Shown: positions 1 to 64,000, numbered from the stretch's first letter. The stretch is DNA of 64,000 bases from an uncultured Paraprevotella sp. (GCA_964540455.1 CAZIMK010000002.1:39643-103642), one strand, 5' to 3'. A program made the numbers and translations. Notes: generated from the letters alone by a model not told the origin.

Positions 1-108
1 GAACATCGACGACCCGGAATAACTCCTCCTATATATGGGGCTGACAACAAATATAATTTTTAATCCATAGCCCCTCTAAACAATTCATTATTTATATAAC
101 CCAATAAA

Positions 109-2172
109 ATGAGCAAATATACCAAAGTAAAAGTATCTACATTTATTGATGGATTGGATCAAATTTTATATGATGGTCTTGATTTGTCACGCAATCATAC
201 ATTAATAATTATTCGGGGGGGGGAGCACACTGAGAAAACGTTGCTTGGACTCCAGATGATGTATGGCATTGCTCAAGACCTAAATAACAATGAATACCCT
301 GTCGTTCCTTGCTTTTATACCAATCACTATAGTTGCGAATATATAAACGATCTATTACTAGATATAATAATAACAAAATGTATCCAATTGATGACAATAC
401 TTTATGTATCCAATCATAATACTGGATCGTTTCAAGACAATCTATTTTCACAACTTTTTTTCAAAACACCAAACAACCAAAATTTTAATTATCAATTACA
501 AGAAATAGACAATCTAATATGCCAAGAGGCAATATATTATAGTAATCGGACCAATGCCCTACACTATCGAACAACGGAGAACTACACCCATGATGAGAAT
601 TTTATTGTAGAACGCAGAGGTGAGGGAATTTCAGACTATTTTAATAAAGGCTCAAGATCTAAGGACCAGCAGATTAATAAACTAAAAAAATTAAGTAATC
701 GACTTAAATACCCGCTAATCGATAGTAAAACTGAAAATTTTAACAGTAAAAACATAACAGATTTAAAAAATGAGATCAGCAGTCATGACTATGATGCCAC
801 ATCCTTGGTTGCTTGTTATGATTTAATCTTTTCTTCCTTTAAAAACTTTTCACATATAACAGAGTTACTAAATAGCATTAATCAAAAACATAAAGTAGCT
901 TTGGTAGTTATACCAGACAACATACCCTTGTCAAATTTATACGCGGACATGATAATAGATCTCACGAACAAGGACGTAGAACATTATACTCTTCAATATC
1001 TTTGTATAACAAGATGCATTTTCCAGCTTACAGCAAAAGGTTGGCATCAATACAAACGTCGAGACTATGGCATAGAAATATTTCCGAGCATAAATACTTA
1101 TTTTTCCAAACGGCGCTATCTCCAGAGGGCGCTAGTGTACACACATTCCGATGTAGTAACTGATACATATCAGCAATATCTTGATTCGTTAGGGGTATCA
1201 AAATACCATTCAGGCGAGTATCGTGAATATACAGAAAATAAAGAACGCCGAAAGAAAGAATACATCAATGATTTACTCTCTCCGGAAATCTCTTATAATA
1301 CATCTATAGATATCCTTGAGAAAATTCTTCTTTCCCGAGGAAAAGATAATGGCATGCAAAACAAGAACGGCATACCGTTAATGAGACGTCGCGACTGCAT
1401 AAAATTATTTCGTGGCGGTGTCACTGCCATCATAGGGGAAGCCAATACTTACAAACGCTTTATAACTTTTGGAAGTATATTCAGTTCTTCACTCCAATAT
1501 GAACATTCCCTGATACTGCTTTTAAATAAAGACACAAGCATGACACGCAGGCGATTGTCGTGTCCGGCGATGATGCATAGCGGCACTTGCAGGAATGAAA
1601 AATGCGCACAATGTTATTCCTATATTCATTTTATGAATATTTTCATGGGAAATATAACATCTGACGAATTTATTTATTTTCTCCGCAGGCAGGTTAGTAT
1701 TCCATTTACGGATGGTCAACGCATAAGCAGGGTGATTATTGACGATCTCCAGATTCTTGATTTTTGTTTTCCTCTCTTGAAGAACGACCCATTGTTTGTT
1801 CCATCCTTAGCCGCACTCTGCCATGAACTTGATATAGATTTGTATATATTGTGTGATCGGGAAGCAGAAGCCACTTATAAACTTCGAGCGATAGCTGATA
1901 ATGTATTGTGTACGGAAAGAGATACTGACGGTGCGCTTCTATTATATATAGAACGTTTTGCTGGTTATGATAATACACCAAGCAAAATATACTGTGGCAA
2001 GATAAAACGGCCAAAAGAAATCTTTGAATGTTATGACATATCCGAAGAAAATGGACAAATAATACGCCAATATGGCATCAATGACGAACATATAGAAGAC
2101 CGTTCTGTGGTTTCTATGAATGAGTTTTGGTATGGCAGAAATAATCCTTCTTTTAGAAAAACAAAAAAATAG
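109..2172 (+). CDS. Tandem KaiC/RadA-like (RecA-superfamily) ATPase-fold protein with degenerate P-loops
   Basis: 687-aa ORF. The N-half 'STFIDGLDQILYDGLDLSRNHTLIIIRGGEHTEKT' and C-half 'LFRGGVTAIIGEANTYKRF...RVIIDDLQILDF' follow the KaiC/RadA layout (GLD..L.GG, P-loop, hhhhDD Walker B). 'ITRCIFQLTAKGWHQYKRRDYGIEIFPS' resembles the KaiC-type strand ending GI.VFP. Both Walker A boxes deviate from GxxxxGK[ST]. Family call is by motif recognition only. Confidence 0.55.
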   Translation: MSKYTKVKVSTFIDGLDQILYDGLDLSRNHTLIIIRGGEHTEKTLLGLQMMYGIAQDLNNNEYPVVPCFYTNHYSCEYINDLLLDIIITKCIQLMTILYVSNHNTGSFQDNLFSQLFFKTPNNQNFNYQLQEIDNLICQEAIYYSNRTNALHYRTTENYTHDENFIVERRGEGISDYFNKGSRSKDQQINKLKKLSNRLKYPLIDSKTENFNSKNITDLKNEISSHDYDATSLVACYDLIFSSFKNFSHITELLNSINQKHKVALVVIPDNIPLSNLYADMIIDLTNKDVEHYTLQYLCITRCIFQLTAKGWHQYKRRDYGIEIFPSINTYFSKRRYLQRALVYTHSDVVTDTYQQYLDSLGVSKYHSGEYREYTENKERRKKEYINDLLSPEISYNTSIDILEKILLSRGKDNGMQNKNGIPLMRRRDCIKLFRGGVTAIIGEANTYKRFITFGSIFSSSLQYEHSLILLLNKDTSMTRRRLSCPAMMHSGTCRNEKCAQCYSYIHFMNIFMGNITSDEFIYFLRRQVSIPFTDGQRISRVIIDDLQILDFCFPLLKNDPLFVPSLAALCHELDIDLYILCDREAEATYKLRAIADNVLCTERDTDGALLLYIERFAGYDNTPSKIYCGKIKRPKEIFECYDISEENGQIIRQYGINDEHIEDRSVVSMNEFWYGRNNPSFRKTKK
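215..223 (+). repeat. G9 homopolymer inside the first P-loop codons of the KaiC-like gene
   Basis: Counted directly: att cgg ggg ggg gag (I R G G E). Nine consecutive G in an otherwise AT-rich gene. Currently in frame. Confidence 0.9.
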
Positions 2173-2178
2173 AGTGTA

Positions 2179-3216
2179 ATGTTTAAAGAATTTATACATT
2201 GGTTTCACAAGGAAAAATTCCAGATTCTCCTAACCATATTTTCAGCTTTAATACCCGTTTTTTTCTCATTAGCAATAGAATCTCTACAGTTCAAATCGTG
2301 TTGCAATAAAGAAAGTCTCTACTGGAATTTCACACTTAAGGACACAGCCAATTATGCAATACAAAGCATTTTTATATTCATAACACTTTTCGTACTGATA
2401 AAAAATAAGCGCATTGCCTATGCAGATTTAAGAAACGACAGACCTATAAAACAATATTTAGTTAAAGTTTGCCGTTTAAAAATACCTTATAATAAAATTA
2501 TAGATGAAAAATTCCACGTTATAAGCGAAGCCACAATGCAGTTTTACCGTACATGGATGTTTGTCTGGATTTTATGGCTGGCATATTATGTAGGGAATTT
2601 GATATTTGAGCTTGCTTCGGAGCCGAACGACCGTATCATGATAGCTCAAGCTATATATACTCAATTATTTGATTTTCTTAATAGCACGGCAATGTTTGTC
2701 ATATATCTCGTATTAACAAATGTGACAGTAAACATCCGTCAGCGTACGGACAATGACGAAAGTTATTGGTATGGTGTTATAACATGGATTATAATGCTTT
2801 CAATATTCATTATTTGCGTAGCTTTTGAAATCTGTTGCGGTAAAGGCCATTTCGCTTTCTGTCGGTATGTAACCTCTCTTGTCTTAAGTTTGTTTTCAGC
2901 CATATCTTTCATGCTAGTAATAGGCAAGCTCAATAGTATCTATTTGCAAATACCACAACTCTTCCTATGGGCACTATATTTATATGGGATACTGCAATGT
3001 TATGTTCCCATTTCGTTATTAAAAACAGGAGACATAGGTTGTATCGGCACATGTGTTAAAAATATCATACCGTATGTAACCCTTATAGGAAAAGTGTTTT
3101 TGATGTTGTCTCTTTGTTGGATTGTCAATCATAAGCGTATTATATATTATATTATTCATCAAAGCCTTTTAATTGAAGATACGCCAAGAATGCTCAAAGA
3201 ACTTAATAGAGAATAA
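2179..3216 (+). CDS. Polytopic membrane protein, unknown family
   Basis: 345-aa ORF starting 6 nt after the upstream stop, so probably the same operon. About 8 long hydrophobic segments (e.g. 'ILLTIFSALIPVFFSLAI', 'WMFVWILWLAYYVGNLIF', 'VITWIIMLSIFIICVAF'). No family motif recognised. Confidence 0.7.
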   Translation: MFKEFIHWFHKEKFQILLTIFSALIPVFFSLAIESLQFKSCCNKESLYWNFTLKDTANYAIQSIFIFITLFVLIKNKRIAYADLRNDRPIKQYLVKVCRLKIPYNKIIDEKFHVISEATMQFYRTWMFVWILWLAYYVGNLIFELASEPNDRIMIAQAIYTQLFDFLNSTAMFVIYLVLTNVTVNIRQRTDNDESYWYGVITWIIMLSIFIICVAFEICCGKGHFAFCRYVTSLVLSLFSAISFMLVIGKLNSIYLQIPQLFLWALYLYGILQCYVPISLLKTGDIGCIGTCVKNIIPYVTLIGKVFLMLSLCWIVNHKRIIYYIIHQSLLIEDTPRMLKELNRE

Positions 3217-3283
3217 CAGACAAGTAAACTATAAAAATTAATTTATGCCAAGCCACATTGGCAAAATTTATTTCAAGACCAGA

Positions 3284-4262
3284 TCAAAGCGCGGCCAAAG
3301 CTCTGTTGGTTGCATAAAGCAAGGAATCTGTGAAAACAGAATCCACTGGTCTGAGCCATTTGCCCTTGAGGATTCGCCACAACATCTCAGCTATATTCAG
3401 ATAAGGAGTATATGACGGAAGAAAGAAGAGAAAAAGCCTCGCTTCTCCCAATGATCCGAAGCTCCCACATGAGTCTGCATCTGTGTATACTGGCATTATC
3501 AAGTACCACAAATGTATCCTTCTGAATACGCAGCGACACAGCCGACCAAGAAAATCAGCTATCTTGTCAGCCATCATATTCTCCGCTGTAGAGAAACCAT
3601 GATATCGGTTGTTCCAGTCAATAATGCCGAAAATATTGAATCTGAGTCCTCTTTTAGATGGGAAGTGGACATCCTCATTGCGGAGCTGCCAATCATACGG
3701 CACAGAACCTTCGGTGCTGATATGACTTTCATCTCCGTAATAGAGGATGAGTCCGGCAAATGCCTGTTGTTTGAGTTCTTGCAGTTTCTCGGTTTTATAC
3801 GTATAGATGCAGCGGCGAGGGTTTACCTTGGGGTGTTTCCTTATACGCCAATGCGGAAAAAAAGCCCTAAAAGTGTTCTCGTTCGCCTCCTTGCCGGAGG
3901 TCTGCTGCTAGACTATTTTCGCTTTCTTCACACTCTGCCTATCGTTCTCGATGACAATGCGCACAGCTTCTTCGTTCGGACAGTCCATGATTGATTTCCC
4001 CCGTCCTGGACGTGTCCCTAGTCCACGGATACCTTCTGTCTTGAAGCGTTTTACCCAGAATTTGAATGACATATGTCATTTCTATCTGTAATCCAACTTA
4101 CTCTGAAGTCAGACCGATTGATTTTAGAAGCACGGCGCGACAACACATGCGAGAAACGTGGCTCTTGCCGTGGCGAAAGCCATTCTCTAATTGCAAACAT
4201 TGCTGGTCTGTCAGTTGTATAACATTGATTCTTGCGATAGTAGTAAATGTTCATGCCTATAA
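3284..4262 (-). pseudogene. IS630-family (DDE_3) transposase, frameshifted and with an in-frame stop
   Basis: Minus-strand translation gives typical IS630 segments: 'LTDQQCLQLENGFRHGKSHVSRMCCRAVLLKS', 'LILYYGDESHISTEGSVPYDWQ', 'KDTFVVLDNASIHR' and 'LFLFFLPSYTPYLNIAEMLWRILKGKW'. These lie in different frames, and an in-frame TAG sits at 3908-3910. No intact start codon was found. Confidence 0.8.
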
Positions 4263-4314
4263 CACACAGACCTACGCAAAAATTTTGATATAAACTAAAA
4301 TTCAACATCTATTT

Positions 4315-5031
4315 ATGAATATCGCATTAATTATTGCCGGAGGCTCCGGAAATAGAATGGGACAAGACATACCCAAACAATTCATGCACGTTGACGGCTG
4401 TCCCATAATCATCCATACCATGCAATGCTTCCAAAAGCATCCCGACATCGACGCCATTGCAGTTGTCTGTCTTAAAGGCTGGGATACAGTACTTCAGGCA
4501 TACGCCAATCAGTTTGCAATTACTAAGCTGAAACATATATTTCCTGGTGGGGATACCGGTATGGAATCTATTCATAACGGTATTTACGGGATAAAGGAAT
4601 CGGGATACAGCAATGAAGATTTAGTCTTAATCCATGACTCTGTACGCCCGCTTCTCAGTCAAGATATAATATCGTCCAATATTGCTACCTGCAAAGCCTA
4701 CGGATATGCGGTAACTGGAATAAAATGCAGGGAAGCTATTTTGGAGACAGAGGACGGTTTTTCTACTTCAACAAGTATTCCTCGTGACAAACTTGTGCGC
4801 ACTCAAACCCCACAGACTTTCCGCTTAAGCAATATCATCAATGTCCATGAGGAAGCAGGTAAAAAAGGTATTACGGACAGTGTGGCTTCGTGTACGCTGG
4901 TAGCGGAAGTCGGTGGACATGAGATGCATATCGTACCAGGTTCCGAGAAAAACATTAAAATCACCACTGTAGAAGATCTTGAAATACTGAAAGCATTGAT
5001 GCAGACAAGTAAAGATAATTGGTTAAAATGA
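4315..5031 (+). CDS. IspD/TarI-like sugar-alcohol-phosphate cytidylyltransferase
   Basis: 238 aa. N-terminal 'IALIIAGGSGNRMGQDIPKQF' is the IspD/TarI nucleotidyltransferase signature. It is the first gene of the polysaccharide locus. Confidence 0.85.
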   Translation: MNIALIIAGGSGNRMGQDIPKQFMHVDGCPIIIHTMQCFQKHPDIDAIAVVCLKGWDTVLQAYANQFAITKLKHIFPGGDTGMESIHNGIYGIKESGYSNEDLVLIHDSVRPLLSQDIISSNIATCKAYGYAVTGIKCREAILETEDGFSTSTSIPRDKLVRTQTPQTFRLSNIINVHEEAGKKGITDSVASCTLVAEVGGHEMHIVPGSEKNIKITTVEDLEILKALMQTSKDNWLK

Positions 5032-5032
5032 C

Positions 5033-6055
5033 ATGGCATACCAAGATGATATAAAACAAGTCGCGTCTCTGAATCTCCCGTGGGAAAAACTGGAACATTG
5101 CAATATTCTGGTTACCGGCGCCACTGGATTGATAGGCTCGTGCGTTGTCGAAGTCCTGATGTCGCGCCCGGAAATAAACTATCATGTATATGCTTCCGGT
5201 CGTAATGAGACACGTTTACATCGCTTTGCGGATTTTTTCAATTCCCCGAATTTTCATTTCATCAAATATGATGTAACCGAACCGTTGGAGAGCGATATCG
5301 ATTTTCAATATATTATTCATGCGGCCAGCAACGCTTCTCCCAATTTCTTTGCAACCAAGCCGGTTGAAATTATCAAAGCCAATATAAATGGGGTAGCCAA
5401 TCTTATGGATTATGGACTGCGACATGGGCTCAAACGTTTGCTGTATGTTTCAACAGGAGAAGTGTATGGAGAAGGGGACGGACGAGTGTTCACGGAAGAA
5501 TATAGCGGCTATGTGGATTGCATGAAGCCACGCTCGTGTTATCCGTCCGCAAAGCGTGCGGCTGAGACTTTATGTGTCGCTTATGGTGCGGAATACAGCA
5601 TAGATACAGTCATAGCCCGCCCTTCTCACACTTATGGTCCTAATTTTACCGAATCAGACAACCGCGTATATGCCCAATTCATCAGAAATGTACTGAAAGG
5701 TGAAGATATTGTGATGAAAAGTTCCGGTTCCCAGTTCCGCTCCTGGTGTTACGTGGTGGACTGCGTATCTGCATTGTTATTTATATTGCTGAAAGGGAAA
5801 AATGGCCAGGCCTATAATATTGCGGATGAATCATCAAACATTTCAATCAGAGAATTGGCTGAAATGATAGCCGGAATCTGTAATAAAAACGTCGTTATAG
5901 ACATTCCGTCGGAATCTGAAGCATCCGGATATAACATTGTCACAAAGTCTGTATTTTCCACAAAAAAGTTACAATACTTAGGATGGAATGTAGAAGGATG
6001 TATGACAGATAAAATGAAAACTACAATCAATCAGGCCAAACAATTGCGATTATAG
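5033..6055 (+). CDS. NAD-dependent epimerase/dehydratase (extended SDR)
   Basis: 340 aa with the Rossmann motif 'ILVTGATGLIGSCVV' and the catalytic 'YPSAKRAAE' (YxxxK). Starts 1 nt after the upstream stop. Confidence 0.85.
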   Translation: MAYQDDIKQVASLNLPWEKLEHCNILVTGATGLIGSCVVEVLMSRPEINYHVYASGRNETRLHRFADFFNSPNFHFIKYDVTEPLESDIDFQYIIHAASNASPNFFATKPVEIIKANINGVANLMDYGLRHGLKRLLYVSTGEVYGEGDGRVFTEEYSGYVDCMKPRSCYPSAKRAAETLCVAYGAEYSIDTVIARPSHTYGPNFTESDNRVYAQFIRNVLKGEDIVMKSSGSQFRSWCYVVDCVSALLFILLKGKNGQAYNIADESSNISIRELAEMIAGICNKNVVIDIPSESEASGYNIVTKSVFSTKKLQYLGWNVEGCMTDKMKTTINQAKQLRL

Positions 6056-6459
6056 AGAAGTTGCGTGTTGGAACAAAGAAAATGAACCCATTTAAACTCT
6101 AATATTTGCTATTTTATTGGTGTAAGCGTCCAAGCAAAAACTAAAGAAAAACGACAAACTTCGCAGTTGTACCATCATCCCTAATTGATTATGTATTACA
6201 ACAACAAAGATTTTGAGGGCTTTTATGTCCGCTATAAGGCGGATGCTCTTTCGCAGAACATCTCAGCTCAGGAGTTTTGTATCCGTAAGATGTGCTACGT
6301 TGGACGTGAGTGGATTATGGCGGTTTTATTATATCCGCGACTTCAAGGACATGCCTTGTTAATATGGTCGTGTGATGTCGGTAGCATGGGAACAAATTCA
6401 TTAAAAAAAATGATAATTTCAGTACCATTTTTAGAGTGTAAATTTTAGACAAGTAACGC

Positions 6460-7905
6460 ATGGAGAAATCGTTAAAAAGCAATGCCATTTTTGGAATGGC
6501 CTGGACCGCAATGGAGCGTTTCGGACAGCAATTTCTCAGACTGATTATCGGGATAATAATAGCACGTATCCTTGAACCGTACATGTTTGGTATTGTAGGT
6601 ATGACGGTCATATTTACAGATTTGGCCCAATCGATCCTCGACAGCGGTTTTGGCAGTGCCCTGATTCAAAAAAAAGACAGAGACGAAACAGACTATTCCA
6701 CCTGTTTTTATTTCAACGTCGTTGTCGGATTAACTCTATATATAGTGCTATTCATGTCGGCACCATATATAGCAGATTTCTATCATACGGAAGAACTTGT
6801 CAATGTAATCCGGATCATCTCCATCGGATTTGTACTCAATTCTCTTATTATCTCACAAAACGCCAAATTATCTGTAGAATTCAAGTTTAAAGTTTCTGCC
6901 ATCATAAACGTTACTTCATATTTAATCTCCGGTGTTGCAGGTATTGTTTTAGCATATACGGGATTTGGGGTATGGGCACTTGTTTTTCAACAGGTTTTAG
7001 CCTGTCTTTTAAGAGTGTTTTTTATTGAAATATATACCCGCTGGATACCTTTACTGGCTTTCTCAAGGAATTCTTTCAACTATCTTTTCAATTTCGGAAG
7101 CAAGGTATTGGTTTCCGGTTTCTTATTCAGCATTTATAACAACTTGTACACACTGGTCATCGGACGTATATTTGCTCCCGCAGAAGTGGGACATTACAAC
7201 AGGGCCAACCAGTTTGCCGCCTTACCCTCAAGTACTTTAATCGGGATTGTCATGAAAGTCGCATATCCTTTAATGTCTAAAGTGCAAGATGACACAAACC
7301 GTTTACGCCGTAGTTACCAAAAATTTCTGCGCCTGCCTATATACATAATTTACCCCATTTTAGTAGGATTGATCGTATTGGCAGAACCCTTTATCGTTCT
7401 GTTGATCGGCGAAAAATGGATTTTTTGTGTTCCTCTTCTGCAAGTATTGGCATTCGGTTATATGTTTGACCCGCTGACTCAAGTCAATCTGAACATATTA
7501 TATGTGAAGGGGCGGACAGACCTTGTGTTGAAATTAGACATCATCAAACGTATTATAGGTCTGGGTATTTTATTTTCAACAATACCTTTCGGCATTTGGT
7601 GGCTGTGTTTCGGACGTTCCGTTTATGGTCTGATAGCTTACAGCATTAATTGTTATTACACCGGGAAATATATTGATTTCGGTTTCTGGGAGCAAATGAA
7701 ATACAATATTCCTCTATTTGTCAAAGCTGGTATAATGGGGGTGTTATGTTATGTCCCGACCCTTTTTACTCCCAATTATTACTATCAATTAATATCCGGT
7801 ACAATAATAGGGATTATCAGTTATTGGGTCATATCTGTCATCACCCATGATGAGAGTTATAATGATTTAATTGAGATAATAAAATCAAGAAAGAAAAAAG
7901 CATAA
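6460..7905 (+). CDS. wzx: Oligosaccharide flippase (MOP/Wzx family)
   Basis: 481 aa, about 12-14 hydrophobic helices. The N-terminus 'NAIFGMAWTAMERFGQQFLRLIIGIIIARIL' is typical of polysaccharide-biosynthesis (Wzx) proteins. Confidence 0.85.
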   Translation: MEKSLKSNAIFGMAWTAMERFGQQFLRLIIGIIIARILEPYMFGIVGMTVIFTDLAQSILDSGFGSALIQKKDRDETDYSTCFYFNVVVGLTLYIVLFMSAPYIADFYHTEELVNVIRIISIGFVLNSLIISQNAKLSVEFKFKVSAIINVTSYLISGVAGIVLAYTGFGVWALVFQQVLACLLRVFFIEIYTRWIPLLAFSRNSFNYLFNFGSKVLVSGFLFSIYNNLYTLVIGRIFAPAEVGHYNRANQFAALPSSTLIGIVMKVAYPLMSKVQDDTNRLRRSYQKFLRLPIYIIYPILVGLIVLAEPFIVLLIGEKWIFCVPLLQVLAFGYMFDPLTQVNLNILYVKGRTDLVLKLDIIKRIIGLGILFSTIPFGIWWLCFGRSVYGLIAYSINCYYTGKYIDFGFWEQMKYNIPLFVKAGIMGVLCYVPTLFTPNYYYQLISGTIIGIISYWVISVITHDESYNDLIEIIKSRKKKA

Positions 7906-7983
7906 ACAACGAACCTTATCGCAAGGTAAGGTTCCTTTTGAAACGAATAGTATACATTTATAAAGAACATAAAACAAGTTGAA

Positions 7984-8769
7984 ATGAGAGAAGTTACACC
8001 GTACGAAATGCGCAAATTGCAACTGGAACTTCTTGACGATGTCCATAGCTATTGTTTAAAGCACAACATCCGATATTCTTTGGCCGGAGGTTCATTGCTT
8101 GGCGCCATCCGTCATAAAGGTTTCATTCCATGGGATGATGATATCGACGTATTGATGCCCCGCCCCGACTATGAACGGTTTATCGCACAATATGACGGCA
8201 GCGAACACCATCATACCTCTCAGACATACAAAAACTCTCTTATCTGCGGAGTCCCTTTCTGTAAAGTGTACGATACACGTACCGTACTCTATGAAGGGCC
8301 GATAAAAAACGGTGTATTCGTAGATGTTTTTCCCATCGACGGACTCCCTGACAAAGAACACTTGAACGCCTATGTAGATGAACTCATGCGTTTACTGCGA
8401 CTGCAAGGTAAAACCATGAAATTCTATCTCTACAAAGGGGGATGGTTTATGAGATTGAAATATGTAATCAAAAGACTGATATATCCAAGTCATGAAAAAG
8501 CAGTCAAGGCACTGGATGATTTTTTTGGTCATTATCCATTTGATTCCGCTCAATATGCCGGCTGCCCTGTCGCTTCTTACCCGAAAAAGGAACACATGAA
8601 TGCCGATGTATATCGTGAATACACAGATGTGTCATTCGAAGGTAAAACATATAAAGGTTTAAAAGACTATGACACTTACCTCAGTGTACTCTATGGGGAT
8701 TACATGAAATTACCTCCCGTTGAGCAACAACAGGGACATCATTTTGTTAAAGCATACTGGCTGGAATAA
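7984..8769 (+). CDS. LicD-family phosphotransferase
   Basis: 261 aa with '[31 protein letters not shown]', the LicD nucleotidyltransferase-fold signature. Confidence 0.85.
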
Positions 8770-8794
8770 ATCAATACCCATAAAAAAGGAAGAT

Positions 8795-9364
8795 ATGCAT
8801 ATATTTAAAAGAGCATTTTATACTATAAAGTACTGTCCTCTCTTGTTGCTGCTTTCAAGACATAAGGAGGTGTCGGAGGAACTTTATCATGCATGCGATT
8901 CCATGTCGATGGCTTCCAATTCATTTCGGATTATACATCTGTTGGAACATCATAAAGAATATCGCAACTATCTTTACTATAAAATCTATCATGGCAGGTG
9001 GAATCTCTTTGAATGTATTTATAAACCAGACCCAACGTTTATCATCTGGTGTGAAAAGATGGGAAAAAACATTGTATTATGGCATCCGTTTTCAACCATA
9101 TTGAATTGTCAGTCAATAGGTGACAACTGTATAATTCGCAACAATACGACTATTGGCAACAAGGGAATAACCGGAAGTCCTACTCCTGTTATTGGAAACA
9201 ACGTAAGTATAGGCGTAAATGTGTGCATCATAGGTGGCATTACCATTGGGAATAATGTAACCATCGGGGCTGGTAGCGTAGTAACCAAAGATATCCCCGA
9301 CAATGCCGTAATAGTGGGAAATCCGGCCAAAATCATCAGATATAATACAGACAGCATCGCTTAA
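8795..9364 (+). CDS. Hexapeptide-repeat (LbH) O-acetyltransferase
   Basis: The C-terminal half is made of hexapeptide repeats ('[31 protein letters not shown]'). The start was moved to the ATG at 8795, because the track ORF from 8720 overlaps the LicD gene. Confidence 0.8.
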
Positions 9365-9487
9365 TGAAAGAGATTTAAACAAATTATTTTATGTCATGAT
9401 GTGAGCATTAAAGAGATTATTTATGTTAAAAAGCGGCAAATCAACGACATATAGTCTCATTTGTTTGGCATATATAAAAATATATAT

Positions 9488-9495
9488 TATTTTTG
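9488..9495 (+). promoter_or_regulatory. Bacteroides-type -7 promoter motif (TATTTTTG)
   Basis: Matches TAnnTTTG, 17 nt upstream of the ATG at 9512. It lies inside the polysaccharide operon. Confidence 0.5.
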
Positions 9496-9511
9496 CAGAA
9501 ACGCCATTGTC

Positions 9512-9772
9512 ATGAGCAATTATCTAAGTTATATATATAGGCATAAATGCGGAAATATATCCGATTTGAACCGCAAATTCGGCAAAACGTCTGTTCGCCG
9601 GATGGAGGCCATGGGATATATCGTAAATGCCCCGACAAAAGATGGCGATACGTGGAAGATTTCCTCACGGGCTAAAAAACTTGCCGAGTTGCGTTGTCGC
9701 GACAATACATTGTGGGAACGGTTTTGCGACTGGTTTTATCTGAAAGTGCGTAGAATAGATTTCGGCATATAA
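9512..9772 (+). CDS. Small hypothetical protein, possible winged-helix DNA binder
   Basis: 86 aa from the internal ATG (the track ORF starts at 9461). 'ISDLNRKFGKTSVRRMEAMGYIVN' looks wHTH-like. The stop overlaps the next start (TAATG). Confidence 0.5.
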   Translation: MSNYLSYIYRHKCGNISDLNRKFGKTSVRRMEAMGYIVNAPTKDGDTWKISSRAKKLAELRCRDNTLWERFCDWFYLKVRRIDFGI

Positions 9773-10788
9773 TGATTTCATATTATGCCCTTTGGATTCC
9801 TCTATTGCAGAAAGGCAACCTCAATATAATAAAGGAAGAACTTGACGAGGTAATACTGAAAGATTTGCCTGAAGCAGACGAGTTGCGGATAAAAGGGCAT
9901 ATCAACAAGAAAAGTCATTCCATCAACTTATATTTCCGGCTGTCAGAAACCGAAAATGTAAGTTATGAACTAAAATGTATCAAAAAAAACAATACGGGGT
10001 TTATTGTCTATTGCGTCGAAATCAGCGACAAGGCTACAGATTTTGTTTCCTGCGGGTTGCGGACAGGATTTCACAAAGCTTACTATCATTACATAAAGGG
10101 ATTTTTTCATCAGCACACACATCATGATTGTGCGGAAGATTCCCTTTTAGTAGCGTATCATTCCGACACAGAAATCTCCCTGAATGACAAGTCACAATTC
10201 AGAAAAGTTGTCGATTCTTATCTGGACTGTTATATACAGAAACTAAAAGGTGTTACCCAACAGAACGAGATAAACATGAATGAAGTGATTCGGGAAATGT
10301 CGCAGAATAAGAATATTTCCAGAAACTTAAAATTCATTCAGGAACTGGTGAAGAACGGCTATTCAGTCAAAGGAGAACTGGGATATTGCAGGTTTCTGGC
10401 AGGCACCCACCGGAACAACAGTTCAAGAAAAAAACGTAAAGAATTGGAGGATGCCGGTAAAGAATTTGAGGACTTTTTCGACAATCTGATTTTCTGGAAC
10501 AACCATTATACATCCCTTATCAGCTATTTTGACGGTAACAAAAGTCTGAAATGGGGTATGGCTGGTTTTGCAGTAGGAATACTGTCATTGCTTGTCACGG
10601 CATGTCTTGAATATTGCCATTCAAGACAACTGTCTAATGAAAAACAGTTGGAACATATAGAGAACATTATCGATACATATCAACAGAATATCGAAGACAA
10701 GATGGAAAAGTTGCACGAACCGGCGCACTCTCATGCCATTGACAGTGTGGCTAAGAATAAGAAACAGATTCTTCAAAGAACTTTTTAA
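9772..10788 (+). CDS. Hypothetical protein with a single C-proximal transmembrane helix
   Basis: 338 aa. One hydrophobic helix ('WGMAGFAVGILSLLVTACL') sits between a Lys/Arg-rich patch and a coiled C-tail. No family recognised. Translationally coupled to the 9512 ORF. Confidence 0.6.
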   Translation: MISYYALWIPLLQKGNLNIIKEELDEVILKDLPEADELRIKGHINKKSHSINLYFRLSETENVSYELKCIKKNNTGFIVYCVEISDKATDFVSCGLRTGFHKAYYHYIKGFFHQHTHHDCAEDSLLVAYHSDTEISLNDKSQFRKVVDSYLDCYIQKLKGVTQQNEINMNEVIREMSQNKNISRNLKFIQELVKNGYSVKGELGYCRFLAGTHRNNSSRKKRKELEDAGKEFEDFFDNLIFWNNHYTSLISYFDGNKSLKWGMAGFAVGILSLLVTACLEYCHSRQLSNEKQLEHIENIIDTYQQNIEDKMEKLHEPAHSHAIDSVAKNKKQILQRTF

Positions 10789-10989
10789 ACAGCTGTTTTA
10801 TAAACTATACTTTATGATTCCATGGCGAAAACATAAAGTACGGTTTACAACATTCTATATCCGTAACTTTACTTAAACTGACACGCTACGGCGGTTTGTA
10901 CGAACCGGCAAGGCTGTTCGCGCTTGGAAATATACGTGCCTGAAAAAAGGAGATGCGGCACCAGCCGCGCCAAAAAACTGAAAGAAATT

Positions 10990-11040
10990 CCCGCAACACC
11001 GCGCGGCGGGCAGGCTCCGCCCGTTGCGGGAGATTTTATT
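10990..11040 (+). terminator. GC-rich hairpin followed by a T-run
   Basis: CCCGCAAC (10990-10997) pairs with GTTGCGGG (11023-11030) around a GC-rich interior, followed by AGATTTTATT. It lies in a short GC-rich patch inside an AT-rich locus. Confidence 0.5.
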
Positions 11041-11066
11041 ACCGGCCGGATAAAATAATTTCTATA

Positions 11067-12074
11067 ATGACTCCAAAAATTTCTATTTTAGTTCCAGTCT
11101 ACAACGTGGAACCTTATCTCCAGCGTTGTATCGACTCCGTGTTGAGCCAGGATTTCACCGATTGGGAACTCATCCTTGTGGATGACGGCAGTCCGGACCG
11201 TTGTCCGGAAATATGCGACAGGAATGCCGCAGAGCACCCCGATAAGATAAAGGTGGTGCACAAGGAGAACGGGGGGGTTATCACAGCACGAAAAACAGGA
11301 GTGCAAGTCGCAAAAGGTGAATATTACGTTTTTGTGGATAGTGATGACACATTGCGAGCAGGGGCATTGAGTACTCTTTATGCCCAAGTGATAAAAGGGT
11401 ATGACATGGTAAGAGCCGGAGCTTTTAGAAAAACTGGCAAAGGCAAGGAATATCCCATAGAAACATATGCCTTTGAGGAAGGAGAGATAACGGACAACAC
11501 TGCGTTCATTCAGAAAATGTACATGTGCGATGTCGCTCCTTATCTATGGGGTGCAATTTACAAAGCATCATTATTTAACGATGATGTATATGATGAGCCG
11601 ATAAAGCAAAGGGTAAATATTGGTGATGATTGGGTGATAAACATGATTATTGCCCGCAATATTCATCGAGCTCTGTATATCAAGGATAAGGTATATGATT
11701 ATTATGTGAACCCTAAGTCATATATGTCATCCTACGTAATGTCATATGAATACGGGAATAAAATAGATGCCATATTTCAGAAACATGGTATAATATATAA
11801 TGACAGTAAATTGACAGATTATATACGAGTAAAGACATGTTGCGACACATTAAGTAAGTTCTTTGTGCCTGAAATTCCATTTTCCGTTCAAAGGTACAAC
11901 TATGTGAAAAAGACACTTTCTGCTGCAAAATGGAACAAAATGGTAAGAGAACGTATACATCCCAAATATTTGTATTTCATCAATCACTATATCATATATC
12001 GGATTTACATAGGTTTATATAGGTTTATATTCAAATACGTCAAGTTGCATGGAAACTATAGAAAGGTTATATAG
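11067..12074 (+). CDS. Family 2 glycosyltransferase
   Basis: 'ISILVPVYNVEPYLQRCIDSVLSQ' and 'VDSDD' are GT2 signatures. The start was moved to the ATG at 11067; the upstream extension from 10953 is Arg-rich nonsense over the hairpin. Confidence 0.85.
   Translation: MTPKISILVPVYNVEPYLQRCIDSVLSQDFTDWELILVDDGSPDRCPEICDRNAAEHPDKIKVVHKENGGVITARKTGVQVAKGEYYVFVDSDDTLRAGALSTLYAQVIKGYDMVRAGAFRKTGKGKEYPIETYAFEEGEITDNTAFIQKMYMCDVAPYLWGAIYKASLFNDDVYDEPIKQRVNIGDDWVINMIIARNIHRALYIKDKVYDYYVNPKSYMSSYVMSYEYGNKIDAIFQKHGIIYNDSKLTDYIRVKTCCDTLSKFFVPEIPFSVQRYNYVKKTLSAAKWNKMVRERIHPKYLYFINHYIIYRIYIGLYRFIFKYVKLHGNYRKVI
11271..11277 (+). repeat. G7 homopolymer in GT2 gene
   Basis: Counted directly: gag aac ggg ggg gtt. 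Confidence 0.9.
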
Positions 12075-12084
12075 CTACGAGTGT

Positions 12085-13071
12085 ATGCCAAATGAAATAC
12101 AATCAAAAGAAAACAGCCCTAAAGTATCGGTCATTATACCTATATATAATGTAGAACGATTCATAAAGCGTTGTGCGGAATCTTTAATGAAGCAGACGCT
12201 AAATGATATGGAATTTATATTTGTAGATGATTGTTCTTCTGACAATAGCATAGATATACTAAAGAGAATAGTTGAAGAATATCCCAATAGGAATGTATCT
12301 GTACTGAAACAACCTGTCAACCGGGGAGTATCAGCCGCCCGCGAATTAGCGTTATCTAAAGCAACGGGTAAATATATAGGATTCTGTGATAGTGATGATT
12401 GGGTCGATATTGATATGTATGAGAAGCTCGTGAAACTTGCCGAGCTGTCATCCGCAGACATTGTTGGTTGTGGATTTATTCTACATACTCGAAACAAAAT
12501 AGAAGAATGTAAATTCCCGTCAAACCATGATAACAAAGGTTTTATTTTCTCACCCCATTGCTTTGGTGGTATTTATGGCGCATTATGGAATAAGCTAATA
12601 CGTCGGGATTTTTTCTGCTTGTACGACAAGAAAATGTGGAAAGGAATAGCAATGTGGGAAGATAGTTGTATGCTGACACCGCTCCGGCTTCATTCGTCAA
12701 AAACTGTATTTATAGATGAATGCTTGTACCATTATAATGTCAATACCAATAGTATGACAACTAAATTCTCTATAAAAAAAGTTAATGATGCCATTGAAGC
12801 AACCAAAAGACTGGAATACTATTTCCTAACGGAAGGACTTACCGAAGAAGCTGCTTCACTTGTCTCATTCTTAAAAATAGCATCTAAAGAAGTCTTACTC
12901 CGTTTTCCCCGAAAAGAATACATAAGAATGTGGAAAAAGATTTTTCCAGAGGCAAAATGGCACATCATGCAATATCCGAACTGGGGGGGGGGGCTAAAGG
13001 CAAGGGCTTTATTAGTTACATTTCTTCCCATTTCATTAGGGATTAAATTGCTTAAAATAAAAAAGAAATGA
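12085..13071 (+). CDS. Family 2 glycosyltransferase
   Basis: 'VSVIIPIYNVERFIKRCAESLMKQT' and 'CDSDD'. The start could equally be 12049 or 12085. Confidence 0.8.
   Translation: MPNEIQSKENSPKVSVIIPIYNVERFIKRCAESLMKQTLNDMEFIFVDDCSSDNSIDILKRIVEEYPNRNVSVLKQPVNRGVSAARELALSKATGKYIGFCDSDDWVDIDMYEKLVKLAELSSADIVGCGFILHTRNKIEECKFPSNHDNKGFIFSPHCFGGIYGALWNKLIRRDFFCLYDKKMWKGIAMWEDSCMLTPLRLHSSKTVFIDECLYHYNVNTNSMTTKFSIKKVNDAIEATKRLEYYFLTEGLTEEAASLVSFLKIASKEVLLRFPRKEYIRMWKKIFPEAKWHIMQYPNWGGGLKARALLVTFLPISLGIKLLKIKKK
12983..12993 (+). repeat. G11 homopolymer in GT2 gene
   Basis: Counted directly: aac tgg ggg ggg ggg cta (N W G G G L). Confidence 0.9.
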
Positions 13072-14126
13072 TACATGATTCCACCATCAGCGTCATGAAA
13101 GGGATCGCCATCATAGGTGTAGTCGTTGGGCATTGTAGAATTTCACAATGGGCAGAAAATTTTGTCAACCAATGGCATCTGGCGACATTCTTCTTTGTGG
13201 CGGGTATGTGCTTCAAAGATAAATATACTTCACAACCCCAATTATATATCAAACGGAGAATGAGAAGTCTCTATGTGCCCTTCGTGGAGTTCGGCCTGCT
13301 ATACTTGGCCCTGCACAATTTCCTTTATTGGATTCATTGCGCCGGCAATGCTTACACATTTCGTGAAATGGGACGTGAGTTATTCAATCTGACCATACGC
13401 TTTTCAAGCAATGAAGCTTTGATGGGGGCCATGTGGTTTTGTCCGGCTCTGCTGTTTACATCTATTATTATGTTTCTTACACAAATTACGCAAACAAAAA
13501 TCGATAAAACACTAAATAACAATAAAATAGAAGTTAATGGGGGGGGGAGGAGGATTATTCCGACATTGGTTTTTATTGTCGGTTATACGGCCATACAGTT
13601 ACGCATTAAAAGTCCTTGTTGTATATGGCAATATATGGTTCTCTCGCTCATAATTCAGATGGGATATTGGTTCAAGCGTTATGTAAATGCAGACAAATGG
13701 AATACAATGACTCACATCGCTATAGCCACAACGGGATTTACACTCATAGCTCTTGCCACAAATTATGGATTTATGGCAAGGTTACAACCAGCCAACATAA
13801 ACAAAGAAAACATAATAGCATTGTTATTGATACCAGCATTGGCTGGAGTGTCTGTATATAGCTTGTCTGCTTTATTAAATAAAACTAATATGAAACAGAC
13901 ATTGGCTTACGTCGGTGACCGATCGTTCTCCATTATGGCCTTGCATTTTCTTGCTTTCAAAGCGGTGAACCTTGCACAAATAGGTTTCTATGGATACAGT
14001 ATAGAACGTTTGGCCGACTTTGCGGTCATAAGATATGAGACGTGGACATGGGGATTGGCCTATGTCGCAGCAGGTGTGACCATCCCCTTGATATTGGCAT
14101 TGACATACAATAAGGTAAAACGATGA
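13068..14126 (+). CDS. Membrane acyltransferase (acyltransferase_3 family, O-acetylase type)
   Basis: 352 aa, about 10 hydrophobic helices. N-terminal 'VMKGIAIIGVVVGH' is typical of the family. ATGA overlap with the upstream gene. Confidence 0.8.
   Translation: MIHDSTISVMKGIAIIGVVVGHCRISQWAENFVNQWHLATFFFVAGMCFKDKYTSQPQLYIKRRMRSLYVPFVEFGLLYLALHNFLYWIHCAGNAYTFREMGRELFNLTIRFSSNEALMGAMWFCPALLFTSIIMFLTQITQTKIDKTLNNNKIEVNGGGRRIIPTLVFIVGYTAIQLRIKSPCCIWQYMVLSLIIQMGYWFKRYVNADKWNTMTHIAIATTGFTLIALATNYGFMARLQPANINKENIIALLLIPALAGVSVYSLSALLNKTNMKQTLAYVGDRSFSIMALHFLAFKAVNLAQIGFYGYSIERLADFAVIRYETWTWGLAYVAAGVTIPLILALTYNKVKR
13539..13547 (+). repeat. G9 homopolymer in acyltransferase gene
   Basis: Counted directly: aat ggg ggg ggg agg. 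Confidence 0.9.
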
Positions 14127-15064
14127 TAACAGGAATTGTAGTGGTGTCGTACCACAACGCAGATGGTACTTCAAAATATGTCATGAAACAGCTGATGCGG
14201 CTTTCTGACGACTATCGCGTAGTAGTAGTGACCGTGGATGCCGACGAGCGATACGGACAGAAACTGGCTACTGATTGCGGGCTTGCCTTTATAAATACCC
14301 CGAAACAGGTTGTGCAGCACTCTAAGGGATGGTGCATAGCCGCGAAAGAAAACTTGGGGTATGCCAAAGGAAACAACCTGGGTGTAGAAATCCTGAAAAA
14401 CAGTGGCATTCACTTTGATTATTATTTATTTTCAAATGATGATATAGAAATTATGACTCCCGATGCACTAAGCAAATTGGGTAATGCCATAAGAAAAGAT
14501 GAAAACATAGCCGGCATCGGTCCCCGCATCATCGGACTTGACGGTAACGACCAAAGTCCGCACATCCGATACATTTCTCCCCAGAGGCTGATTGGATGGA
14601 AGTTACTTTCCTTTCTACGCAAAAAACAACGAAACAGTGCTATATACACCAATAAAAGTTCTCTCTCCGTGGCGGAAGTCTCGAAAGCACAACAAGAGAA
14701 GTTTACAGCAACACAAGCCATTACACTGGCTTCGAAAAATCCTCCGCCCCAAGGTGCATGCTACTGGGTTAGCGGGGCTTTCATGATGGTAAGGTCAGAC
14801 CGGTTTGAGGCCGTGAATGGCTTCGATCCCCGCACGTTCCTCTATTTTGAGGAAGTCATACTGGCGGAACGCTTCATACGGCATGGATGGCATTTTGCCT
14901 TTGAGCCTTCAGCGATAGTAGTTCACTACGAAGGGGGAAGTACTACCGTAAAGAGTAGCAGGCGCAACGCGATTGAGAAGGAAAGCAGGATGCTGTATTA
15001 TAAGGAATACAGACGAGTAAATACTATTCTGCTATGGTTGTACAAATGGATTGAACAGATATAG
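14123..15064 (+). CDS. Family 2 glycosyltransferase
   Basis: 313 aa with 'GIVVVSYHN', 'GYAKGNNLG' and 'FSNDDIEI'. ATGA overlap with the upstream gene. Confidence 0.8.
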   Translation: MITGIVVVSYHNADGTSKYVMKQLMRLSDDYRVVVVTVDADERYGQKLATDCGLAFINTPKQVVQHSKGWCIAAKENLGYAKGNNLGVEILKNSGIHFDYYLFSNDDIEIMTPDALSKLGNAIRKDENIAGIGPRIIGLDGNDQSPHIRYISPQRLIGWKLLSFLRKKQRNSAIYTNKSSLSVAEVSKAQQEKFTATQAITLASKNPPPQGACYWVSGAFMMVRSDRFEAVNGFDPRTFLYFEEVILAERFIRHGWHFAFEPSAIVVHYEGGSTTVKSSRRNAIEKESRMLYYKEYRRVNTILLWLYKWIEQI

Positions 15065-16256
15065 AAAACTCAAAACCATGAATCCCATAACATATAATTA
15101 CAAATTATTTAAAAATCTGTATCCCAAAGAGATACAGTTGTACACACTGATATTTACGTTTCATATCTGTCGCAAGACTCTTTTCAACAGCGCCAACGAC
15201 GGTAGTACCGGTGGTCAGTTGATGATGGTATTATGTATTCTTTTAAACTTTTATATCGTCTACAAAGAGAAGAAACATCTCAAACAGGCATTAACGAACA
15301 ACAGAATGTATTTGGCTTATTATATTTTTGCCATATTCACGATATTTACAAACAATATTACCGGTTCCGCCACTGTCATCCTGCCAAAAGCCTTAGAAGT
15401 AATATCTTCATTTATGGCGTTGTCTATAACGTATTGGAAAATAAAAGAGAAACGATGGGCAATGATTTATTTATTATATCTTACCACAATAGCGACTGTA
15501 GCTGGGTATATCAGCTATGCAACAAACTCAGGCTCATTATGGGCGCATACTAATACCTACAGCATGACAGGGGCCCTTGGGGCCTTGTTATGTCTGAGTA
15601 TGAGCAAATATGAAAGGAAGTTCAGATTCAAGTGGCTGTTTGTTTTCAATTTCTCCGCAATGATTCTTGGAACGAGTTCCGCTTCATTTATTGCTTTTAC
15701 TGTCGGACTTTTAATGTTTTGGAGTTGCTCTATTAAAGGTATTAGCATAACCAAGGCCTCTTTGGTGCTAATAGCTGTCATCATCACATATTACAATGGA
15801 ATGGACTTAGCATATGATATATTCTTCCACGGACGATCAGAAGAAATGATCCAGTCCGGTACAGGTCGTACCGTCATCTGGGAAGCTTGCTTTACTGCTT
15901 GGCGTCAGTCCCCGTGGATTGGGCAAGGCTACATGATAGGTGAACGTAATCTCACAATGTGGGGGGCTCACATAGCTGCCCATTCTGCCCATAATGGATA
16001 TATGTCAGTATTGGTAAATACAGGCATTGTAGGAAGTATCATCTTTGGCGTTTATCTCCTGCAAACCATTTGGAGATGCTTGAATAACCTATCATCTAAA
16101 TATATAGGGAAAGAAATGACTGTCCTGTTCATTACATTGTGCTTCATCCTTGTGAACAACTACTCATACCCCTGTATAGGTTCCGATTGGAATTTTACGC
16201 TGATGCCTGTAGCCAGTATATTCATTCTAATTAATACCATACAATATAAATTATGA
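15051..16256 (+). CDS. O-antigen polymerase/ligase-like (Wzy-type) membrane protein
   Basis: 401 aa, 10 or more hydrophobic helices with a large loop ('GRTVIWEACFTAWRQSPWIGQGY...AHSAHNGYMSVLVNTGIVG') typical of the O-antigen ligase/polymerase domain. Confidence 0.75.
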   Translation: MNRYRKLKTMNPITYNYKLFKNLYPKEIQLYTLIFTFHICRKTLFNSANDGSTGGQLMMVLCILLNFYIVYKEKKHLKQALTNNRMYLAYYIFAIFTIFTNNITGSATVILPKALEVISSFMALSITYWKIKEKRWAMIYLLYLTTIATVAGYISYATNSGSLWAHTNTYSMTGALGALLCLSMSKYERKFRFKWLFVFNFSAMILGTSSASFIAFTVGLLMFWSCSIKGISITKASLVLIAVIITYYNGMDLAYDIFFHGRSEEMIQSGTGRTVIWEACFTAWRQSPWIGQGYMIGERNLTMWGAHIAAHSAHNGYMSVLVNTGIVGSIIFGVYLLQTIWRCLNNLSSKYIGKEMTVLFITLCFILVNNYSYPCIGSDWNFTLMPVASIFILINTIQYKL

Positions 16257-17428
16257 AAATCACTTGGGTTACACGCAGTTTCCTGGATTATCGCATACCT
16301 GTATTCAAGGCTTTGGATGAATTGTGCGGTCACCAGCTTACAGTTATCTATTATAAGGATGTACCTCCGCAGCGATGCCAGGATAAATTAAAAGCCATAC
16401 TGGGCGACAGAGCTATCGCACGTAAAAATGAGTTGCGCATCGGAAACAAACCGAAGATCGACAATGCGACAAAAAGCAATACAACCTTTCGTATTCCTGT
16501 CAGTCCCGGACTCGTCAGACAAATCATAGACAGTAAGCCGGACGTCATCGTTTCGGACGGATTCATGCAGTGGACGTATGCGGCCTTGACTGTCAGGGCG
16601 TTCAAGAGGATTCCGCATGTGATGTGCTACGAACGCACGGCACACACGGAACGGAATGCCAGCAAGTTACGGATATTGTATCGCAGGTTTGTTTCACGAT
16701 GGATAGATGCCATCGACTGCAACGGAAGCCTTACCGGAGAATATGTCAGGAACTTATTGGGATGGGATGAGAAGCGCCTGACGTACGGGCACATGGTGGC
16801 CGACGTTACCGGAATGCAAAAGGCTGTTGCCTGTATATCCGAGGCTGAATCGCAATCACTGCGTCAAAAGTTGAATATCAAAGGCGTAATGATTTTATAC
16901 GTAGGGCAACTAATATCGCTGAAAGGAGTTCGTGAACTCCTTTCAGCGTGGAGTAATATCGCGGAAAAAACCGAAGCAACCCTTGTATACGTAGGCGGCG
17001 GCGTCCTTGAGCAACCGTTAAGAGAACAGATTGACAACGAACACATCCAGAACGTCGTATTGACGGGTGCCATCGACTACGACCGGATAGCCGTTTATTA
17101 CAAGGCGGCGGATTGTTTTATCATCCCTACCACGGAGGACAACTGGAGCCTTGTTGTTCCGGAAGCGATGGCATGCGGACTGCCTGTCGCATGCTCGAAG
17201 TACAACGGATGCCATCCGGAATTAGTATACCCGGAAAACGGTTGGGTGTTTGACCCGTTAGACAACGGAAGCATCGTTGAGACACTAAAGACCATCGTCA
17301 GGTCAGCAGATAAGCTGGAAGACATGGGCGAGGCCTCAAGGCGCATCGTATCCGCCCACACGGCCGAACGCGCCGCACAGAGCATCATGGATGCCATCGA
17401 AATAGCCAAGAAACACTGCAACAGATGA
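16253..17428 (+). CDS. Family 4 (group 1) glycosyltransferase
   Basis: 391 aa. The C-terminal 'EDNWSLVVPEAMACGLPVACSKYNGCHPELV' is the GT4 EX7E region. ATGA overlap with the upstream gene. Confidence 0.85.
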   Translation: MKITWVTRSFLDYRIPVFKALDELCGHQLTVIYYKDVPPQRCQDKLKAILGDRAIARKNELRIGNKPKIDNATKSNTTFRIPVSPGLVRQIIDSKPDVIVSDGFMQWTYAALTVRAFKRIPHVMCYERTAHTERNASKLRILYRRFVSRWIDAIDCNGSLTGEYVRNLLGWDEKRLTYGHMVADVTGMQKAVACISEAESQSLRQKLNIKGVMILYVGQLISLKGVRELLSAWSNIAEKTEATLVYVGGGVLEQPLREQIDNEHIQNVVLTGAIDYDRIAVYYKAADCFIIPTTEDNWSLVVPEAMACGLPVACSKYNGCHPELVYPENGWVFDPLDNGSIVETLKTIVRSADKLEDMGEASRRIVSAHTAERAAQSIMDAIEIAKKHCNR

Positions 17429-18546
17429 AAATACTGACTCTCACCACATATAATGTATACAACTACGGGGCAGCTCTGCAAGCATATGCCCTGCAAACTT
17501 ATCTCCGAAACAAGGGACACGAAGCAGAACTGATCAACTACCAGCCGGAATATCTCACCCGCAAGTATGACTACCGGTGGGTGAACCCGGAATCGAAAAT
17601 GAGCCGGTACGCACTGACCCGTGCGTCCTACCGCTTGCTGAAATACCTGCAACGCCAGACCACGCTGGGGCGCAAACGGCAGTTCGACCACTTCGTGGCC
17701 ACCCGTCTGAGGCAGACCAAAGCGTACCGCACACTGGAGGAGCTGGAACAGGACACTCCGGAGGCCGACCTGTATATCGTGGGCAGCGACCAGATATGGA
17801 ACGTGTTTTATGAGGCCGGACGCGACCCTGCTTTCTACCTGAGCTTCGTGAAACGCGGCAAGAAGGCTTCCTATGCCGCAAGCTTTTCCTATGTGGACAT
17901 CGCGCAGGAGGCACAGCAGACGATTGCCCGCCGTCTGGAGGACTTCACGGCCGTGTCGGTGAGGGAAAGTCACGGGCTGAAACTGCTGGAGAGCATGGGC
18001 ATAGCGGGTGAATGGGTGCTCGACCCCGTCTTCCTGCTGGGCGTGGAGGAATGGAAGAGCCTGATGACCGACTTCAGAAAGACCGAGCCTTATCTGCTGA
18101 TTTACGACTTCGAGGGCAACAAGGCGCTGAAGGCATTCGCACAAAAGTATGCCCGTGAGCACGGCCTGAAGATATACAACATCAACGACACGTATCCGCG
18201 CCTGTATGCCGACCGGAATTTTTCCAAGGCCGGTCCCCGGGAGTTCCTCTCGCTCATCTACCACTGCGACGCGTTTGTCAGCAACTCCTTCCACGGCACG
18301 GCCTTCTCCATTCTGTTCGGCAAACCGGTATATGTGTTCAACCGCCACCGGCACAAGGTGAACTCGCGCATGGAGAGCCTGCTCGGACTGTTCGGGCTGA
18401 GCCACTGCATCGAACCGCAGGGGGAATGCACGTTCGACTACGATGCCATCCACCGCATCATGAACAGGGAACTCCGGAAATCCGTCAACTTCCTATACAC
18501 TGCATTCGGCCAGGACGAACCACAATCCGCAACAAGCGGAATGTAG
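17425..18546 (+). CDS. Polysaccharide pyruvyl transferase family protein
   Basis: 373 aa. 'MKILTLTTYNVYNYGAALQAYALQTYL' and 'IVGSDQIWN' are characteristic of the family. ATGA overlap with the GT4 gene. Confidence 0.8.
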   Translation: MKILTLTTYNVYNYGAALQAYALQTYLRNKGHEAELINYQPEYLTRKYDYRWVNPESKMSRYALTRASYRLLKYLQRQTTLGRKRQFDHFVATRLRQTKAYRTLEELEQDTPEADLYIVGSDQIWNVFYEAGRDPAFYLSFVKRGKKASYAASFSYVDIAQEAQQTIARRLEDFTAVSVRESHGLKLLESMGIAGEWVLDPVFLLGVEEWKSLMTDFRKTEPYLLIYDFEGNKALKAFAQKYAREHGLKIYNINDTYPRLYADRNFSKAGPREFLSLIYHCDAFVSNSFHGTAFSILFGKPVYVFNRHRHKVNSRMESLLGLFGLSHCIEPQGECTFDYDAIHRIMNRELRKSVNFLYTAFGQDEPQSATSGM

Positions 18547-18572
18547 TCCTTATCCCCCGAAAACCAAAGAAA

Positions 18573-18610
18573 GCCGCACCCCCTGCAGGCATACGGGTGC
18601 GACTTTCTTA
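18573..18610. terminator. Hairpin between convergent genes
   Basis: CCGCACCC pairs with GGGTGCG, followed by ACTTTCTT. It lies between the pyruvyl transferase (+) and the amidase (-). Confidence 0.45.
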
Positions 18611-18635
18611 GGCTTTGGTTGTGCGGGAGCGTGAA

Positions 18636-19145
18636 TCACCCGCCATACTCACGCGCGGCATCGAAGCAGGGACAGGCCTTGCTGACGCCGGGGAGGTCGC
18701 GGTGGCCCACGACGATGGCGGAGGGGAACACCCGGCGAAGCGAGGCGATAAGCTCGCTCAACACACGCCGCTGGGCAGGGGTGCGCGTGTCGGACGGAAG
18801 GCCAAAGGCATCGAGGCCGCCCTCGTAGCAGACGGCCACGGAACAGCGGTTGTAGCCCCGGGCGTGGGCGCCCACCTCAAGCAGACGGCGGTGTTGCGTC
18901 ACCATCCCGTCCCGACGCACGTAGAAGTGATATCCCACGGTGCGGAAACCGCGCGCACGATGGTCACTCAGGAGGCGTTGCGGGGTGTAGTCGGTGGTGG
19001 GGCGCGTGGCCGTGCAGTGCACCACGATGAAGCGCACGGCCTCAGGGCCGTTCATCATGGGGCCGCTCTCCACGCGGGTGAGCAGGACTTTCTCGCTGCT
19101 CACCACGTCGCCGCCCACCACGATGGGGAATGCGTAGCCCGTCAT
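18636..19145 (-). CDS. N-acetylmuramoyl-L-alanine amidase (Amidase_2/PGRP type)
   Basis: 'FIVVHCTATRP', 'GYHFYVRRDG', 'HARGYNRCSVAVCYEGG' and 'GHRDL...KACPCFD'. The start was set to the ATG at 19145, which overlaps the upstream small ORF's stop (ATGA). Confidence 0.85.
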   Translation of the reverse strand: MTGYAFPIVVGGDVVSSEKVLLTRVESGPMMNGPEAVRFIVVHCTATRPTTDYTPQRLLSDHRARGFRTVGYHFYVRRDGMVTQHRRLLEVGAHARGYNRCSVAVCYEGGLDAFGLPSDTRTPAQRRVLSELIASLRRVFPSAIVVGHRDLPGVSKACPCFDAAREYGG

Positions 19146-19255
19146 AAGATGCGTGTGCAGCTGGCCACTCCCAGCGCCGTGAGCGCCGAGATGATGCCTT
19201 GGATGACGGCGTGGAGCACGGCCACCCAGTTGATACTCTTTTTGTTCTCTCTCAT
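19142..19255 (-). CDS. 37-aa hydrophobic small protein, matching my recollection of the 'smalltalk'-type ORFs annotated between HU and amidase genes in Bacteroidales
   Basis: Hand translation of the minus strand gives MRENKKSINWVAVLHAVIQGIISALTALGVASCTRIL*. It is too short for the ORF track. Its stop overlaps the amidase ATG. Confidence 0.55.
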   Translation of the reverse strand: MRENKKSINWVAVLHAVIQGIISALTALGVASCTRIL

Positions 19256-19275
19256 GATGTTTTCGGTTTTTTAGT

Positions 19276-19338
19276 TTCGCGGGGCGGGCCGGAGCACGGA
19301 CGGACATGCCGCGGGGCTTACGGCCCGGCCCCCGCGAA
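19276..19338 (-). other. GC-rich stem-loop between the HU-like gene and the small ORF
   Basis: Arms 19278-19291 (CGCGGGGCGGGCCG) and 19321-19336 (CGGCCCGGCCCCCGCG) are nearly complementary. There is no U-tail on the transcribed (minus) strand. Confidence 0.5.
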
Positions 19339-19359
19339 GGGGTTAATTACTCGGTTTGC

Positions 19360-19821
19360 TTAATCGCCTGCAGCGTTTTCATCCTCCACCACGGTGGGTA
19401 CGCCTCCGGCGAAAGCAATCTTCACCAGGTCGGTCTTCTCGGGCAGAAGGGCATAGCGGAAGGCACCGTTGACCACGGTGTACTCGGCGGTGAACTTGGG
19501 GCGGACGGCGCGGATGAGCTTGGTGTCCACCTCGCGGGCCGTGGCCACGGTGCGGGTGGTGATGAGCTCGTTGCAGAAGGTGCCCATGCCCTTGAGCTGC
19601 ACCTTGTAGCCGAGGCTCATGTGGGTCTGGCAGAAGTAGGACAGGCGCTCGATGACGCCGATCACGTCGGCCTGCGTCAGGGCGGATTCCTGGGCTATCT
19701 GCTTGGCCACATCGTCGGTGGAGATGGTGCCGTAGTAGTAGGGTTGTGCACTATAGACGGTTTCACCTTTGCGGTCACCGATGCGCAGATCGGTCTTACG
19801 GGCATAATAGGGTTGTGCCAT
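19360..19821 (-). CDS. HU-family DNA-binding protein (long Bacteroidales type)
   Basis: 153 aa. 'ISTDDVAKQIAQESALTQADVIGVIERLSYFCQTHMSLGYKVQLKGMGTF' matches the HU/IHF fold pattern of the Bacteroidales HU-like proteins. Confidence 0.85.
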   Translation of the reverse strand: MAQPYYARKTDLRIGDRKGETVYSAQPYYYGTISTDDVAKQIAQESALTQADVIGVIERLSYFCQTHMSLGYKVQLKGMGTFCNELITTRTVATAREVDTKLIRAVRPKFTAEYTVVNGAFRYALLPEKTDLVKIAFAGGVPTVVEDENAAGD

Positions 19822-19921
19822 GGTTTTGTTGTTTTTTTAGTTTTTTGAAATGGTTTGATTCTCTCTCTGGTGTCGCTCCGTGGCGAGGGCTCCGCGGACA
19901 GCCCCGGCGGGAATGACACTG

Positions 19922-19929
19922 CAAATATA
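19922..19929 (-). promoter_or_regulatory. -7 promoter motif (TATATTTG on the minus strand) upstream of the HU-like gene
   Basis: The plus strand reads CAAATATA. It lies about 100 nt upstream of the HU-like ATG. Confidence 0.5.
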
Positions 19930-20040
19930 CGACATGCGCGGAGGCGGTTTTGTCGCCCGCAGTCGGTGCGGGTCGCCCACGGTCGCTCCGCCCTCCGGCT
20001 GCCCCCCGAACGCCCCGCAGCCCACTCCCCCACCGCTCCT

Positions 20041-20135
20041 CAGGCCTGCGGAAAGGGTATTGGACAGGCCTGCGGAAGGGGAATTGGACAGGCCTGCGGA
20101 GTCACCTTAGACAGGCCTGCGGAGCGGGACACGGA
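20041..20135. repeat. Four tandem 23-24-bp repeats with a CAGGCCTGCGGA core
   Basis: CAGGCCTGCGGAAAGGGTATTGGA / CAGGCCTGCGGAAGGGGAATTGGA / CAGGCCTGCGGAGTCACCTTAGA / CAGGCCTGCGGAGCGGGACACGGA, read directly from the sequence. Confidence 0.85.
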
Positions 20136-20136
20136 G

Positions 20137-20376
20137 CTACGGTTCGCCCAGATAGTGAACCAGCAGCCCCACCTGACGGGCCGTGAAGTAGCGGCAGCGG
20201 GCGTTGTAGCCCAGTTGGTTCAACTCGTCCATGAGCGGACGGTTGACATGCATCATGTAGCGCAGTTTGCGCACCGCACGGTCGGGGTCTTCCACCTCGG
20301 GAAAATACATTCCGGCCAACTCCTGCTTGGAGTAGGGACGGATTCGGAAATCGGCTGTATCCATGTTTTTTAGCAT
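20137..20376 (-). CDS. DUF4248 domain protein
   Basis: 79 aa. 'FRIRPYSKQELAGMYFP...AVRKLRYMM...LMDELNQLGYNARCRYFTARQVGLLVHYLGEP' is the typical DUF4248 pattern. Confidence 0.8.
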   Translation of the reverse strand: MLKNMDTADFRIRPYSKQELAGMYFPEVEDPDRAVRKLRYMMHVNRPLMDELNQLGYNARCRYFTARQVGLLVHYLGEP

Positions 20377-20426
20377 TAAAAACGATTTATTAATTGGTTT
20401 TCAGAAATTTAGATAAGAATATAAAA

Positions 20427-20480
20427 TCTTGCGATCTTGCATCTTGCACTATACCCCTTATCACACACGCACGCGCGAGA
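20427..20480. repeat. Arm A of a 52-54-bp imperfect inverted repeat
   Basis: TCTTGCGATCTTGCATCTTGCACTATACCCCTTATCACACACGCACGCGCGAGA. Its reverse complement recurs at 21902-21953. Confidence 0.85.
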
Positions 20481-20495
20481 GCAACAAACGAAAAT

Positions 20496-22889
20496 TCAGC
20501 TCACCGCCGGATTGAACTCATAGGAGCCGCGCCCGGTCTTCAGCAACTGCCCGCGGCCGACCATGCGCGAGAGCATGGAGTCGAGCGTGGCGGGGCTGAC
20601 GCCCTGCCGTTCGGCCATGGCCACGGCCTCGGTGCGGGTGAACGTCAGGGGCAAGCTCTGCACGAGCGCCTCGGCGGGCGACAGGCTGCGCCTCTCGGCC
20701 GCCGTCTCGGGTAGCAGGGTGAGTATGCCGCAGGCATTGCGGTAGAGCGGATCGGCCATGGCGAGCAGGGCGGAGAGGTCGGCATCAGTGACGGACAGGA
20801 TGTGGCGGGAGCAGATTCCGTCCTTCACGTTCTCGGCCGGTATGTCAGGATCGGGATCTATCCCCTGCCCCGTCTCCAGCGCACGCAGCAGCGCCACCAC
20901 GGAGGCGATGCGCAGCAGGTTGATGGACTCGCGGGCCACGCTCGACTTCATGTAGCCGCGGGCCTGCGTGCCGGCCGCATGGTGGTAAATGCGGGAGAGG
21001 ACACTGTTGAAACCAGCCTGCTGCAGGGGCGTGAGGCGCAGTTCCAGCCGTCCGTAGCGCGAGGCCAGGCTGTCCACTGTGCGGAGCCATTCCTCGCCCC
21101 AGGCGGAGAAGCGCGCTTCCACGTCGGTGGCCTCGAGATCGAACTGGTTGACAAAGGCGTCCTGCTGCGGCATGGTGAGGTAGAGGGCGCGGCTGAACTG
21201 CCCGTTGCCGGCCGAGGACACGAGGGGGTGCACCTGGTCAGGCGTGCCGCTCACGAGCACGGCCAATCGGGGGCCGCGCACCTCGCGGTATTCCTTGTCC
21301 GTGCGGCGGTAGAGCGACACGATGTCGCCCTCGAAGCATTTGCGCAGGATGTCGCTCCACCCGTAGTCGCTGTTGAGCATGGCGCTGAGCGTGTCGGCTT
21401 CGGCCTCGCAGATGAGCCCCGCGCCGTCGTTCTCGTCGAGCAGTTCGATGAGCCCCGAGGCGGTGATGTTGCCCGGCATCAGGGCGAGTTTCATGCGCGG
21501 CTCTTCGGGCCGTTCCATCTCCGTGCGACTTCTACCCGCATTGTCATAGGCCGCTTTCTCCCGTTCGTATTGTTTGCGACGTCCGTGATATTCAGCCGCA
21601 AGCCTCTGGTGCAGGGCGTCGGCCAGCCGGCGGGCCCAGGTGATGACGCTCTTGCCCGAGGCGGGCGGAGCCACGACGAACATCTGTATGACGGGATACC
21701 AGAGCCGACGGCTGTAGCGCGTGCAGAGCAGCCGCTGGCGGCTGAGCAGGTAGCCCATCACCACCACTACGGCCAGCGTGAGCACGTCGCGCTGGCCGTC
21801 GTTTTCGCCGCAGTCCACCATCTGCTGCATGAAGCGGGGCCAGCGGTGATGCCCCAGATGGAAGCGGAAGGAGAAATTGTCGAAAACCTCCATATTTACG
21901 TTCTCGCACGTGCGCGTGTGAGAAGGGGTGGTGCAAGATGCAAGATTGCAAGAAACGTGGCGGCGGGGCATGTCGTAAGTGGCGTGCTCGCGGGCATAGA
22001 GGCTGTAGACCGACTTCACCACGGCGTCCACCTCGCGCCGGCCCAGGTCGTGGCTCATCGCCCAGCTCCGCGCCTCGGCCTGGGATACACCCAGACGATT
22101 CATCATGGCCACGCACTTCATCACGTAGATGTGGCGGTTACCCGGCGTGTAGGTCTCACCGTGACTCTCCACCACGCCCACGGCATACTCCATGGGCGTG
22201 AGGTTCGGCGTGGCGGACACGGCAGACCGCGGGGCGCGCCCTGCAAGGGAATGTGGCTCCGGACGGCTTGCCGCCGGGGTTGAGGGCGCAGAGGCCTGAG
22301 GGGGCGCGGAGGCCTCGTCGGCGGACGCGGTGAAGGGCACGGCCGAGGGGTTGAAGTAGGCCTGAGGGTCGTGACAGAGCGCCGACAGGCGGTTGATGTT
22401 GGCACACTTCTCGTCGAAGGGCATGCCCGTGAGCGAGGCGTAGTGGCAGTTGGCCAGCAGGAAGGCCGCGGCATAGCGCAGAGCGGCCTGTTCGGGGGGC
22501 AGCGGATCGGCGGGCCCGATGGTGTAGCGGCAGAGCACGCGCAGCCCCTCGCCCGACACGGTGACGTGGGAGAGAAACGTGTGGGGGTCGGCGTTGACAA
22601 GGGCGCGCACCTGCTCGATGTCGCCCTCCACGTGGTCTAGGTCTACCAAGGTGATGCCCGTCAGCCGCTCCACGTCGGCGGCTTCCTTGCCGCGTCCGTT
22701 GAGCAGGCAAGCGGGCGTGATGCACAGATGGGCGGCCTTCCAGCGCCATTCGCGCGTCTGTCGGTAGCGCTCGGTGAGCTCGCGCAGTCCGCCACCGGTA
22801 AGGTGGTCCATCACCATCAGCCAGGAGACGGCTGTGGATTCCCGGGCCGTGAATCCCCGCAAGAGGGATGTCTGATTGAATTGGTTCAT
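20496..22889 (-). CDS. VirE-N/primase-like + DUF3987 (helicase-like) protein
   Basis: The long ORF (the track starts it at 23063) has N-terminal primase-like region segments ('LTGITLVDLDHVEG', 'LSHVTVSGEGLRVLC') and a C-terminal P-loop region ('FVVAPPASGKSVITWA', 'LICEAEADTL'). The start is uncertain (22889, 22919 or 23063). Confidence 0.75.
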   Translation of the reverse strand: MNQFNQTSLLRGFTARESTAVSWLMVMDHLTGGGLRELTERYRQTREWRWKAAHLCITPACLLNGRGKEAADVERLTGITLVDLDHVEGDIEQVRALVNADPHTFLSHVTVSGEGLRVLCRYTIGPADPLPPEQAALRYAAAFLLANCHYASLTGMPFDEKCANINRLSALCHDPQAYFNPSAVPFTASADEASAPPQASAPSTPAASRPEPHSLAGRAPRSAVSATPNLTPMEYAVGVVESHGETYTPGNRHIYVMKCVAMMNRLGVSQAEARSWAMSHDLGRREVDAVVKSVYSLYAREHATYDMPRRHVSCNLASCTTPSHTRTCENVNMEVFDNFSFRFHLGHHRWPRFMQQMVDCGENDGQRDVLTLAVVVVMGYLLSRQRLLCTRYSRRLWYPVIQMFVVAPPASGKSVITWARRLADALHQRLAAEYHGRRKQYEREKAAYDNAGRSRTEMERPEEPRMKLALMPGNITASGLIELLDENDGAGLICEAEADTLSAMLNSDYGWSDILRKCFEGDIVSLYRRTDKEYREVRGPRLAVLVSGTPDQVHPLVSSAGNGQFSRALYLTMPQQDAFVNQFDLEATDVEARFSAWGEEWLRTVDSLASRYGRLELRLTPLQQAGFNSVLSRIYHHAAGTQARGYMKSSVARESINLLRIASVVALLRALETGQGIDPDPDIPAENVKDGICSRHILSVTDADLSALLAMADPLYRNACGILTLLPETAAERRSLSPAEALVQSLPLTFTRTEAVAMAERQGVSPATLDSMLSRMVGRGQLLKTGRGSYEFNPAVS
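21902..21953. repeat. Arm B of the inverted repeat, inside the DUF3987 gene
   Basis: The reverse complement reads TCTTGCAATCTTGCATCTTGCACCACCCCTTCTCACACGCGCACGTGCGAGA. By hand alignment 47 of 52 aligned positions match arm A, with one 2-nt indel. Confidence 0.85.
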
Positions 22890-23101
22890 AAACTTTTGTT
22901 TTTTTGATGATTGAAACATGTTCGGTCCGCTGGGCCGGCCGGCATCGTTGGACTCGGTGGCGAAGATAACGGGAGTTTCCGGAGCCGGGAAATTTCCGGA
23001 ACGGGGAGATGCGAAAACCGCTTTTTCGCATACGAAAACCGGGATTTCTAAAAATTTTCGCATTTGATGACGCTTTTATTGGAACTTTAACAGAAAGCCG
23101 T

Positions 23102-23109
23102 TATCTTTG
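23102..23109 (+). promoter_or_regulatory. -7 promoter motif (TATCTTTG)
   Basis: Matches TAnnTTTG. It overlaps the TTG that the ORF track uses as the start of the 23107 ORF. Confidence 0.5.
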
Positions 23110-23856
23110 CGGAAACGACTCTTAATCCTCCCCGCCTTCGACATAGATAACGTAAAGCAACTATTGGAAGACCTCCTGAAGGGCAAGCCGGACAGAGTGG
23201 AATACTACCTGAACGAAATAAAGGAGTGCCGCACTGCCAAAGACGTGGCCTACAGGCTGTTTCTCCCCTTAGTGAGCAAAGACGGACTGGATCAGAAGCT
23301 GGTGCGGCTGGGAAAATTGCCCAAGGCGATTGCCGCGGCGGTCAATGCCTACAACCGGCAGCACCCCCCCAGCTACAAGCCCATCACCCCCAAGAACAGA
23401 AGTTTCCAATGCATCCAGGCGCTGACGGAATGGGAAAAAGAGCAAGCGGAGAAGGCGAAGAAAGAAGCAGAGGAGACGTTGAAGAAAGAGGCGGAAGAAA
23501 AGGAAAAGATGGAAACGGACCGCCAGGCGAACAGCAAGACCCTATCGGACAACCTGATGATGCTCATCGACCCTGAAAACTCCGAACATCCCGAGAACAT
23601 AGACCTGTTTATGAAAATAATGCAGTCTTCGGCCCATAAGCTGGGCATATCTGTCAGCCAGTATCAAATCCACTCATCCGGGGGTGAAGCCATCACTGAA
23701 AAGCGTATCAGCGACCGACACACCACGAAGCGTTCCGACGACCGGAATTTTGACATCGCTCAAGGCTTTCATCCGGCAGGAACCCGGAGCCAGTCGCACC
23801 ATTGGCGGCTGTACACGGACACATGGGGGCATTCCCGCCTGGCCTTGAGCGCCTAA
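23107..23856 (+). CDS. Hypothetical protein, start undefined (possibly decayed)
   Basis: The open frame has protein-like content ('VEYYLNEIKECRTAKDVAYRLFLPLVSKDG', Lys/Glu-rich coiled segment). There is no in-frame ATG before residue ~135, and the annotated TTG lies inside the promoter motif. A C7 run sits at 23364-23370. Confidence 0.3.
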   Translation: MRKRLLILPAFDIDNVKQLLEDLLKGKPDRVEYYLNEIKECRTAKDVAYRLFLPLVSKDGLDQKLVRLGKLPKAIAAAVNAYNRQHPPSYKPITPKNRSFQCIQALTEWEKEQAEKAKKEAEETLKKEAEEKEKMETDRQANSKTLSDNLMMLIDPENSEHPENIDLFMKIMQSSAHKLGISVSQYQIHSSGGEAITEKRISDRHTTKRSDDRNFDIAQGFHPAGTRSQSHHWRLYTDTWGHSRLALSA

Positions 23857-23967
23857 TCCCAAACGACAAGAAACGGTCTGCCATACGGAACCTACCGGAA
23901 TCACATCCGTTTTTTCCCGGCAAACGTTTTCTCCCCCCACATACTTGCAAAAGCCTGAGAAAAAAAC

Positions 23968-23975
23968 TATCTTTG
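23968..23975 (+). promoter_or_regulatory. -7 promoter motif (TATCTTTG)
   Basis: Matches TAnnTTTG, 54 nt upstream of the ATG at 24029. Confidence 0.5.
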
Positions 23976-24028
23976 TAGGGATATAAAGACGGGATATCCG
24001 TTTCACTCCCATTCAAAGAGCTACAGCC

Positions 24029-25579
24029 ATGGCACAACAGAATCTACCGATAGGGGTACAGAACTTCGAGAGTCTCCGCAAGGACGGATATATCTATGTG
24101 GACAAGACGGCGCTGATGCACCGGCTCGTCACCACGGGGCGATACTACTTCCTGTCGCGCCCGCGCCGCTTCGGCAAGAGCCTGCTGCTGTCCACCATAC
24201 ACGCCTACTTCGAGGGGAAGCGGGAGTTGTTTGAGGGGCTGGCTGTGGAGCGGCTGGAACAGAAATGGGAGGCACATCCCGTACTCCACCTCGACCTGAA
24301 CACGCAGAAGTACGACACACCGGAGGCACTGGAACAGATACTGGACAGCGCGGTGGCCGAATGGGAGGAGCTGTACGGCACACGCGAACAGGAATGCACG
24401 TTGGCGCTGCGTTTCTCCGGAGTAATCAAGCGCGCCTGTGAAAAGACGGGGCAGCGGGCGGTCATCCTGGTGGACGAATACGACAAGCCCATGCTACAGG
24501 CCATCGGCAAACCGGAATTGCAGGAGGCCTACCGCGACACGCTGAAGGCCTTCTACGGAGCACTGAAATCGTGCGACCAGTACATCAAGTTCGCCATGCT
24601 GACGGGAGTAACCAAGTTCGGGAAAGTGAGCGTGTTCAGCGACCTCAACAACCTGAACGACATATCGATGTATAAGGTCTACAACGAGATATGCGGCATC
24701 ACGGAACAGGAACTGAAGGACTGCTTCGGCGGCTACGTGACGGATATGGCCGACGAGCAGGGTATGACGGAAGAGGCGGTGACTGCGGAAATCCGACGCA
24801 TGTACGACGGCTACCACTTCGCACCCGGAACGGCCGGCATCTACAATCCGTTCAGCGTGCTCAACGCCTTCAACGCACGTGCCTTCGGTAGCTACTGGTT
24901 CGAGACCGGAACGCCCACTTATCTTGTGGAGTTGCTCAAGCTGCACGACTACAACCTGGAGCGCATGGCCGGCGAGGAAACCACCGAGGACGTGCTCAAC
25001 AGCGTGGACGTGGCATCCACAGACCCCATACCCGTGATTTACCAGAGCGGATACCTCACCATCAAGGACTACGACCCTACGTTCCGCACCTACCGGCTGG
25101 GCATCCCCAACGCCGAGGTGGAGGAGGGTTTCTACCGTTTCCTGTTGCCATACTACACGGCCGTGAACCGGCGCGAGGCACCGTTCCACATCAAGAAGTT
25201 CGTGCAGGACATAGAGGCCGGACGCGTGGAGGACTTCCTCAACCGCCTGAAAAGCTTCTTCGCCGACACGCCCTACGAACTTATCCGCGACCTGGAGAAC
25301 CACTACCAGAACGTGCTCTTCATCCTCTTCAAGCTCATCGGCATATACGTGCGTGCGGAGTATCACACCAGCCGCGGACGCATAGACTTAGTGATGCAGA
25401 CCGCGGACCACACTTACGTAATGGAGTTCAAGCTGGACGGGACGGCCGAGCAGGCGCTGCAGCAGATACAGGCGAAAGACTACGCCCTGCCTTTCGCTAC
25501 GGACGGCACACGCGTGGTACGCATCGGGGCAAACTTCTCGTCCGAGACACGCAACATCGAGAGGTGGGTGACGGAGTGA
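24029..25579 (+). CDS. AAA-ATPase-like + PD-(D/E)XK nuclease-domain protein (DUF1703/PDDEXK_9 type)
   Basis: 516 aa. 'LPIGVQNFESLRKDGYIYVDKTALMHRLV...YYFLSRPRRFGKSLLLST' and C-terminal 'GRIDLVMQTADHTYVMEFKLDG' are hallmarks of this abundant Bacteroidales family. Confidence 0.85.
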   Translation: MAQQNLPIGVQNFESLRKDGYIYVDKTALMHRLVTTGRYYFLSRPRRFGKSLLLSTIHAYFEGKRELFEGLAVERLEQKWEAHPVLHLDLNTQKYDTPEALEQILDSAVAEWEELYGTREQECTLALRFSGVIKRACEKTGQRAVILVDEYDKPMLQAIGKPELQEAYRDTLKAFYGALKSCDQYIKFAMLTGVTKFGKVSVFSDLNNLNDISMYKVYNEICGITEQELKDCFGGYVTDMADEQGMTEEAVTAEIRRMYDGYHFAPGTAGIYNPFSVLNAFNARAFGSYWFETGTPTYLVELLKLHDYNLERMAGEETTEDVLNSVDVASTDPIPVIYQSGYLTIKDYDPTFRTYRLGIPNAEVEEGFYRFLLPYYTAVNRREAPFHIKKFVQDIEAGRVEDFLNRLKSFFADTPYELIRDLENHYQNVLFILFKLIGIYVRAEYHTSRGRIDLVMQTADHTYVMEFKLDGTAEQALQQIQAKDYALPFATDGTRVVRIGANFSSETRNIERWVTE

Positions 25580-25671
25580 ACGTGTCTTCTGTGTATAAAA
25601 GAAGAAGATTTAGAACGAATCAGACGAAACTAAAAAAAGCGTCTTATTTTGTGTAGTCAACAGGAAATAAA

Positions 25672-25679
25672 TATCTTTG
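25672..25679 (+). promoter_or_regulatory. -7 promoter motif (TATCTTTG)
   Basis: Matches TAnnTTTG, 14 nt upstream of the ATG at 25693. Confidence 0.5.
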
Positions 25680-25692
25680 TACAAAATACACA

Positions 25693-25998
25693 ATGAAGCA
25701 GGAAGAGATTCTACAAAAAATGTCAAACGTGCTTTTGGGGGATGTAAGTCCTCAACAAGCAGATCTTGAGCTTTATCCGGCATTCTTCATACAAAGAGTG
25801 CTGGAATATGGTGATTGGCATGACTGGAAACTCCTGCTAACTTATTATGGACTGGATCGTATTGTGAAAATTTGCCAGCAATTACGCTCGCTGGATCCTG
25901 TTTGCGTATCGTTTATCTGCACCATCTCCAACACCCAAAAAGAAGATTACCGATGCTATCGTTTGGCACAATCGAACCCCACACTTTGGAACTCCTGA
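25693..25998 (+). CDS. Small protein of the type found upstream of AbiEii-family nucleotidyltransferase genes (DUF6922-like)
   Basis: 101 aa. 'FIQRVLEYGDWHDWKLLLTYYGLDRI...LRSLDP..VSFICTI' fits my recollection of the family. Recognition from memory only. Confidence 0.6.
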   Translation: MKQEEILQKMSNVLLGDVSPQQADLELYPAFFIQRVLEYGDWHDWKLLLTYYGLDRIVKICQQLRSLDPVCVSFICTISNTQKEDYRCYRLAQSNPTLWNS

Positions 25999-26069
25999 AA
26001 GCACTGAGCTGCGAGCCACTGCTTTCAGACATGAGATTGGTAGAAGGGACATCATTAGCACAATTATAG
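25953..26069 (+). pseudogene. N-terminal fragment (38 codons) of an AbiEii/AbiGii-type nucleotidyltransferase toxin gene
   Basis: 'MLSFGTIEPHTLELLKALSCEPLLSDMRLVEGTSLAQL*' resembles the N-terminus of AbiEii proteins ('..LVGGTAL..'). It stops after 38 codons, exactly where the AT-rich island begins. Confidence 0.5.
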
Positions 26070-26257
26070 AAATTACGCCTGTAGAGTCAAAGGAACATGT
26101 CTGTCATCCGATTCTGCTTGCGGTAATCGTACACTGAAAAGCGGAGCGAGCTATTTAGACAGTACTTTCCATTTCCTTCTTTCCGCCTGAAAATGTGTAA
26201 AACATCACATTTTTCCGACTAAAAACGTGTAAAACCAATAATTATAGTATTCTTATT

Positions 26258-27214
26258 ATGGACTTATCTATCATAATTCCTGTCTACAATGCCGCCGCGT
26301 TGATAGGCAGATGCCTTGATTCCATATTCAACCAGACCACGCGATACACCTACGAGGTGATTTGTATAGATGACGGGAGTACGGACAATTCCGTGGAACT
26401 GATTGAGGCAAGAAAGGAACCGAACATCCGGTTGTTCCGACAGCAGAATGCCGGTCCGGCCAAAGCCAGAAACAAAGGATTGGCAGAGGCAAAGGGAAAA
26501 TACATCTGTTACATCGATGCCGACGATTACTGGGAAGACACATTCTTTGAAAAAACCATCACATTTCTGAAAGAGCACGAGGAGTGTATTGCTGTATCCG
26601 TAGGGCAAAGACACTTGACAGTATCAGGCAATTATATCGCACCGGCCTGTTTGAACCAACACAACGCCCCGATGGTGTTGGACGACTTTTTCTCTTTCTG
26701 GGCACAGTGGATGCATGTGTGTACCGGAAGTATAATGATACGTACCGAATATGCCCAAAAAGCCGGTGGACAACGAACAGAGCTACGCATCACCGAGGAT
26801 TTGGAATATTGGGCGTTGCTGGCGACATATGGTAAGTTCGGAATGATTCCGGAAGTACTTTTCACCAGTGACGGGACGGATTTAATAAAAGGCAACGGCT
26901 GGCTGAAAAAAATGGTAATCAGATGGCGCAATGCTCCAAGCACCGCCAACTGGGAGAAGCGAATCATCACTGCCAAACCGGAATTATGCGATAATGAAGG
27001 TTATAAAAATGCCCGCGGGCGCATTTCCCGCAACCTCACCTATTGTCAGTTGCTTTCCGGACGCACGGAAATGGCAAGACAGGAAGCGTTGGCATACGGA
27101 ATGTATTTCACAAAGGACCCCATCGGACGACTGATGAATCTGGCCAAATATACTCCCGTTACCTGGTGGATGTTGGCAAAATTTCTAAAATACAGGGAAT
27201 ATCACCGGAAATAA
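26258..27214 (+). CDS. Family 2 glycosyltransferase
   Basis: 'LSIIIPVYNAAALIGRCLDSIFNQT' and 'YIDADD'. Confidence 0.85.
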   Translation: MDLSIIIPVYNAAALIGRCLDSIFNQTTRYTYEVICIDDGSTDNSVELIEARKEPNIRLFRQQNAGPAKARNKGLAEAKGKYICYIDADDYWEDTFFEKTITFLKEHEECIAVSVGQRHLTVSGNYIAPACLNQHNAPMVLDDFFSFWAQWMHVCTGSIMIRTEYAQKAGGQRTELRITEDLEYWALLATYGKFGMIPEVLFTSDGTDLIKGNGWLKKMVIRWRNAPSTANWEKRIITAKPELCDNEGYKNARGRISRNLTYCQLLSGRTEMARQEALAYGMYFTKDPIGRLMNLAKYTPVTWWMLAKFLKYREYHRK

Positions 27215-27402
27215 GTGAATGTTTTCAAGGATAGAAGTATTAAAAACTAATGTATTGGAAGTATCTCATGTGAAATGGCATTATTAATAAAAGATGTACT
27301 GGGCGACGTTTGAAATGAGCCTTTACTGATGTGTCTAATTCATATTTTCAATGAATTTATGCTGCAAAAAATAATAAAACATCTGAACAACAATACAAAA
27401 TA

Positions 27403-28563
27403 ATGGATAAGCATATTCCTTCTACGATTCTTTTTATCATGCACATGCCTCCGCCTGTGCATGGTGCTTCCATGGTGGGAAAGTATATACATGATTCTAA
27501 AGTCATTAATGAGAAGTTCGACTGCCATTACATAAATCTGACTACGGCTGATACACTTTCGGATATAGGCAAGATCGGATTCAGAAAAGCCGTGTCACTT
27601 GCAAAACTGCTGAATAAAATAAGGAAAGAAATAAAACGGCTGAGACCGGATGTCGTATATATTACACCCAATGCAACAGGAGGAGCTTTCTATAAGGATT
27701 TTATCGTAGTGGAGACTGTCAAACGACTGATGAAAAAGACGAAAGGGAATGCCGGACGTGTGGTGTTGCACTTTCACAACAAAGGGGTGAGCACAAAGCA
27801 GGAACGATGGTTTGATGATAAACTTTACCGACGTTTTTTCAGAAATGTAAATGTCATGCTACTGGCAGAATCGCTTTACGGAGATGTGGCCAAATATGTG
27901 CCACGCGAGCATGTCATCATCTGCGGAAACGGGATACCGGATTTTCCTACAAACGTAACTGCCGAAGACAAGACCGACAAAGGCATGCCACATCTGCTAT
28001 TCCTAAGCAACATGATGGCAACAAAAGGCGTGTGGGAACTGCTCGATGCCTTATGTATCCTCCGAAAGAAAGGACTAAACTTCGCCTGTGATTTCGTCGG
28101 AGGATGGAAAGACATACAGCCGGAGGAGTTTCATACACGTGTACAGGCATACGGACTGTCGGATTGCGTATATGCGCACGGAGCACAATACGGAATGGAC
28201 AAGGAGGAATTTTTCAACAGGGCGGACATTTTTGTCCTGCCTTCATACACAGAAGCATTCCCACTCACCGTATTAGAAGCCATGCAGCATGGACTGACGG
28301 TTGTGGCATCGAATGTTGGCGGAATCAGTGGACAGGTGTCTGACGGCAGGACCGGTTTTCTGATTGGAGGCTCCGAAGCTATTCTGACATTAAAATACAG
28401 ACCAGCCTCACAGGAGTTAGCATCTGCCTTGGAGTCCCTGCTGACAGACAGGGAACAATACAAGAACATGGGTCGGGAAGGCAGAATACGGTTTGAGCAG
28501 GAATTTACGTTGCAACGCTTCGAAGAAAGATTCTGCGAGTGCCTGCAAACATTTACCGGATAA
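27403..28563 (+). CDS. Family 4 (group 1) glycosyltransferase
   Basis: 'SYTEAFPLTVLEAMQHGLTVVASNVGGISGQV' is the GT4 EX7E region. Confidence 0.85.
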   Translation: MDKHIPSTILFIMHMPPPVHGASMVGKYIHDSKVINEKFDCHYINLTTADTLSDIGKIGFRKAVSLAKLLNKIRKEIKRLRPDVVYITPNATGGAFYKDFIVVETVKRLMKKTKGNAGRVVLHFHNKGVSTKQERWFDDKLYRRFFRNVNVMLLAESLYGDVAKYVPREHVIICGNGIPDFPTNVTAEDKTDKGMPHLLFLSNMMATKGVWELLDALCILRKKGLNFACDFVGGWKDIQPEEFHTRVQAYGLSDCVYAHGAQYGMDKEEFFNRADIFVLPSYTEAFPLTVLEAMQHGLTVVASNVGGISGQVSDGRTGFLIGGSEAILTLKYRPASQELASALESLLTDREQYKNMGREGRIRFEQEFTLQRFEERFCECLQTFTG

Positions 28564-28604
28564 CGGTTCCGGTTCGGTAACACATAAAAGAACAGTACTA
28601 CAAT

Positions 28605-29333
28605 ATGTTAAGATTGAAATATTTATGCCTCGTGGAAAGCCGCGAGGCCTTGTCTTTATTGCCTGAAGGAAAACTGCTTATCAATACGATAAACGCACAC
28701 TCGTACAACACGGCGCAAAAAGACGCGTTGTTTGCCGAGGCACTGAAAAACGGTGACTATCTTATACCCGACGGTGCGAGTATCGTCAAGGCCTGCCGGT
28801 GGATTGGGGCGAAGTCAAAACCGACAGAACGGATTGCCGGCTGGGACTTGTTTGAAACGGAAATGACACGGCTCAACACCCGCGGAGGAAGGTGCATGTT
28901 CATGGGATCGAGCGAAAAAGTATTGCAGCTGATTAGGGAAAAAGCTGCGGAAGAATATCCCCGCATCGAGGTGGTGACGTATTCCCCACCCTACAAGCCG
29001 GAGTTTTCCGCAGAGGATAATGCCGCCATCATACAAGCCGTCAATGAAGCCGATCCGGACTTGCTGTGGATTGGCATGACGGCTCCGAAACAGGAGAAAT
29101 GGACTTATTCCAACTGGGAGAAACTGGACATACACTGCCATGTCGGTACCATCGGAGCCGTATTCGACTTCTATGCCGGTACGGCCAAACGGGCTCCTCT
29201 CTGGTGGCAGCGTCACTCGCTGGAATGGCTGTACCGACTGCTGTCGGAACCCAAACGCATGTGGCGACGGTATGTCATCGGGAATCCATTGTTCCTATGG
29301 AACATCGCAAAGGAGAAATTCTCCGCCGACTGA
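28605..29333 (+). CDS. WecB/TagA/CpsF-family glycosyltransferase (GT26)
   Basis: 242 aa with 'INTINAHSYN', 'LIPDGASIV', 'LWIGMTAPKQEKW' and 'EWLYRL..EP.R.WRRY'. Confidence 0.85.
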   Translation: MLRLKYLCLVESREALSLLPEGKLLINTINAHSYNTAQKDALFAEALKNGDYLIPDGASIVKACRWIGAKSKPTERIAGWDLFETEMTRLNTRGGRCMFMGSSEKVLQLIREKAAEEYPRIEVVTYSPPYKPEFSAEDNAAIIQAVNEADPDLLWIGMTAPKQEKWTYSNWEKLDIHCHVGTIGAVFDFYAGTAKRAPLWWQRHSLEWLYRLLSEPKRMWRRYVIGNPLFLWNIAKEKFSAD

Positions 29334-29360
29334 CCTGATACAATATCTTATTATCTTCAT

Positions 29361-29408
29361 ACAACGAGGGTGCGCTCTACATGACAGAAGCGCACCCTCG
29401 TTGTTTTT
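29361..29408. terminator. Bidirectional intrinsic terminator
   Basis: A perfect 16-bp stem, ACAACGAGGGTGCGCT (29361-29376) with AGCGCACCCTCGTTGT (29389-29404), followed by TTTT. It lies between convergent genes. Confidence 0.75.
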
Positions 29409-29425
29409 ACCGGCCGGACCGGCCG

Positions 29426-32400
29426 TTATCTGACACTGACCTTGCGGTTACCGACAACATAAATACCCTGAGGCAATCCTTCGGTGGCGACAGCCTCGAA
29501 AACACCACGACGCAACGTTACGCCGGACAGTGTGCACACGTCTACCTTACCTTGATTCTTTGCCGTGCAGACCGAGGCCACTCCATCGGCAATATCGCCT
29601 CCCTTGCGGAACAGACGAATGTTGTCCAGATAGATACGAGCGTTATTGGCCGCACCAACCTGAGCCGTCGACTTCAGTCCCAAGCTGACTTTCACGGCCG
29701 TCTCCGACGAGAGCGTAAAAGGGATTTCCATCTGCTCCCAACTACGCGCAACTGAGGGATAGACAAACTGTTCCGTCTCACCGAAGGAAACACCGCACAG
29801 CGAATAGCATTCGTTGCCTACGGTAGAAATGCAGTTACCTATCTTGCGCATTTCGTTCGGACAGACATAGTTCATCAGAAAGGTCAGTCTGTACTCCCCC
29901 TCCGGCAGCAGACAATCCTGTGAGATGCGGTTCACGCCTTCGTTCCAGGAGTTGAGAAAAGAAAGACAGCGCGTCTCACAATCGCCCCAGCGGGCAGGCT
30001 CCGACATGATGGAGGCCGAATTGCCCACGTTGGAGGGCGACACGCAGTACTGCGTGTCGCTGTAAGGCATGGAGTAACGCACGGCATAGTTGTAGTTGGA
30101 CGCGGCACAGACCAGCGTATTCTCCGGCGTCCAGCCTGCGACGGGAAGTATCTGCTTCCAGTTGCGCTGCACCGGCGACACATCGTTCACGTAACAGGGA
30201 TTGTAGGTTACGCCATTCAACGTGACACTGCTCACCTTGCCGTATGTCTTGTCTTCCTCGAAGCCCGCATTTCGCAGAAACCGGGCCGTGATGTCCACAT
30301 ATTCATCCTCCTTTCCGACCGGTTCCACGATAGAAGAAGCCACGGTCCCGTCATCCGAAGGACTCACCCGCAAAGTTGTTCCGGCTTCCACCGTCACTTC
30401 GGCTATGTGCTTCCGTCCGTCGGCCCAGATTACGACCCGTGCCGGACGGACAGCCTCACCCGCGTTATGCAGACAGGCTGTGCAGGAATCCTCCGGAAGT
30501 TGCCATGCTGTCAGTCCGTCTCCCGTCACAAAAATCCGAAGCACGTCTCCCGCGCTATGGTGAACATCGCAGTCGAATGTAGCCTCGGCGCCTTCTGCCG
30601 TTATCAGGGTAGGAACGCTGAACACAGGCGCTCCGTCTTCCGTAAGGATTCCCTTGAGCGTACAGGAAGACTCCTCTCCCCCGAAACGGGACAGCAACAG
30701 ATAGCGGGCACTGTCCGGATCGGCCACAATCACTCCGTTCCATCCGGCGGGAACCATGTCGGTCAGCGTCTGCGTCCGGCTGCTGAGAACGGCCGTCGCC
30801 AGCGAATCTACATTGCTGTAATAGATGATATGGCGACGGTCCACCACATCGCCCGCCTTGAACGCACGGCTTTGGGCGGAATAGGACGGATATATCCGGG
30901 ACATATAGATGGAATTGATCTGGGCGCGGTCGCCGAAAGCCATACGGTTGGCAGCGTCAGGCACCACGATACCCACCGAATTGTCAATGTTCACCCACGG
31001 GCTTTCAAATTCGGTAAACTGGCTCCCGTCCGTCTGCTTGCGGCCACCCTTATAATATAAAGTACGCTTTTCTCTGGTGAAAGGATCGGTGCTGATGGCC
31101 ATCAGGCCGCCCTGTTCACGGGTGATCGTACCCGCTGCATTACCGGTCACATAATCCATATAGATGAACGCGTTGCCGGGTGTGGCATACAGGGCAAAAC
31201 TGTTTCTGAGCGTATTGTCGTTTGTCAGCAGCGAACCGTTCATCGTATAACTGTTACCGCGCAGGTTGTATATACCGTTTACATCCGGAGCGGCATTCGT
31301 TCCCTTTCCGCTCACGGTATACCATCCCAGGATGTTGCCCGTATTGTTGGCCTTATAGGGAGCGATAATCTTGTTCCGGTCGGGATTATTGGCGGCGATG
31401 TAACCGGTATAGCTCTTCAAGCCATCGCTCCAGGAGAACACCGTGAAACGGTCTTTCGTGTTGGAACGCACGATGTTCTGCGAGGTGAACAGGCGCGCAG
31501 CCTCGTAACGGCGGCTGAAGTCTTCCCACGAAGTCGGTTGCAGGTCGGCTGTCGACGCAGCCTCATGCATCAGGTAAGTCATCATCACACGGTGTCCCTG
31601 CACACCCATACGACGCGGACCTATATCGCTGTTGAGCAACCAGCTCCCGTCCGCCGTCGTTGTCTGGCGGGCCTTCACATACTTGTAGGCAAGGTTTTCC
31701 AGCATCAGTGCATTGGGGTCGCGCAGGAAACAGGCAGCCGTGGCATAAGAAGCTATCTGGTCGTAAAGGAACATGCTCCAGTCGTTGCCGTTAGGCATAG
31801 CCAGTTCACCGTCGGCAAGTGCCAGCCAGCACAGGACCTCGTCCATCACCTTCTGATTGTTGTGCATCAGCGCGCGGGTCGTCCATTTAGGTTTCTCGCC
31901 CTGAAAGAGCAGCATGGCCAGGTGAGCTTCGCCGAGTTCCTGCATCACGACATTCTGATAGGACGTATGGAAGTAATTATGATTCTGCAACGTGTAGTCG
32001 TCATAGAGGTTCTTGCCCTTGAACAGGTCTTTCACCGTCTTATCGTCATAGCCGGCGTCTAAGACCGTATCATCTCCCGCATCATCGGCCTGTGAATAAC
32101 AGTTGACGGCAAACTCACGCAAACGGGCATACCAGTGCGGCGCCAGCGCATCGTCGGGATACAAGCCCAGGGCACAAGCCAGGATATCGGCCTCCCATCC
32201 GTTTTCCTCCGCCTTCGTGTCGCCCGCATAGCCGGTAGGTATCATGCGTCCCAGCTCATAGTTACACTCCGCCTTTATCATGTTGTAAATGTATCCTTTC
32301 TGCGTTTCCGTCAGTTCATCGCGCAGGAAATAAGACGAATAGGCCAGCGACATGGCCCACAGGGAGCTTTCCCATACATAATCGCCCGTGCTCACCGAAC

Positions 32401-33487
32401 CCCAGTAGGCGTTGTTCGACGTCACCTTGAACTTGTTGGCCTTGTGGGTGGAATAGCCGAAGACGAGCGACTTCACAGCCATGTCTTTCACACCCTCCCA
32501 TGTAAGTCCCTCGGGCAACGCCACCTTCCCCTGTGCATATTTATACAGGAAAGCACATATCATCGAGAAGTCCGCGTTCGTGCGCACACCGTCCTCATTA
32601 CTGTTGCCGGCGCTGTTGGCCTTGAAATATCCGCAAGCCTCCCCCTTGTCGTTGGGAGCCGAACAGTTGTACCAGATATTGGCGGCATAACGGGTGGAAT
32701 TTGCCAGCATCTGCAACAAGTCTTGCATCATCTCGGCCTCTTCCACAAAGCGGTGGGTGATTACTCCCTCCGTCGGAGAAGAAACCTCGTCTTCCCGTCC
32801 TCCGCTGATATCGGGCACGATGTAACCGGCCGGATACTGCTTCAGCCGGAAGTCATCATAAGCGATGCAACTTCCGCCGTTCCCCCAAGTCATCTCCGAA
32901 GTCAGGGCTGCCGCCGTGGTTTCCGTCACACTGAACTTGACCGTATAAGTGTTCCAGTCCTCGCTGGTCATGCTGCCGGACGAACCGGCCGCGCAACTGA
33001 ACGAAGTGCTCCCCAGGACAGCTCCGTTCCCGTCCGCAACCTTGACAAAAGCGGAAGTAGCGGCTCCATTCACGGCGAAAGCCTTGGCCTGGAACGTAAG
33101 CACATATTCTCCGGCAGGCAATGCATCCTTGAGCGGCTGACTCAGCACGGAAGCGGCCGAGCCCCAGCCGAAACGCTGGTAATAGGCAAACTGTCCGTCT
33201 GCCATCGCCGTCTTGCCGAGATTGTTGTCCGTAAAGCAGTTCTCATCGATGAGCAGCGACACGCCGGGAGACGTGATATTCCATCCCTGCGGGTTGACAG
33301 ACCAGCCGCGCTGTCCGTCACCGCTATTCGTCACCAACGACGAAGCTCCCTGGACACAAGAAGCCGCATCTGCCTCGAAAGAAGGATTGTTCAAGAATGT
33401 TTCCGTCACGTCAGTCTGAGCCGCAACCGGAAAGACCCACCCGCCCAGCAACCACAGGCCGGACAGAAAGAGTTTTCGTTTTCGCAT
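29426..33487 (-). CDS. Large secreted T9SS-sorted protein, putative glycan-active enzyme flanked by CBM-like beta-sandwich modules
   Basis: 1353 aa. Signal peptide 'MRKRKLFLSGLWLLGGWVFPVAAQ'. N- and C-proximal modules open with 'FLNNPSFEAD' and 'FLRNAGFEED'. The C-terminus '...LPQGIYVVGNRKVSVR' resembles a T9SS type-A sorting domain. The central region could not be assigned to a family. Confidence 0.7.
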   Translation of the reverse strand: MRKRKLFLSGLWLLGGWVFPVAAQTDVTETFLNNPSFEADAASCVQGASSLVTNSGDGQRGWSVNPQGWNITSPGVSLLIDENCFTDNNLGKTAMADGQFAYYQRFGWGSAASVLSQPLKDALPAGEYVLTFQAKAFAVNGAATSAFVKVADGNGAVLGSTSFSCAAGSSGSMTSEDWNTYTVKFSVTETTAAALTSEMTWGNGGSCIAYDDFRLKQYPAGYIVPDISGGREDEVSSPTEGVITHRFVEEAEMMQDLLQMLANSTRYAANIWYNCSAPNDKGEACGYFKANSAGNSNEDGVRTNADFSMICAFLYKYAQGKVALPEGLTWEGVKDMAVKSLVFGYSTHKANKFKVTSNNAYWGSVSTGDYVWESSLWAMSLAYSSYFLRDELTETQKGYIYNMIKAECNYELGRMIPTGYAGDTKAEENGWEADILACALGLYPDDALAPHWYARLREFAVNCYSQADDAGDDTVLDAGYDDKTVKDLFKGKNLYDDYTLQNHNYFHTSYQNVVMQELGEAHLAMLLFQGEKPKWTTRALMHNNQKVMDEVLCWLALADGELAMPNGNDWSMFLYDQIASYATAACFLRDPNALMLENLAYKYVKARQTTTADGSWLLNSDIGPRRMGVQGHRVMMTYLMHEAASTADLQPTSWEDFSRRYEAARLFTSQNIVRSNTKDRFTVFSWSDGLKSYTGYIAANNPDRNKIIAPYKANNTGNILGWYTVSGKGTNAAPDVNGIYNLRGNSYTMNGSLLTNDNTLRNSFALYATPGNAFIYMDYVTGNAAGTITREQGGLMAISTDPFTREKRTLYYKGGRKQTDGSQFTEFESPWVNIDNSVGIVVPDAANRMAFGDRAQINSIYMSRIYPSYSAQSRAFKAGDVVDRRHIIYYSNVDSLATAVLSSRTQTLTDMVPAGWNGVIVADPDSARYLLLSRFGGEESSCTLKGILTEDGAPVFSVPTLITAEGAEATFDCDVHHSAGDVLRIFVTGDGLTAWQLPEDSCTACLHNAGEAVRPARVVIWADGRKHIAEVTVEAGTTLRVSPSDDGTVASSIVEPVGKEDEYVDITARFLRNAGFEEDKTYGKVSSVTLNGVTYNPCYVNDVSPVQRNWKQILPVAGWTPENTLVCAASNYNYAVRYSMPYSDTQYCVSPSNVGNSASIMSEPARWGDCETRCLSFLNSWNEGVNRISQDCLLPEGEYRLTFLMNYVCPNEMRKIGNCISTVGNECYSLCGVSFGETEQFVYPSVARSWEQMEIPFTLSSETAVKVSLGLKSTAQVGAANNARIYLDNIRLFRKGGDIADGVASVCTAKNQGKVDVCTLSGVTLRRGVFEAVATEGLPQGIYVVGNRKVSVR

Positions 33488-33696
33488 AAATCAGTTTGTT
33501 TTATTTCAGTTTGTTTAATGGGCAAAAATAAGAAATAAAATACAGAATGCACAAAAAAACACCGGATTTCCAACCGCCGGACTGTATTTTTTCCTCCAAA
33601 GCGGAAAAGCCGGACGGAATGGATTAAGCAATTTGTTTCGCATTAATTTATTTAGTACATTTACACCATAATATAATCACCATAAAGAATAAGCAC

Positions 33697-34935
33697 ATGG
33701 ATTTAACAGAGCGTTTTCTCACATACGTCAGTTTTGACACGCAATCTGACGAAGAAGGACTGAAATGTCCCAGTACGGACAAGCAAATGGTATTCGCCCG
33801 CTACCTGAAAAATGAACTGGAATCGCTGGGACTGGAAGAAGTTAGCCTGGACGAACACGGCTATCTCTTCGCCACGCTGCCGGCCAATACGGACAAACCG
33901 GTACCGGTCATCGGCTTCATCGCCCACATGGACACGTCGCCCGACTGCAGCGGCAAGGATGTCCGTCCCCGCATCGTACGGCAATATGACGGCAGCGACA
34001 TTGTCCTGTGCGAGAGCGAGGGTATCGTCACGTCCCCCGGCATGTTTCCCGAACTGCTTGACCACGTAGGCGAAGACCTGATTGTAACCGACGGCCACAC
34101 ACTGCTCGGTGCCGACGACAAGGCAGGCATAGCGGAGATTGTACAGGCTATGGTTTACCTGCAGCAGCATCCCGAGATAGAGCATGGAAAGATCCGTGTG
34201 GGCTTCAATCCCGACGAGGAAATCGGTATGGGCGCCCATCTGTTCGATGTAAAACGTTTCGGCTGTGAATGGGGATACACCATGGACGGAAGCGAGATAG
34301 GTGAAATAGAATTCGAGAACTTCAACGCCGCGTCGGCCAAAGTCACCGTCAAGGGACTGAACGTGCATCCGGGATATGCCAAAGGCAAGATGCGCAACGC
34401 CAACCTCATCGCCGCTGCCTTCGCACAGGCCATGCCAGCCGGCGAGACACCGGAGACCACCGAAGGATATGAAGGTTTCTATCATCTGATGGGCATTAAA
34501 TCGTCGGTAGAAGAAGCCACGCTTTCCTATATTATCCGCGACCACGACCGCAACCGCTTTGAAGATCGGAAGGCATTCGTAGCCCGCATGGCCGACACAT
34601 TCAACGAGCGTTACGGGGCCGGAACGGTGAAAGCCGAAATCAAGGACCAGTACTACAACATGCGCGAACAAGTGGAACCGGTGATGCATGTGGTGGATAT
34701 CGCCATCGAGGCCATTCGCCAGTGCGGCATGGAATGCAAGGTGCACGCCATCCGCGGAGGTACGGACGGAGCCCAGCTGTCGTTCAAGGGCCTGCCCTGC
34801 CCCAACATCTTTGCCGGCGGACTGAACTTCCACGGCCGCCACGAGTTCGTGCCTGTCCAGAGCATGGAGAAAGCCATGATGACGGTGGTGAAAATAGCGG
34901 AACTCACCGCCAAACGGGCCACGGCACACGAATGA
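33697..34935 (+). CDS. pepT: Peptidase T (tripeptide aminopeptidase)
   Basis: 412 aa with '[18 protein letters not shown]', '[12 protein letters not shown]' and '[11 protein letters not shown]' (M20B family). Confidence 0.9.
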
Positions 34936-34952
34936 TACGAAATAACAGAAAG

Positions 34953-34987
34953 CAGCCTCCCCCTGTAGAAAAATACGGGGGGAGGCT
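34953..34987 (+). terminator. Hairpin downstream of pepT
   Basis: CAGCCTCCCCC pairs with GGGGGAGGCT(C) around a 13-nt loop. The T-tract is weak. Confidence 0.45.
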
Positions 34988-35216
34988 CTTCGTATTCGTA
35001 CATGAATCCGTGCGAAAAATTGTATTCCCGAGAATAAAAGAACTATTGTCGGGACGGTTGTACGACTGCACACATAAGCATTCCGGAACCGTTATCGCCG
35101 TAGCAAGTAAATAACCGTTGCGACGACCGTATGATAACGGTCGGTAGAACTTCCGGTTTGCAGTTGCGGCGACTTGTCCGCCGGACGGCCGTGAAGGAGA
35201 AGAATCTGACAGAAGA

Positions 35217-35261
35217 AGAAAAGGATGATTATCCGCCTGCATGGAAGATAATCATCCTTTT
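35217..35261. terminator. Perfect hairpin downstream of the nucleotidyltransferase gene
   Basis: AAAAGGATGATTATC pairs with GATAATCATCCTTTT, with T/A runs on both sides. Confidence 0.6.
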
Positions 35262-35315
35262 CTTTTATAGGTTTACATCCGCCCCTGTCTGGGACGGAAG
35301 GCTTTCATCCGCAAA

Positions 35316-36230
35316 TCAAAACAGTTTGGCCGGATATACGCCCTCGTCCACCAGCGACTGAATCTTGGCTACCACAGCGTCACGGTCGGCAGCGTATGTC
35401 ACACCGAACCACTTGCTGGTCGTATCGAGCACTTTCACTGTGGCAGTACCGTCGTTAATGAGTTTGTCCACCATCAGCGGGATGAAGAATTCCGCCTTGA
35501 GGTTCTCCATGTTCTTCGGGTCGCTGAGGAACTGCTTGAAAAACTCCTGGCTATACTCAAAGTAATCCGGCGTGAAGCCCCACATGTTCATGGACACGGG
35601 CACGTTCTCGCCGCCGACGGGAACCCATTCGCCCTTTTCGTCCTTGTAACAGATTTCGCCGTCCACACGCATTATTTCCGTGCGTTCCACAACGTCCGTC
35701 AGGTTGCCCTTCTCATCCTTTCCACAGACACCGCGTGCCACGGAACCATTCTCTGACAAGGTGTTGCCGATACGGAAACCAACCATGGCATAATCGTTCT
35801 TAGCGCCTTCCGGCAGTTCGCTCAGGAACTTGCCGATAGCCATGAACGCATCGCGGTTGTAGAAATCATCGCAGTTGATGACGCAGAAAGGTTCCTGAAT
35901 GGCATCTTTACCCATCAGCACCGCGTGGTTCGTTCCCCAGGGTTTCACACGGCCTTCGGGACACTTGAAGCCTTCGGGCAGATCATCCAGTGCCTGAAAT
36001 ACCAGTTCACACGGGATATGGCCTTCGTACTTGCTGATAATCTTGTCACGGAAATCCTGTTCAAAATCCTTGCGGATGACAAAAACCAACTTGCCGAAGC
36101 CGGCCTGAATGGCATCATAAATAGAATAGTCCATAATCGTCTCGCCATTGGGGCCGAGGCTGTCCAACTGCTTCAGACCGCCGTAACGGCTTCCCATACC
36201 TGCAGCCAGAAGAAATAATGTAGGTTTCAT
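35316..36230 (-). CDS. Sugar-phosphate nucleotidyltransferase-like protein
   Basis: 304 aa. N-terminal 'LFLLAAGMGSRYGGLKQL' is the NTP-transferase G-rich loop. Confidence 0.75.
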   Translation of the reverse strand: MKPTLFLLAAGMGSRYGGLKQLDSLGPNGETIMDYSIYDAIQAGFGKLVFVIRKDFEQDFRDKIISKYEGHIPCELVFQALDDLPEGFKCPEGRVKPWGTNHAVLMGKDAIQEPFCVINCDDFYNRDAFMAIGKFLSELPEGAKNDYAMVGFRIGNTLSENGSVARGVCGKDEKGNLTDVVERTEIMRVDGEICYKDEKGEWVPVGGENVPVSMNMWGFTPDYFEYSQEFFKQFLSDPKNMENLKAEFFIPLMVDKLINDGTATVKVLDTTSKWFGVTYAADRDAVVAKIQSLVDEGVYPAKLF

Positions 36231-36379
36231 GCTAATATATTTTAAGTTTTAGGTAAGTGTTGCAAAACTACAAAATATAATTCAAAACCGCCAAATTTCT
36301 TCCATCTTTTATACAGAAGCTATAAGGTTTTCTGCGGACAAAAGAAGACAGCCGCCCCCGCACGCCGGACAGCAGCGCA

Positions 36380-38884
36380 TCAGAACGGATAACCCACCGC
36401 CAGATGATAGCCCAGGCTGTCTCGGAAACGGGGCATGTTGTAATAACCGCTCTTTCCCGTATCGAACGGGGCATGCAGCCCCACACCCACATCGAAACGG
36501 AGCACGAGGAAATCCAGATCATAGCGGAGGCCGACTCCTGTCCCCAGTGCAAGGTCTTTGGCAAACGTGGACAGGCGGAGCGCTCCGTCGGGACGGTCGC
36601 TGTCGGGGTTCATCAGCCAGACATTGCCGGCATCCAGGAATACGGCTCCATAAAGCGACGATATGATGGGAAAACGGTATTCCACATTGGCCTCCATCTT
36701 GATGTCTCCCATCTGGTCTATATAGGAATAGGCGGAATTTCCGGGATGGTAACCGCCGGGCCCCACGCCGCGCACGGCAAAGGCCCGGATGCTGTTGGCT
36801 CCACCGACGGCGAACAGGTCGTTGTAGGGAGCCGTGGTAGAGTTTCCATAACTGTAAATGACGCCTCCGCCGATGCGCGTGGCTATCGTCTGCCGCGACG
36901 TAAGGCGGAAAGCCTCCCGGAATTCGGCCGTGAATTTGATAAACTGTGCAAAAGGAACACCGAATATTTTTTTATCCAGCCGGTTGAAAGGCTTGCCGCA
37001 TGCGGCGAAAATACCGGAAGTGACATTGCCGGCTTCCTTCACCTCCAGAATGAGCGAACGGGGATTGTGCGCCCGGCGACGGCTGGAATACGTGAACGTG
37101 TAGCGCATGGAGGGGACAAACTGGTCGCGCATGCTGACATACAGTGCCTGGTTGGTATTCATGATGGAATCGAACCGGGCTGTCGTATGAAGCAGTTCAT
37201 CATAGTCCAGACGGAAAGGCACGAATTCATGTTTGATGGTCGGCCGGGCCTGGTAGGTGTATCCCACCCGGGCTCCGAACGAGACCATATTGAAATAGTT
37301 GGCCCTGTTGAGCCAGTTGGCATCGAGCATGAAAGAGGTGGTGTTACGCGCACGAACGGACAGTTTCTTCGCCCCGGGAAACACGAGCCGCGGATAGTCC
37401 AGCGACAGCGACGCGCCGTACTCATAGGAGTTGATGGCCGAACCACGCTTTTCCACCGTGGCTCCGGTCTGCCATTCGTATGAACCATGCACTTCGAACT
37501 TCAGTCTCTCGGCTCCGCGGAAAGCATTACGCTTGGACAGCCCGAAGGATATGCCCGGCCCCACCTGTCCGTTGCTTTTGGAGGTGACCTTGGTCTCGAA
37601 TTCCCCGTCGAAAGGTTTGTCGAGCATTGCGGATATCCTGACATCCAGCGTCGTATTGTCCGGTGTCGTGTCCCGCGGCACATATTTGATGTTGACCTGG
37701 CTGAACACTCCCATCCCGTTCAGTTGCTCCACCATCAGTTCATGCAACCGCTGGCGGTACATATCGCCTTTCTTATAGAACAGATAGCGGCGCAAAGGCC
37801 CGAAGCGCAAAGGCGGCTTGTGATTCTTGCAGGCATAAATCAGGGTGTAATCGCGCAGCCGTACCGTATCCGTCCCGATATTCCCCCGGGGATCGTATAT
37901 TTCAATCTGCGTGCTCCCGAGGAAATAGCGGTTGCGCACATTGAGGGGAATATCCGGAGACGGCACGACCTGCAGCTGTACGCGCTCCGGCACCTGCACC
38001 GTGTCGGCCCGGTATGTAATGTATTCCGGCCGGAAATAGTAGAACCCGTTGTTACGGAACAACGTGCTCAGCCGTGTCCGTTCGCCGTCCAGATTCGGCA
38101 CGCTGAATGCATCGCCCTTGCGCAACAGCGACTGGGGCATGGAACGACGCACCAGGGAGTCTGCATATTCCGGGAAATTCAGGTATTCAATGGCATCCAG
38201 ACGAAACAGGGCACGCGGCGTCACGGCGTAGGACACCTTTGCCTGACGGCGTTTTTTCTGAGGCAATATGTCGTAATCCACCGTTCCGCGAAAGAAACCG
38301 TAGTTGCGCAATGTGTTCTGCGCCACGAGCGCTCTTGTCTTCGGATTCACCATATTTATAGTTACCGGCGTGGAGGCGAACGTATTGAATATCCATTTCC
38401 CGAACTTGTTTTTCGAGTTTACGAAACTGTTGTATGTCCACAACCCGATGGGAAACGGAATGCGGTAGGAAGAGCTGCCGAGCAGGGCATTGTTGGGCTT
38501 GTAGGCGAGCGCTCCCCCCACTTCGTCGGTCATCGTGTCGTATGCCTCCTCTATCAGTTCTGTTTCCGCCTTGACGGAATCGCGCTGTTCCTTGGTCAGT
38601 CCTTCCATATCCTGCTTATCGGCCAGATTCTGCATCCCCGACACGTTCTTGCCGGTAATCAGGTCGTCCACGGCCTTGTAGGCGTCCGCGATGGAGGCTA
38701 TCACCCCTTCTTCGCCGGTACGGTCTTTCGCCTTCAGTTTATGCCCGTAGGTGATTTTTTTGATACCCGTATACAGCGTCTCGCCCTCCGGCAGGTTGGC
38801 CGTGGTGGAGCACCCTCCCAGAAACAGCAGGCCTGCCATTCCCGTCATCAGTAATATCCGTTTCATTCGTCCTTCTTTGTTCAT
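36380..38884 (-). CDS. tamA: BamA/TamA-family outer-membrane protein
   Basis: 834 aa. Lipoprotein-like signal 'LLFLGGCSTT', a beta-barrel C-terminus ending '...HLAVGYPF', and an ATGA overlap with the upstream tamB-like gene. Confidence 0.8.
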   Translation of the reverse strand: MNKEGRMKRILLMTGMAGLLFLGGCSTTANLPEGETLYTGIKKITYGHKLKAKDRTGEEGVIASIADAYKAVDDLITGKNVSGMQNLADKQDMEGLTKEQRDSVKAETELIEEAYDTMTDEVGGALAYKPNNALLGSSSYRIPFPIGLWTYNSFVNSKNKFGKWIFNTFASTPVTINMVNPKTRALVAQNTLRNYGFFRGTVDYDILPQKKRRQAKVSYAVTPRALFRLDAIEYLNFPEYADSLVRRSMPQSLLRKGDAFSVPNLDGERTRLSTLFRNNGFYYFRPEYITYRADTVQVPERVQLQVVPSPDIPLNVRNRYFLGSTQIEIYDPRGNIGTDTVRLRDYTLIYACKNHKPPLRFGPLRRYLFYKKGDMYRQRLHELMVEQLNGMGVFSQVNIKYVPRDTTPDNTTLDVRISAMLDKPFDGEFETKVTSKSNGQVGPGISFGLSKRNAFRGAERLKFEVHGSYEWQTGATVEKRGSAINSYEYGASLSLDYPRLVFPGAKKLSVRARNTTSFMLDANWLNRANYFNMVSFGARVGYTYQARPTIKHEFVPFRLDYDELLHTTARFDSIMNTNQALYVSMRDQFVPSMRYTFTYSSRRRAHNPRSLILEVKEAGNVTSGIFAACGKPFNRLDKKIFGVPFAQFIKFTAEFREAFRLTSRQTIATRIGGGVIYSYGNSTTAPYNDLFAVGGANSIRAFAVRGVGPGGYHPGNSAYSYIDQMGDIKMEANVEYRFPIISSLYGAVFLDAGNVWLMNPDSDRPDGALRLSTFAKDLALGTGVGLRYDLDFLVLRFDVGVGLHAPFDTGKSGYYNMPRFRDSLGYHLAVGYPF

Positions 38885-41800
38885 TGTCCGTCCTCCGGCC
38901 GCGCATCCGTGTTCTTCCTGTTGCGGAAGATAAAAAGTTCTCCCAGCCTGTCCATCTTCTTGCGAAGCACCAGACCGGCTCCCATCTCCGTAATCTCGCC
39001 CTCCAGCATGGATTCGTAGTTCTTGTCGTAGAAAAGTTTCACATAGCGGGTGGCGCTCTTGTCAAGCCTGTATTCCAGCGATACGTTGTCGATCAGCGTC
39101 TGTCCCGTATTCTCCACATCCTCTCCCGTAGAAACTTTTCCTCCCACGATGATGCTGATGCGGTTGCCCCAGAAACGCTTGGCAAACCGGAACGAATAGT
39201 CCGTCTGCGTACCGCCGTCGGCCGAGGTGCTGTTTTCCATACCCACGGAAAGATCGATGGTACGCAAGGCCTTTCCGGCAATACTGTTGATCTCGCTCTG
39301 CAGAAGCGAGTTCAAGGCATTCTGGGTAGAAAATCCGCCGCCACCGCCGGAATTATTTTCGTTCAGGTACATACCTGTCGCCAGCATTGTCACGGCCAAC
39401 CGTCCGCGCTGCTCGGAAGACATGGAGGCCAGTTCGTTGCGCACGTTCATGTCCTCCGGGGCATCCAGCGTGAATTCGAGTCCCATATTCGCAAGGTTCT
39501 GGGTGATGGAAAGTCCCACATCGAAAGCCACCGTGCGCGGCACGTCGTTTTCCGTCACCGTAGCCCGGACACGTTCCGAAGCGGATATATTCAACCCCGG
39601 ATTGGCCACGTCCCCGGTAAACTCTATATAACTGCCGTTTTTCAGCGTAAACGTCTTCAAAGGTATCACAGGCAGCGAATACTTCATCTCGCCGCTCAAC
39701 ACCGTATAGCGTCCGCTAAGCTGCAAGTCGCCTTCGGGAGAATAAGTCAGGGTCAGGTTTCCTCCGCCCTCGATTTCCACGTAATTGGACTGGTCGGCGC
39801 TCAGGATGCAATACACCTGCGCCGCCTGGTCGATGCCGAGACGCACCACCATGTCCAGATTGAGCGGAGCGGCCTTCCCTGCATCCGCCACCTCGGTCGT
39901 ATCGGAGAAATCCACAAAAGTCACAAGGTCACTCAAGCGGTCCTCCACCGTCAGTGGAGAATCCTTCAGCACATAAGTGACGTCCGTATTCCCAAGCACA
40001 TTCAATTGTCCCCGGACAGAGACATTGTCCGGATTCCCCTGTATACGGGTGTCGATATCCACGTACACCTTGCCGTAGGCCGACGCCTGCTGCGTTCTCG
40101 GCGCGTTGATAAGCTCATAGTTCTTCGCCGTGACACGCGTATCGAACGTCACATTGTCGAACCGGCGGAAATCCACCCGTCCGTCCACCAGCAACGGGTT
40201 GTTGTTAAGGGAATATATCTTCAGTCTGTTCAGCAGCAGACGACTGTCGTCAATCCGTATCGAATCATCCGCCACCCGAAGGCTCAGGCTGTATTCCGCC
40301 GATTTCACGCGCACCGAATCCAGTCCGAATCCCCCGTTGATACTCAGCCGGTCCATCGGTCCCACCGCCGTCAGGCTTCCGTCTATGCTGCCCGCCAGAG
40401 CCACCAGCCCGGGAGACACGAATCCATTGGCCAATGTAAGCGGGAAACCGTTCAGCTCTACCCCGGCATCCAGGGCGCCGCCTTTCTTGTCATCCGTGTA
40501 AGTACCGGACAGCATCAGCACCTCGTCCTCGAAATACAACACTCTGGCATCCACGAAATGCGAACCGTCCTCATTGGGCAGATACACGGCATTCATTCCC
40601 ACCTGCCCCAACGGGGCTTCTTCGTACGTCATGTCGTCCACCGTCATATCCGCCATGACGGAGAGATTGTCCGTCGTCTGCACCAGATGAGCGTCCCCGC
40701 GCAGGAAGCCCGTGATATGGGGAGCATAAGGCAACACATTGGTCAGTTCATCCAGATTCAGACGGTTCAGAGACAGGGATATGTCCTGCAGGGCTTCTTC
40801 GTTGGGTATCGTATATATCTTCACGCCCGTTCCGTCATCGGCAAGCAGGTCGATATCGGCTTTTACCCTACGGTCATTGCCCATAAAGAGGTAATTGTTT
40901 TCATTCAGACGGAAAGTCCGGTAAGCGATCACGGGGTCCAGGGGATCGAACGACACACGCACCCCGTCCTCTTCCAGATCCGCCCGCAACCCGACGTTCA
41001 CTCCCCTGCGTCCCTGTCCGTCCACATAAGTCAACCGGCAGCCCGCCCCGTTGGAAAGGATATACGAATCCAACGTGGCGTCAAACACAAACTGTTTGTT
41101 TTTCGGTCCGTTGCATACACGGCTGTCCATTTTCACGCCCGTAGAATCCTGGAAGACATGCCACTGGATTGTATCGAGCAGGATACCGTCCGCGTCCAGC
41201 GTATGCACATACCCCTTTCCGTTCAGCCCCACTTCCGGATTCGAAGCCAGTTCAAACGACAGGTCTCTGAACTGGAAGCCCTGTGCCGCCAGCGTATTGC
41301 TGACCGGATTGTGACGTCCCGAACGGATTCTGGCATTCAGACTGGGCAGAAAGGCTTTCAAAGCCTCCTGGTCAATGCGCCGGTCGGCAACCTGGCGTTT
41401 CAGTTCCTCCATGAAAAGCCCCGCCTGCTTCACAATCTGTTCCAGCGCTCCCCGCCCACTGGCATTCACCTGCAAATCGCCGGCCCTCACATCCGCATAC
41501 AAAGTGTCCGGCCTCAGCAATACGTCCAGCGAAAGCGCCGCAGGGCGGAATAACGTATCAGGCAAAATGAGCGACAAGTCGGAAAGTTCCCCCTGTACGG
41601 CATGACTGTCTTTCATGTTCGTGCTTCCGTCCATATGCAGGCACATGGACGTGGCAAAGGGCTTCGAAGTAAGCCGCAATGCATACCAGTCGGCTTTCTT
41701 CATATCCACATTGAGTGTCATATCTATATTCCTGCGGGAAACAAGGGCATCCACACGGGAGCGGACCGCCAGCATATCATTGTCGCTGTTCAGTTCCAAC

Positions 41801-43470
41801 ACCGCCTTTCCTTTCTGCAGCGACGCTTCAAGCGCAGTCCCCGTCACGTCCAGACTGTCATATTGCAGACGCTCCAGTTCGGCACGGGCCTGCAACGCCG
41901 TGGCGTGCGACATGGGGTCGAAACCGGCTCCGTCGACAGCGATTTTGGCCGAAAGCAAATACAGGAAATCCTGCGGCAGGAAGTCATGCAACTGCAGATT
42001 GTCCACATGCAGGGCCGCATCATACGCCATACGACCGGCGTCGAACCGCGCCCGCAATCCCACACGTCCGTTCCTTTCGCGCAGGGTCAGATCCGTATGG
42101 TATTTATCCCCCTTCATTCCGGCCTTGCCCGTCAATGCCATCGGAGGCAGAGCCACTCCGGGCAGTCCGTCCGGACCGGCCAGCCATTTTACGAAAGCCA
42201 TATCGCGCGTAGTCGCGTTCACGTCCAGCCGCGCCTGCCTCCGCTTGTCATCCAGCAAACGGGTGAATGTTCCGCCTACCCTGACCGCAAAGGCACGGTC
42301 CAGAGCCAGTTCCAGTCCGTGCAATGCCAACGAATCGACATTACCGTCCGCCGACAAGGACAGGGTCAGCGGTTTGTTGGGGTATCGCCTCACAAAACCG
42401 TCGGGCATATCTCCGGCAAAGAACATGACATCCTGTTTCCCGATCTCGGCCTGTAACCGGGCCAACAGCTTGCCGCCGCCTCCAGTCGTTACCGAAGAGA
42501 AATCCATATCCGCCAATGCCTGCAGGTGCGAGTCCGGCGTCTCCAGCACCAGACCGGCTACATGCACAGACGTTTCATCCATCCGTAGCCGGGCTGCCAG
42601 ACGTTCCACCTCCAGCCCGCTTTTCTCACGCAAGGCCAGGCGTTCCAGCCCGAGAGAGAGCTGCAGGGGAGACTGCACGAAACGTACGCTGTCTACCTGC
42701 AAATCCACACCGCTCAACAGAAGATGATTCACATCCAGCCCCGCCGTTACCGACTGATTCGTCAGATCATACCGGAGAGTATCGGCTTGCAGGCTCAGTC
42801 GGCGGACATCATACTCTCCCCGCCCCAAATCGATCTGTCCGCCGGTGAGCAACGCCTGACGGACATCGACGCCCACCGACATGGAGTCCGGCTGCATGTT
42901 TAACCGCACACGGGCCGAGTGCAACGCAACCCGGCCAAGCTCTATCCGCCAGTCAACAGACGAAGAGGCCGTATCCGAAGCAGTCGTGTCGTTCAGCTGG
43001 ATATTTACATCCGCATCATCCAGCAATACATTGTCGAGCATCACCCTGCGGGCCGGTAAATCGACTCCATGGGAATCCAGAAAGAAGCGCTCCAGCCGGC
43101 CGTTTACCGTCAGACCGTCTACCAACGTACCCGTGTCTACCGTCGCCCGTCGTATCTCAAAGGCATCCACATCGATTTCTCCCCGAAAAAGCCTCCATAG
43201 ATTCAAGTCCACAATCAGGTCCCCGACCTGCATCTCCATGGCTTCTTTCCTATCGGAGACACGCACATGCTGTAAATCCAGGTCGAGTGGGAAAGACAGC
43301 CGCAACCGTTCTATAGAAATATCCATTCCGGTAGCCCCGGCCACATAGGCGGTTGTTTCCCTCACCACAAAATCCTGTATCGGAGGTACATATAATAACA
43401 ATGAAAGAAGAAGGAACAATGCCACCGGAGCCAACAGCACGGCCACTATCCATTTCAAAACTTTCTTCAT
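38881..43470 (-). CDS. tamB: Translocation/assembly module TamB-like protein
   Basis: 1529 aa. An N-terminal membrane anchor 'IVAVLLAPVALFLLLSLLLYV', a long beta-rich body, and a DUF490-like C-terminus ('GGKVSTGEDVENTGQTLIDNVSLEYRL'). Confidence 0.8.
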   Translation of the reverse strand: MKKVLKWIVAVLLAPVALFLLLSLLLYVPPIQDFVVRETTAYVAGATGMDISIERLRLSFPLDLDLQHVRVSDRKEAMEMQVGDLIVDLNLWRLFRGEIDVDAFEIRRATVDTGTLVDGLTVNGRLERFFLDSHGVDLPARRVMLDNVLLDDADVNIQLNDTTASDTASSSVDWRIELGRVALHSARVRLNMQPDSMSVGVDVRQALLTGGQIDLGRGEYDVRRLSLQADTLRYDLTNQSVTAGLDVNHLLLSGVDLQVDSVRFVQSPLQLSLGLERLALREKSGLEVERLAARLRMDETSVHVAGLVLETPDSHLQALADMDFSSVTTGGGGKLLARLQAEIGKQDVMFFAGDMPDGFVRRYPNKPLTLSLSADGNVDSLALHGLELALDRAFAVRVGGTFTRLLDDKRRQARLDVNATTRDMAFVKWLAGPDGLPGVALPPMALTGKAGMKGDKYHTDLTLRERNGRVGLRARFDAGRMAYDAALHVDNLQLHDFLPQDFLYLLSAKIAVDGAGFDPMSHATALQARAELERLQYDSLDVTGTALEASLQKGKAVLELNSDNDMLAVRSRVDALVSRRNIDMTLNVDMKKADWYALRLTSKPFATSMCLHMDGSTNMKDSHAVQGELSDLSLILPDTLFRPAALSLDVLLRPDTLYADVRAGDLQVNASGRGALEQIVKQAGLFMEELKRQVADRRIDQEALKAFLPSLNARIRSGRHNPVSNTLAAQGFQFRDLSFELASNPEVGLNGKGYVHTLDADGILLDTIQWHVFQDSTGVKMDSRVCNGPKNKQFVFDATLDSYILSNGAGCRLTYVDGQGRRGVNVGLRADLEEDGVRVSFDPLDPVIAYRTFRLNENNYLFMGNDRRVKADIDLLADDGTGVKIYTIPNEEALQDISLSLNRLNLDELTNVLPYAPHITGFLRGDAHLVQTTDNLSVMADMTVDDMTYEEAPLGQVGMNAVYLPNEDGSHFVDARVLYFEDEVLMLSGTYTDDKKGGALDAGVELNGFPLTLANGFVSPGLVALAGSIDGSLTAVGPMDRLSINGGFGLDSVRVKSAEYSLSLRVADDSIRIDDSRLLLNRLKIYSLNNNPLLVDGRVDFRRFDNVTFDTRVTAKNYELINAPRTQQASAYGKVYVDIDTRIQGNPDNVSVRGQLNVLGNTDVTYVLKDSPLTVEDRLSDLVTFVDFSDTTEVADAGKAAPLNLDMVVRLGIDQAAQVYCILSADQSNYVEIEGGGNLTLTYSPEGDLQLSGRYTVLSGEMKYSLPVIPLKTFTLKNGSYIEFTGDVANPGLNISASERVRATVTENDVPRTVAFDVGLSITQNLANMGLEFTLDAPEDMNVRNELASMSSEQRGRLAVTMLATGMYLNENNSGGGGGFSTQNALNSLLQSEINSIAGKALRTIDLSVGMENSTSADGGTQTDYSFRFAKRFWGNRISIIVGGKVSTGEDVENTGQTLIDNVSLEYRLDKSATRYVKLFYDKNYESMLEGEITEMGAGLVLRKKMDRLGELFIFRNRKNTDARPEDGQ

Positions 43471-43567
43471 AAACAGGGTATTCTTTATTTAGACACAAAG
43501 GAAAGGCTTTTTTCTTTATTTAAGCGCAGAATTTCTCTAAAAAGCTTGAACATAAATCCGAATTAAC

Positions 43568-43575
43568 TAATTTTG
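43568..43575 (+). promoter_or_regulatory. -7 promoter motif (TAATTTTG)
   Basis: Matches TAnnTTTG, 32 nt upstream of the ATG at 43607. Confidence 0.5.
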
Positions 43576-43606
43576 CAAACCATTGGTATTCTTTATCTGA
43601 TAAAAT

Positions 43607-44446
43607 ATGAAAGCAAGTCACATAGCATCAATACTGCTGAGCCTGATGGTTTGTATCAGTTGCAGGCACAATTCCCCGGACACAAAAGAAAAAGAGACAA
43701 GGGTGCGCATAGAAACATCCCTGGGCGAGCTGGAAGTGAAACTTTACAACGAAACCCCGATACATCGGGATAACTTTCTGAAACTGGTACGGGACGGCGT
43801 ATATGACAATGTATTGTTTCACCGCATCATACGAGAGTTTATGGTACAGGCCGGCGATCCGGCCCAAAGAACGGAAGAGGCCGCGACCGCCGTGGATACG
43901 AACGAGCTCCGCTACACCCTGCCGGCGGAAATCGTTTATCCCAGATATTACCACAAAAAAGGGGCACTGGCTGCCGCACGTATGGGAGACGATGTCAATC
44001 CTCTCAGGGAATCGAGCGGCACGCAGTTCTACATCGTCACGGGAAAAGTGTTCACCACGGGCCAACTGTCCGAACTGAAAAACGCCGTTTATCAGAGCAA
44101 AGTGGATGCCTGTTACGAAAGCCTCTGTCAGAGGCATGCGGAAGAAATAAACCTGATGTCCCGACGGAAAGAGACGGAAGCGTTGCAGGCGCTCAGGGAC
44201 TCGCTGCTATACGAGGCCGAATCCCGCATAGCCGCCAACCCGCCCGCTCCTTTCACGGACATGCAGAAGAAAACTTATACGACCGTCGGCGGGGCGCCTC
44301 ATCTGGACGGGGAATATACCGTATTCGGAGAAGTCACGGATGGAATGGCCGTGGTGGAAGCCTTGGAAAAAGTGCGTACCGACGAAAAGGACCATCCCGT
44401 CCGGGAAGTGTTTATCCGTAAGATGACTGTTATAGACGATAAATAA
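43607..44446 (+). CDS. Cyclophilin-type peptidyl-prolyl isomerase (lipoprotein)
   Basis: 279 aa with 'LMVCISC' (lipobox-like), 'FHRIIREFMVQAGDP' and 'VFGEV..GM.VV'. Confidence 0.85.
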   Translation: MKASHIASILLSLMVCISCRHNSPDTKEKETRVRIETSLGELEVKLYNETPIHRDNFLKLVRDGVYDNVLFHRIIREFMVQAGDPAQRTEEAATAVDTNELRYTLPAEIVYPRYYHKKGALAAARMGDDVNPLRESSGTQFYIVTGKVFTTGQLSELKNAVYQSKVDACYESLCQRHAEEINLMSRRKETEALQALRDSLLYEAESRIAANPPAPFTDMQKKTYTTVGGAPHLDGEYTVFGEVTDGMAVVEALEKVRTDEKDHPVREVFIRKMTVIDDK

Positions 44447-44494
44447 AGGAAGAAACCGCAGGAACAAGGAAAGAAATGTACCGGCCCGCCCCTC

Positions 44495-45040
44495 TCAGCG
44501 AATATTTATCAGTTTGTGCGTCTGCAGGCTGAGACGCCACCGGGGATGGCTCAGCACACAGGCCACCGTTTCCGCCGTATTGCCGCACGAACAGGGCTGA
44601 AGGAAGAAATGGTCGGCAGACAATCGCTCATAAGGTGTGATGTCCTGCCCCTCGTAGACCACCTTCACCTCGTCGATATGCTCCACCGCCAGCTGTGTCC
44701 CCTGCTTGGGAGAACAAGTCACCCAGTCCACCTCAGCAAGCAAAGGACGTGTGCCGTTGGTCTCGACAGCCACATACTTGCCGGCCTTATGCAAGGCATC
44801 TATCAGCGAACCGTCTATCTGAATAGACGGCTCACCCCCCGTCAGGACAACCATGCGGGCCGGATATTTCCTCACCTCGGCCAGAATCTCCGCGTCGGTC
44901 ATCATCACCCCCTCCTCGTGTTGCGTGTCACAGAACGCGCATTTCAGGTTGCATCCGGAAAAACGGATAAAGACGGCGGGCGTACCCGTGTGGTATCCTT
45001 CGCCCTGCAGACTATAGAAAATTTCGTTAATCTTCCTCAT
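44495..45040 (-). CDS. queE: 7-carboxy-7-deazaguanine synthase (radical SAM)
   Basis: 181 aa with 'EIFYSLQGEGYHTGTPAVFIRFSGCNLKCAFCDT'. Confidence 0.9.
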   Translation of the reverse strand: MRKINEIFYSLQGEGYHTGTPAVFIRFSGCNLKCAFCDTQHEEGVMMTDAEILAEVRKYPARMVVLTGGEPSIQIDGSLIDALHKAGKYVAVETNGTRPLLAEVDWVTCSPKQGTQLAVEHIDEVKVVYEGQDITPYERLSADHFFLQPCSCGNTAETVACVLSHPRWRLSLQTHKLINIR

Positions 45041-45359
45041 AAACAGCCACGTTCCCTTCCGATTCCTGCACCTCCGCCTTATAGCATTGAGGGATTTGTC
45101 CGCACACCCAGCGTGCGATGTTCTCCGCCGTGGGATTGAACGGCAACACTTCGTTCAGGTTCCGGTGGTCGAGCTGTTCCATGATAACCTCCTTGATGCG
45201 GGTGAAATCCACCACCATTCCGTTCTCGTCCAGCCGCTCCGAGCGACAGTGCACCGTAATTATCCAGTTGTGACCGTGCAGACGGGTGCATTTGCTTTCA
45301 TACGGGAGCACCAGCCTGTGCGCGGCCGATATCTCCATCCGTTTGATTACTGTAAACAT
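45027..45359 (-). CDS. queD: 6-carboxytetrahydropterin synthase
   Basis: 110 aa with 'EISAAHRL...CTRLHGHNW'. It overlaps queE. Confidence 0.9.
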   Translation of the reverse strand: MFTVIKRMEISAAHRLVLPYESKCTRLHGHNWIITVHCRSERLDENGMVVDFTRIKEVIMEQLDHRNLNEVLPFNPTAENIARWVCGQIPQCYKAEVQESEGNVAVYEED

Positions 45360-45411
45360 ATTGATACGCCTTTTTTAGTTTCCTGCATTTAATGTCACCT
45401 CAATGCGACGG

Positions 45412-45419
45412 CAAAGATA
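45412..45419 (-). promoter_or_regulatory. -7 promoter motif (TATCTTTG on the minus strand) for queDE
   Basis: The plus strand reads CAAAGATA. It lies about 52 nt upstream of the queD ATG. Confidence 0.5.
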
Positions 45420-45479
45420 ACACAAAAAGCGATACATACAGCACATCCTGCACCAAATACAGGAAACGATATACTTTTG

Positions 45480-46760
45480 CTATATCGACAATGCCATATT
45501 TGCGGCTATAGAACGCACCATATCCTGCGGCACGTCACATTCTGCGGCAATGGCCGGCCAGCCCGATGATATTTCACAAATCTCATCGATAATCAGAGAA
45601 GCTTCCCTGATATTATTCCGATTCGCACATTCCAGCAAATCCTTGCGGGTAATATCGTCAAACTTGCCGTTAACCGACATCTGGTGCGTCGCCGTCCAGC
45701 CGCCGTCCGGATTGTAAGCATAACCCATGTCGTATGCAGGCGACAATCTCCACACACCGTTTTCCCCCATCAGGAACGAAATGTTTTTCGTATGATCGTC
45801 CTGATTCCTGACCACGACATTGAACACCATTCTCCGAAACATCTCTCTGGCTTGAATGTACGGCAGCCGAAGAGCCCGCATCACATCAAAGGCCTGCTCA
45901 TATGAATATGCCCGGTGCAGCCGATAATCATAGTGTGCGATTCCGCACAGCGTCTGCATGTGCAGTTTCTTCCCGTCAACCCGGTCAAAACGTTTCGTCA
46001 TGAAGTGCGCACGTCCGTTCTCTTCTTTCAATTCACAATCGGTCATTTCGATACCGCATTTCCTGACCAATTGATAAAAAGAGTATTCGAGACGTCCGTA
46101 ATTGTCCGTTTCGCGGAACCCTGTCGTCGCGGACACGCCGTCCAGCTTTATAATATAATAATCAAAACCTTCGGGTGCTTCCACTTGTCCCGAACGAACC
46201 TCTCCTGTCGCTTTGTTATATGCGATGATTGCCTTGGCACGCTGTCCGCCGGCAGATGTACCAAGCCGCACGATTTCCGCGATGGCTGCTTTCCTGTCGT
46301 CATCTATATTAACTCCGAAACTTTCCTTCTCAGCCAAAGCTTCCTTTGCCACATCGACCAGCGATTCAATTTCAAAATGTAAACCGGAATCATACGGAAC
46401 CTCCATGGCCGGCTCGAATTCCAAGGCTCCCATACAGCGCCTGCCGAGAAAACACAGTGTCTCTATCGGATTGCTGCTGGTCCGGCCTGTAAGTGAAAGC
46501 CACCGGATGAACAGAGCACGGCCATAGGTATCCGGAAGCGAATCCGCCAACATGCCGGGCAATCCCCTGAATGTATCACCGCCAATATTCCCGAAAGAAT
46601 AGACACGTCCCCGTCGCACCGGCATCATCAACGGGGCCGGTTCAATCCCCTTGCCGATAAAATCCGGGGCATATTCAAACAGAGCCGCCTCGCGATTGCT
46701 GTCCCAGCGAAATGTACCGACCGGAATTCCGAACATATTGACTCTTGCGACATCTACCAT
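45480..46760 (-). CDS. hipA: HipA-family type II toxin kinase
   Basis: 426 aa. An N-terminal coupling domain ('MFGIPVGTFRWD') and the catalytic loop 'RNQDDHTKNISFL'. Confidence 0.85.
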   Translation of the reverse strand: MVDVARVNMFGIPVGTFRWDSNREAALFEYAPDFIGKGIEPAPLMMPVRRGRVYSFGNIGGDTFRGLPGMLADSLPDTYGRALFIRWLSLTGRTSSNPIETLCFLGRRCMGALEFEPAMEVPYDSGLHFEIESLVDVAKEALAEKESFGVNIDDDRKAAIAEIVRLGTSAGGQRAKAIIAYNKATGEVRSGQVEAPEGFDYYIIKLDGVSATTGFRETDNYGRLEYSFYQLVRKCGIEMTDCELKEENGRAHFMTKRFDRVDGKKLHMQTLCGIAHYDYRLHRAYSYEQAFDVMRALRLPYIQAREMFRRMVFNVVVRNQDDHTKNISFLMGENGVWRLSPAYDMGYAYNPDGGWTATHQMSVNGKFDDITRKDLLECANRNNIREASLIIDEICEISSGWPAIAAECDVPQDMVRSIAANMALSI

Positions 46761-47101
46761 TCCGACACCTCCTTCTCCCGGTTGTTTATGCGGCCGACAG
46801 CACGTTTGCGCGTCTTCTTCTGCGCAGTATAAACCAAGTCGTAATATTCATTGGGACTCAACTGTTCTTCCTCGACCAGCGACTGGAATACATCCAACCT
46901 GCCGAGTATCCGCAAGACGCGCAACAACGAACCGAACGAACTGATGGTACCGTTCTCCATCTTTTTGACCGTGGACAACGAAACATCCGCTGATTCGGCC
47001 AGACTCTGCTGGGTTATATTCTGTTTAAGACGGATTGACTTCAGTTTGTCACCGATGCGCTGCTGAATCATTGTGTCCGCCAATACATATATATCATCCA
47101 T
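46754..47101 (-). CDS. XRE-family HTH antitoxin (HipB-like)
   Basis: 'LKSIRLKQNITQQSLAESADVSLSTVKKMENG'. The start was moved to the ATG at 47101. It overlaps the hipA start by 7 nt. Confidence 0.75.
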   Translation of the reverse strand: MDDIYVLADTMIQQRIGDKLKSIRLKQNITQQSLAESADVSLSTVKKMENGTISSFGSLLRVLRILGRLDVFQSLVEEEQLSPNEYYDLVYTAQKKTRKRAVGRINNREKEVSEW

Positions 47102-47185
47102 AAAAGTCGAATTATAAACTATTACGACGCAAATATAACAATAATAGTTTAAATCACAACCCTTACAAACCGAAAAACACAACTA

Positions 47186-47884
47186 TCACCGGGCATGCAC
47201 GGCACGGACGGGAAATCCGTAGGCACGGCTGGCTGTCCACCGGCCCGTATAGCCCGTGAAGTTGAGATTGTGGGCGGCCGACCGGAGCGCGGCACTCTGC
47301 GTACCCGTCCAGTAATATCCCGTCTGCCCGTCTCCGAGCAGTTCCGCTTCGCTGTAATATCCGGCTGCCGGCAGGAAGATGGAGGCGCCGCTGGGTCCCG
47401 TCACCCGATAACCGTTCACGCCGTCCTGCGTCGTCCACGCCCAGCTGCACTGATTGCCCAGTTCCTCGGCCTCGGCCAGCGTAGGCATCCGCCAGCCCTC
47501 GCCCCACACCGCGCTCGCGGCATCGTGCTTCGTGCCGCAGATGTCCGCACCGATGGACTGATATTGTTCGTACACATAATACAGGTAGCGGTCCTCGCTG
47601 TAATCGTCTTTCGGCTCCGTCTCGCCCCAGGCATAATAAGCGCCGCTCTGTCCGGGACGGTCGGCTCCCACATTGCAGGTCGCCCACAGTACACTCAGCC
47701 CCAGATCCACGTATTCACGGCCTCCGTAAGGAGGTTCCTCTATACGGATGCTGTCTATCGTCGCGATGTCCATCGAGACACGGGTACCGTCCGTGCGATA
47801 CACCACCATATGGCGTGTCTGCGCCGACAGCGCAGCCGTACAGCACACACACAGACAGGCAAAAATCAATCTGACTTGTTTCAT
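47186..47884 (-). CDS. FISUMP-domain (Fibrobacter succinogenes major paralogous domain) lipoprotein
   Basis: 232 aa. It has a signal peptide, plus 'VLWATCNVGA', 'YYAWGE' and 'GWRMPTLAEAEEL' typical of TIGR02145-type proteins. Confidence 0.7.
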   Translation of the reverse strand: MKQVRLIFACLCVCCTAALSAQTRHMVVYRTDGTRVSMDIATIDSIRIEEPPYGGREYVDLGLSVLWATCNVGADRPGQSGAYYAWGETEPKDDYSEDRYLYYVYEQYQSIGADICGTKHDAASAVWGEGWRMPTLAEAEELGNQCSWAWTTQDGVNGYRVTGPSGASIFLPAAGYYSEAELLGDGQTGYYWTGTQSAALRSAAHNLNFTGYTGRWTASRAYGFPVRAVHAR

Positions 47885-47912
47885 CGTTTTTCTTTTTCGG
47901 GTTTTATCAGTT

Positions 47913-47960
47913 AAAAAGCCCGGCCACCTTGTCCTTTCACAAGAAGCCGGGCTCTTTTTT
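47913..47960. terminator. Intrinsic terminator between the PI-PLC-like and FISUMP genes
   Basis: AGCCCGGC pairs with GCCGGGCT, flanked by A5 and T6 runs. Confidence 0.65.
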
Positions 47961-47978
47961 ATGCATACACTATACGTG

Positions 47979-49979
47979 TCAACGCATCTCTATCGAATAT
48001 ACCTCCGAATCGTCTGCCATCTCGCCTCCGTCGATGCCGGTTCCGGTGTTATCCGGCATGTGCACACGGGAACGGTTGTTGTAAACGTACTTGTAGTTCT
48101 GTCCGATAATGGTCTTGTTGAGCGTTTCACCGCCGTAACTGTCATCGCCGCAGAAATCGTAGAAGACAAAACCCACACGCCCTGATATCGCATTCAGTTT
48201 TTCAGTCGTTTGCGGATTAATTTGTTTAGCATTACTTATCGTCTCCATATTCAAGAAACAGATATACCACTTATTTCCCAAGTCCGCAGATGATTTGGCA
48301 AAGATATTATCTATACATGTATATTTAGTATTCTGATTACCACTATAATAATCCTGTACATAGGCACCCGCCACCCATGAATTCCATGTATGATTGATAG
48401 CATAATCCTGTCCCTGCGTATCTTCGTCCCAGGAAAGACGACCTCCGTATACTATACCCTCATAGGAGCCTTCTTCTCCATAGGGATTGTCGGCCGTAAC
48501 GACTAATTTACCCCGACAGTCATTAAGCGTCATATCCGCAGTAATCCGACCCAACACTTCACCGCTATCGTAATAACCGCCCAAACAAGTGCGGATGGAA
48601 ATGCGCCAAGTTTCACTTTGATCTTTAGGTTCTGTCAAGAGTTTACTATTTTCCTTCTTTATTCTGACATAAAGTCCTTCCGTCGGATTATCATGTACAA
48701 AACCAACCAATGTACTCATGGCATCCTTGAATTTAACACCGGTTGACGCACTCCCATGGTAAATTTCCAGATTATCCAATTCTATGTCAGACTGTGTATT
48801 GGAATTATACCGGGGCCGCAAATCGAATCCGCGTACACCCGCTTCCAATAAATCCGCAATCGTTTTGGACTGCGTTTTTGCCAAAGACGTTGCACCTTTT
48901 GTTGCCGCATCATGTGCTCCGGGAACAGACAACTGACAGAAAGGAACGTTTCCCGGAATCGTCGCCATCCAGTTGTTCTTGCGTGTAGCCTTGGAAGCCG
49001 CACCGAAATTAAACTTCTTGTAATAAGGTTTACATACCGTGGCACCAGCCAGTCCGTCAATGGACGTAAGCCCTTCCGTGGCAGGATTGCCCACCGTGGC
49101 GGAAGCCGTCTTGGTATAGAAATTACCGTCCGTGTCCTGCACGGTAATCGTCACACCACCGTCCAACACCACCGGCAACACATAGAGACGAACCAGCGTG
49201 GCACCGGATGCGATGCCGCTCACCGTCACCACCTCGCTTTGCGTGCTGGCGGCATAGTCCGTCCTGTCGGCCGTGCTCACCGACGCCGTTCCCGACGCAC
49301 AATTATATGCCAGCAATCCGGCCAGACTCACACCGCTGTTGGCCCTGAGGGAAACCGACTTCGGGGTAACACCCAAATCGGCAAGGTTCACGTCTATCAC
49401 ACTGGCCACCAGATGGAACGTAAAGTTGGCGCTCCCGTCCTTCAGTTCCGTGGCCTCGCTGGCCATGTAGGCTCCGAACAGGCCGTCGTCCATATTCTCC
49501 GCATACTTCTGCTCCGCGAATATCATGGCCTTCACCTTCGAACCGTTCCATCCGCCACGGCCGGCAGCCCCCGTAATAGCCGCCTCCGGATAGAAGGCAT
49601 AGAAATTGCGCCCGGAAGCATCGTCGGTAAACTCACGACTCCCCTCCTTCACTTCGAAAGAACAGGACGTGCCGGAAACGGTTTCCTTCACCTGATACGT
49701 GTAAGCCAGCGTTCCGTCGGACACGGAGACGGCATCCCCTTTCGTCCACCGGGCAATCTGTCCGCTCACAATGGCCGAACGGGTCTGTTCTTCTTCCCCG
49801 TCCAGCATGTCCAGTTCATCGACAATTTTACTGGTAAACACGACACCTGTACCTTCGGTTGCGGCCGCGCCGGTGCCCTGCATCCCCTGCTCTTCTGTGG
49901 CAAGGTCGTCGCTGCTGCATGCCGAGACTCCCAGCCCCAGCACGACAGCAAACAGATACATATATTTATTCTTTTTCAT
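47979..49979 (-). CDS. Lipoprotein with a C-terminal PI-PLC X-domain-like phosphodiesterase
   Basis: 666 aa. Lipobox 'GLGVSACSS'. 'LSVPGAHDAAT...LLEAGVRGFDLRPRY...LEIYHG' matches the PI-PLC X-box pattern. The N-terminal half is beta-rich (fimbrillin/Ig-like?). Confidence 0.65.
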   Translation of the reverse strand: MKKNKYMYLFAVVLGLGVSACSSDDLATEEQGMQGTGAAATEGTGVVFTSKIVDELDMLDGEEEQTRSAIVSGQIARWTKGDAVSVSDGTLAYTYQVKETVSGTSCSFEVKEGSREFTDDASGRNFYAFYPEAAITGAAGRGGWNGSKVKAMIFAEQKYAENMDDGLFGAYMASEATELKDGSANFTFHLVASVIDVNLADLGVTPKSVSLRANSGVSLAGLLAYNCASGTASVSTADRTDYAASTQSEVVTVSGIASGATLVRLYVLPVVLDGGVTITVQDTDGNFYTKTASATVGNPATEGLTSIDGLAGATVCKPYYKKFNFGAASKATRKNNWMATIPGNVPFCQLSVPGAHDAATKGATSLAKTQSKTIADLLEAGVRGFDLRPRYNSNTQSDIELDNLEIYHGSASTGVKFKDAMSTLVGFVHDNPTEGLYVRIKKENSKLLTEPKDQSETWRISIRTCLGGYYDSGEVLGRITADMTLNDCRGKLVVTADNPYGEEGSYEGIVYGGRLSWDEDTQGQDYAINHTWNSWVAGAYVQDYYSGNQNTKYTCIDNIFAKSSADLGNKWYICFLNMETISNAKQINPQTTEKLNAISGRVGFVFYDFCGDDSYGGETLNKTIIGQNYKYVYNNRSRVHMPDNTGTGIDGGEMADDSEVYSIEMR

Positions 49980-50005
49980 CGCGATTCAATTCTTGTTTGT
50001 TAGTA

Positions 50006-50188
50006 TTACCATTCCTCCTCGTCTTCCCATATATCCGGACTTTTCAGCAGAATATCGGACGCCGAATCCATGTCGGCATCTCCCAAGTCTTCCAGGTTTT
50101 CCTCTATCTTACCGCTCACACAGAGCATCTCAGTCTCGCATACCTCCACGACCAGCGTGCGGGGAGTCGTATATATTTTCTTTTTCAT
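50006..50188 (-). CDS. Small acidic hypothetical protein
   Basis: 60 aa (MKKKIYTTPRTLVVEVCETEMLCVSG...DIWEDEEEW). It starts 15 nt after the stop of the upstream giant gene, on the same strand. Confidence 0.45.
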   Translation of the reverse strand: MKKKIYTTPRTLVVEVCETEMLCVSGKIEENLEDLGDADMDSASDILLKSPDIWEDEEEW

Positions 50189-50203
50189 GACCTGTCTACG
50201 TGT

Positions 50204-53200
50204 TTATTTAACTAATACTTTCCGTACGCTGCCGTCACTCATGCGTACGATGTTCATGCCCTTGCGCGGACTGTCTATCCGCACTCCCGTAGCGTCGTAA
50301 CGGCTCACTTCGGTCACACTCTCCGCTGTCCCGACAGCACCGACCGCCGTGACATCATCGAAGCCGAACACTACACTGAGCATGTCCAGACTTGCGGCCT
50401 CGGCCTGCGGACGGATGTAAGCACGGAACGGGTTCACCGTCGGCTGCACTTCACTGCCCACGAGATAGAAGGCCACCTTGTCATTGTGCTTCTGCAACAC
50501 GAAGCTGCCCACGGGAGCCGGAGTCGCCTTATAGACTCCCACCAGTTCGCCGGACTCATGCGCGGCACCGGCTTTCGTAGCGGCCACAGTCACATTCTGA
50601 CCGGAATATGCGCCCTTGGCTTTCACCAGCACGGGCGTATTGGCGGGAATGGACGTAACTTTCGTCGCATAGAGTTCGCCGCCCATCGTAGCCCCCTGGT
50701 TCAGGTTGTAAGCCTCGCCGGCCAACGCCGTAGCTTCAAACGGCAGGCACAATGTACCGAAACCTTCGCCGCCCACGGTTGTGGCCACAGCCGACATGTT
50801 GTAGGTTGCGCTGGTAGCGGTGAAGCCCGCGGGGGCAGCAAAGGGATGCCCGTCTGCCAGCACCAGGCTGGCGCATGTACCGCCGACAACGACATTCCGG
50901 GTGTTGGCCACCTGTCCTTCCTTGGCATAAATCAGCAAGTTAGGATTATTCCCGGTATCAATTGTCATATCTGACACATCTGTTGCCTCAGTAAGATTGA
51001 TGGAACATACACCTTCCGCCACTTTTTCATTAACAATATCCACCGGAACTTTTCCTACAAATACAACATCCGTCTCATCGCCGTCCACGGCATAGAGCAG
51101 TTTTTCCAGTTTCCAGTTGTCCACGGTGAAACCGCCACGAGTATTACCCGAAGCATTCCTACCCCATGATAAAACACCGATGCGAACATCCGCTGCCTCC
51201 TTGAGAGTAAACAAAGTATATACGTTCTGAACGTCCCAGTCGCGAGCAGGAGTGTAGTAACCGTACCACACATCACCGGCAAATACAGGATCCGCCCAAT
51301 GATTAACCTCACCGGTCGTTGCATAAATGTAAGTACCGTTTTCCGTATAAGGATTGCCCGTCATGGTTGCCGACAGACGATAAGTACCGGCGGGCAGGGA
51401 TATGGTCTGGTAGCAGGTTGCATGACGCATCTGTTGCACTGCCGAATAATAATAAGCACCGTCTGCATTCACGCCATCGGAATAGCCTCCCGTACTGTTT
51501 TGCGTACGTTCCCATCCATCGATACCATTGTCATAGTTGGGATTGGCTATCCTGGAAGTCGCATCATAACTATGCTCCGCATCAATGTTCTCCAGTGCAT
51601 ACGCATCAAAGGCTGCTTTCAAATCAGCAATAGCCTGCTCAATTGCCTTCGCGTCCGTATAAGTCTTGTTTTCATAAGCCGCCTTATATCCGGGATACGT
51701 GACATCGGCATACTCGTTGCCGCTATTCCACGGCTTGCATTCCTCCAAGGCAGCCGCCAGTCTGCTATAATAAACTTTATCGAACGTAGTCTTGTCCATC
51801 TTCAGCATTATATCGGAGAAACTTCCCCAGGCCCAGCCGGACGTGGTGATAACAGCCTTGAGCGTCACTTCCTTCTCTTCCGTCAGGTTCAGGTGTACGA
51901 ACTCCCATTCCCATCCGCGGCCTCTCCCGTCGTAGGCATACGTACCGCTTTCCGAGAAGTTGGCCTGACCGCTGGTTTCGATACCATAGCCGGTATCCCC
52001 CTTGGCTGTGAACTTCACCGTCGTATCGTCTATCTTCAGTTCCATCGTGGCAGCAGGAGCCGAACGGCCGGCAGCCATCAGCACGTACTCACCAGCCGGC
52101 AGGGTTACCGCCGTAGTCAAGGAACGGGTTATGCCGGTGCCGTTCGTGTCATAATAAGAACGACCGTCTCCGCTCCAGTGCTGTCCGCTGGTCTGACCGA
52201 TTTCACCGCTCCATTCTTTCACCTCTACTTCGTAGGTATAACCGTCCACCACCTTATTATATGTAGCGACATTCATGGCCTGTGCGGCAGCCACGGCAGC
52301 CTCATCGTCATAAGTGCCGCCGGCAATGGCCGCTTCCTCGGCCGCAACATCTATTCCGAAACTCTTGGCCGTGGCCGTCTCGCGCTGCAGGTAGGCATAG
52401 TTGGCAATGCTCACCTCGGCACCGGCGATGGCAGCCTGCAAATCAACAATGGCCTGCAACAATTCACCCCGCGATGCTTCCGAAGTCAATGTACCGCCGC
52501 CCGAAAGAGCCTTCCTGCATTCGGCAGACATCGCGAAAGCAAGAAGTTCATCAGCCTTCGCCCGCAGAGGAGCATACACAGCAAAGGGATCGGCTATTCC
52601 GCTATAATACAAATGGAAATCATCGGCACCGGCCCATTTACCGTTTCCGCATTCGGCATAGAAACCTATCTTTATATTACCGGAAGTCACCTTGATACCG
52701 TCGACCAAAGTCCAGCCCCAGCCACCGCCTAATTCATTACCACTGTTACCAACATGATGAATATCCGTGCGGAAAGTCTCTCCATCGGATTCCACATAGA
52801 TATTACCCACTGTCACATTGGCTTCTGCGCGAGTGGCTGCCTTCAGCGAGTACACGCCTTCCGGCAGTCCGCTTACGGCCTGCGTCATGTTCATGGTCGC
52901 ATTCCAAATATCAAAATACGTATTGTCCGGAGCGCCATCATATTGTTCTCCAGCATTCATTCTTGTGCCACTCCATCCATCTGACGATGCAACCGCAGCA
53001 TTCACAATCTTAAAGGTCACATCAAAGACGAATCCATCCTTCGGCTGAGCCGCAAGCACATAAGTTTGACGGGCAGTTTCCAGCGTGTTTACAACAGCCT
53101 TTACTGCCTCAACTGTTTCGGCCGTTTCAACATCTGTTTCAGCTGTTTCAATGGCCGTACCAAATACAGTCTTATCAGAAGCGACTGAATTGTCCTTTAT

Positions 53201-54514
53201 TGATTTGCATTCATTTATAAATTCAACAGCAGAAGGATAAACCGCAGCAACATCATTTGCCAATGCCATACTGTTCAGCAACTCATCCGTAGCTGCGTTC
53301 AGCGCCTTTTTCTCCATCTTGACATTTTCTGCCGCACCGATTGCCGCATTCAACCGTGTTTTCGCATACGTATTCAACGGGGTCTGATCTATTTCTTTTG
53401 CTTTCTGCAAGGCGTCAGCAAGTGCTTCCTTCAGCATAGTAAGGTCTACTCCCTTATACGTCAGGCTGGCGTTATCCACGCCGGTCCAGTTGCAACCGTT
53501 GTCTACCGATTTCACGCCGAAAGTCAAAGTTCCGTCCGTAACATTGGTCTCGACTTCATACCATGCTCCGTCATCCGTAGTAATAAGAGTCATGTCCTCG
53601 TTGGCGAACACATAGGTGTTGCCGCTGCCTCCGGAACGGAAAGCAGCAAGTCGGAGCGTGTATACGCCGAGCGGAAGATTGTTGATGGTCTGCTCTATGG
53701 TACCGCTGTAGGGAGAACCGTTCCAGTTCTCATAAAATTTGCCGGTGATGGCGCCTCCCTTGTTTTGGGCAATAGTCCGGTTCTGTGCTCCGGTAGTGGA
53801 TGTCCAACCGTCTAAACTACCAAAGTCGAAGCACGGGTTCACGATATAACCGGTCATGTCGACGGGATTGTCTACGGTAGGTTCCTCGGCCTCCAGTCTG
53901 TACAACTTGAAGTTGTCCACACCGAAGATACGTTCAGCGGCTTCACCATTCGTGGCGGAAAAGCCCACCTCGATGTCACCGTCTTCTTCTACGTAGAAAT
54001 CGCAGGAGACCGTATTCCAGTTGTCACCTTTTGATGTTGAGACAGCGGCACGGCTCTGAGCATACTGGCCGGCATAAATCATCACGGTGTAGTTGTAGTT
54101 TTGGGAATAATTGACTACATCGGCTGTCAGGCGGTACATACCGGCCGGCAGGTTCTCTATGCTTTGGGAAAGCTTCAGGGTCTGTTTGGCTCCCCATCTG
54201 TAGCGGAACCAGTAAGTCTGTTCGCCACGGGTGGCCTCGTCGTTCACGGTGAATCCGCCCGTGAAATTGTTGGAAGCCAAGTCGGTTGTTTTCAAAATGG
54301 ACATGTCATTCTCGTTAACAGGATTGAGGGTAACAGTCCAGCCTTCCGGTTTGTAGATGGCACGGTCGCTTTGGGGATTTGTCTGTACTTCATACGTCCC
54401 TTCGAAATCAGGGTTCTGAAGATACTGCGCCGTCACATCCGTCTGTGCCTCAACAGGCTGCCATCCCATCCAGGAGCATAGCAAGCCCGTCAGAATCAAA
54501 TACTTTTTTTTCAT
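50204..54514 (-). CDS. Giant T9SS-sorted surface protein built from repeated CBM-like beta-sandwich modules and helical (FIVAR-like) linkers
   Basis: 1436 aa. Signal peptide 'LLCSWMGWQPVEAQ'. At least five modules share 'NP.F(D/E)..(DGW)' openings and 'LP.G.Y.L' cores. Ala/Glu-rich helical linkers separate them. The C-terminus '...GMNIVRMSDGSVRKVLVK' resembles a T9SS sorting domain. Confidence 0.7.
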   Translation of the reverse strand: MKKKYLILTGLLCSWMGWQPVEAQTDVTAQYLQNPDFEGTYEVQTNPQSDRAIYKPEGWTVTLNPVNENDMSILKTTDLASNNFTGGFTVNDEATRGEQTYWFRYRWGAKQTLKLSQSIENLPAGMYRLTADVVNYSQNYNYTVMIYAGQYAQSRAAVSTSKGDNWNTVSCDFYVEEDGDIEVGFSATNGEAAERIFGVDNFKLYRLEAEEPTVDNPVDMTGYIVNPCFDFGSLDGWTSTTGAQNRTIAQNKGGAITGKFYENWNGSPYSGTIEQTINNLPLGVYTLRLAAFRSGGSGNTYVFANEDMTLITTDDGAWYEVETNVTDGTLTFGVKSVDNGCNWTGVDNASLTYKGVDLTMLKEALADALQKAKEIDQTPLNTYAKTRLNAAIGAAENVKMEKKALNAATDELLNSMALANDVAAVYPSAVEFINECKSIKDNSVASDKTVFGTAIETAETDVETAETVEAVKAVVNTLETARQTYVLAAQPKDGFVFDVTFKIVNAAVASSDGWSGTRMNAGEQYDGAPDNTYFDIWNATMNMTQAVSGLPEGVYSLKAATRAEANVTVGNIYVESDGETFRTDIHHVGNSGNELGGGWGWTLVDGIKVTSGNIKIGFYAECGNGKWAGADDFHLYYSGIADPFAVYAPLRAKADELLAFAMSAECRKALSGGGTLTSEASRGELLQAIVDLQAAIAGAEVSIANYAYLQRETATAKSFGIDVAAEEAAIAGGTYDDEAAVAAAQAMNVATYNKVVDGYTYEVEVKEWSGEIGQTSGQHWSGDGRSYYDTNGTGITRSLTTAVTLPAGEYVLMAAGRSAPAATMELKIDDTTVKFTAKGDTGYGIETSGQANFSESGTYAYDGRGRGWEWEFVHLNLTEEKEVTLKAVITTSGWAWGSFSDIMLKMDKTTFDKVYYSRLAAALEECKPWNSGNEYADVTYPGYKAAYENKTYTDAKAIEQAIADLKAAFDAYALENIDAEHSYDATSRIANPNYDNGIDGWERTQNSTGGYSDGVNADGAYYYSAVQQMRHATCYQTISLPAGTYRLSATMTGNPYTENGTYIYATTGEVNHWADPVFAGDVWYGYYTPARDWDVQNVYTLFTLKEAADVRIGVLSWGRNASGNTRGGFTVDNWKLEKLLYAVDGDETDVVFVGKVPVDIVNEKVAEGVCSINLTEATDVSDMTIDTGNNPNLLIYAKEGQVANTRNVVVGGTCASLVLADGHPFAAPAGFTATSATYNMSAVATTVGGEGFGTLCLPFEATALAGEAYNLNQGATMGGELYATKVTSIPANTPVLVKAKGAYSGQNVTVAATKAGAAHESGELVGVYKATPAPVGSFVLQKHNDKVAFYLVGSEVQPTVNPFRAYIRPQAEAASLDMLSVVFGFDDVTAVGAVGTAESVTEVSRYDATGVRIDSPRKGMNIVRMSDGSVRKVLVK

Positions 54515-54621
54515 CGATATTAGTCAGTTATGTTTGTGAATACAAAAAATGTCGTGTGTCTATGCTTTCCATCGTCTGCCTTCACGGTGAGTATCAGAGT
54601 TAAAGGCAGATAAACTCGCGG

Positions 54622-54629
54622 CAAATATA
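54622..54629 (-). promoter_or_regulatory. -7 promoter motif (TATATTTG on the minus strand) for the giant surface-protein operon
   Basis: The plus strand reads CAAATATA. It lies about 108 nt upstream of the ATG at 54514. Confidence 0.45.
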
Positions 54630-54648
54630 CTTAAAAAAGCTCATTTTA

Positions 54649-54657
54649 CCCCCCCCC
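54649..54657. repeat. C9 (G9 on the gene strand) homopolymer in the promoter region
   Basis: Counted directly. Exactly 19 nt separate the run from the TATATTTG motif. Confidence 0.9.
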
Positions 54658-54758
54658 GAATGCTAAATAAAGTTAAATGTTTGTATACCTGTACCTGCAT
54701 GCAAGGCGACCCGGTATGCGAAAGCCTCGAATGACTTGGGAAAGTCACTGAAAAAGCT

Positions 54759-54766
54759 TATATTTG
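54759..54766 (+). promoter_or_regulatory. -7 promoter motif (TATATTTG)
   Basis: Matches TAnnTTTG, 28 nt upstream of the ATG at 54794. Confidence 0.5.
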
Positions 54767-54793
54767 TAAGTAAACAAACTAAATAGAGAAGCT

Positions 54794-55219
54794 ATGAAAA
54801 ACAAGAAATCACCCACGACACAGAGCGAACAGTTCACCGTATGTTTTCTGGAAGGATGCCCGCAGGCTTCCAGATGCACCAGACATCTGGCTTACGAACA
54901 GGCCGGAAACAAGCTTCAATGCAGTAATGCCGTACTCCCCTCCTCCCTCCACGAAAACGGGTGCGACATGTTCTGCGAGGCCCGGCTGAAACGGTATGCC
55001 AAGGGTGCCACCCATCTCTATGACGAGGTAAGGATGAAGCATTACGGCGCTATCCGGCAACAGGTGGCCCGCATCTTTCAGAGCCGCGACATTTATTACC
55101 GCTCTTTAAACGGCAACCGTCTGGTAACTGAATCGGAACAGGAACAAATCTGTCGTCTGTTTGCCTCTTATGGTTATCCGACTACAGGATTGTTCGACGA
55201 ATATGTAGAACAATACTGA
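54794..55219 (+). CDS. Cys-rich hypothetical protein
   Basis: 141-aa ORF with its own promoter motif. Cys pattern 'CFLEGCPQASRCTRH...CSN...GCDMFCE'. Family not recognised with confidence. Confidence 0.55.
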   Translation: MKNKKSPTTQSEQFTVCFLEGCPQASRCTRHLAYEQAGNKLQCSNAVLPSSLHENGCDMFCEARLKRYAKGATHLYDEVRMKHYGAIRQQVARIFQSRDIYYRSLNGNRLVTESEQEQICRLFASYGYPTTGLFDEYVEQY

Positions 55220-55283
55220 AAAGCGTCCCCATGCGACGACCACTGACATAGCCATGTCGTGCTACAGCCGTAACAACAGTTAT

Positions 55284-55352
55284 CATACGGTTGTCGCAAC
55301 AGTCATCATACAGTCGTCGCATCAGTTGTCATACGGTTGTCGCATCAGTCAT
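55284..55352. repeat. Three tandem 23-bp repeats
   Basis: CATACGGTTGTCGCAACAGTCAT / CATACAGTCGTCGCATCAGTTGT / CATACGGTTGTCGCATCAGTCAT. Confidence 0.8.
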
Positions 55353-55526
55353 CCCCAAATACCCGCGACCGCAGTCGTCATACCGCCACGAAAATTGTTT
55401 CAATGTCGTCACATCCGCAGTCGTGACGGCATTCCCGAAACACGGATGCCAATCTGCATCGTGGCATGCCGGCGGACAAAGCCAGGTATGCCACGAAACG
55501 GAGCGAAAGACTGTGCATCCACCAAA

Positions 55527-55617
55527 CATTTTGCTGTTTCCGACAAAAAACGCCAAAAACATTTTGCTGTTTCCGACAAAAAACGCCAAAAACATTTCCC
55601 TGTTTCCGACAAAGCGC
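55527..55617. repeat. About 2.7 tandem copies of a 33-bp repeat, abutting the promoter of the 55648 gene
   Basis: CATTTTGCTGTTTCCGACAAAAAACGCCAAAAA appears twice perfectly (55527-55559 and 55560-55592), then a diverged partial copy, CATTTCCCTGTTTCCGACAAAGCGC. Confidence 0.9.
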
Positions 55618-55618
55618 T

Positions 55619-55626
55619 TATTTTTG
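55619..55626 (+). promoter_or_regulatory. -7 promoter motif (TATTTTTG)
   Basis: Matches TAnnTTTG, 22 nt upstream of the ATG at 55648. Confidence 0.5.
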
Positions 55627-55647
55627 CAGTAAATACGAATATCTATT

Positions 55648-57012
55648 ATGCCTGGGAAAATATTCAAGCGCAAAATCTACGAAAGAATGCTCCGATGGAA
55701 GCAGGAGAGTGACGGCCGGACGGCACTCCTGATAAAAGGTGCCCGTCGAATCGGGAAATCGACAGTTGCCGAGGAATTCGCCCGTAAGGAATACGACTCC
55801 TATATCATCATCGACTTTTCAATAGCAGACGATGCCGTCAAAGAACTGTTTTCTCATATCTCGGACCTGGATTACTTCTTTCTGCGGGTTCAGTCCTTGT
55901 TCAACGTGACGCTGCACGAACGGAAATCGGTAATTGTCTTCGACGAAGTGCAGTTGTATCCCCCGGCCCGGCAAGCCATCAAACATCTTGTAAAAGACCG
56001 CCGGTATGATTATATCGAGACGGGGTCGCTCCTTTCCATCAAGAAAAACGTGAAAGGGATTGTGATACCGAGCGAAGAAACCCGTATCGCCATGTATCCG
56101 CTGAACTTTGAGGAGTTTTTATGGGCTATCGGAAAACCTCAGACCTATGAGCTGATCAGATACTCGTACCAGCATCTCAAGCCGCTGGGAGACGCTGTCA
56201 ACCGCGAACTCATGCGCTATTTCCGCCTGTACATGCTTATCGGTGGTATGCCGCAGACTGTAAACGCTTATCTCGAATCGAATGATTTCTCTGCCATAGA
56301 TGCGGTAAAACGAAACATTCTTGAACTATATATCGACGACCTGCGCAAAATCGACCCGACAGGACGCGCCTCACGCCTGTTTACCTCGATTCCGGCAGAG
56401 CTCTCCCGCAATACGACACGTTATAAGGTAGGAAGCGTGATTGAGAATGCGACAGCCAACCGGCTCAGCGAGTTGTTGATGGATTTAGCGGATTCGATGA
56501 CGGTAAACTTCGCCTATCATGCAAACGACCCCAGTGTGGGCTTCTCCCTCCATGCCGATTATGATTATTTCAAGATATTTCTTGCCGATACGGGATTGTT
56601 CGTTACGCTCGCTTTTATGGACCGCGACTATACGGAGAATGTAATATACCGGAAGCTGCTTTCCGACAAGCTCAACACAGATCTGGGATATATCTACGAG
56701 AATGCGATAGCCCAGATGCTGAAGAGCGCGGGCAACGAACTTTTCTACTATACGTTTAAAGAAGAGATATGGAAAGACGACGAAGAAAGCAAGACTGTCC
56801 GCAACTACGAAATCGACTTCCTGCTTTCACGCAAAGACAAGATATGCCCTGTCGAGGTAAAGTCTTCGGGATATAACTCACACAAGTCCCTCGACAAGTT
56901 CCTGCATAAGTTTTCGGCCAGAATCCTTGACAGATATCTTTTATATACCAAGGATTTAAGAAAGGACAAGGATATTTTCTGCCTGCCTGTATACATGACG
57001 GAACTGTTATAA
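55648..57012 (+). CDS. AAA-family ATPase with a DUF4143-type C-terminal domain
   Basis: 454 aa with 'LLIKGARRIGKST' (Walker A), 'VIVFDEVQ' (Walker B) and C-terminal 'YEIDFLL...KICPVEVKS'. Confidence 0.85.
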   Translation: MPGKIFKRKIYERMLRWKQESDGRTALLIKGARRIGKSTVAEEFARKEYDSYIIIDFSIADDAVKELFSHISDLDYFFLRVQSLFNVTLHERKSVIVFDEVQLYPPARQAIKHLVKDRRYDYIETGSLLSIKKNVKGIVIPSEETRIAMYPLNFEEFLWAIGKPQTYELIRYSYQHLKPLGDAVNRELMRYFRLYMLIGGMPQTVNAYLESNDFSAIDAVKRNILELYIDDLRKIDPTGRASRLFTSIPAELSRNTTRYKVGSVIENATANRLSELLMDLADSMTVNFAYHANDPSVGFSLHADYDYFKIFLADTGLFVTLAFMDRDYTENVIYRKLLSDKLNTDLGYIYENAIAQMLKSAGNELFYYTFKEEIWKDDEESKTVRNYEIDFLLSRKDKICPVEVKSSGYNSHKSLDKFLHKFSARILDRYLLYTKDLRKDKDIFCLPVYMTELL

Positions 57013-57066
57013 AGAAGCGTCCGAAAACAGCAAAAGATGTCCCGGATCTGTACAGGCTCTAAAAAA

Positions 57067-57122
57067 TTATACCTATTTATATATATGCGCGTGTGTGCGC
57101 GCATATATATAAATAGGTATAA
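57067..57122. terminator. Perfect 25-bp-arm palindrome (6-nt loop) between convergent genes; probable bidirectional terminator
   Basis: Arm 57067-57091 (TTATACCTATTTATATATATGCGCG) is the exact reverse complement of arm 57098-57122. Confidence 0.6.
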
Positions 57123-57130
57123 GGCCGGAC

Positions 57131-58501
57131 TTAACGGTTCCCGCCTACAGCGGCAATCAGTTCGTCCACCGTGGCGGACGTCTGTTCGCCGGTCTCCATG
57201 TTCTTCAGCGTCACCCGCCCCTCCTGCATCTCCGTCTCACCGACCAGTGCCACGAAAGGAATACACTTGGCATTGGCATAGCCCATCTGCTTCTTCATCT
57301 TGGCGGCATCGGGGTATATCTCGCAACGGATGCCCGCGGCACGCACCGACGCCATCACCGGCAGACACCAGGCCGCCTCGGCGGCACCGAAATTGACAAA
57401 CATCAGTTGTGTGCCGGTCGTGGTCTCCCGGGGATACAGGTCCAACTGGTTCAGCACGTCGAAGATGCGGTCCGCACCGAAGGAAATGCCCACGCCGCTC
57501 ACCCCCGGCAGTCCGAAGATGCCCGTCAGGTTGTCGTAACGTCCGCCGCCCGTAATACTGCCTATCTGCACGTCGAGCGCCTTCACCTCGAAGATACAGC
57601 CGGTATAGTAGTTCAGACCGCGTGCCAGCGTCAGGTCCAGTTCAATGACATTGTTCAGTCCGAGCGCGGCCAGCGTGTCCAGCACGAACTCGCATTCCCC
57701 TATGCCCTTCATACCGGTCTCGCTACCGGCCAAAGCCTGCTTCATCACGGCAAGTTTCCCGGCGTTGCTGCCGCTCATGGTGATGATGGGCTGTAGCCGG
57801 GCAATGGCCTCCCCGCCAATGCCGGCGGCGGCCAGTTCCGCATTCACATTGTCCAGCCCGATCTTGTCCAGTTTGTCCATTGCCACCGTAATGTCCACAA
57901 TCTTGTCGGCCTCGCCTATCATTTCGGCTATGCCGGTGAGTATCTTACGGTTGTTGAGCTTGATGCAAACACGGATACCGAAACGGGAGAACACCGTGTC
58001 GACAATCTGCATCAGTTCCACCTCGTTGAGCAACGAATCACTGCCCACCACATCGGCATCGCACTGATAAAACTCGCGATAGCGTCCTTTCTGCGGGCGG
58101 TCGGCTCTCCACACCGGCTGGATCTGATAGCGCCGGAAGGGCAAGGTCAGTTCCTCGCGGTGCTGCACCACATAGCGTGCGAAAGGTACGGTCAGGTCGT
58201 AGCGCAACCCTTTCTCACACAAGCGGGCAGCCAGTTTGTTAGTACCCTCTCCGGCCAGTTCCTCCGGCTGCAGGCCGGAAAGGAAATTGCCGGAATTGAG
58301 TATCTTGAAAAGGAGCTTGTCGCCCTCCTCGCCATACTTCCCCATCAGCGTGGACAGGTTCTCCATGGCGGGTGTCTCTATCTGCTGGAATCCATAAAGC
58401 GCATATACGCTCCGTATGGTGTCGAATATATAATTGCGCTTGGCCATCTCTATGGGCGAGAAGTCGCGCGTCCCTTTGGGTATACCGGGTTTCGTTGCCA
58501 T
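57131..58501 (-). CDS. hisS: Histidine--tRNA ligase
   Basis: '[40 protein letters not shown]' and '[27 protein letters not shown]'. The start was set to the ATG at 58501. Confidence 0.9.
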
Positions 58502-58654
58502 TGCTTTACTATGAATTAAAATAAACGGATACAAAGGTACATCTTTTAATCCTGAATTCATAATACACGATTCACGATTCGTCGGGAAATGAAGACGGAA
58601 AGCATTTCCTCCGGAGAAAATCCCCGTTTATTCGCATATTCCGGATATTTTATC

Positions 58655-58662
58655 TAAGTTTG
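58655..58662 (+). promoter_or_regulatory. -7 promoter motif (TAAGTTTG)
   Basis: Matches TAnnTTTG, 30 nt upstream of the ATG at 58692. Confidence 0.5.
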
Positions 58663-58691
58663 CACACGCAAAAAACAGATACATTCAGACT

Positions 58692-61490
58692 ATGAACTTT
58701 TTCAGAAAGCCCGCACCGGCGGCTCCCGCCGCCCCCCTGCAACCGGCGCCCCGGCCGGATGACATTCCCGCGGCTCCCCGCAACGAAGACCTGTCGCCCG
58801 AAGAACTGGCACGGCAATGGTTCCGCAAACGTTTCGGGACAGCCATGCCGGAAGAGGTGCTCACGCTGTTCCGTTCCGTGGCCCGCGCCGAAGCCCAGCG
58901 CAACAAAGCGGCCGGCAACCGATGCAGCAAGCAGGAACTGGCACAACTGAAGGAAGCGCGGCGCCTGTGCGAAACGAAGCTCGACAACACGGAACACTCG
59001 CTCGAGCAACTGAGGCACCAGCAGGAATGGTTCACCACGTTCATCACCCTGACCCACAAACTGGACTCGGCCAAGGCCGCCTTGTACGAAATCAACAAGC
59101 AGTATGCCGCCGTGACGGGACAGGTGCGCGAACTGGAGCGCTACGAGGCGTTCGAGTCCGTGCAGGGCATCTTCCAGCGCATACGCGTACTGGAAAAAGA
59201 GATACAGCGCAACAAGGCCGCCCAGACGGAAACGGATGCCCTCGTCCGGCAGCTGAAAAGCCGGATGACGAAAGCGGAGGAAACGTACGGGCAATCCGAC
59301 CGCAAACGGAGCGAATCGGAAGAACTGCTCTCCCGGATGTACGAGACACTGGCCGAAGGATACCACATCAAAGGCGCCCTGAACGTGTTACAGGGAAACA
59401 TGAAGCAGGCCGAAAGCCAGACGGCACGCCTGCAACAGACCCTGTTCGCACTGAACAAAGAGCGGCTGGAACTGGCCAGCGAGACGGAACGGATAGACAC
59501 GGACAACGGACACAAACGCCAGGAACTGCAGAATATGGAAGCGCACCGGTTTATGCTGGACCATAGCGAAATGATACAGAGCAAGCTGGACGTACTGCTC
59601 GACATACACCAGCAACGGACCCAACTGCAGCTGAATCTGGACAGGAACAGAAAAAAACAGAACGAACAGAACGAACTGCTCAACCGCCTGTTCCAGCAAC
59701 ATCAGGAACTCGACCTGCAGATACACACGCTGCAAAGCGAACTGCAGGTGCACCGCCAGAGCAACCACGGCCTGGACAACTATTCGCTGCAGGAACGGGC
59801 CATGCTCCTGAAGGACAAGCGCCAGCGCCTGCAGAGCGCCAGCCTGCTGTGGAAGCGGATATCCGCAGGCTACGACGCCATCAACGAAAAGGAGCAGAGC
59901 ATCATACGGCTGCAATTGCACACGGACCACCAGGCGACCACCATCCTGCAACTGGAACGGGAAATCGGCGTCCTGCGCCCGCAATGCGAGGAACTGAAGT
60001 ATGCCTACACACTGAGCAAAAGCCAGAACGTCATCCAGTTGCGCAGCGACCTGAGAGAAGGACGGAACTGTAGCGTATGCGGCGCCACGCATCACCCGTT
60101 CCATTCGGACACGATGCTGGAGCAGAGCAAACTGATATCGGAAATAAAGACCGACTATGAACTGACGGCCGAGGAACTGAGAAAGAAAGAGGAACGGCTC
60201 ATCGAACTGAAACTGACCCAGGCATCCGAAACCAGCAGACTGACCGAAGAACGGCTCCAGCTGGAGAGCCTGAAAAGGAGACACGAGGAGGACATCTGCG
60301 AATGGGAAGCGTACAAGACCGTGGACCGCTCGTTCGCCGACTGCTCGCCGTCGACCAACAAGGAGGCCCGGAAGGTGATGCTGCAACAGCTGATAGAGAA
60401 GACAGGCGTGGACGCCGAAGAGGCACAGAAAGAACTGGACTCGTTCAACTTCCACCAGAACCGTATCAACCAGATCAACGAACGCATCGCGCAATGCGAA
60501 CTGAACAAAAGCAACACCGTGGTGCGTCTGAATGAGGTGAACACGGCCTGTCAGGTGCTGGCCCACAACGTGGAAAGCCTGCAACAATACTACACGGAGG
60601 AAAACCGGAGATACAGCCAGCTGTATGAGGAACTGGACCGGCAGATTTCCCTGTCAGGCTGGATAAGGGAATGGAGTTCCGGCCCTGAAAGCGTCAAGAT
60701 GAAGATACAGCAGATGACCGAAAAATGGAGAACCCTGAACCGCAGTACGGAATACAACGGCATCGCGCTGAAACAGAAAAAAGACATGCTCGAGAGCATC
60801 GACCTGCGCATCAAATACCTGAAAGGACTGCTGGAAACCATCAGCGATGCCAGGACGGCCACGGAGGAACTTATCAAGGACAAACAGAACACGTTCCGGA
60901 AACTGTTCGGCGAAAAGGACGTAAAGGAATGTTTCACGGAACTGAGCCTGACCGTCGCCGGCAGCCGGCAGGAGGAACTGCTGAAAAGAGATGAACTGAA
61001 ACGGGCCGCCGCCGAACTGCTGCAGGCGGAAGGACAACAGGACGCCCTGGAGAACGACAGCCGGAGACTGGAGGAGATGCTCGCGGAAGAACGGGCGGAA
61101 CTCGACCTTTGGATCCGCCGGTACAATGCCGGACATCCGCCGGTGCAGCTCATCGAACTGGAGCGTGTGTTCGCGGCGGACAAAGACTGGAACCAGATGC
61201 GGGAAACCGTACGCGAACTGGACCGGAAAGCCACTCTGGCACAGGCCCGCGTAGACAGCATACGCGCAGAACTGACAGCTCACCAGGCAGACGGCATGCG
61301 GCCCAACGAAAACAAGGAGGAGACACGGGAGATTCTGAAGAAAAGGCAGTTGCAGCTGGAACTGAAACGCCGCGAGATACTGTCGCAGATAGCGGCCTAC
61401 GACGTGCGTCTGTCGGCCCACGAAAAAAGCGAGGAACAGATAAAAGCATGTACACAGGAAATTCAGGACATCGCTTCTCAGAACGACTGA
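58692..61490 (+). CDS. Long coiled-coil protein with an SbcC/Rad50-type CxxC hook but no recognisable ATPase head domains
   Basis: 932 aa. Pro/Ala-rich N-terminus, then near-continuous Glu/Gln/Leu/Arg/Lys heptad-like sequence. The central 'GRNCSVCGATHHPFH' fits a zinc-hook CxxC. No GxxxxGK[ST] was found anywhere on visual scan. Confidence 0.7.
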   Translation: MNFFRKPAPAAPAAPLQPAPRPDDIPAAPRNEDLSPEELARQWFRKRFGTAMPEEVLTLFRSVARAEAQRNKAAGNRCSKQELAQLKEARRLCETKLDNTEHSLEQLRHQQEWFTTFITLTHKLDSAKAALYEINKQYAAVTGQVRELERYEAFESVQGIFQRIRVLEKEIQRNKAAQTETDALVRQLKSRMTKAEETYGQSDRKRSESEELLSRMYETLAEGYHIKGALNVLQGNMKQAESQTARLQQTLFALNKERLELASETERIDTDNGHKRQELQNMEAHRFMLDHSEMIQSKLDVLLDIHQQRTQLQLNLDRNRKKQNEQNELLNRLFQQHQELDLQIHTLQSELQVHRQSNHGLDNYSLQERAMLLKDKRQRLQSASLLWKRISAGYDAINEKEQSIIRLQLHTDHQATTILQLEREIGVLRPQCEELKYAYTLSKSQNVIQLRSDLREGRNCSVCGATHHPFHSDTMLEQSKLISEIKTDYELTAEELRKKEERLIELKLTQASETSRLTEERLQLESLKRRHEEDICEWEAYKTVDRSFADCSPSTNKEARKVMLQQLIEKTGVDAEEAQKELDSFNFHQNRINQINERIAQCELNKSNTVVRLNEVNTACQVLAHNVESLQQYYTEENRRYSQLYEELDRQISLSGWIREWSSGPESVKMKIQQMTEKWRTLNRSTEYNGIALKQKKDMLESIDLRIKYLKGLLETISDARTATEELIKDKQNTFRKLFGEKDVKECFTELSLTVAGSRQEELLKRDELKRAAAELLQAEGQQDALENDSRRLEEMLAEERAELDLWIRRYNAGHPPVQLIELERVFAADKDWNQMRETVRELDRKATLAQARVDSIRAELTAHQADGMRPNENKEETREILKKRQLQLELKRREILSQIAAYDVRLSAHEKSEEQIKACTQEIQDIASQND

Positions 61491-62170
61491 TCCGGCTCAT
61501 ATTGTCATTGTGCCTCCTCGGAGGACTGCCCGCACAGCACACGGCTTATGCCCGTCCGGACAACCGGAAGTTCACCCTCGTCATCGACGCCGGGCACGGA
61601 GGACGCGACCTGGGCGCAACGGGCAGACGCTCGCACGAGAAAGACATCACGCTGGATATAGCCAAACGGACAGGAAGACTCATCCGGCGCCACTGCAAAG
61701 AGGTGCGCGTCATCCAGACACGCACGAAAGACGAGAACATGTCGCTGGAAGACCGGGCGGGAATGGCCAACTTCTTCGAAGCGGACCTGCTTCTCTCCAT
61801 TCATGTCAACTCGGCGCCGACGCTGGCCAAAGGCACTGAGACATTCATTCATCCCAAGACCCGGGACGGGCGGAGCCGACACATGGCCCGTCTGATACAG
61901 CAAGCGTATGAAAAGGAAGCCGGAAGAGAAAACCGGGGAGTGAAGACCGCCAATTTCGCCGTTCTGCGACTGAGCCGCATGCCCAGCGTACTGACGGAAG
62001 TCGGCTTCATCAGCCACGCCCGGGAAGAGAAATTCATCAAGTCGAGACGGGGCAAGAAGAAACTGTCGCGATGCCTGTACCGGGCTTTCCGGCAATACAA
62101 AGACACATACGCCTGTCAGGGCGCGGAGAAAACGAAAGCGGCCGCCTCACTCTCCGAACGAGTCCAGTAA
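61448..62170 (+). CDS. N-acetylmuramoyl-L-alanine amidase (Amidase_3, AmiC-like)
   Basis: 'FTLVIDAGHGGRDLGA', 'LLLSIHVNS', 'GTETFIH' and 'ANFAVLR...PSVLTEVGFISH'. The signal-like 'LIRLILSLCLLGGLPAQHTAYA' precedes these. The first in-frame ATG at 61448 overlaps the upstream gene by 43 nt. Confidence 0.8.
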   Translation: MYTGNSGHRFSERLIRLILSLCLLGGLPAQHTAYARPDNRKFTLVIDAGHGGRDLGATGRRSHEKDITLDIAKRTGRLIRRHCKEVRVIQTRTKDENMSLEDRAGMANFFEADLLLSIHVNSAPTLAKGTETFIHPKTRDGRSRHMARLIQQAYEKEAGRENRGVKTANFAVLRLSRMPSVLTEVGFISHAREEKFIKSRRGKKKLSRCLYRAFRQYKDTYACQGAEKTKAAASLSERVQ

Positions 62171-63976
62171 CCGGAGGAAACGGGCTCCGTATTTCTCTTT
62201 CTTGTATTCGCCTATACCGGACACCCGGCCGAATTCGTCCAGCGTGCGCGGCCTGGACTCACACAAGGCATGAAGCACCTTGTCCGACATGATGATATAA
62301 GGAGGCAATTGCTGTTCGTCTGCCAACTGCTTGCGCAATTTCCGCAACGCCTCGAACAGTCCGTCATCTTCCGGACGGACAAGACCGGTACGTTGCTTGG
62401 GCAAGGCGGGTATCGCAAGCCGCAGGACGGGGTCCGCCTTCTTCGACGGACGCTCCGGCTGCCGTTCCTCGCGCCGGATGCGTGCCAGCATGGCCTGTCC
62501 GTGTCCGTACAGCACAGCCCGTCCGCTGTCCGTCAGCCGGAAACGGTTGTTCTGGTCGTAAGCAATCTCCACAAAGCCCAGTTGCATCATCTGCAACACA
62601 TAATCCTGCCAGTCGCGCCCGGGCACCTCCCTTCCCGCGGCGAACGTCTTCAGCCGGTCGTATCCCATGCGCTTCACCTCGGGAGAATACGTCCCCCTCA
62701 GGATATCCACCAGCACGGACATACCGACCTGTTCGTCCGTCCGCACCAGGGCGCTCAGGGCTTTCTGCACAAGTACCGTCCCGTCGAACCGCTGCGGCGG
62801 ATTGCGGCACACGTCACAGTTGCCGCAGTCACATCCGGCCGGTTCCCCGAAGTAATTAAGCAGTATGCGGCGCCGGCACACATCTGCCTCCGCATACTCC
62901 CGCATACGGTGGAGACGTTCCATATTCATGTCCCGCTGTCCGCTGTCTTTCGCAAACCTCTCCAGCTGGATGATGTCCCCGTATGAATAAAAAAGCAATG
63001 TTTCCGCCGGCAGTCCGTCCCGGCCGGCACGCCCTATCTCCTGATAAAAACACTCGATACTCTTGGGCAGATTATAATGAATGACAAAACGCACGTTCGA
63101 CTTGTCTATCCCCATTCCGAAAGCCACCGTCGCACACACCAGCCGGACACGGTCGTTGATGAAATCGTCCTGCGCCCGCTCCCGCTCTTCCACAGACAGA
63201 CCCGCATGGTAGACCGCCACCGGCACGCCGCGTTTCTCCAGCAGTTCCGCCACCTTCTCCGTCGTCTTGCGGCTCATACAATATATAATACCGCATTCGC
63301 CTCTGTGACGGGCCAGCACGGCCATGACAGCGCGCAACTTCTCATCCTGCCTGTATCCCCTGCGAACCTCCAGACTGAGATTCGGACGATCGAAAGAGGA
63401 AATGAACACCCGGGGATTGTCCAGTCCCAGCTGGTCGAGAATGTCCTGCCTCGTCACTTTGTCCGCCGTCGCGGTCAGCGCCACGACCGGCACGCCGGGG
63501 AATTCCTGTTTAAGAACATTCAGCTGTGCGTATTCCGGCCGGAAATCATGCCCCCACTGGGATATGCAGTGCGCTTCGTCGATAGCAAAGAGAGAGACTT
63601 TCATGTCTTTCAGCAGAAACGGGAGCTCATTCTGCAGGCGCTCCGGCGAAATATAAAGCAACTTCACCTTTCCCTGCAGACAGGCACGCCGCACGGCCAC
63701 ATTTTCCGCATCGTCATTCGTGGAATTGAGCGCCACGGCTTCCACTCCGTTCGCGCGCAACGCCTCCACCTGATCCTTCATCAGGGAAATCAAAGGCGAG
63801 ACAACCACGGCCGTCCCTTCCATCATCAGAGCCGGTATCTGGTAACAAAGGCTTTTTCCTCCCCCGGTAGGCATCAATACAAGCGCGTCTTTCCCCTCCG
63901 ACACATGTGTGATTATTTCTTTTTGCAAAGGGCGAAAACTCGTATAACCGAAATAGCGTTTCAGCGTTTTAAACAT
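62147..63976 (-). CDS. recQ: ATP-dependent DNA helicase RecQ
   Basis: 609 aa with 'FGYTSFRPLQKEII', 'MPTGGGKSLCYQIPA', 'FAIDEAHCISQWGHDFRPEY', a Zn-binding 'CRRR...CGNCDVC' and a C-terminal HRDC-like region. Confidence 0.9.
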   Translation of the reverse strand: MFKTLKRYFGYTSFRPLQKEIITHVSEGKDALVLMPTGGGKSLCYQIPALMMEGTAVVVSPLISLMKDQVEALRANGVEAVALNSTNDDAENVAVRRACLQGKVKLLYISPERLQNELPFLLKDMKVSLFAIDEAHCISQWGHDFRPEYAQLNVLKQEFPGVPVVALTATADKVTRQDILDQLGLDNPRVFISSFDRPNLSLEVRRGYRQDEKLRAVMAVLARHRGECGIIYCMSRKTTEKVAELLEKRGVPVAVYHAGLSVEERERAQDDFINDRVRLVCATVAFGMGIDKSNVRFVIHYNLPKSIECFYQEIGRAGRDGLPAETLLFYSYGDIIQLERFAKDSGQRDMNMERLHRMREYAEADVCRRRILLNYFGEPAGCDCGNCDVCRNPPQRFDGTVLVQKALSALVRTDEQVGMSVLVDILRGTYSPEVKRMGYDRLKTFAAGREVPGRDWQDYVLQMMQLGFVEIAYDQNNRFRLTDSGRAVLYGHGQAMLARIRREERQPERPSKKADPVLRLAIPALPKQRTGLVRPEDDGLFEALRKLRKQLADEQQLPPYIIMSDKVLHALCESRPRTLDEFGRVSGIGEYKKEKYGARFLRLLDSFGE

Positions 63977-64000
63977 AAGTTTTCCGTATGAAATAGGTTT

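Follow-up and report, generated by a model that had tools for sequence, protein, structure and literature searches.

KaiC is the ATPase and autokinase of the cyanobacterial clock, and ArlH of the archaellum is a single-domain protein that binds ATP. With respect to immunity, the expected outcome of SIR2-HerA (Nezha)-type systems is NAD+ depletion, and the membrane effectors typical of known defence systems are small proteins with one to four transmembrane (TM) segments. NAD+ depletion is also given as the SIR2-type outcome in the introduction of PMC13069673, where Sir2 domains are described as the NAD+-consuming effectors of many defence systems and module exchange as a hallmark of such systems.

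The locus described here is a member of a large family, hitherto undescribed, in which the core gene encodes a tandem KaiC-fold protein. It opens a 64,000-nucleotide stretch of DNA from an uncultured Paraprevotella sp. (GCA_964540455.1 CAZIMK010000002.1:39643-103642), hereafter the window, in which two genes, ORF A and ORF B, stand first in a capsule locus of gut Bacteroidales. The relevant features of the window are the following:

1..22, plus strand: 3′ end of a UpxY-like (NusG-type) antiterminator gene, capsule-operon context and not part of the cassette
109..2172, plus strand: ORF A, 687 aa, ATG start, tandem KaiC-fold protein with degenerate P-loops ("pseudo-KaiC")
130..1089, plus strand: N-terminal RecA/KaiC-like domain of A, about residues 8-327, from AF2 secondary structure and the KaiC CI alignment
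217..240, plus strand: degenerate N-domain Walker A, GGEHTEKT, residues 37-44, aligned with KaiC GTSGTGKT
1090..1407, plus strand: inter-domain helical linker of A, about residues 328-433 (roughly 100 residues)
1408..2133, plus strand: C-terminal RecA/KaiC-like domain of A, about residues 434-675, from the AF2 model and Foldseek
1435..1458, plus strand: degenerate C-domain P-loop, GEANTYKR, residues 443-450
1561..1629, plus strand: Cys/His cluster C485...C499-x2-C502...H507 in the C-domain of A, columns invariant in 41 homologues
1729..1746, plus strand: Walker-B-like strand RVIIDD, residues 541-546, D545 invariant
2179..3216, plus strand: ORF B, 345 aa, ATG start, 8-TM all-helical membrane protein
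3246..3263, plus strand: weak terminator-like hairpin 30 nt past the B stop codon, consensus match only
3284..4072, minus strand: decayed IS630-type transposase, fragments in separate short ORFs, separating the cassette from the capsule biosynthesis genes
6460-7905: Polysacc_synt_3 flippase of the window's capsule locus
13068-14126: Acyl_transf_3 protein of the same locus
15051-16256: Wzy_C protein of the same locus

An earlier note on this DNA had pointed to a 687-aa and a 345-aa ORF separated by only 6 nt within an AT-rich block that runs from the 3′ end of an upstream gene to an IS630 remnant, and both points are confirmed. The GC content is 0.30-0.39 over positions 1-3250, 0.42-0.46 just downstream and 0.54 for 20-64 kb of the window, and the remnant comprises a DDE_3 fragment (PF13358, E 7e-10) at 3287-3703 and an HTH_28/HTH_32 fragment at 3911-4072, both on the minus strand. 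The upstream gene is complete on four longer contigs (L001-L004; 207/217 aa), where it ends 86 nt before A, and it shares 28% identity with the PF02357 UpxY of locus L005 (E 1e-8). Six terminator-like sites were found in the region versus 2.4 expected, and a sigma-70 promoter scan, whose model does not cover Bacteroidales promoters, was uninformative (20 sites versus 17 expected).

With respect to fold, the two KaiC-like halves suspected from the sequence are borne out by structure comparison. Specifically, the AF2 model of A (pLDDT 82, pTM 0.82) matches full-length KaiC over both halves (Foldseek, 7s65_B, E 2.3e-19, probability 1.0), KaiC chains align at E 2e-19 to 1e-17 over 640-725 columns with TM-scores of 0.55-0.71 relative to the target, and the best 50 structural matches are all KaiC. 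Sequence comparison places the same landmarks: the N-terminal 'GLD..L.GG + P-loop' segment of A aligns with KaiC, and a profile search pairs the KaiC CI P-loop GTSGTGKT with G-x-x-x-T-E-K-T of the family and the KaiC '..HGINIFP' strand with 'DYGIEvyP', part of the terminal 'GI.V.P' hairpin. The N-domain ends in this KaiC-type hairpin, QYKRRDYGIEIFPS, and its residues H313, Y315, D319, G321, E323 and P326 are invariant in 41 homologues. This likeness is nevertheless distant, as A is only about 10% identical to KaiC and its PF06745 match, confined to N-terminal residues 9-56, scores 21.2 bits versus a gathering cut-off of 26.6; NCBIfam KaiC models give 15-18 bits versus cut-offs of 307-408.

A further difference from KaiC concerns the nucleotide sites. 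A canonical Walker A, GxxGxGK[ST], is present in neither domain of A, as had been noticed at the outset, and in the window's clade the two motifs read GxxxTEKT and GxxNTYKR. In GGEHTEKT a Glu takes the place of the Gly preceding Lys, the N-domain pattern of the clade being GxxxT[ED][KR]T, and G443, N446, K449 and R450 of the C-domain P-loop are invariant in the 41 homologues. Because these deviations are common to the whole clade, they do not reflect local decay. A G9 homopolymer lies at 215-223, at the N-domain Walker A. Distant SIR2-linked clades retain a canonical Walker A, G[KE]PGTGK[TS], in the N-domain only. The catalytic Glu pair of KaiC may also be replaced, as by strand position in the AF2 model the equivalents would be TNH, in 'FYTNH' (N-domain), and NKD, in 'LLLNKD' (C-domain). 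Unlike KaiC, A carries a large helical insertion in its N-domain, a linker with a near-invariant segment RRYLQRALVYTHSD and a disordered stretch at 413-433, and the C-domain Cys/His cluster, a putative zinc site, which is retained in the SIR2-linked clade together with an additional Cys-rich insert. Finally, KaiA and KaiB partners are absent, and the partner of A is instead a membrane protein or SIR2. The role we propose for A is that of a sensor or scaffold.

The proposed role of B, in turn, is that of an effector. The eight TM segments expected for it are recovered by a hydropathy scan, and its AF2 model forms an all-helical bundle (pLDDT 74.5, pTM 0.77). Applying the positive-inside rule to the helices of the model, we predict an N-in/C-in topology in which the conserved loops, as well as a C-terminal helix, face the cytoplasm. 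Searches with B found no PDB fold match below E 0.08 (the best being generic 7-TM bundles, TM 0.2-0.4), no Pfam family at E ≤ 1 and none in NCBIfam. A word-indexed homologue search, even with a 27-sequence profile, returned only 14 clusters, all unnamed, and gave no evidence for B outside the context of A. Known capsule proteins were also considered, and B as a Wzy, flippase or acyltransferase was rejected, with no family or fold match to Polysacc_synt, Wzy_C, Wzz/GNVR or Acyl_transf_3. The nearest analogy offered earlier, archaeal FlaH docking on FlaJ (ArlH/ArlJ), shares with this locus a KaiC-like protein gene that adjoins a polytopic membrane protein gene; it did not hold up, as B resembles T2SSF/ArlJ proteins neither by family nor by fold. 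In addition, A is a tandem protein with degenerate sites, in contrast to ArlH, and other archaellum or pilus genes are absent near the pair.

Among 87 A-family loci with at least 1.1 kb of downstream DNA, B lies directly 3′ of A in 68, and where B is intact the gap is -41 to +27 nt, so that the question of whether the two genes are syntenic in homologues is answered affirmatively. With more than 450 homologues of A and B following it in 68 loci, both are conserved genes rather than chance ORFs. The 19 loci without B all carry a SIR2_2 gene directly 5′ of A, and in the gut clade the two genes overlap by 4 or 16 nt. Moreover, PF13289 SIR2_2 is immediately upstream in seven of seven remote members, which were chosen among the 956 clusters (E ≤ 1e-3) that an exhaustive profile search returned. 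This distribution, 19/19 loci lacking B plus 7/7 remote members, identifies the broad family as a SIR2 plus tandem-KaiC-like operon, with SIR2_2 directly preceding the core gene in most of the family. The SIR2 partner retains its catalytic motifs (GAGIN, TYNYD/TYNFD and IYHIHG). SIR2_2 is found only in sister and remote clades, the cassette of the window contains no SIR2 gene, and the window's clade has exchanged the SIR2 partner for an 8-TM membrane protein. The family as we propose it is marked in the C-domain by [GN]xN[ST][YF]K[RF], a CPA..CxxC..H cluster and an hhhhDDLQ strand, by the hairpin QYK.RDYGIE.[YF]PS, and by an operon with exactly one partner, either B downstream or SIR2_2 upstream; the window's A carries every one of these motifs, with B 6 nt downstream. 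In the longest remote members (900-1077 aa), Pfam revealed no fused effector domains, only better KaiC/P-loop matches.

This arrangement resembles that of SIR2-HerA (Nezha) and DUF4297-HerA, in which two genes encode a ring-forming ASCE-type NTPase and an exchangeable effector, SIR2 being the effector among relatives of A. The NTPase here, however, has the KaiC/RecA rather than the FtsK-HerA fold, and the window's clade lacks SIR2 and has degenerate nucleotide sites. Assignment of A as a HerA was itself rejected, as no PADLOC HerA model matches A or the A-like protein of locus L079 and its best 50 structures are all KaiC. Families with exchangeable effectors, such as CBASS, Pycsar, Thoeris and Lamassu, also pair a constant sensing or regulatory component with differing effectors, be they TM proteins or NADases, move as cassettes and reside in defence islands, but the pair contains no cyclase, TIR or SMC signalling component, and the large 8-TM B has no relative among PADLOC effectors beyond a chance-level match.

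The earlier view that no described system matches this locus was upheld by the database and literature searches. No curated Pfam, NCBIfam or PADLOC model describes the family, A giving sub-threshold KaiC matches only. The PADLOC run proposed at that stage did not yield an assignment: PADLOC-DB v2.0.0 returned zero families for A and zero for the A-like protein of the SIR2 clade, and for B a single 34-residue, chance-level match to a '4TM effector' model (E 0.004), while the SIR2 partner gave only weak PDC-S25 and SIR2 matches (E 3e-4 to 3e-3). Literature on KaiC with SIR2, anti-phage defence, Bacteroides or capsule provided no relevant description, and KaiC goes unmentioned in a domain-centric screen for defence systems from 2026 (PMC13069673).

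In terms of genomic context, neighbours were annotated by greedy ORF calling with one representative per gene cluster. Defence or mobile-element genes are often among them. In independent lineages they comprise PDC-M62A/B (Septu-like) with a PLD protein of DrmC type and a metallo-beta-lactamase protein of LmuA type, HEPN_LA2681 with a KAP NTPase, and a C5 DNA methylase with a HATPase_c_3 protein; AIPR, AAA_15/21 ATPases, a ResIII helicase and ArdC are further neighbours. Mobile-element genes accompany the module in L017 (ArdC) and L101 (Mob_Pre, with DUF1896), and a SocA_Panacea gene (PF13274, a Panacea-type antitoxin domain) is adjacent in L103. The pair is bounded by opposite-strand genes in L017 and L053. 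Its GC content is lower than that of the flanks in most loci (0.35/0.33 versus 0.46 in the window, 0.41/0.38 versus 0.56 in L016), B is split over two frames in five loci, the A-B pair is tandemly duplicated in L018, and the gene just 3′ of B differs from strain to strain in Prevotella clades.

In at least 13 of the 27 lineages, and at three additional loci, the cassette is located within a capsule operon or next to one, frequently in mid-operon position with short spacers and in the operon's own orientation, and a distribution in which about half of the lineages lie within or at the edge of capsule operons is far from random. The pair follows UpxY-UpxZ in L063/65/66/71 (UpxZ PF06603, E 6e-47) and UpxY plus a 144-aa gene in L052; it lies between Wza-Wzc-CpsB and rmlACD in L005, between sugar-activation genes and a flippase in a Xylanibacter muris genome record (L089), and between a Wzy-like gene and a GT1 gene in L060, in all of these on the operon strand. 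SIR2-type clades also occur in capsule loci (L067, L069, L079 and L103). Although the pair thus shares a genomic address with UpxY/UpxZ, following a UpxY-like gene in the window as well, it is unrelated in sequence and fold to NusG/UpxY and to UpxZ and is also found far from capsule loci. Consistent capsule embedding as ordinary biosynthetic or regulatory genes had been named in the earlier note as a point against a defence reading. A place in or at the edge of capsule operons holds for about half of the independent lineages, including the window, but the cassette is also self-standing on mobile elements and next to restriction or Abi genes, and within capsule loci the pair is not an ordinary biosynthetic gene, so the point applies only in part.

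Taken together, these observations lead us to lean modestly towards the pair being a candidate new family of abortive-infection-type defence, encoded as a self-contained, horizontally mobile two-gene conflict module. The accessory, defence-type role surmised earlier is the best-supported reading, resting on the SIR2-partnered relatives, the defence and mobile neighbours and the behaviour of the AT-rich cassette. From these data we infer a possible oligomeric state, trigger and effector action for such a defence. Judging from its fold, A may assemble as a KaiC-like ring, which in the window's clade would have lost normal ATPase chemistry and work as a sensor or latch. An infection cue, perhaps read via the invariant Cys/His cluster or the inter-domain linker, would cause A to free or activate its partner. 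In SIR2-type relatives the activated partner would deplete NAD+, whereas B would perturb the inner membrane by depolarisation or leakage, stopping phage replication at the cell's expense. In Prevotellaceae the cassette frequently occupies a site within or adjoining a capsule operon and shares its orientation, so it is probably transcribed together with a given capsule type. Less easily reconciled with a defence role are the lack of a PADLOC model for A and for its SIR2-clade counterpart, the build of B, a large, well-conserved 8-TM bundle in contrast to the small effectors of known systems, and the placement in capsule operons, which could mirror a capsule-related function. A bolder extension, which we regard as improbable, is that the KaiC-fold ring is a widespread, unrecognised immune sensor that fires a SIR2 NADase or an 8-TM effector and, in Prevotellaceae and Bacteroidales, is wired into capsule operons so as to link receptor variation to intracellular defence within a single transcription unit. 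Under that extension the N-domain would be competent for ATP in distant clades and degenerate in that of the window, and immunity would be toggled along with the capsule type, which sets the range of phages able to adsorb.

Placement after the UpxY-like gene in the window, recurrence after UpxY-UpxZ or inside capsule operons on the operon strand, and the presence of SIR2-type clades in capsule loci could also indicate an accessory regulator or assembly factor of the capsule locus. B would then handle or sense a lipid-linked or envelope intermediate and A relay this to synthesis or cross-regulation, a role beside UpxY/UpxZ rather than in immunity. We consider this unlikely. The cassette is also found where no capsule genes are visible nearby, both on elements that are conjugative or can be mobilised and next to restriction or Abi genes; remote SIR2-type members (L093 and L094) lie in unrelated contexts; and where capsule loci do carry the cassette, it may stand at the 5′ end, in the middle or at the 3′ end. 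B resembles no Wzx, Wzy, Wzz or acyltransferase protein by family or by fold. Nor does it fill a gap in the standard machinery, since the window's locus already encodes a flippase, a Wzy, an acyltransferase and glycosyltransferases. It is likewise hard to reconcile capsule assembly with the NADase that partners A in relatives.

Doubtful as well is an addiction or stabilisation module, or another conflict system (anti-plasmid/ICE or inter-bacterial), in which a toxin-like membrane or NADase effector restrained by the pseudo-KaiC would maintain the variable region that carries it, with no sensing of phage. The two-gene cassette with effector swap, its carriage on mobile elements, the adjacent antitoxin-domain gene in L103 and the split copies of B all fit such a module, but in both size and conservation A far exceeds typical antitoxins, and the Septu-like, HEPN, KAP and AIPR neighbours, which are classically anti-phage, favour immunity. 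Very improbable, by comparison, is a housekeeping-type membrane signalling hub of the sort suggested for the KaiC-like ATPases of archaea, or a docking pair in the manner of ArlH/ArlJ, either of them unrelated to conflict or capsule. The KaiC fold of A, the weak similarity of its N-terminal segment to FlaH/ArlH models (NF004723, E 0.069) and its tight coupling to a polytopic membrane protein are in keeping with this idea. It is countered by two degenerate P-loops, neither of which reaches any curated cut-off, by the lack of a T2SSF/ArlJ match for B, by SIR2-partnered relatives, and by a patchy distribution that is AT-rich and mobile with variable flanks. The survey also argues against a core, single-copy pair with a fixed chromosomal context across a genus.

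If the pair is a defence system, the KaiC branch of RecA-like proteins would join the few ring NTPases that serve as immune sensors, B would represent a new 8-TM effector fold, and natural effector variants (NADase or membrane protein) would be available on one chassis for mechanistic work. If it is instead a capsule regulator, it would be a new class of capsule-locus component. Repeated placement in capsule operons alongside other defence and toxin-antitoxin genes suggests that the capsule loci of these bacteria double as immune islands. A search of IMG/VR viral contigs found no family members, which is neutral for the defence reading. A scan of genome contigs with the single A protein recovered one locus, in a Paraprevotella MAG, and the metagenome scan for A-family loci used an alignment as query. 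One A-family cluster (P0089) is present on 552 contigs, and the family is common in Prevotella/Bacteroidales metagenomes of human, rodent and rumen origin; if it is indeed a defence family, it could shape phage-host dynamics and the outcomes of phage therapy in the gut.

The window opens with two genes, A and B, which lie on the + strand 6 nt apart, with the lengths and spacing that the earlier note gave. Together they form what we call the cassette, and they are followed by two transposase fragments.

109-2172, + strand: A, 687 aa, tandem KaiC-fold protein
2179-3216, + strand: B, 345 aa, membrane protein
3287-3703, - strand: DDE_3 fragment of an IS630-type transposase
3911-4072, - strand: HTH_28/32 fragment of an IS630-type transposase

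The GC content of the A-B block is 0.30-0.39, compared with 0.42-0.46 immediately downstream and 0.54 in the remainder of the window, which bears out its description as AT-rich. Nucleotides 1-22, previously read as the 3' end of another gene, are indeed the end of a 207/217-aa gene that is present in full on longer metagenomic contigs with identical genes. Its product shares 28% identity (E 1e-8) with the PF02357 protein heading the capsule locus of L005, one of the A-family loci that we collected, and is a NusG-type, UpxY-like protein. At its other end the block is closed, as had been proposed, by a decayed IS630-type transposase (3284-4072, - strand). Separate DDE_3 and HTH fragments are left of it, and it divides the cassette from the capsule genes. 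Beyond this remnant is a standard Wzx/Wzy capsule locus encoding an IspD-like cytidylyltransferase, an epimerase, a Polysacc_synt_3 flippase and a LicD protein, together with an acyltransferase, glycosyltransferases and a Wzy_C polymerase. The nearest A homologue, at 88% identity, is from a Paraprevotella MAG; in the Paraprevotella MAG locus L008, B is followed by one short ORF and then a flippase gene in place of the IS630 remnant. Further along the window (20496-64000, GC 0.54) are very long minus-strand ORFs of 855, 1353, 834, 1529, 1436 and 666 aa, overlapped by long ORFs on the opposite strand.

With respect to the fold of A, sequence searches returned a single KaiC match, sub-threshold and limited to the first 50 residues. 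The AF2 model, built from an alignment of 41 homologues (pLDDT 82, pTM 0.82), had full-length KaiC chains as its top PDB matches over both halves (E about 2e-19, probability 1.0). A profile-to-PDB search aligned the KaiC CI P-loop GTSGTGKT with G-x-x-x-T-E-K-T of the A family, and the terminal KaiC hairpin '...HGINIFP' with 'DYGIEvyP'. Both Walker A boxes, already described as non-canonical for this one protein, deviate from the canonical motif throughout the A clade: the N-domain P-loop is GxxxT[ED][KR]T, in which the Gly preceding the Lys has become acidic, and the C-domain P-loop is GxxN-T-[YF]-K-R, with invariant G443, N446, K449 and R450. The positions of the KaiC catalytic Glu pair are occupied by 'TNH' and 'NKD', as placed by position in the model without rigorous superposition. 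Given the KaiC fold and the clade-wide deviation of its sites, the label 'pseudo-KaiC' is correct and the degeneracy of both nucleotide sites is a selected trait; A shares the fold of KaiC but fails the curated KaiC thresholds and motif criteria. The C-domain also contains a cluster that is invariant in the 41-homologue alignment (C485/C499/C502/H507), a putative zinc site, and the inter-domain linker holds a near-invariant RRYLQRALVYTHSD segment.

In terms of B, the proposed 8-TM architecture agrees with eight hydrophobic segments and with the all-helical bundle of its AF2 model (pLDDT 74.5, pTM 0.77), which rests on a shallow alignment of nine sequences. The positive-inside rule suggests an N-in/C-in topology, in which the conserved residues would fall mainly in cytoplasmic loops and a cytoplasmic C-terminal helix. 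Residues 86-112, 181-193 and 320-345 belong to these predicted loops and helix. No match to B was found in Pfam or NCBIfam and no meaningful one in PADLOC, and comparison of the model with PDB folds gave nothing below E 0.08. Identification of B as the flippase, polymerase or acyltransferase of the locus was ruled out because each of these is encoded by a separate gene in the window.

We collected 102 A-family loci and analyzed them together with the window using our own ORF calling, clustering and profile searches, and counted synteny in the 87 sequences that continue for 1.1 kb or more past A. The pairing holds among these homologues, as 68 of the 87 have a B homologue directly 3' of A, with a gap of -41 to +27 nt for intact B genes. 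B is absent from the other 19, and in every one of them (19/19) the gene directly 5' of A encodes a SIR2_2 (PF13289) protein; in the gut clade the two genes share 4 or 16 nt. This SIR2_2 partner keeps the motifs GAGIN, TYNYD/TYNFD and IYHIHG, which correspond to motifs that defence sirtuins such as ThsA use for NAD binding and, through Asn and His, for catalysis. The A family extends well beyond the window's clade: an exhaustive profile search yielded 956 clusters at E<=1e-3, 197 of them at E<=1e-30, and a SIR2_2 gene is immediately 5' in all seven remote members picked from different sub-branches. Motif extraction across the family reveals a graded change. In distant clades the N-domain Walker A is canonical, G[KE]PGTGK[TS]T, and is accompanied by an hhYEDE Walker B, but the C-domain is degenerate even there; GxRGxHKT is seen in intermediate clades and GxxxTEKT in that of the window. 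On the simplest interpretation, the ancestral operon comprised SIR2 plus a tandem-KaiC-like gene, and one derived clade lost SIR2, gained B downstream and degraded the N-domain site further.

Defence and mobility genes adjoin the cassette recurrently in independent lineages, as annotated from greedy ORF calls on one representative per cluster. These neighbours include PDC-M62A/B (Septu-like), a DrmC-like PLD protein and an LmuA-like metallo-beta-lactamase protein; HEPN_LA2681 with a KAP NTPase; a C5 methylase with a HATPase_c_3 protein; and, further, AIPR, AAA_15/AAA_21 ATPases, a ResIII helicase, ArdC, Mob_Pre with DUF1896, and SocA_Panacea. In two large Prevotella groups the gene 3' of B varies between strains and is drawn from these defence genes. 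Moreover, opposite-strand genes flank the pair on both sides in two loci (L017, L053), from which it follows that the pair is an autonomous unit, and its GC content is below that of the flanks in most loci. In the Prevotella loci L031, L032, L035, L043, L050, L054 and L055, B is followed at 0-12 nt by a metallo-beta-lactamase-fold gene (best PADLOC match LmuA, E 3e-11), which may be a third cassette component in this sub-clade. Upstream of A, 28 loci (L027-L058 and others) carry a gene of about 370 aa for NTP_transf_5 (PF14907, 'uncharacterised nucleotidyltransferase'). It typically closes the capsule locus, 80-250 nt before A (for example, L037 8603-9718), with a PLD/NgoFVII-like gene intervening in some loci, and may be a capsule gene, a third component or a separate defence gene.

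The cassette is best explained as an accessory conflict module, probably a defence system of the abortive-infection type. This interpretation draws on a conserved core whose effectors exclude each other, with a defence-type NADase among them, and on the mobility of the cassette, its location in defence islands and its occasional decay. Exchange of modules and NAD+-consuming Sir2 effectors are recognised hallmarks of defence systems (PMC13069673). The accessory or defence role guessed in the earlier note is thus consistent with partner exchange, mobility and neighbours, with defence itself a candidate function. Mechanistically, A would serve as a ring-forming sensor or latch, with both ring formation and trigger postulated, and B would presumably act as a membrane-perturbing effector.

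The main rival is a capsule-linked role for A-B, which the earlier note had set against its own proposal. The cassette is embedded in capsule operons, with capsule genes in the same locus in at least 13 of the 27 lineages defined at 85% identity (the counts depending on the contigs recovered by the scans), and three more capsule-linked loci are L089 (a Xylanibacter muris genome record), L091 (Bacteroides congonensis) and the P0151 cluster clade. Its strand is usually that of the capsule genes. Capsule loci make up a few percent of a Bacteroidales genome, so the association is far from random. Nonetheless, the cassette is also found away from capsule loci, an NADase partner is present in its relatives, and the position of the cassette within capsule loci is not fixed: it follows UpxY/UpxZ in the window, L052 and L063/65/66/71, is mid-operon in L005, L060 and L089, and lies at the 3' end in L040, L055, L067, L069, L079 and L091. 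A possible hybrid is that a defence module is deliberately transcribed together with a capsule type; this, if true, would be the most interesting outcome.

Prevotella-type capsule loci (L055, L045, L033, L039, L103 and related) repeatedly hold defence or toxin-antitoxin genes, inside or at their ends, including PDC-M62/Septu-like, HEPN_LA2681, KAP NTPase, AIPR and SocA_Panacea, which suggests that capsule loci act as immune islands in such genomes. In L067, L070 and L084, the genes after the SIR2 and A-like pair, at the 3' end of a capsule locus, encode two OmpA-domain proteins in tandem (about 410 aa) and a GLUG-motif protein of 717 aa.

Among known systems, A was rejected as a HerA, so the SIR2-type relatives, whose A-like protein is not HerA, differ from SIR2-HerA/Nezha. 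The suggested analogy with ArlH/ArlJ found no support. The view that no described system matches held up: A, B and the specific SIR2 partner have no covering model in PADLOC v2.0.0, Pfam (2025) or NCBIfam (June 2026), and a full-text literature search found no paper tying KaiC-like proteins to SIR2 or anti-phage defence. The pair is a candidate immune module of two genes, NTPase plus effector, built on a KaiC chassis and with a membrane effector that is new.

In five of the 68 loci with B (L013, L014, L027, L040, L066) the gene is split over two frames while A is intact, which could reflect real pseudogenisation, phase variation or assembly error. In L018 (3351-9910) a pair with A of 716 aa and B of 364 aa is followed in tandem by another with A of 677 aa and B of 405 aa, and a subtilase gene adjoins them; this may be a duplication or a stacking of two cassettes. 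Several G tracts lie within coding sequence in the window.

215-223: G9, codons R36-G37-G38 of the A N-domain P-loop
11271-11277: G7, coding sequence
12983-12993: G11, in a glycosyltransferase ORF
13539-13547: G9, in an acyltransferase ORF

Only one other G/C run of at least 8 nt occurs in the 64 kb. The G9 tract of A is absent from the Paraprevotella MAG whose A is 88% identical and has equal length in four metagenomic contigs; the coding tracts may be slipped-strand on/off sites.
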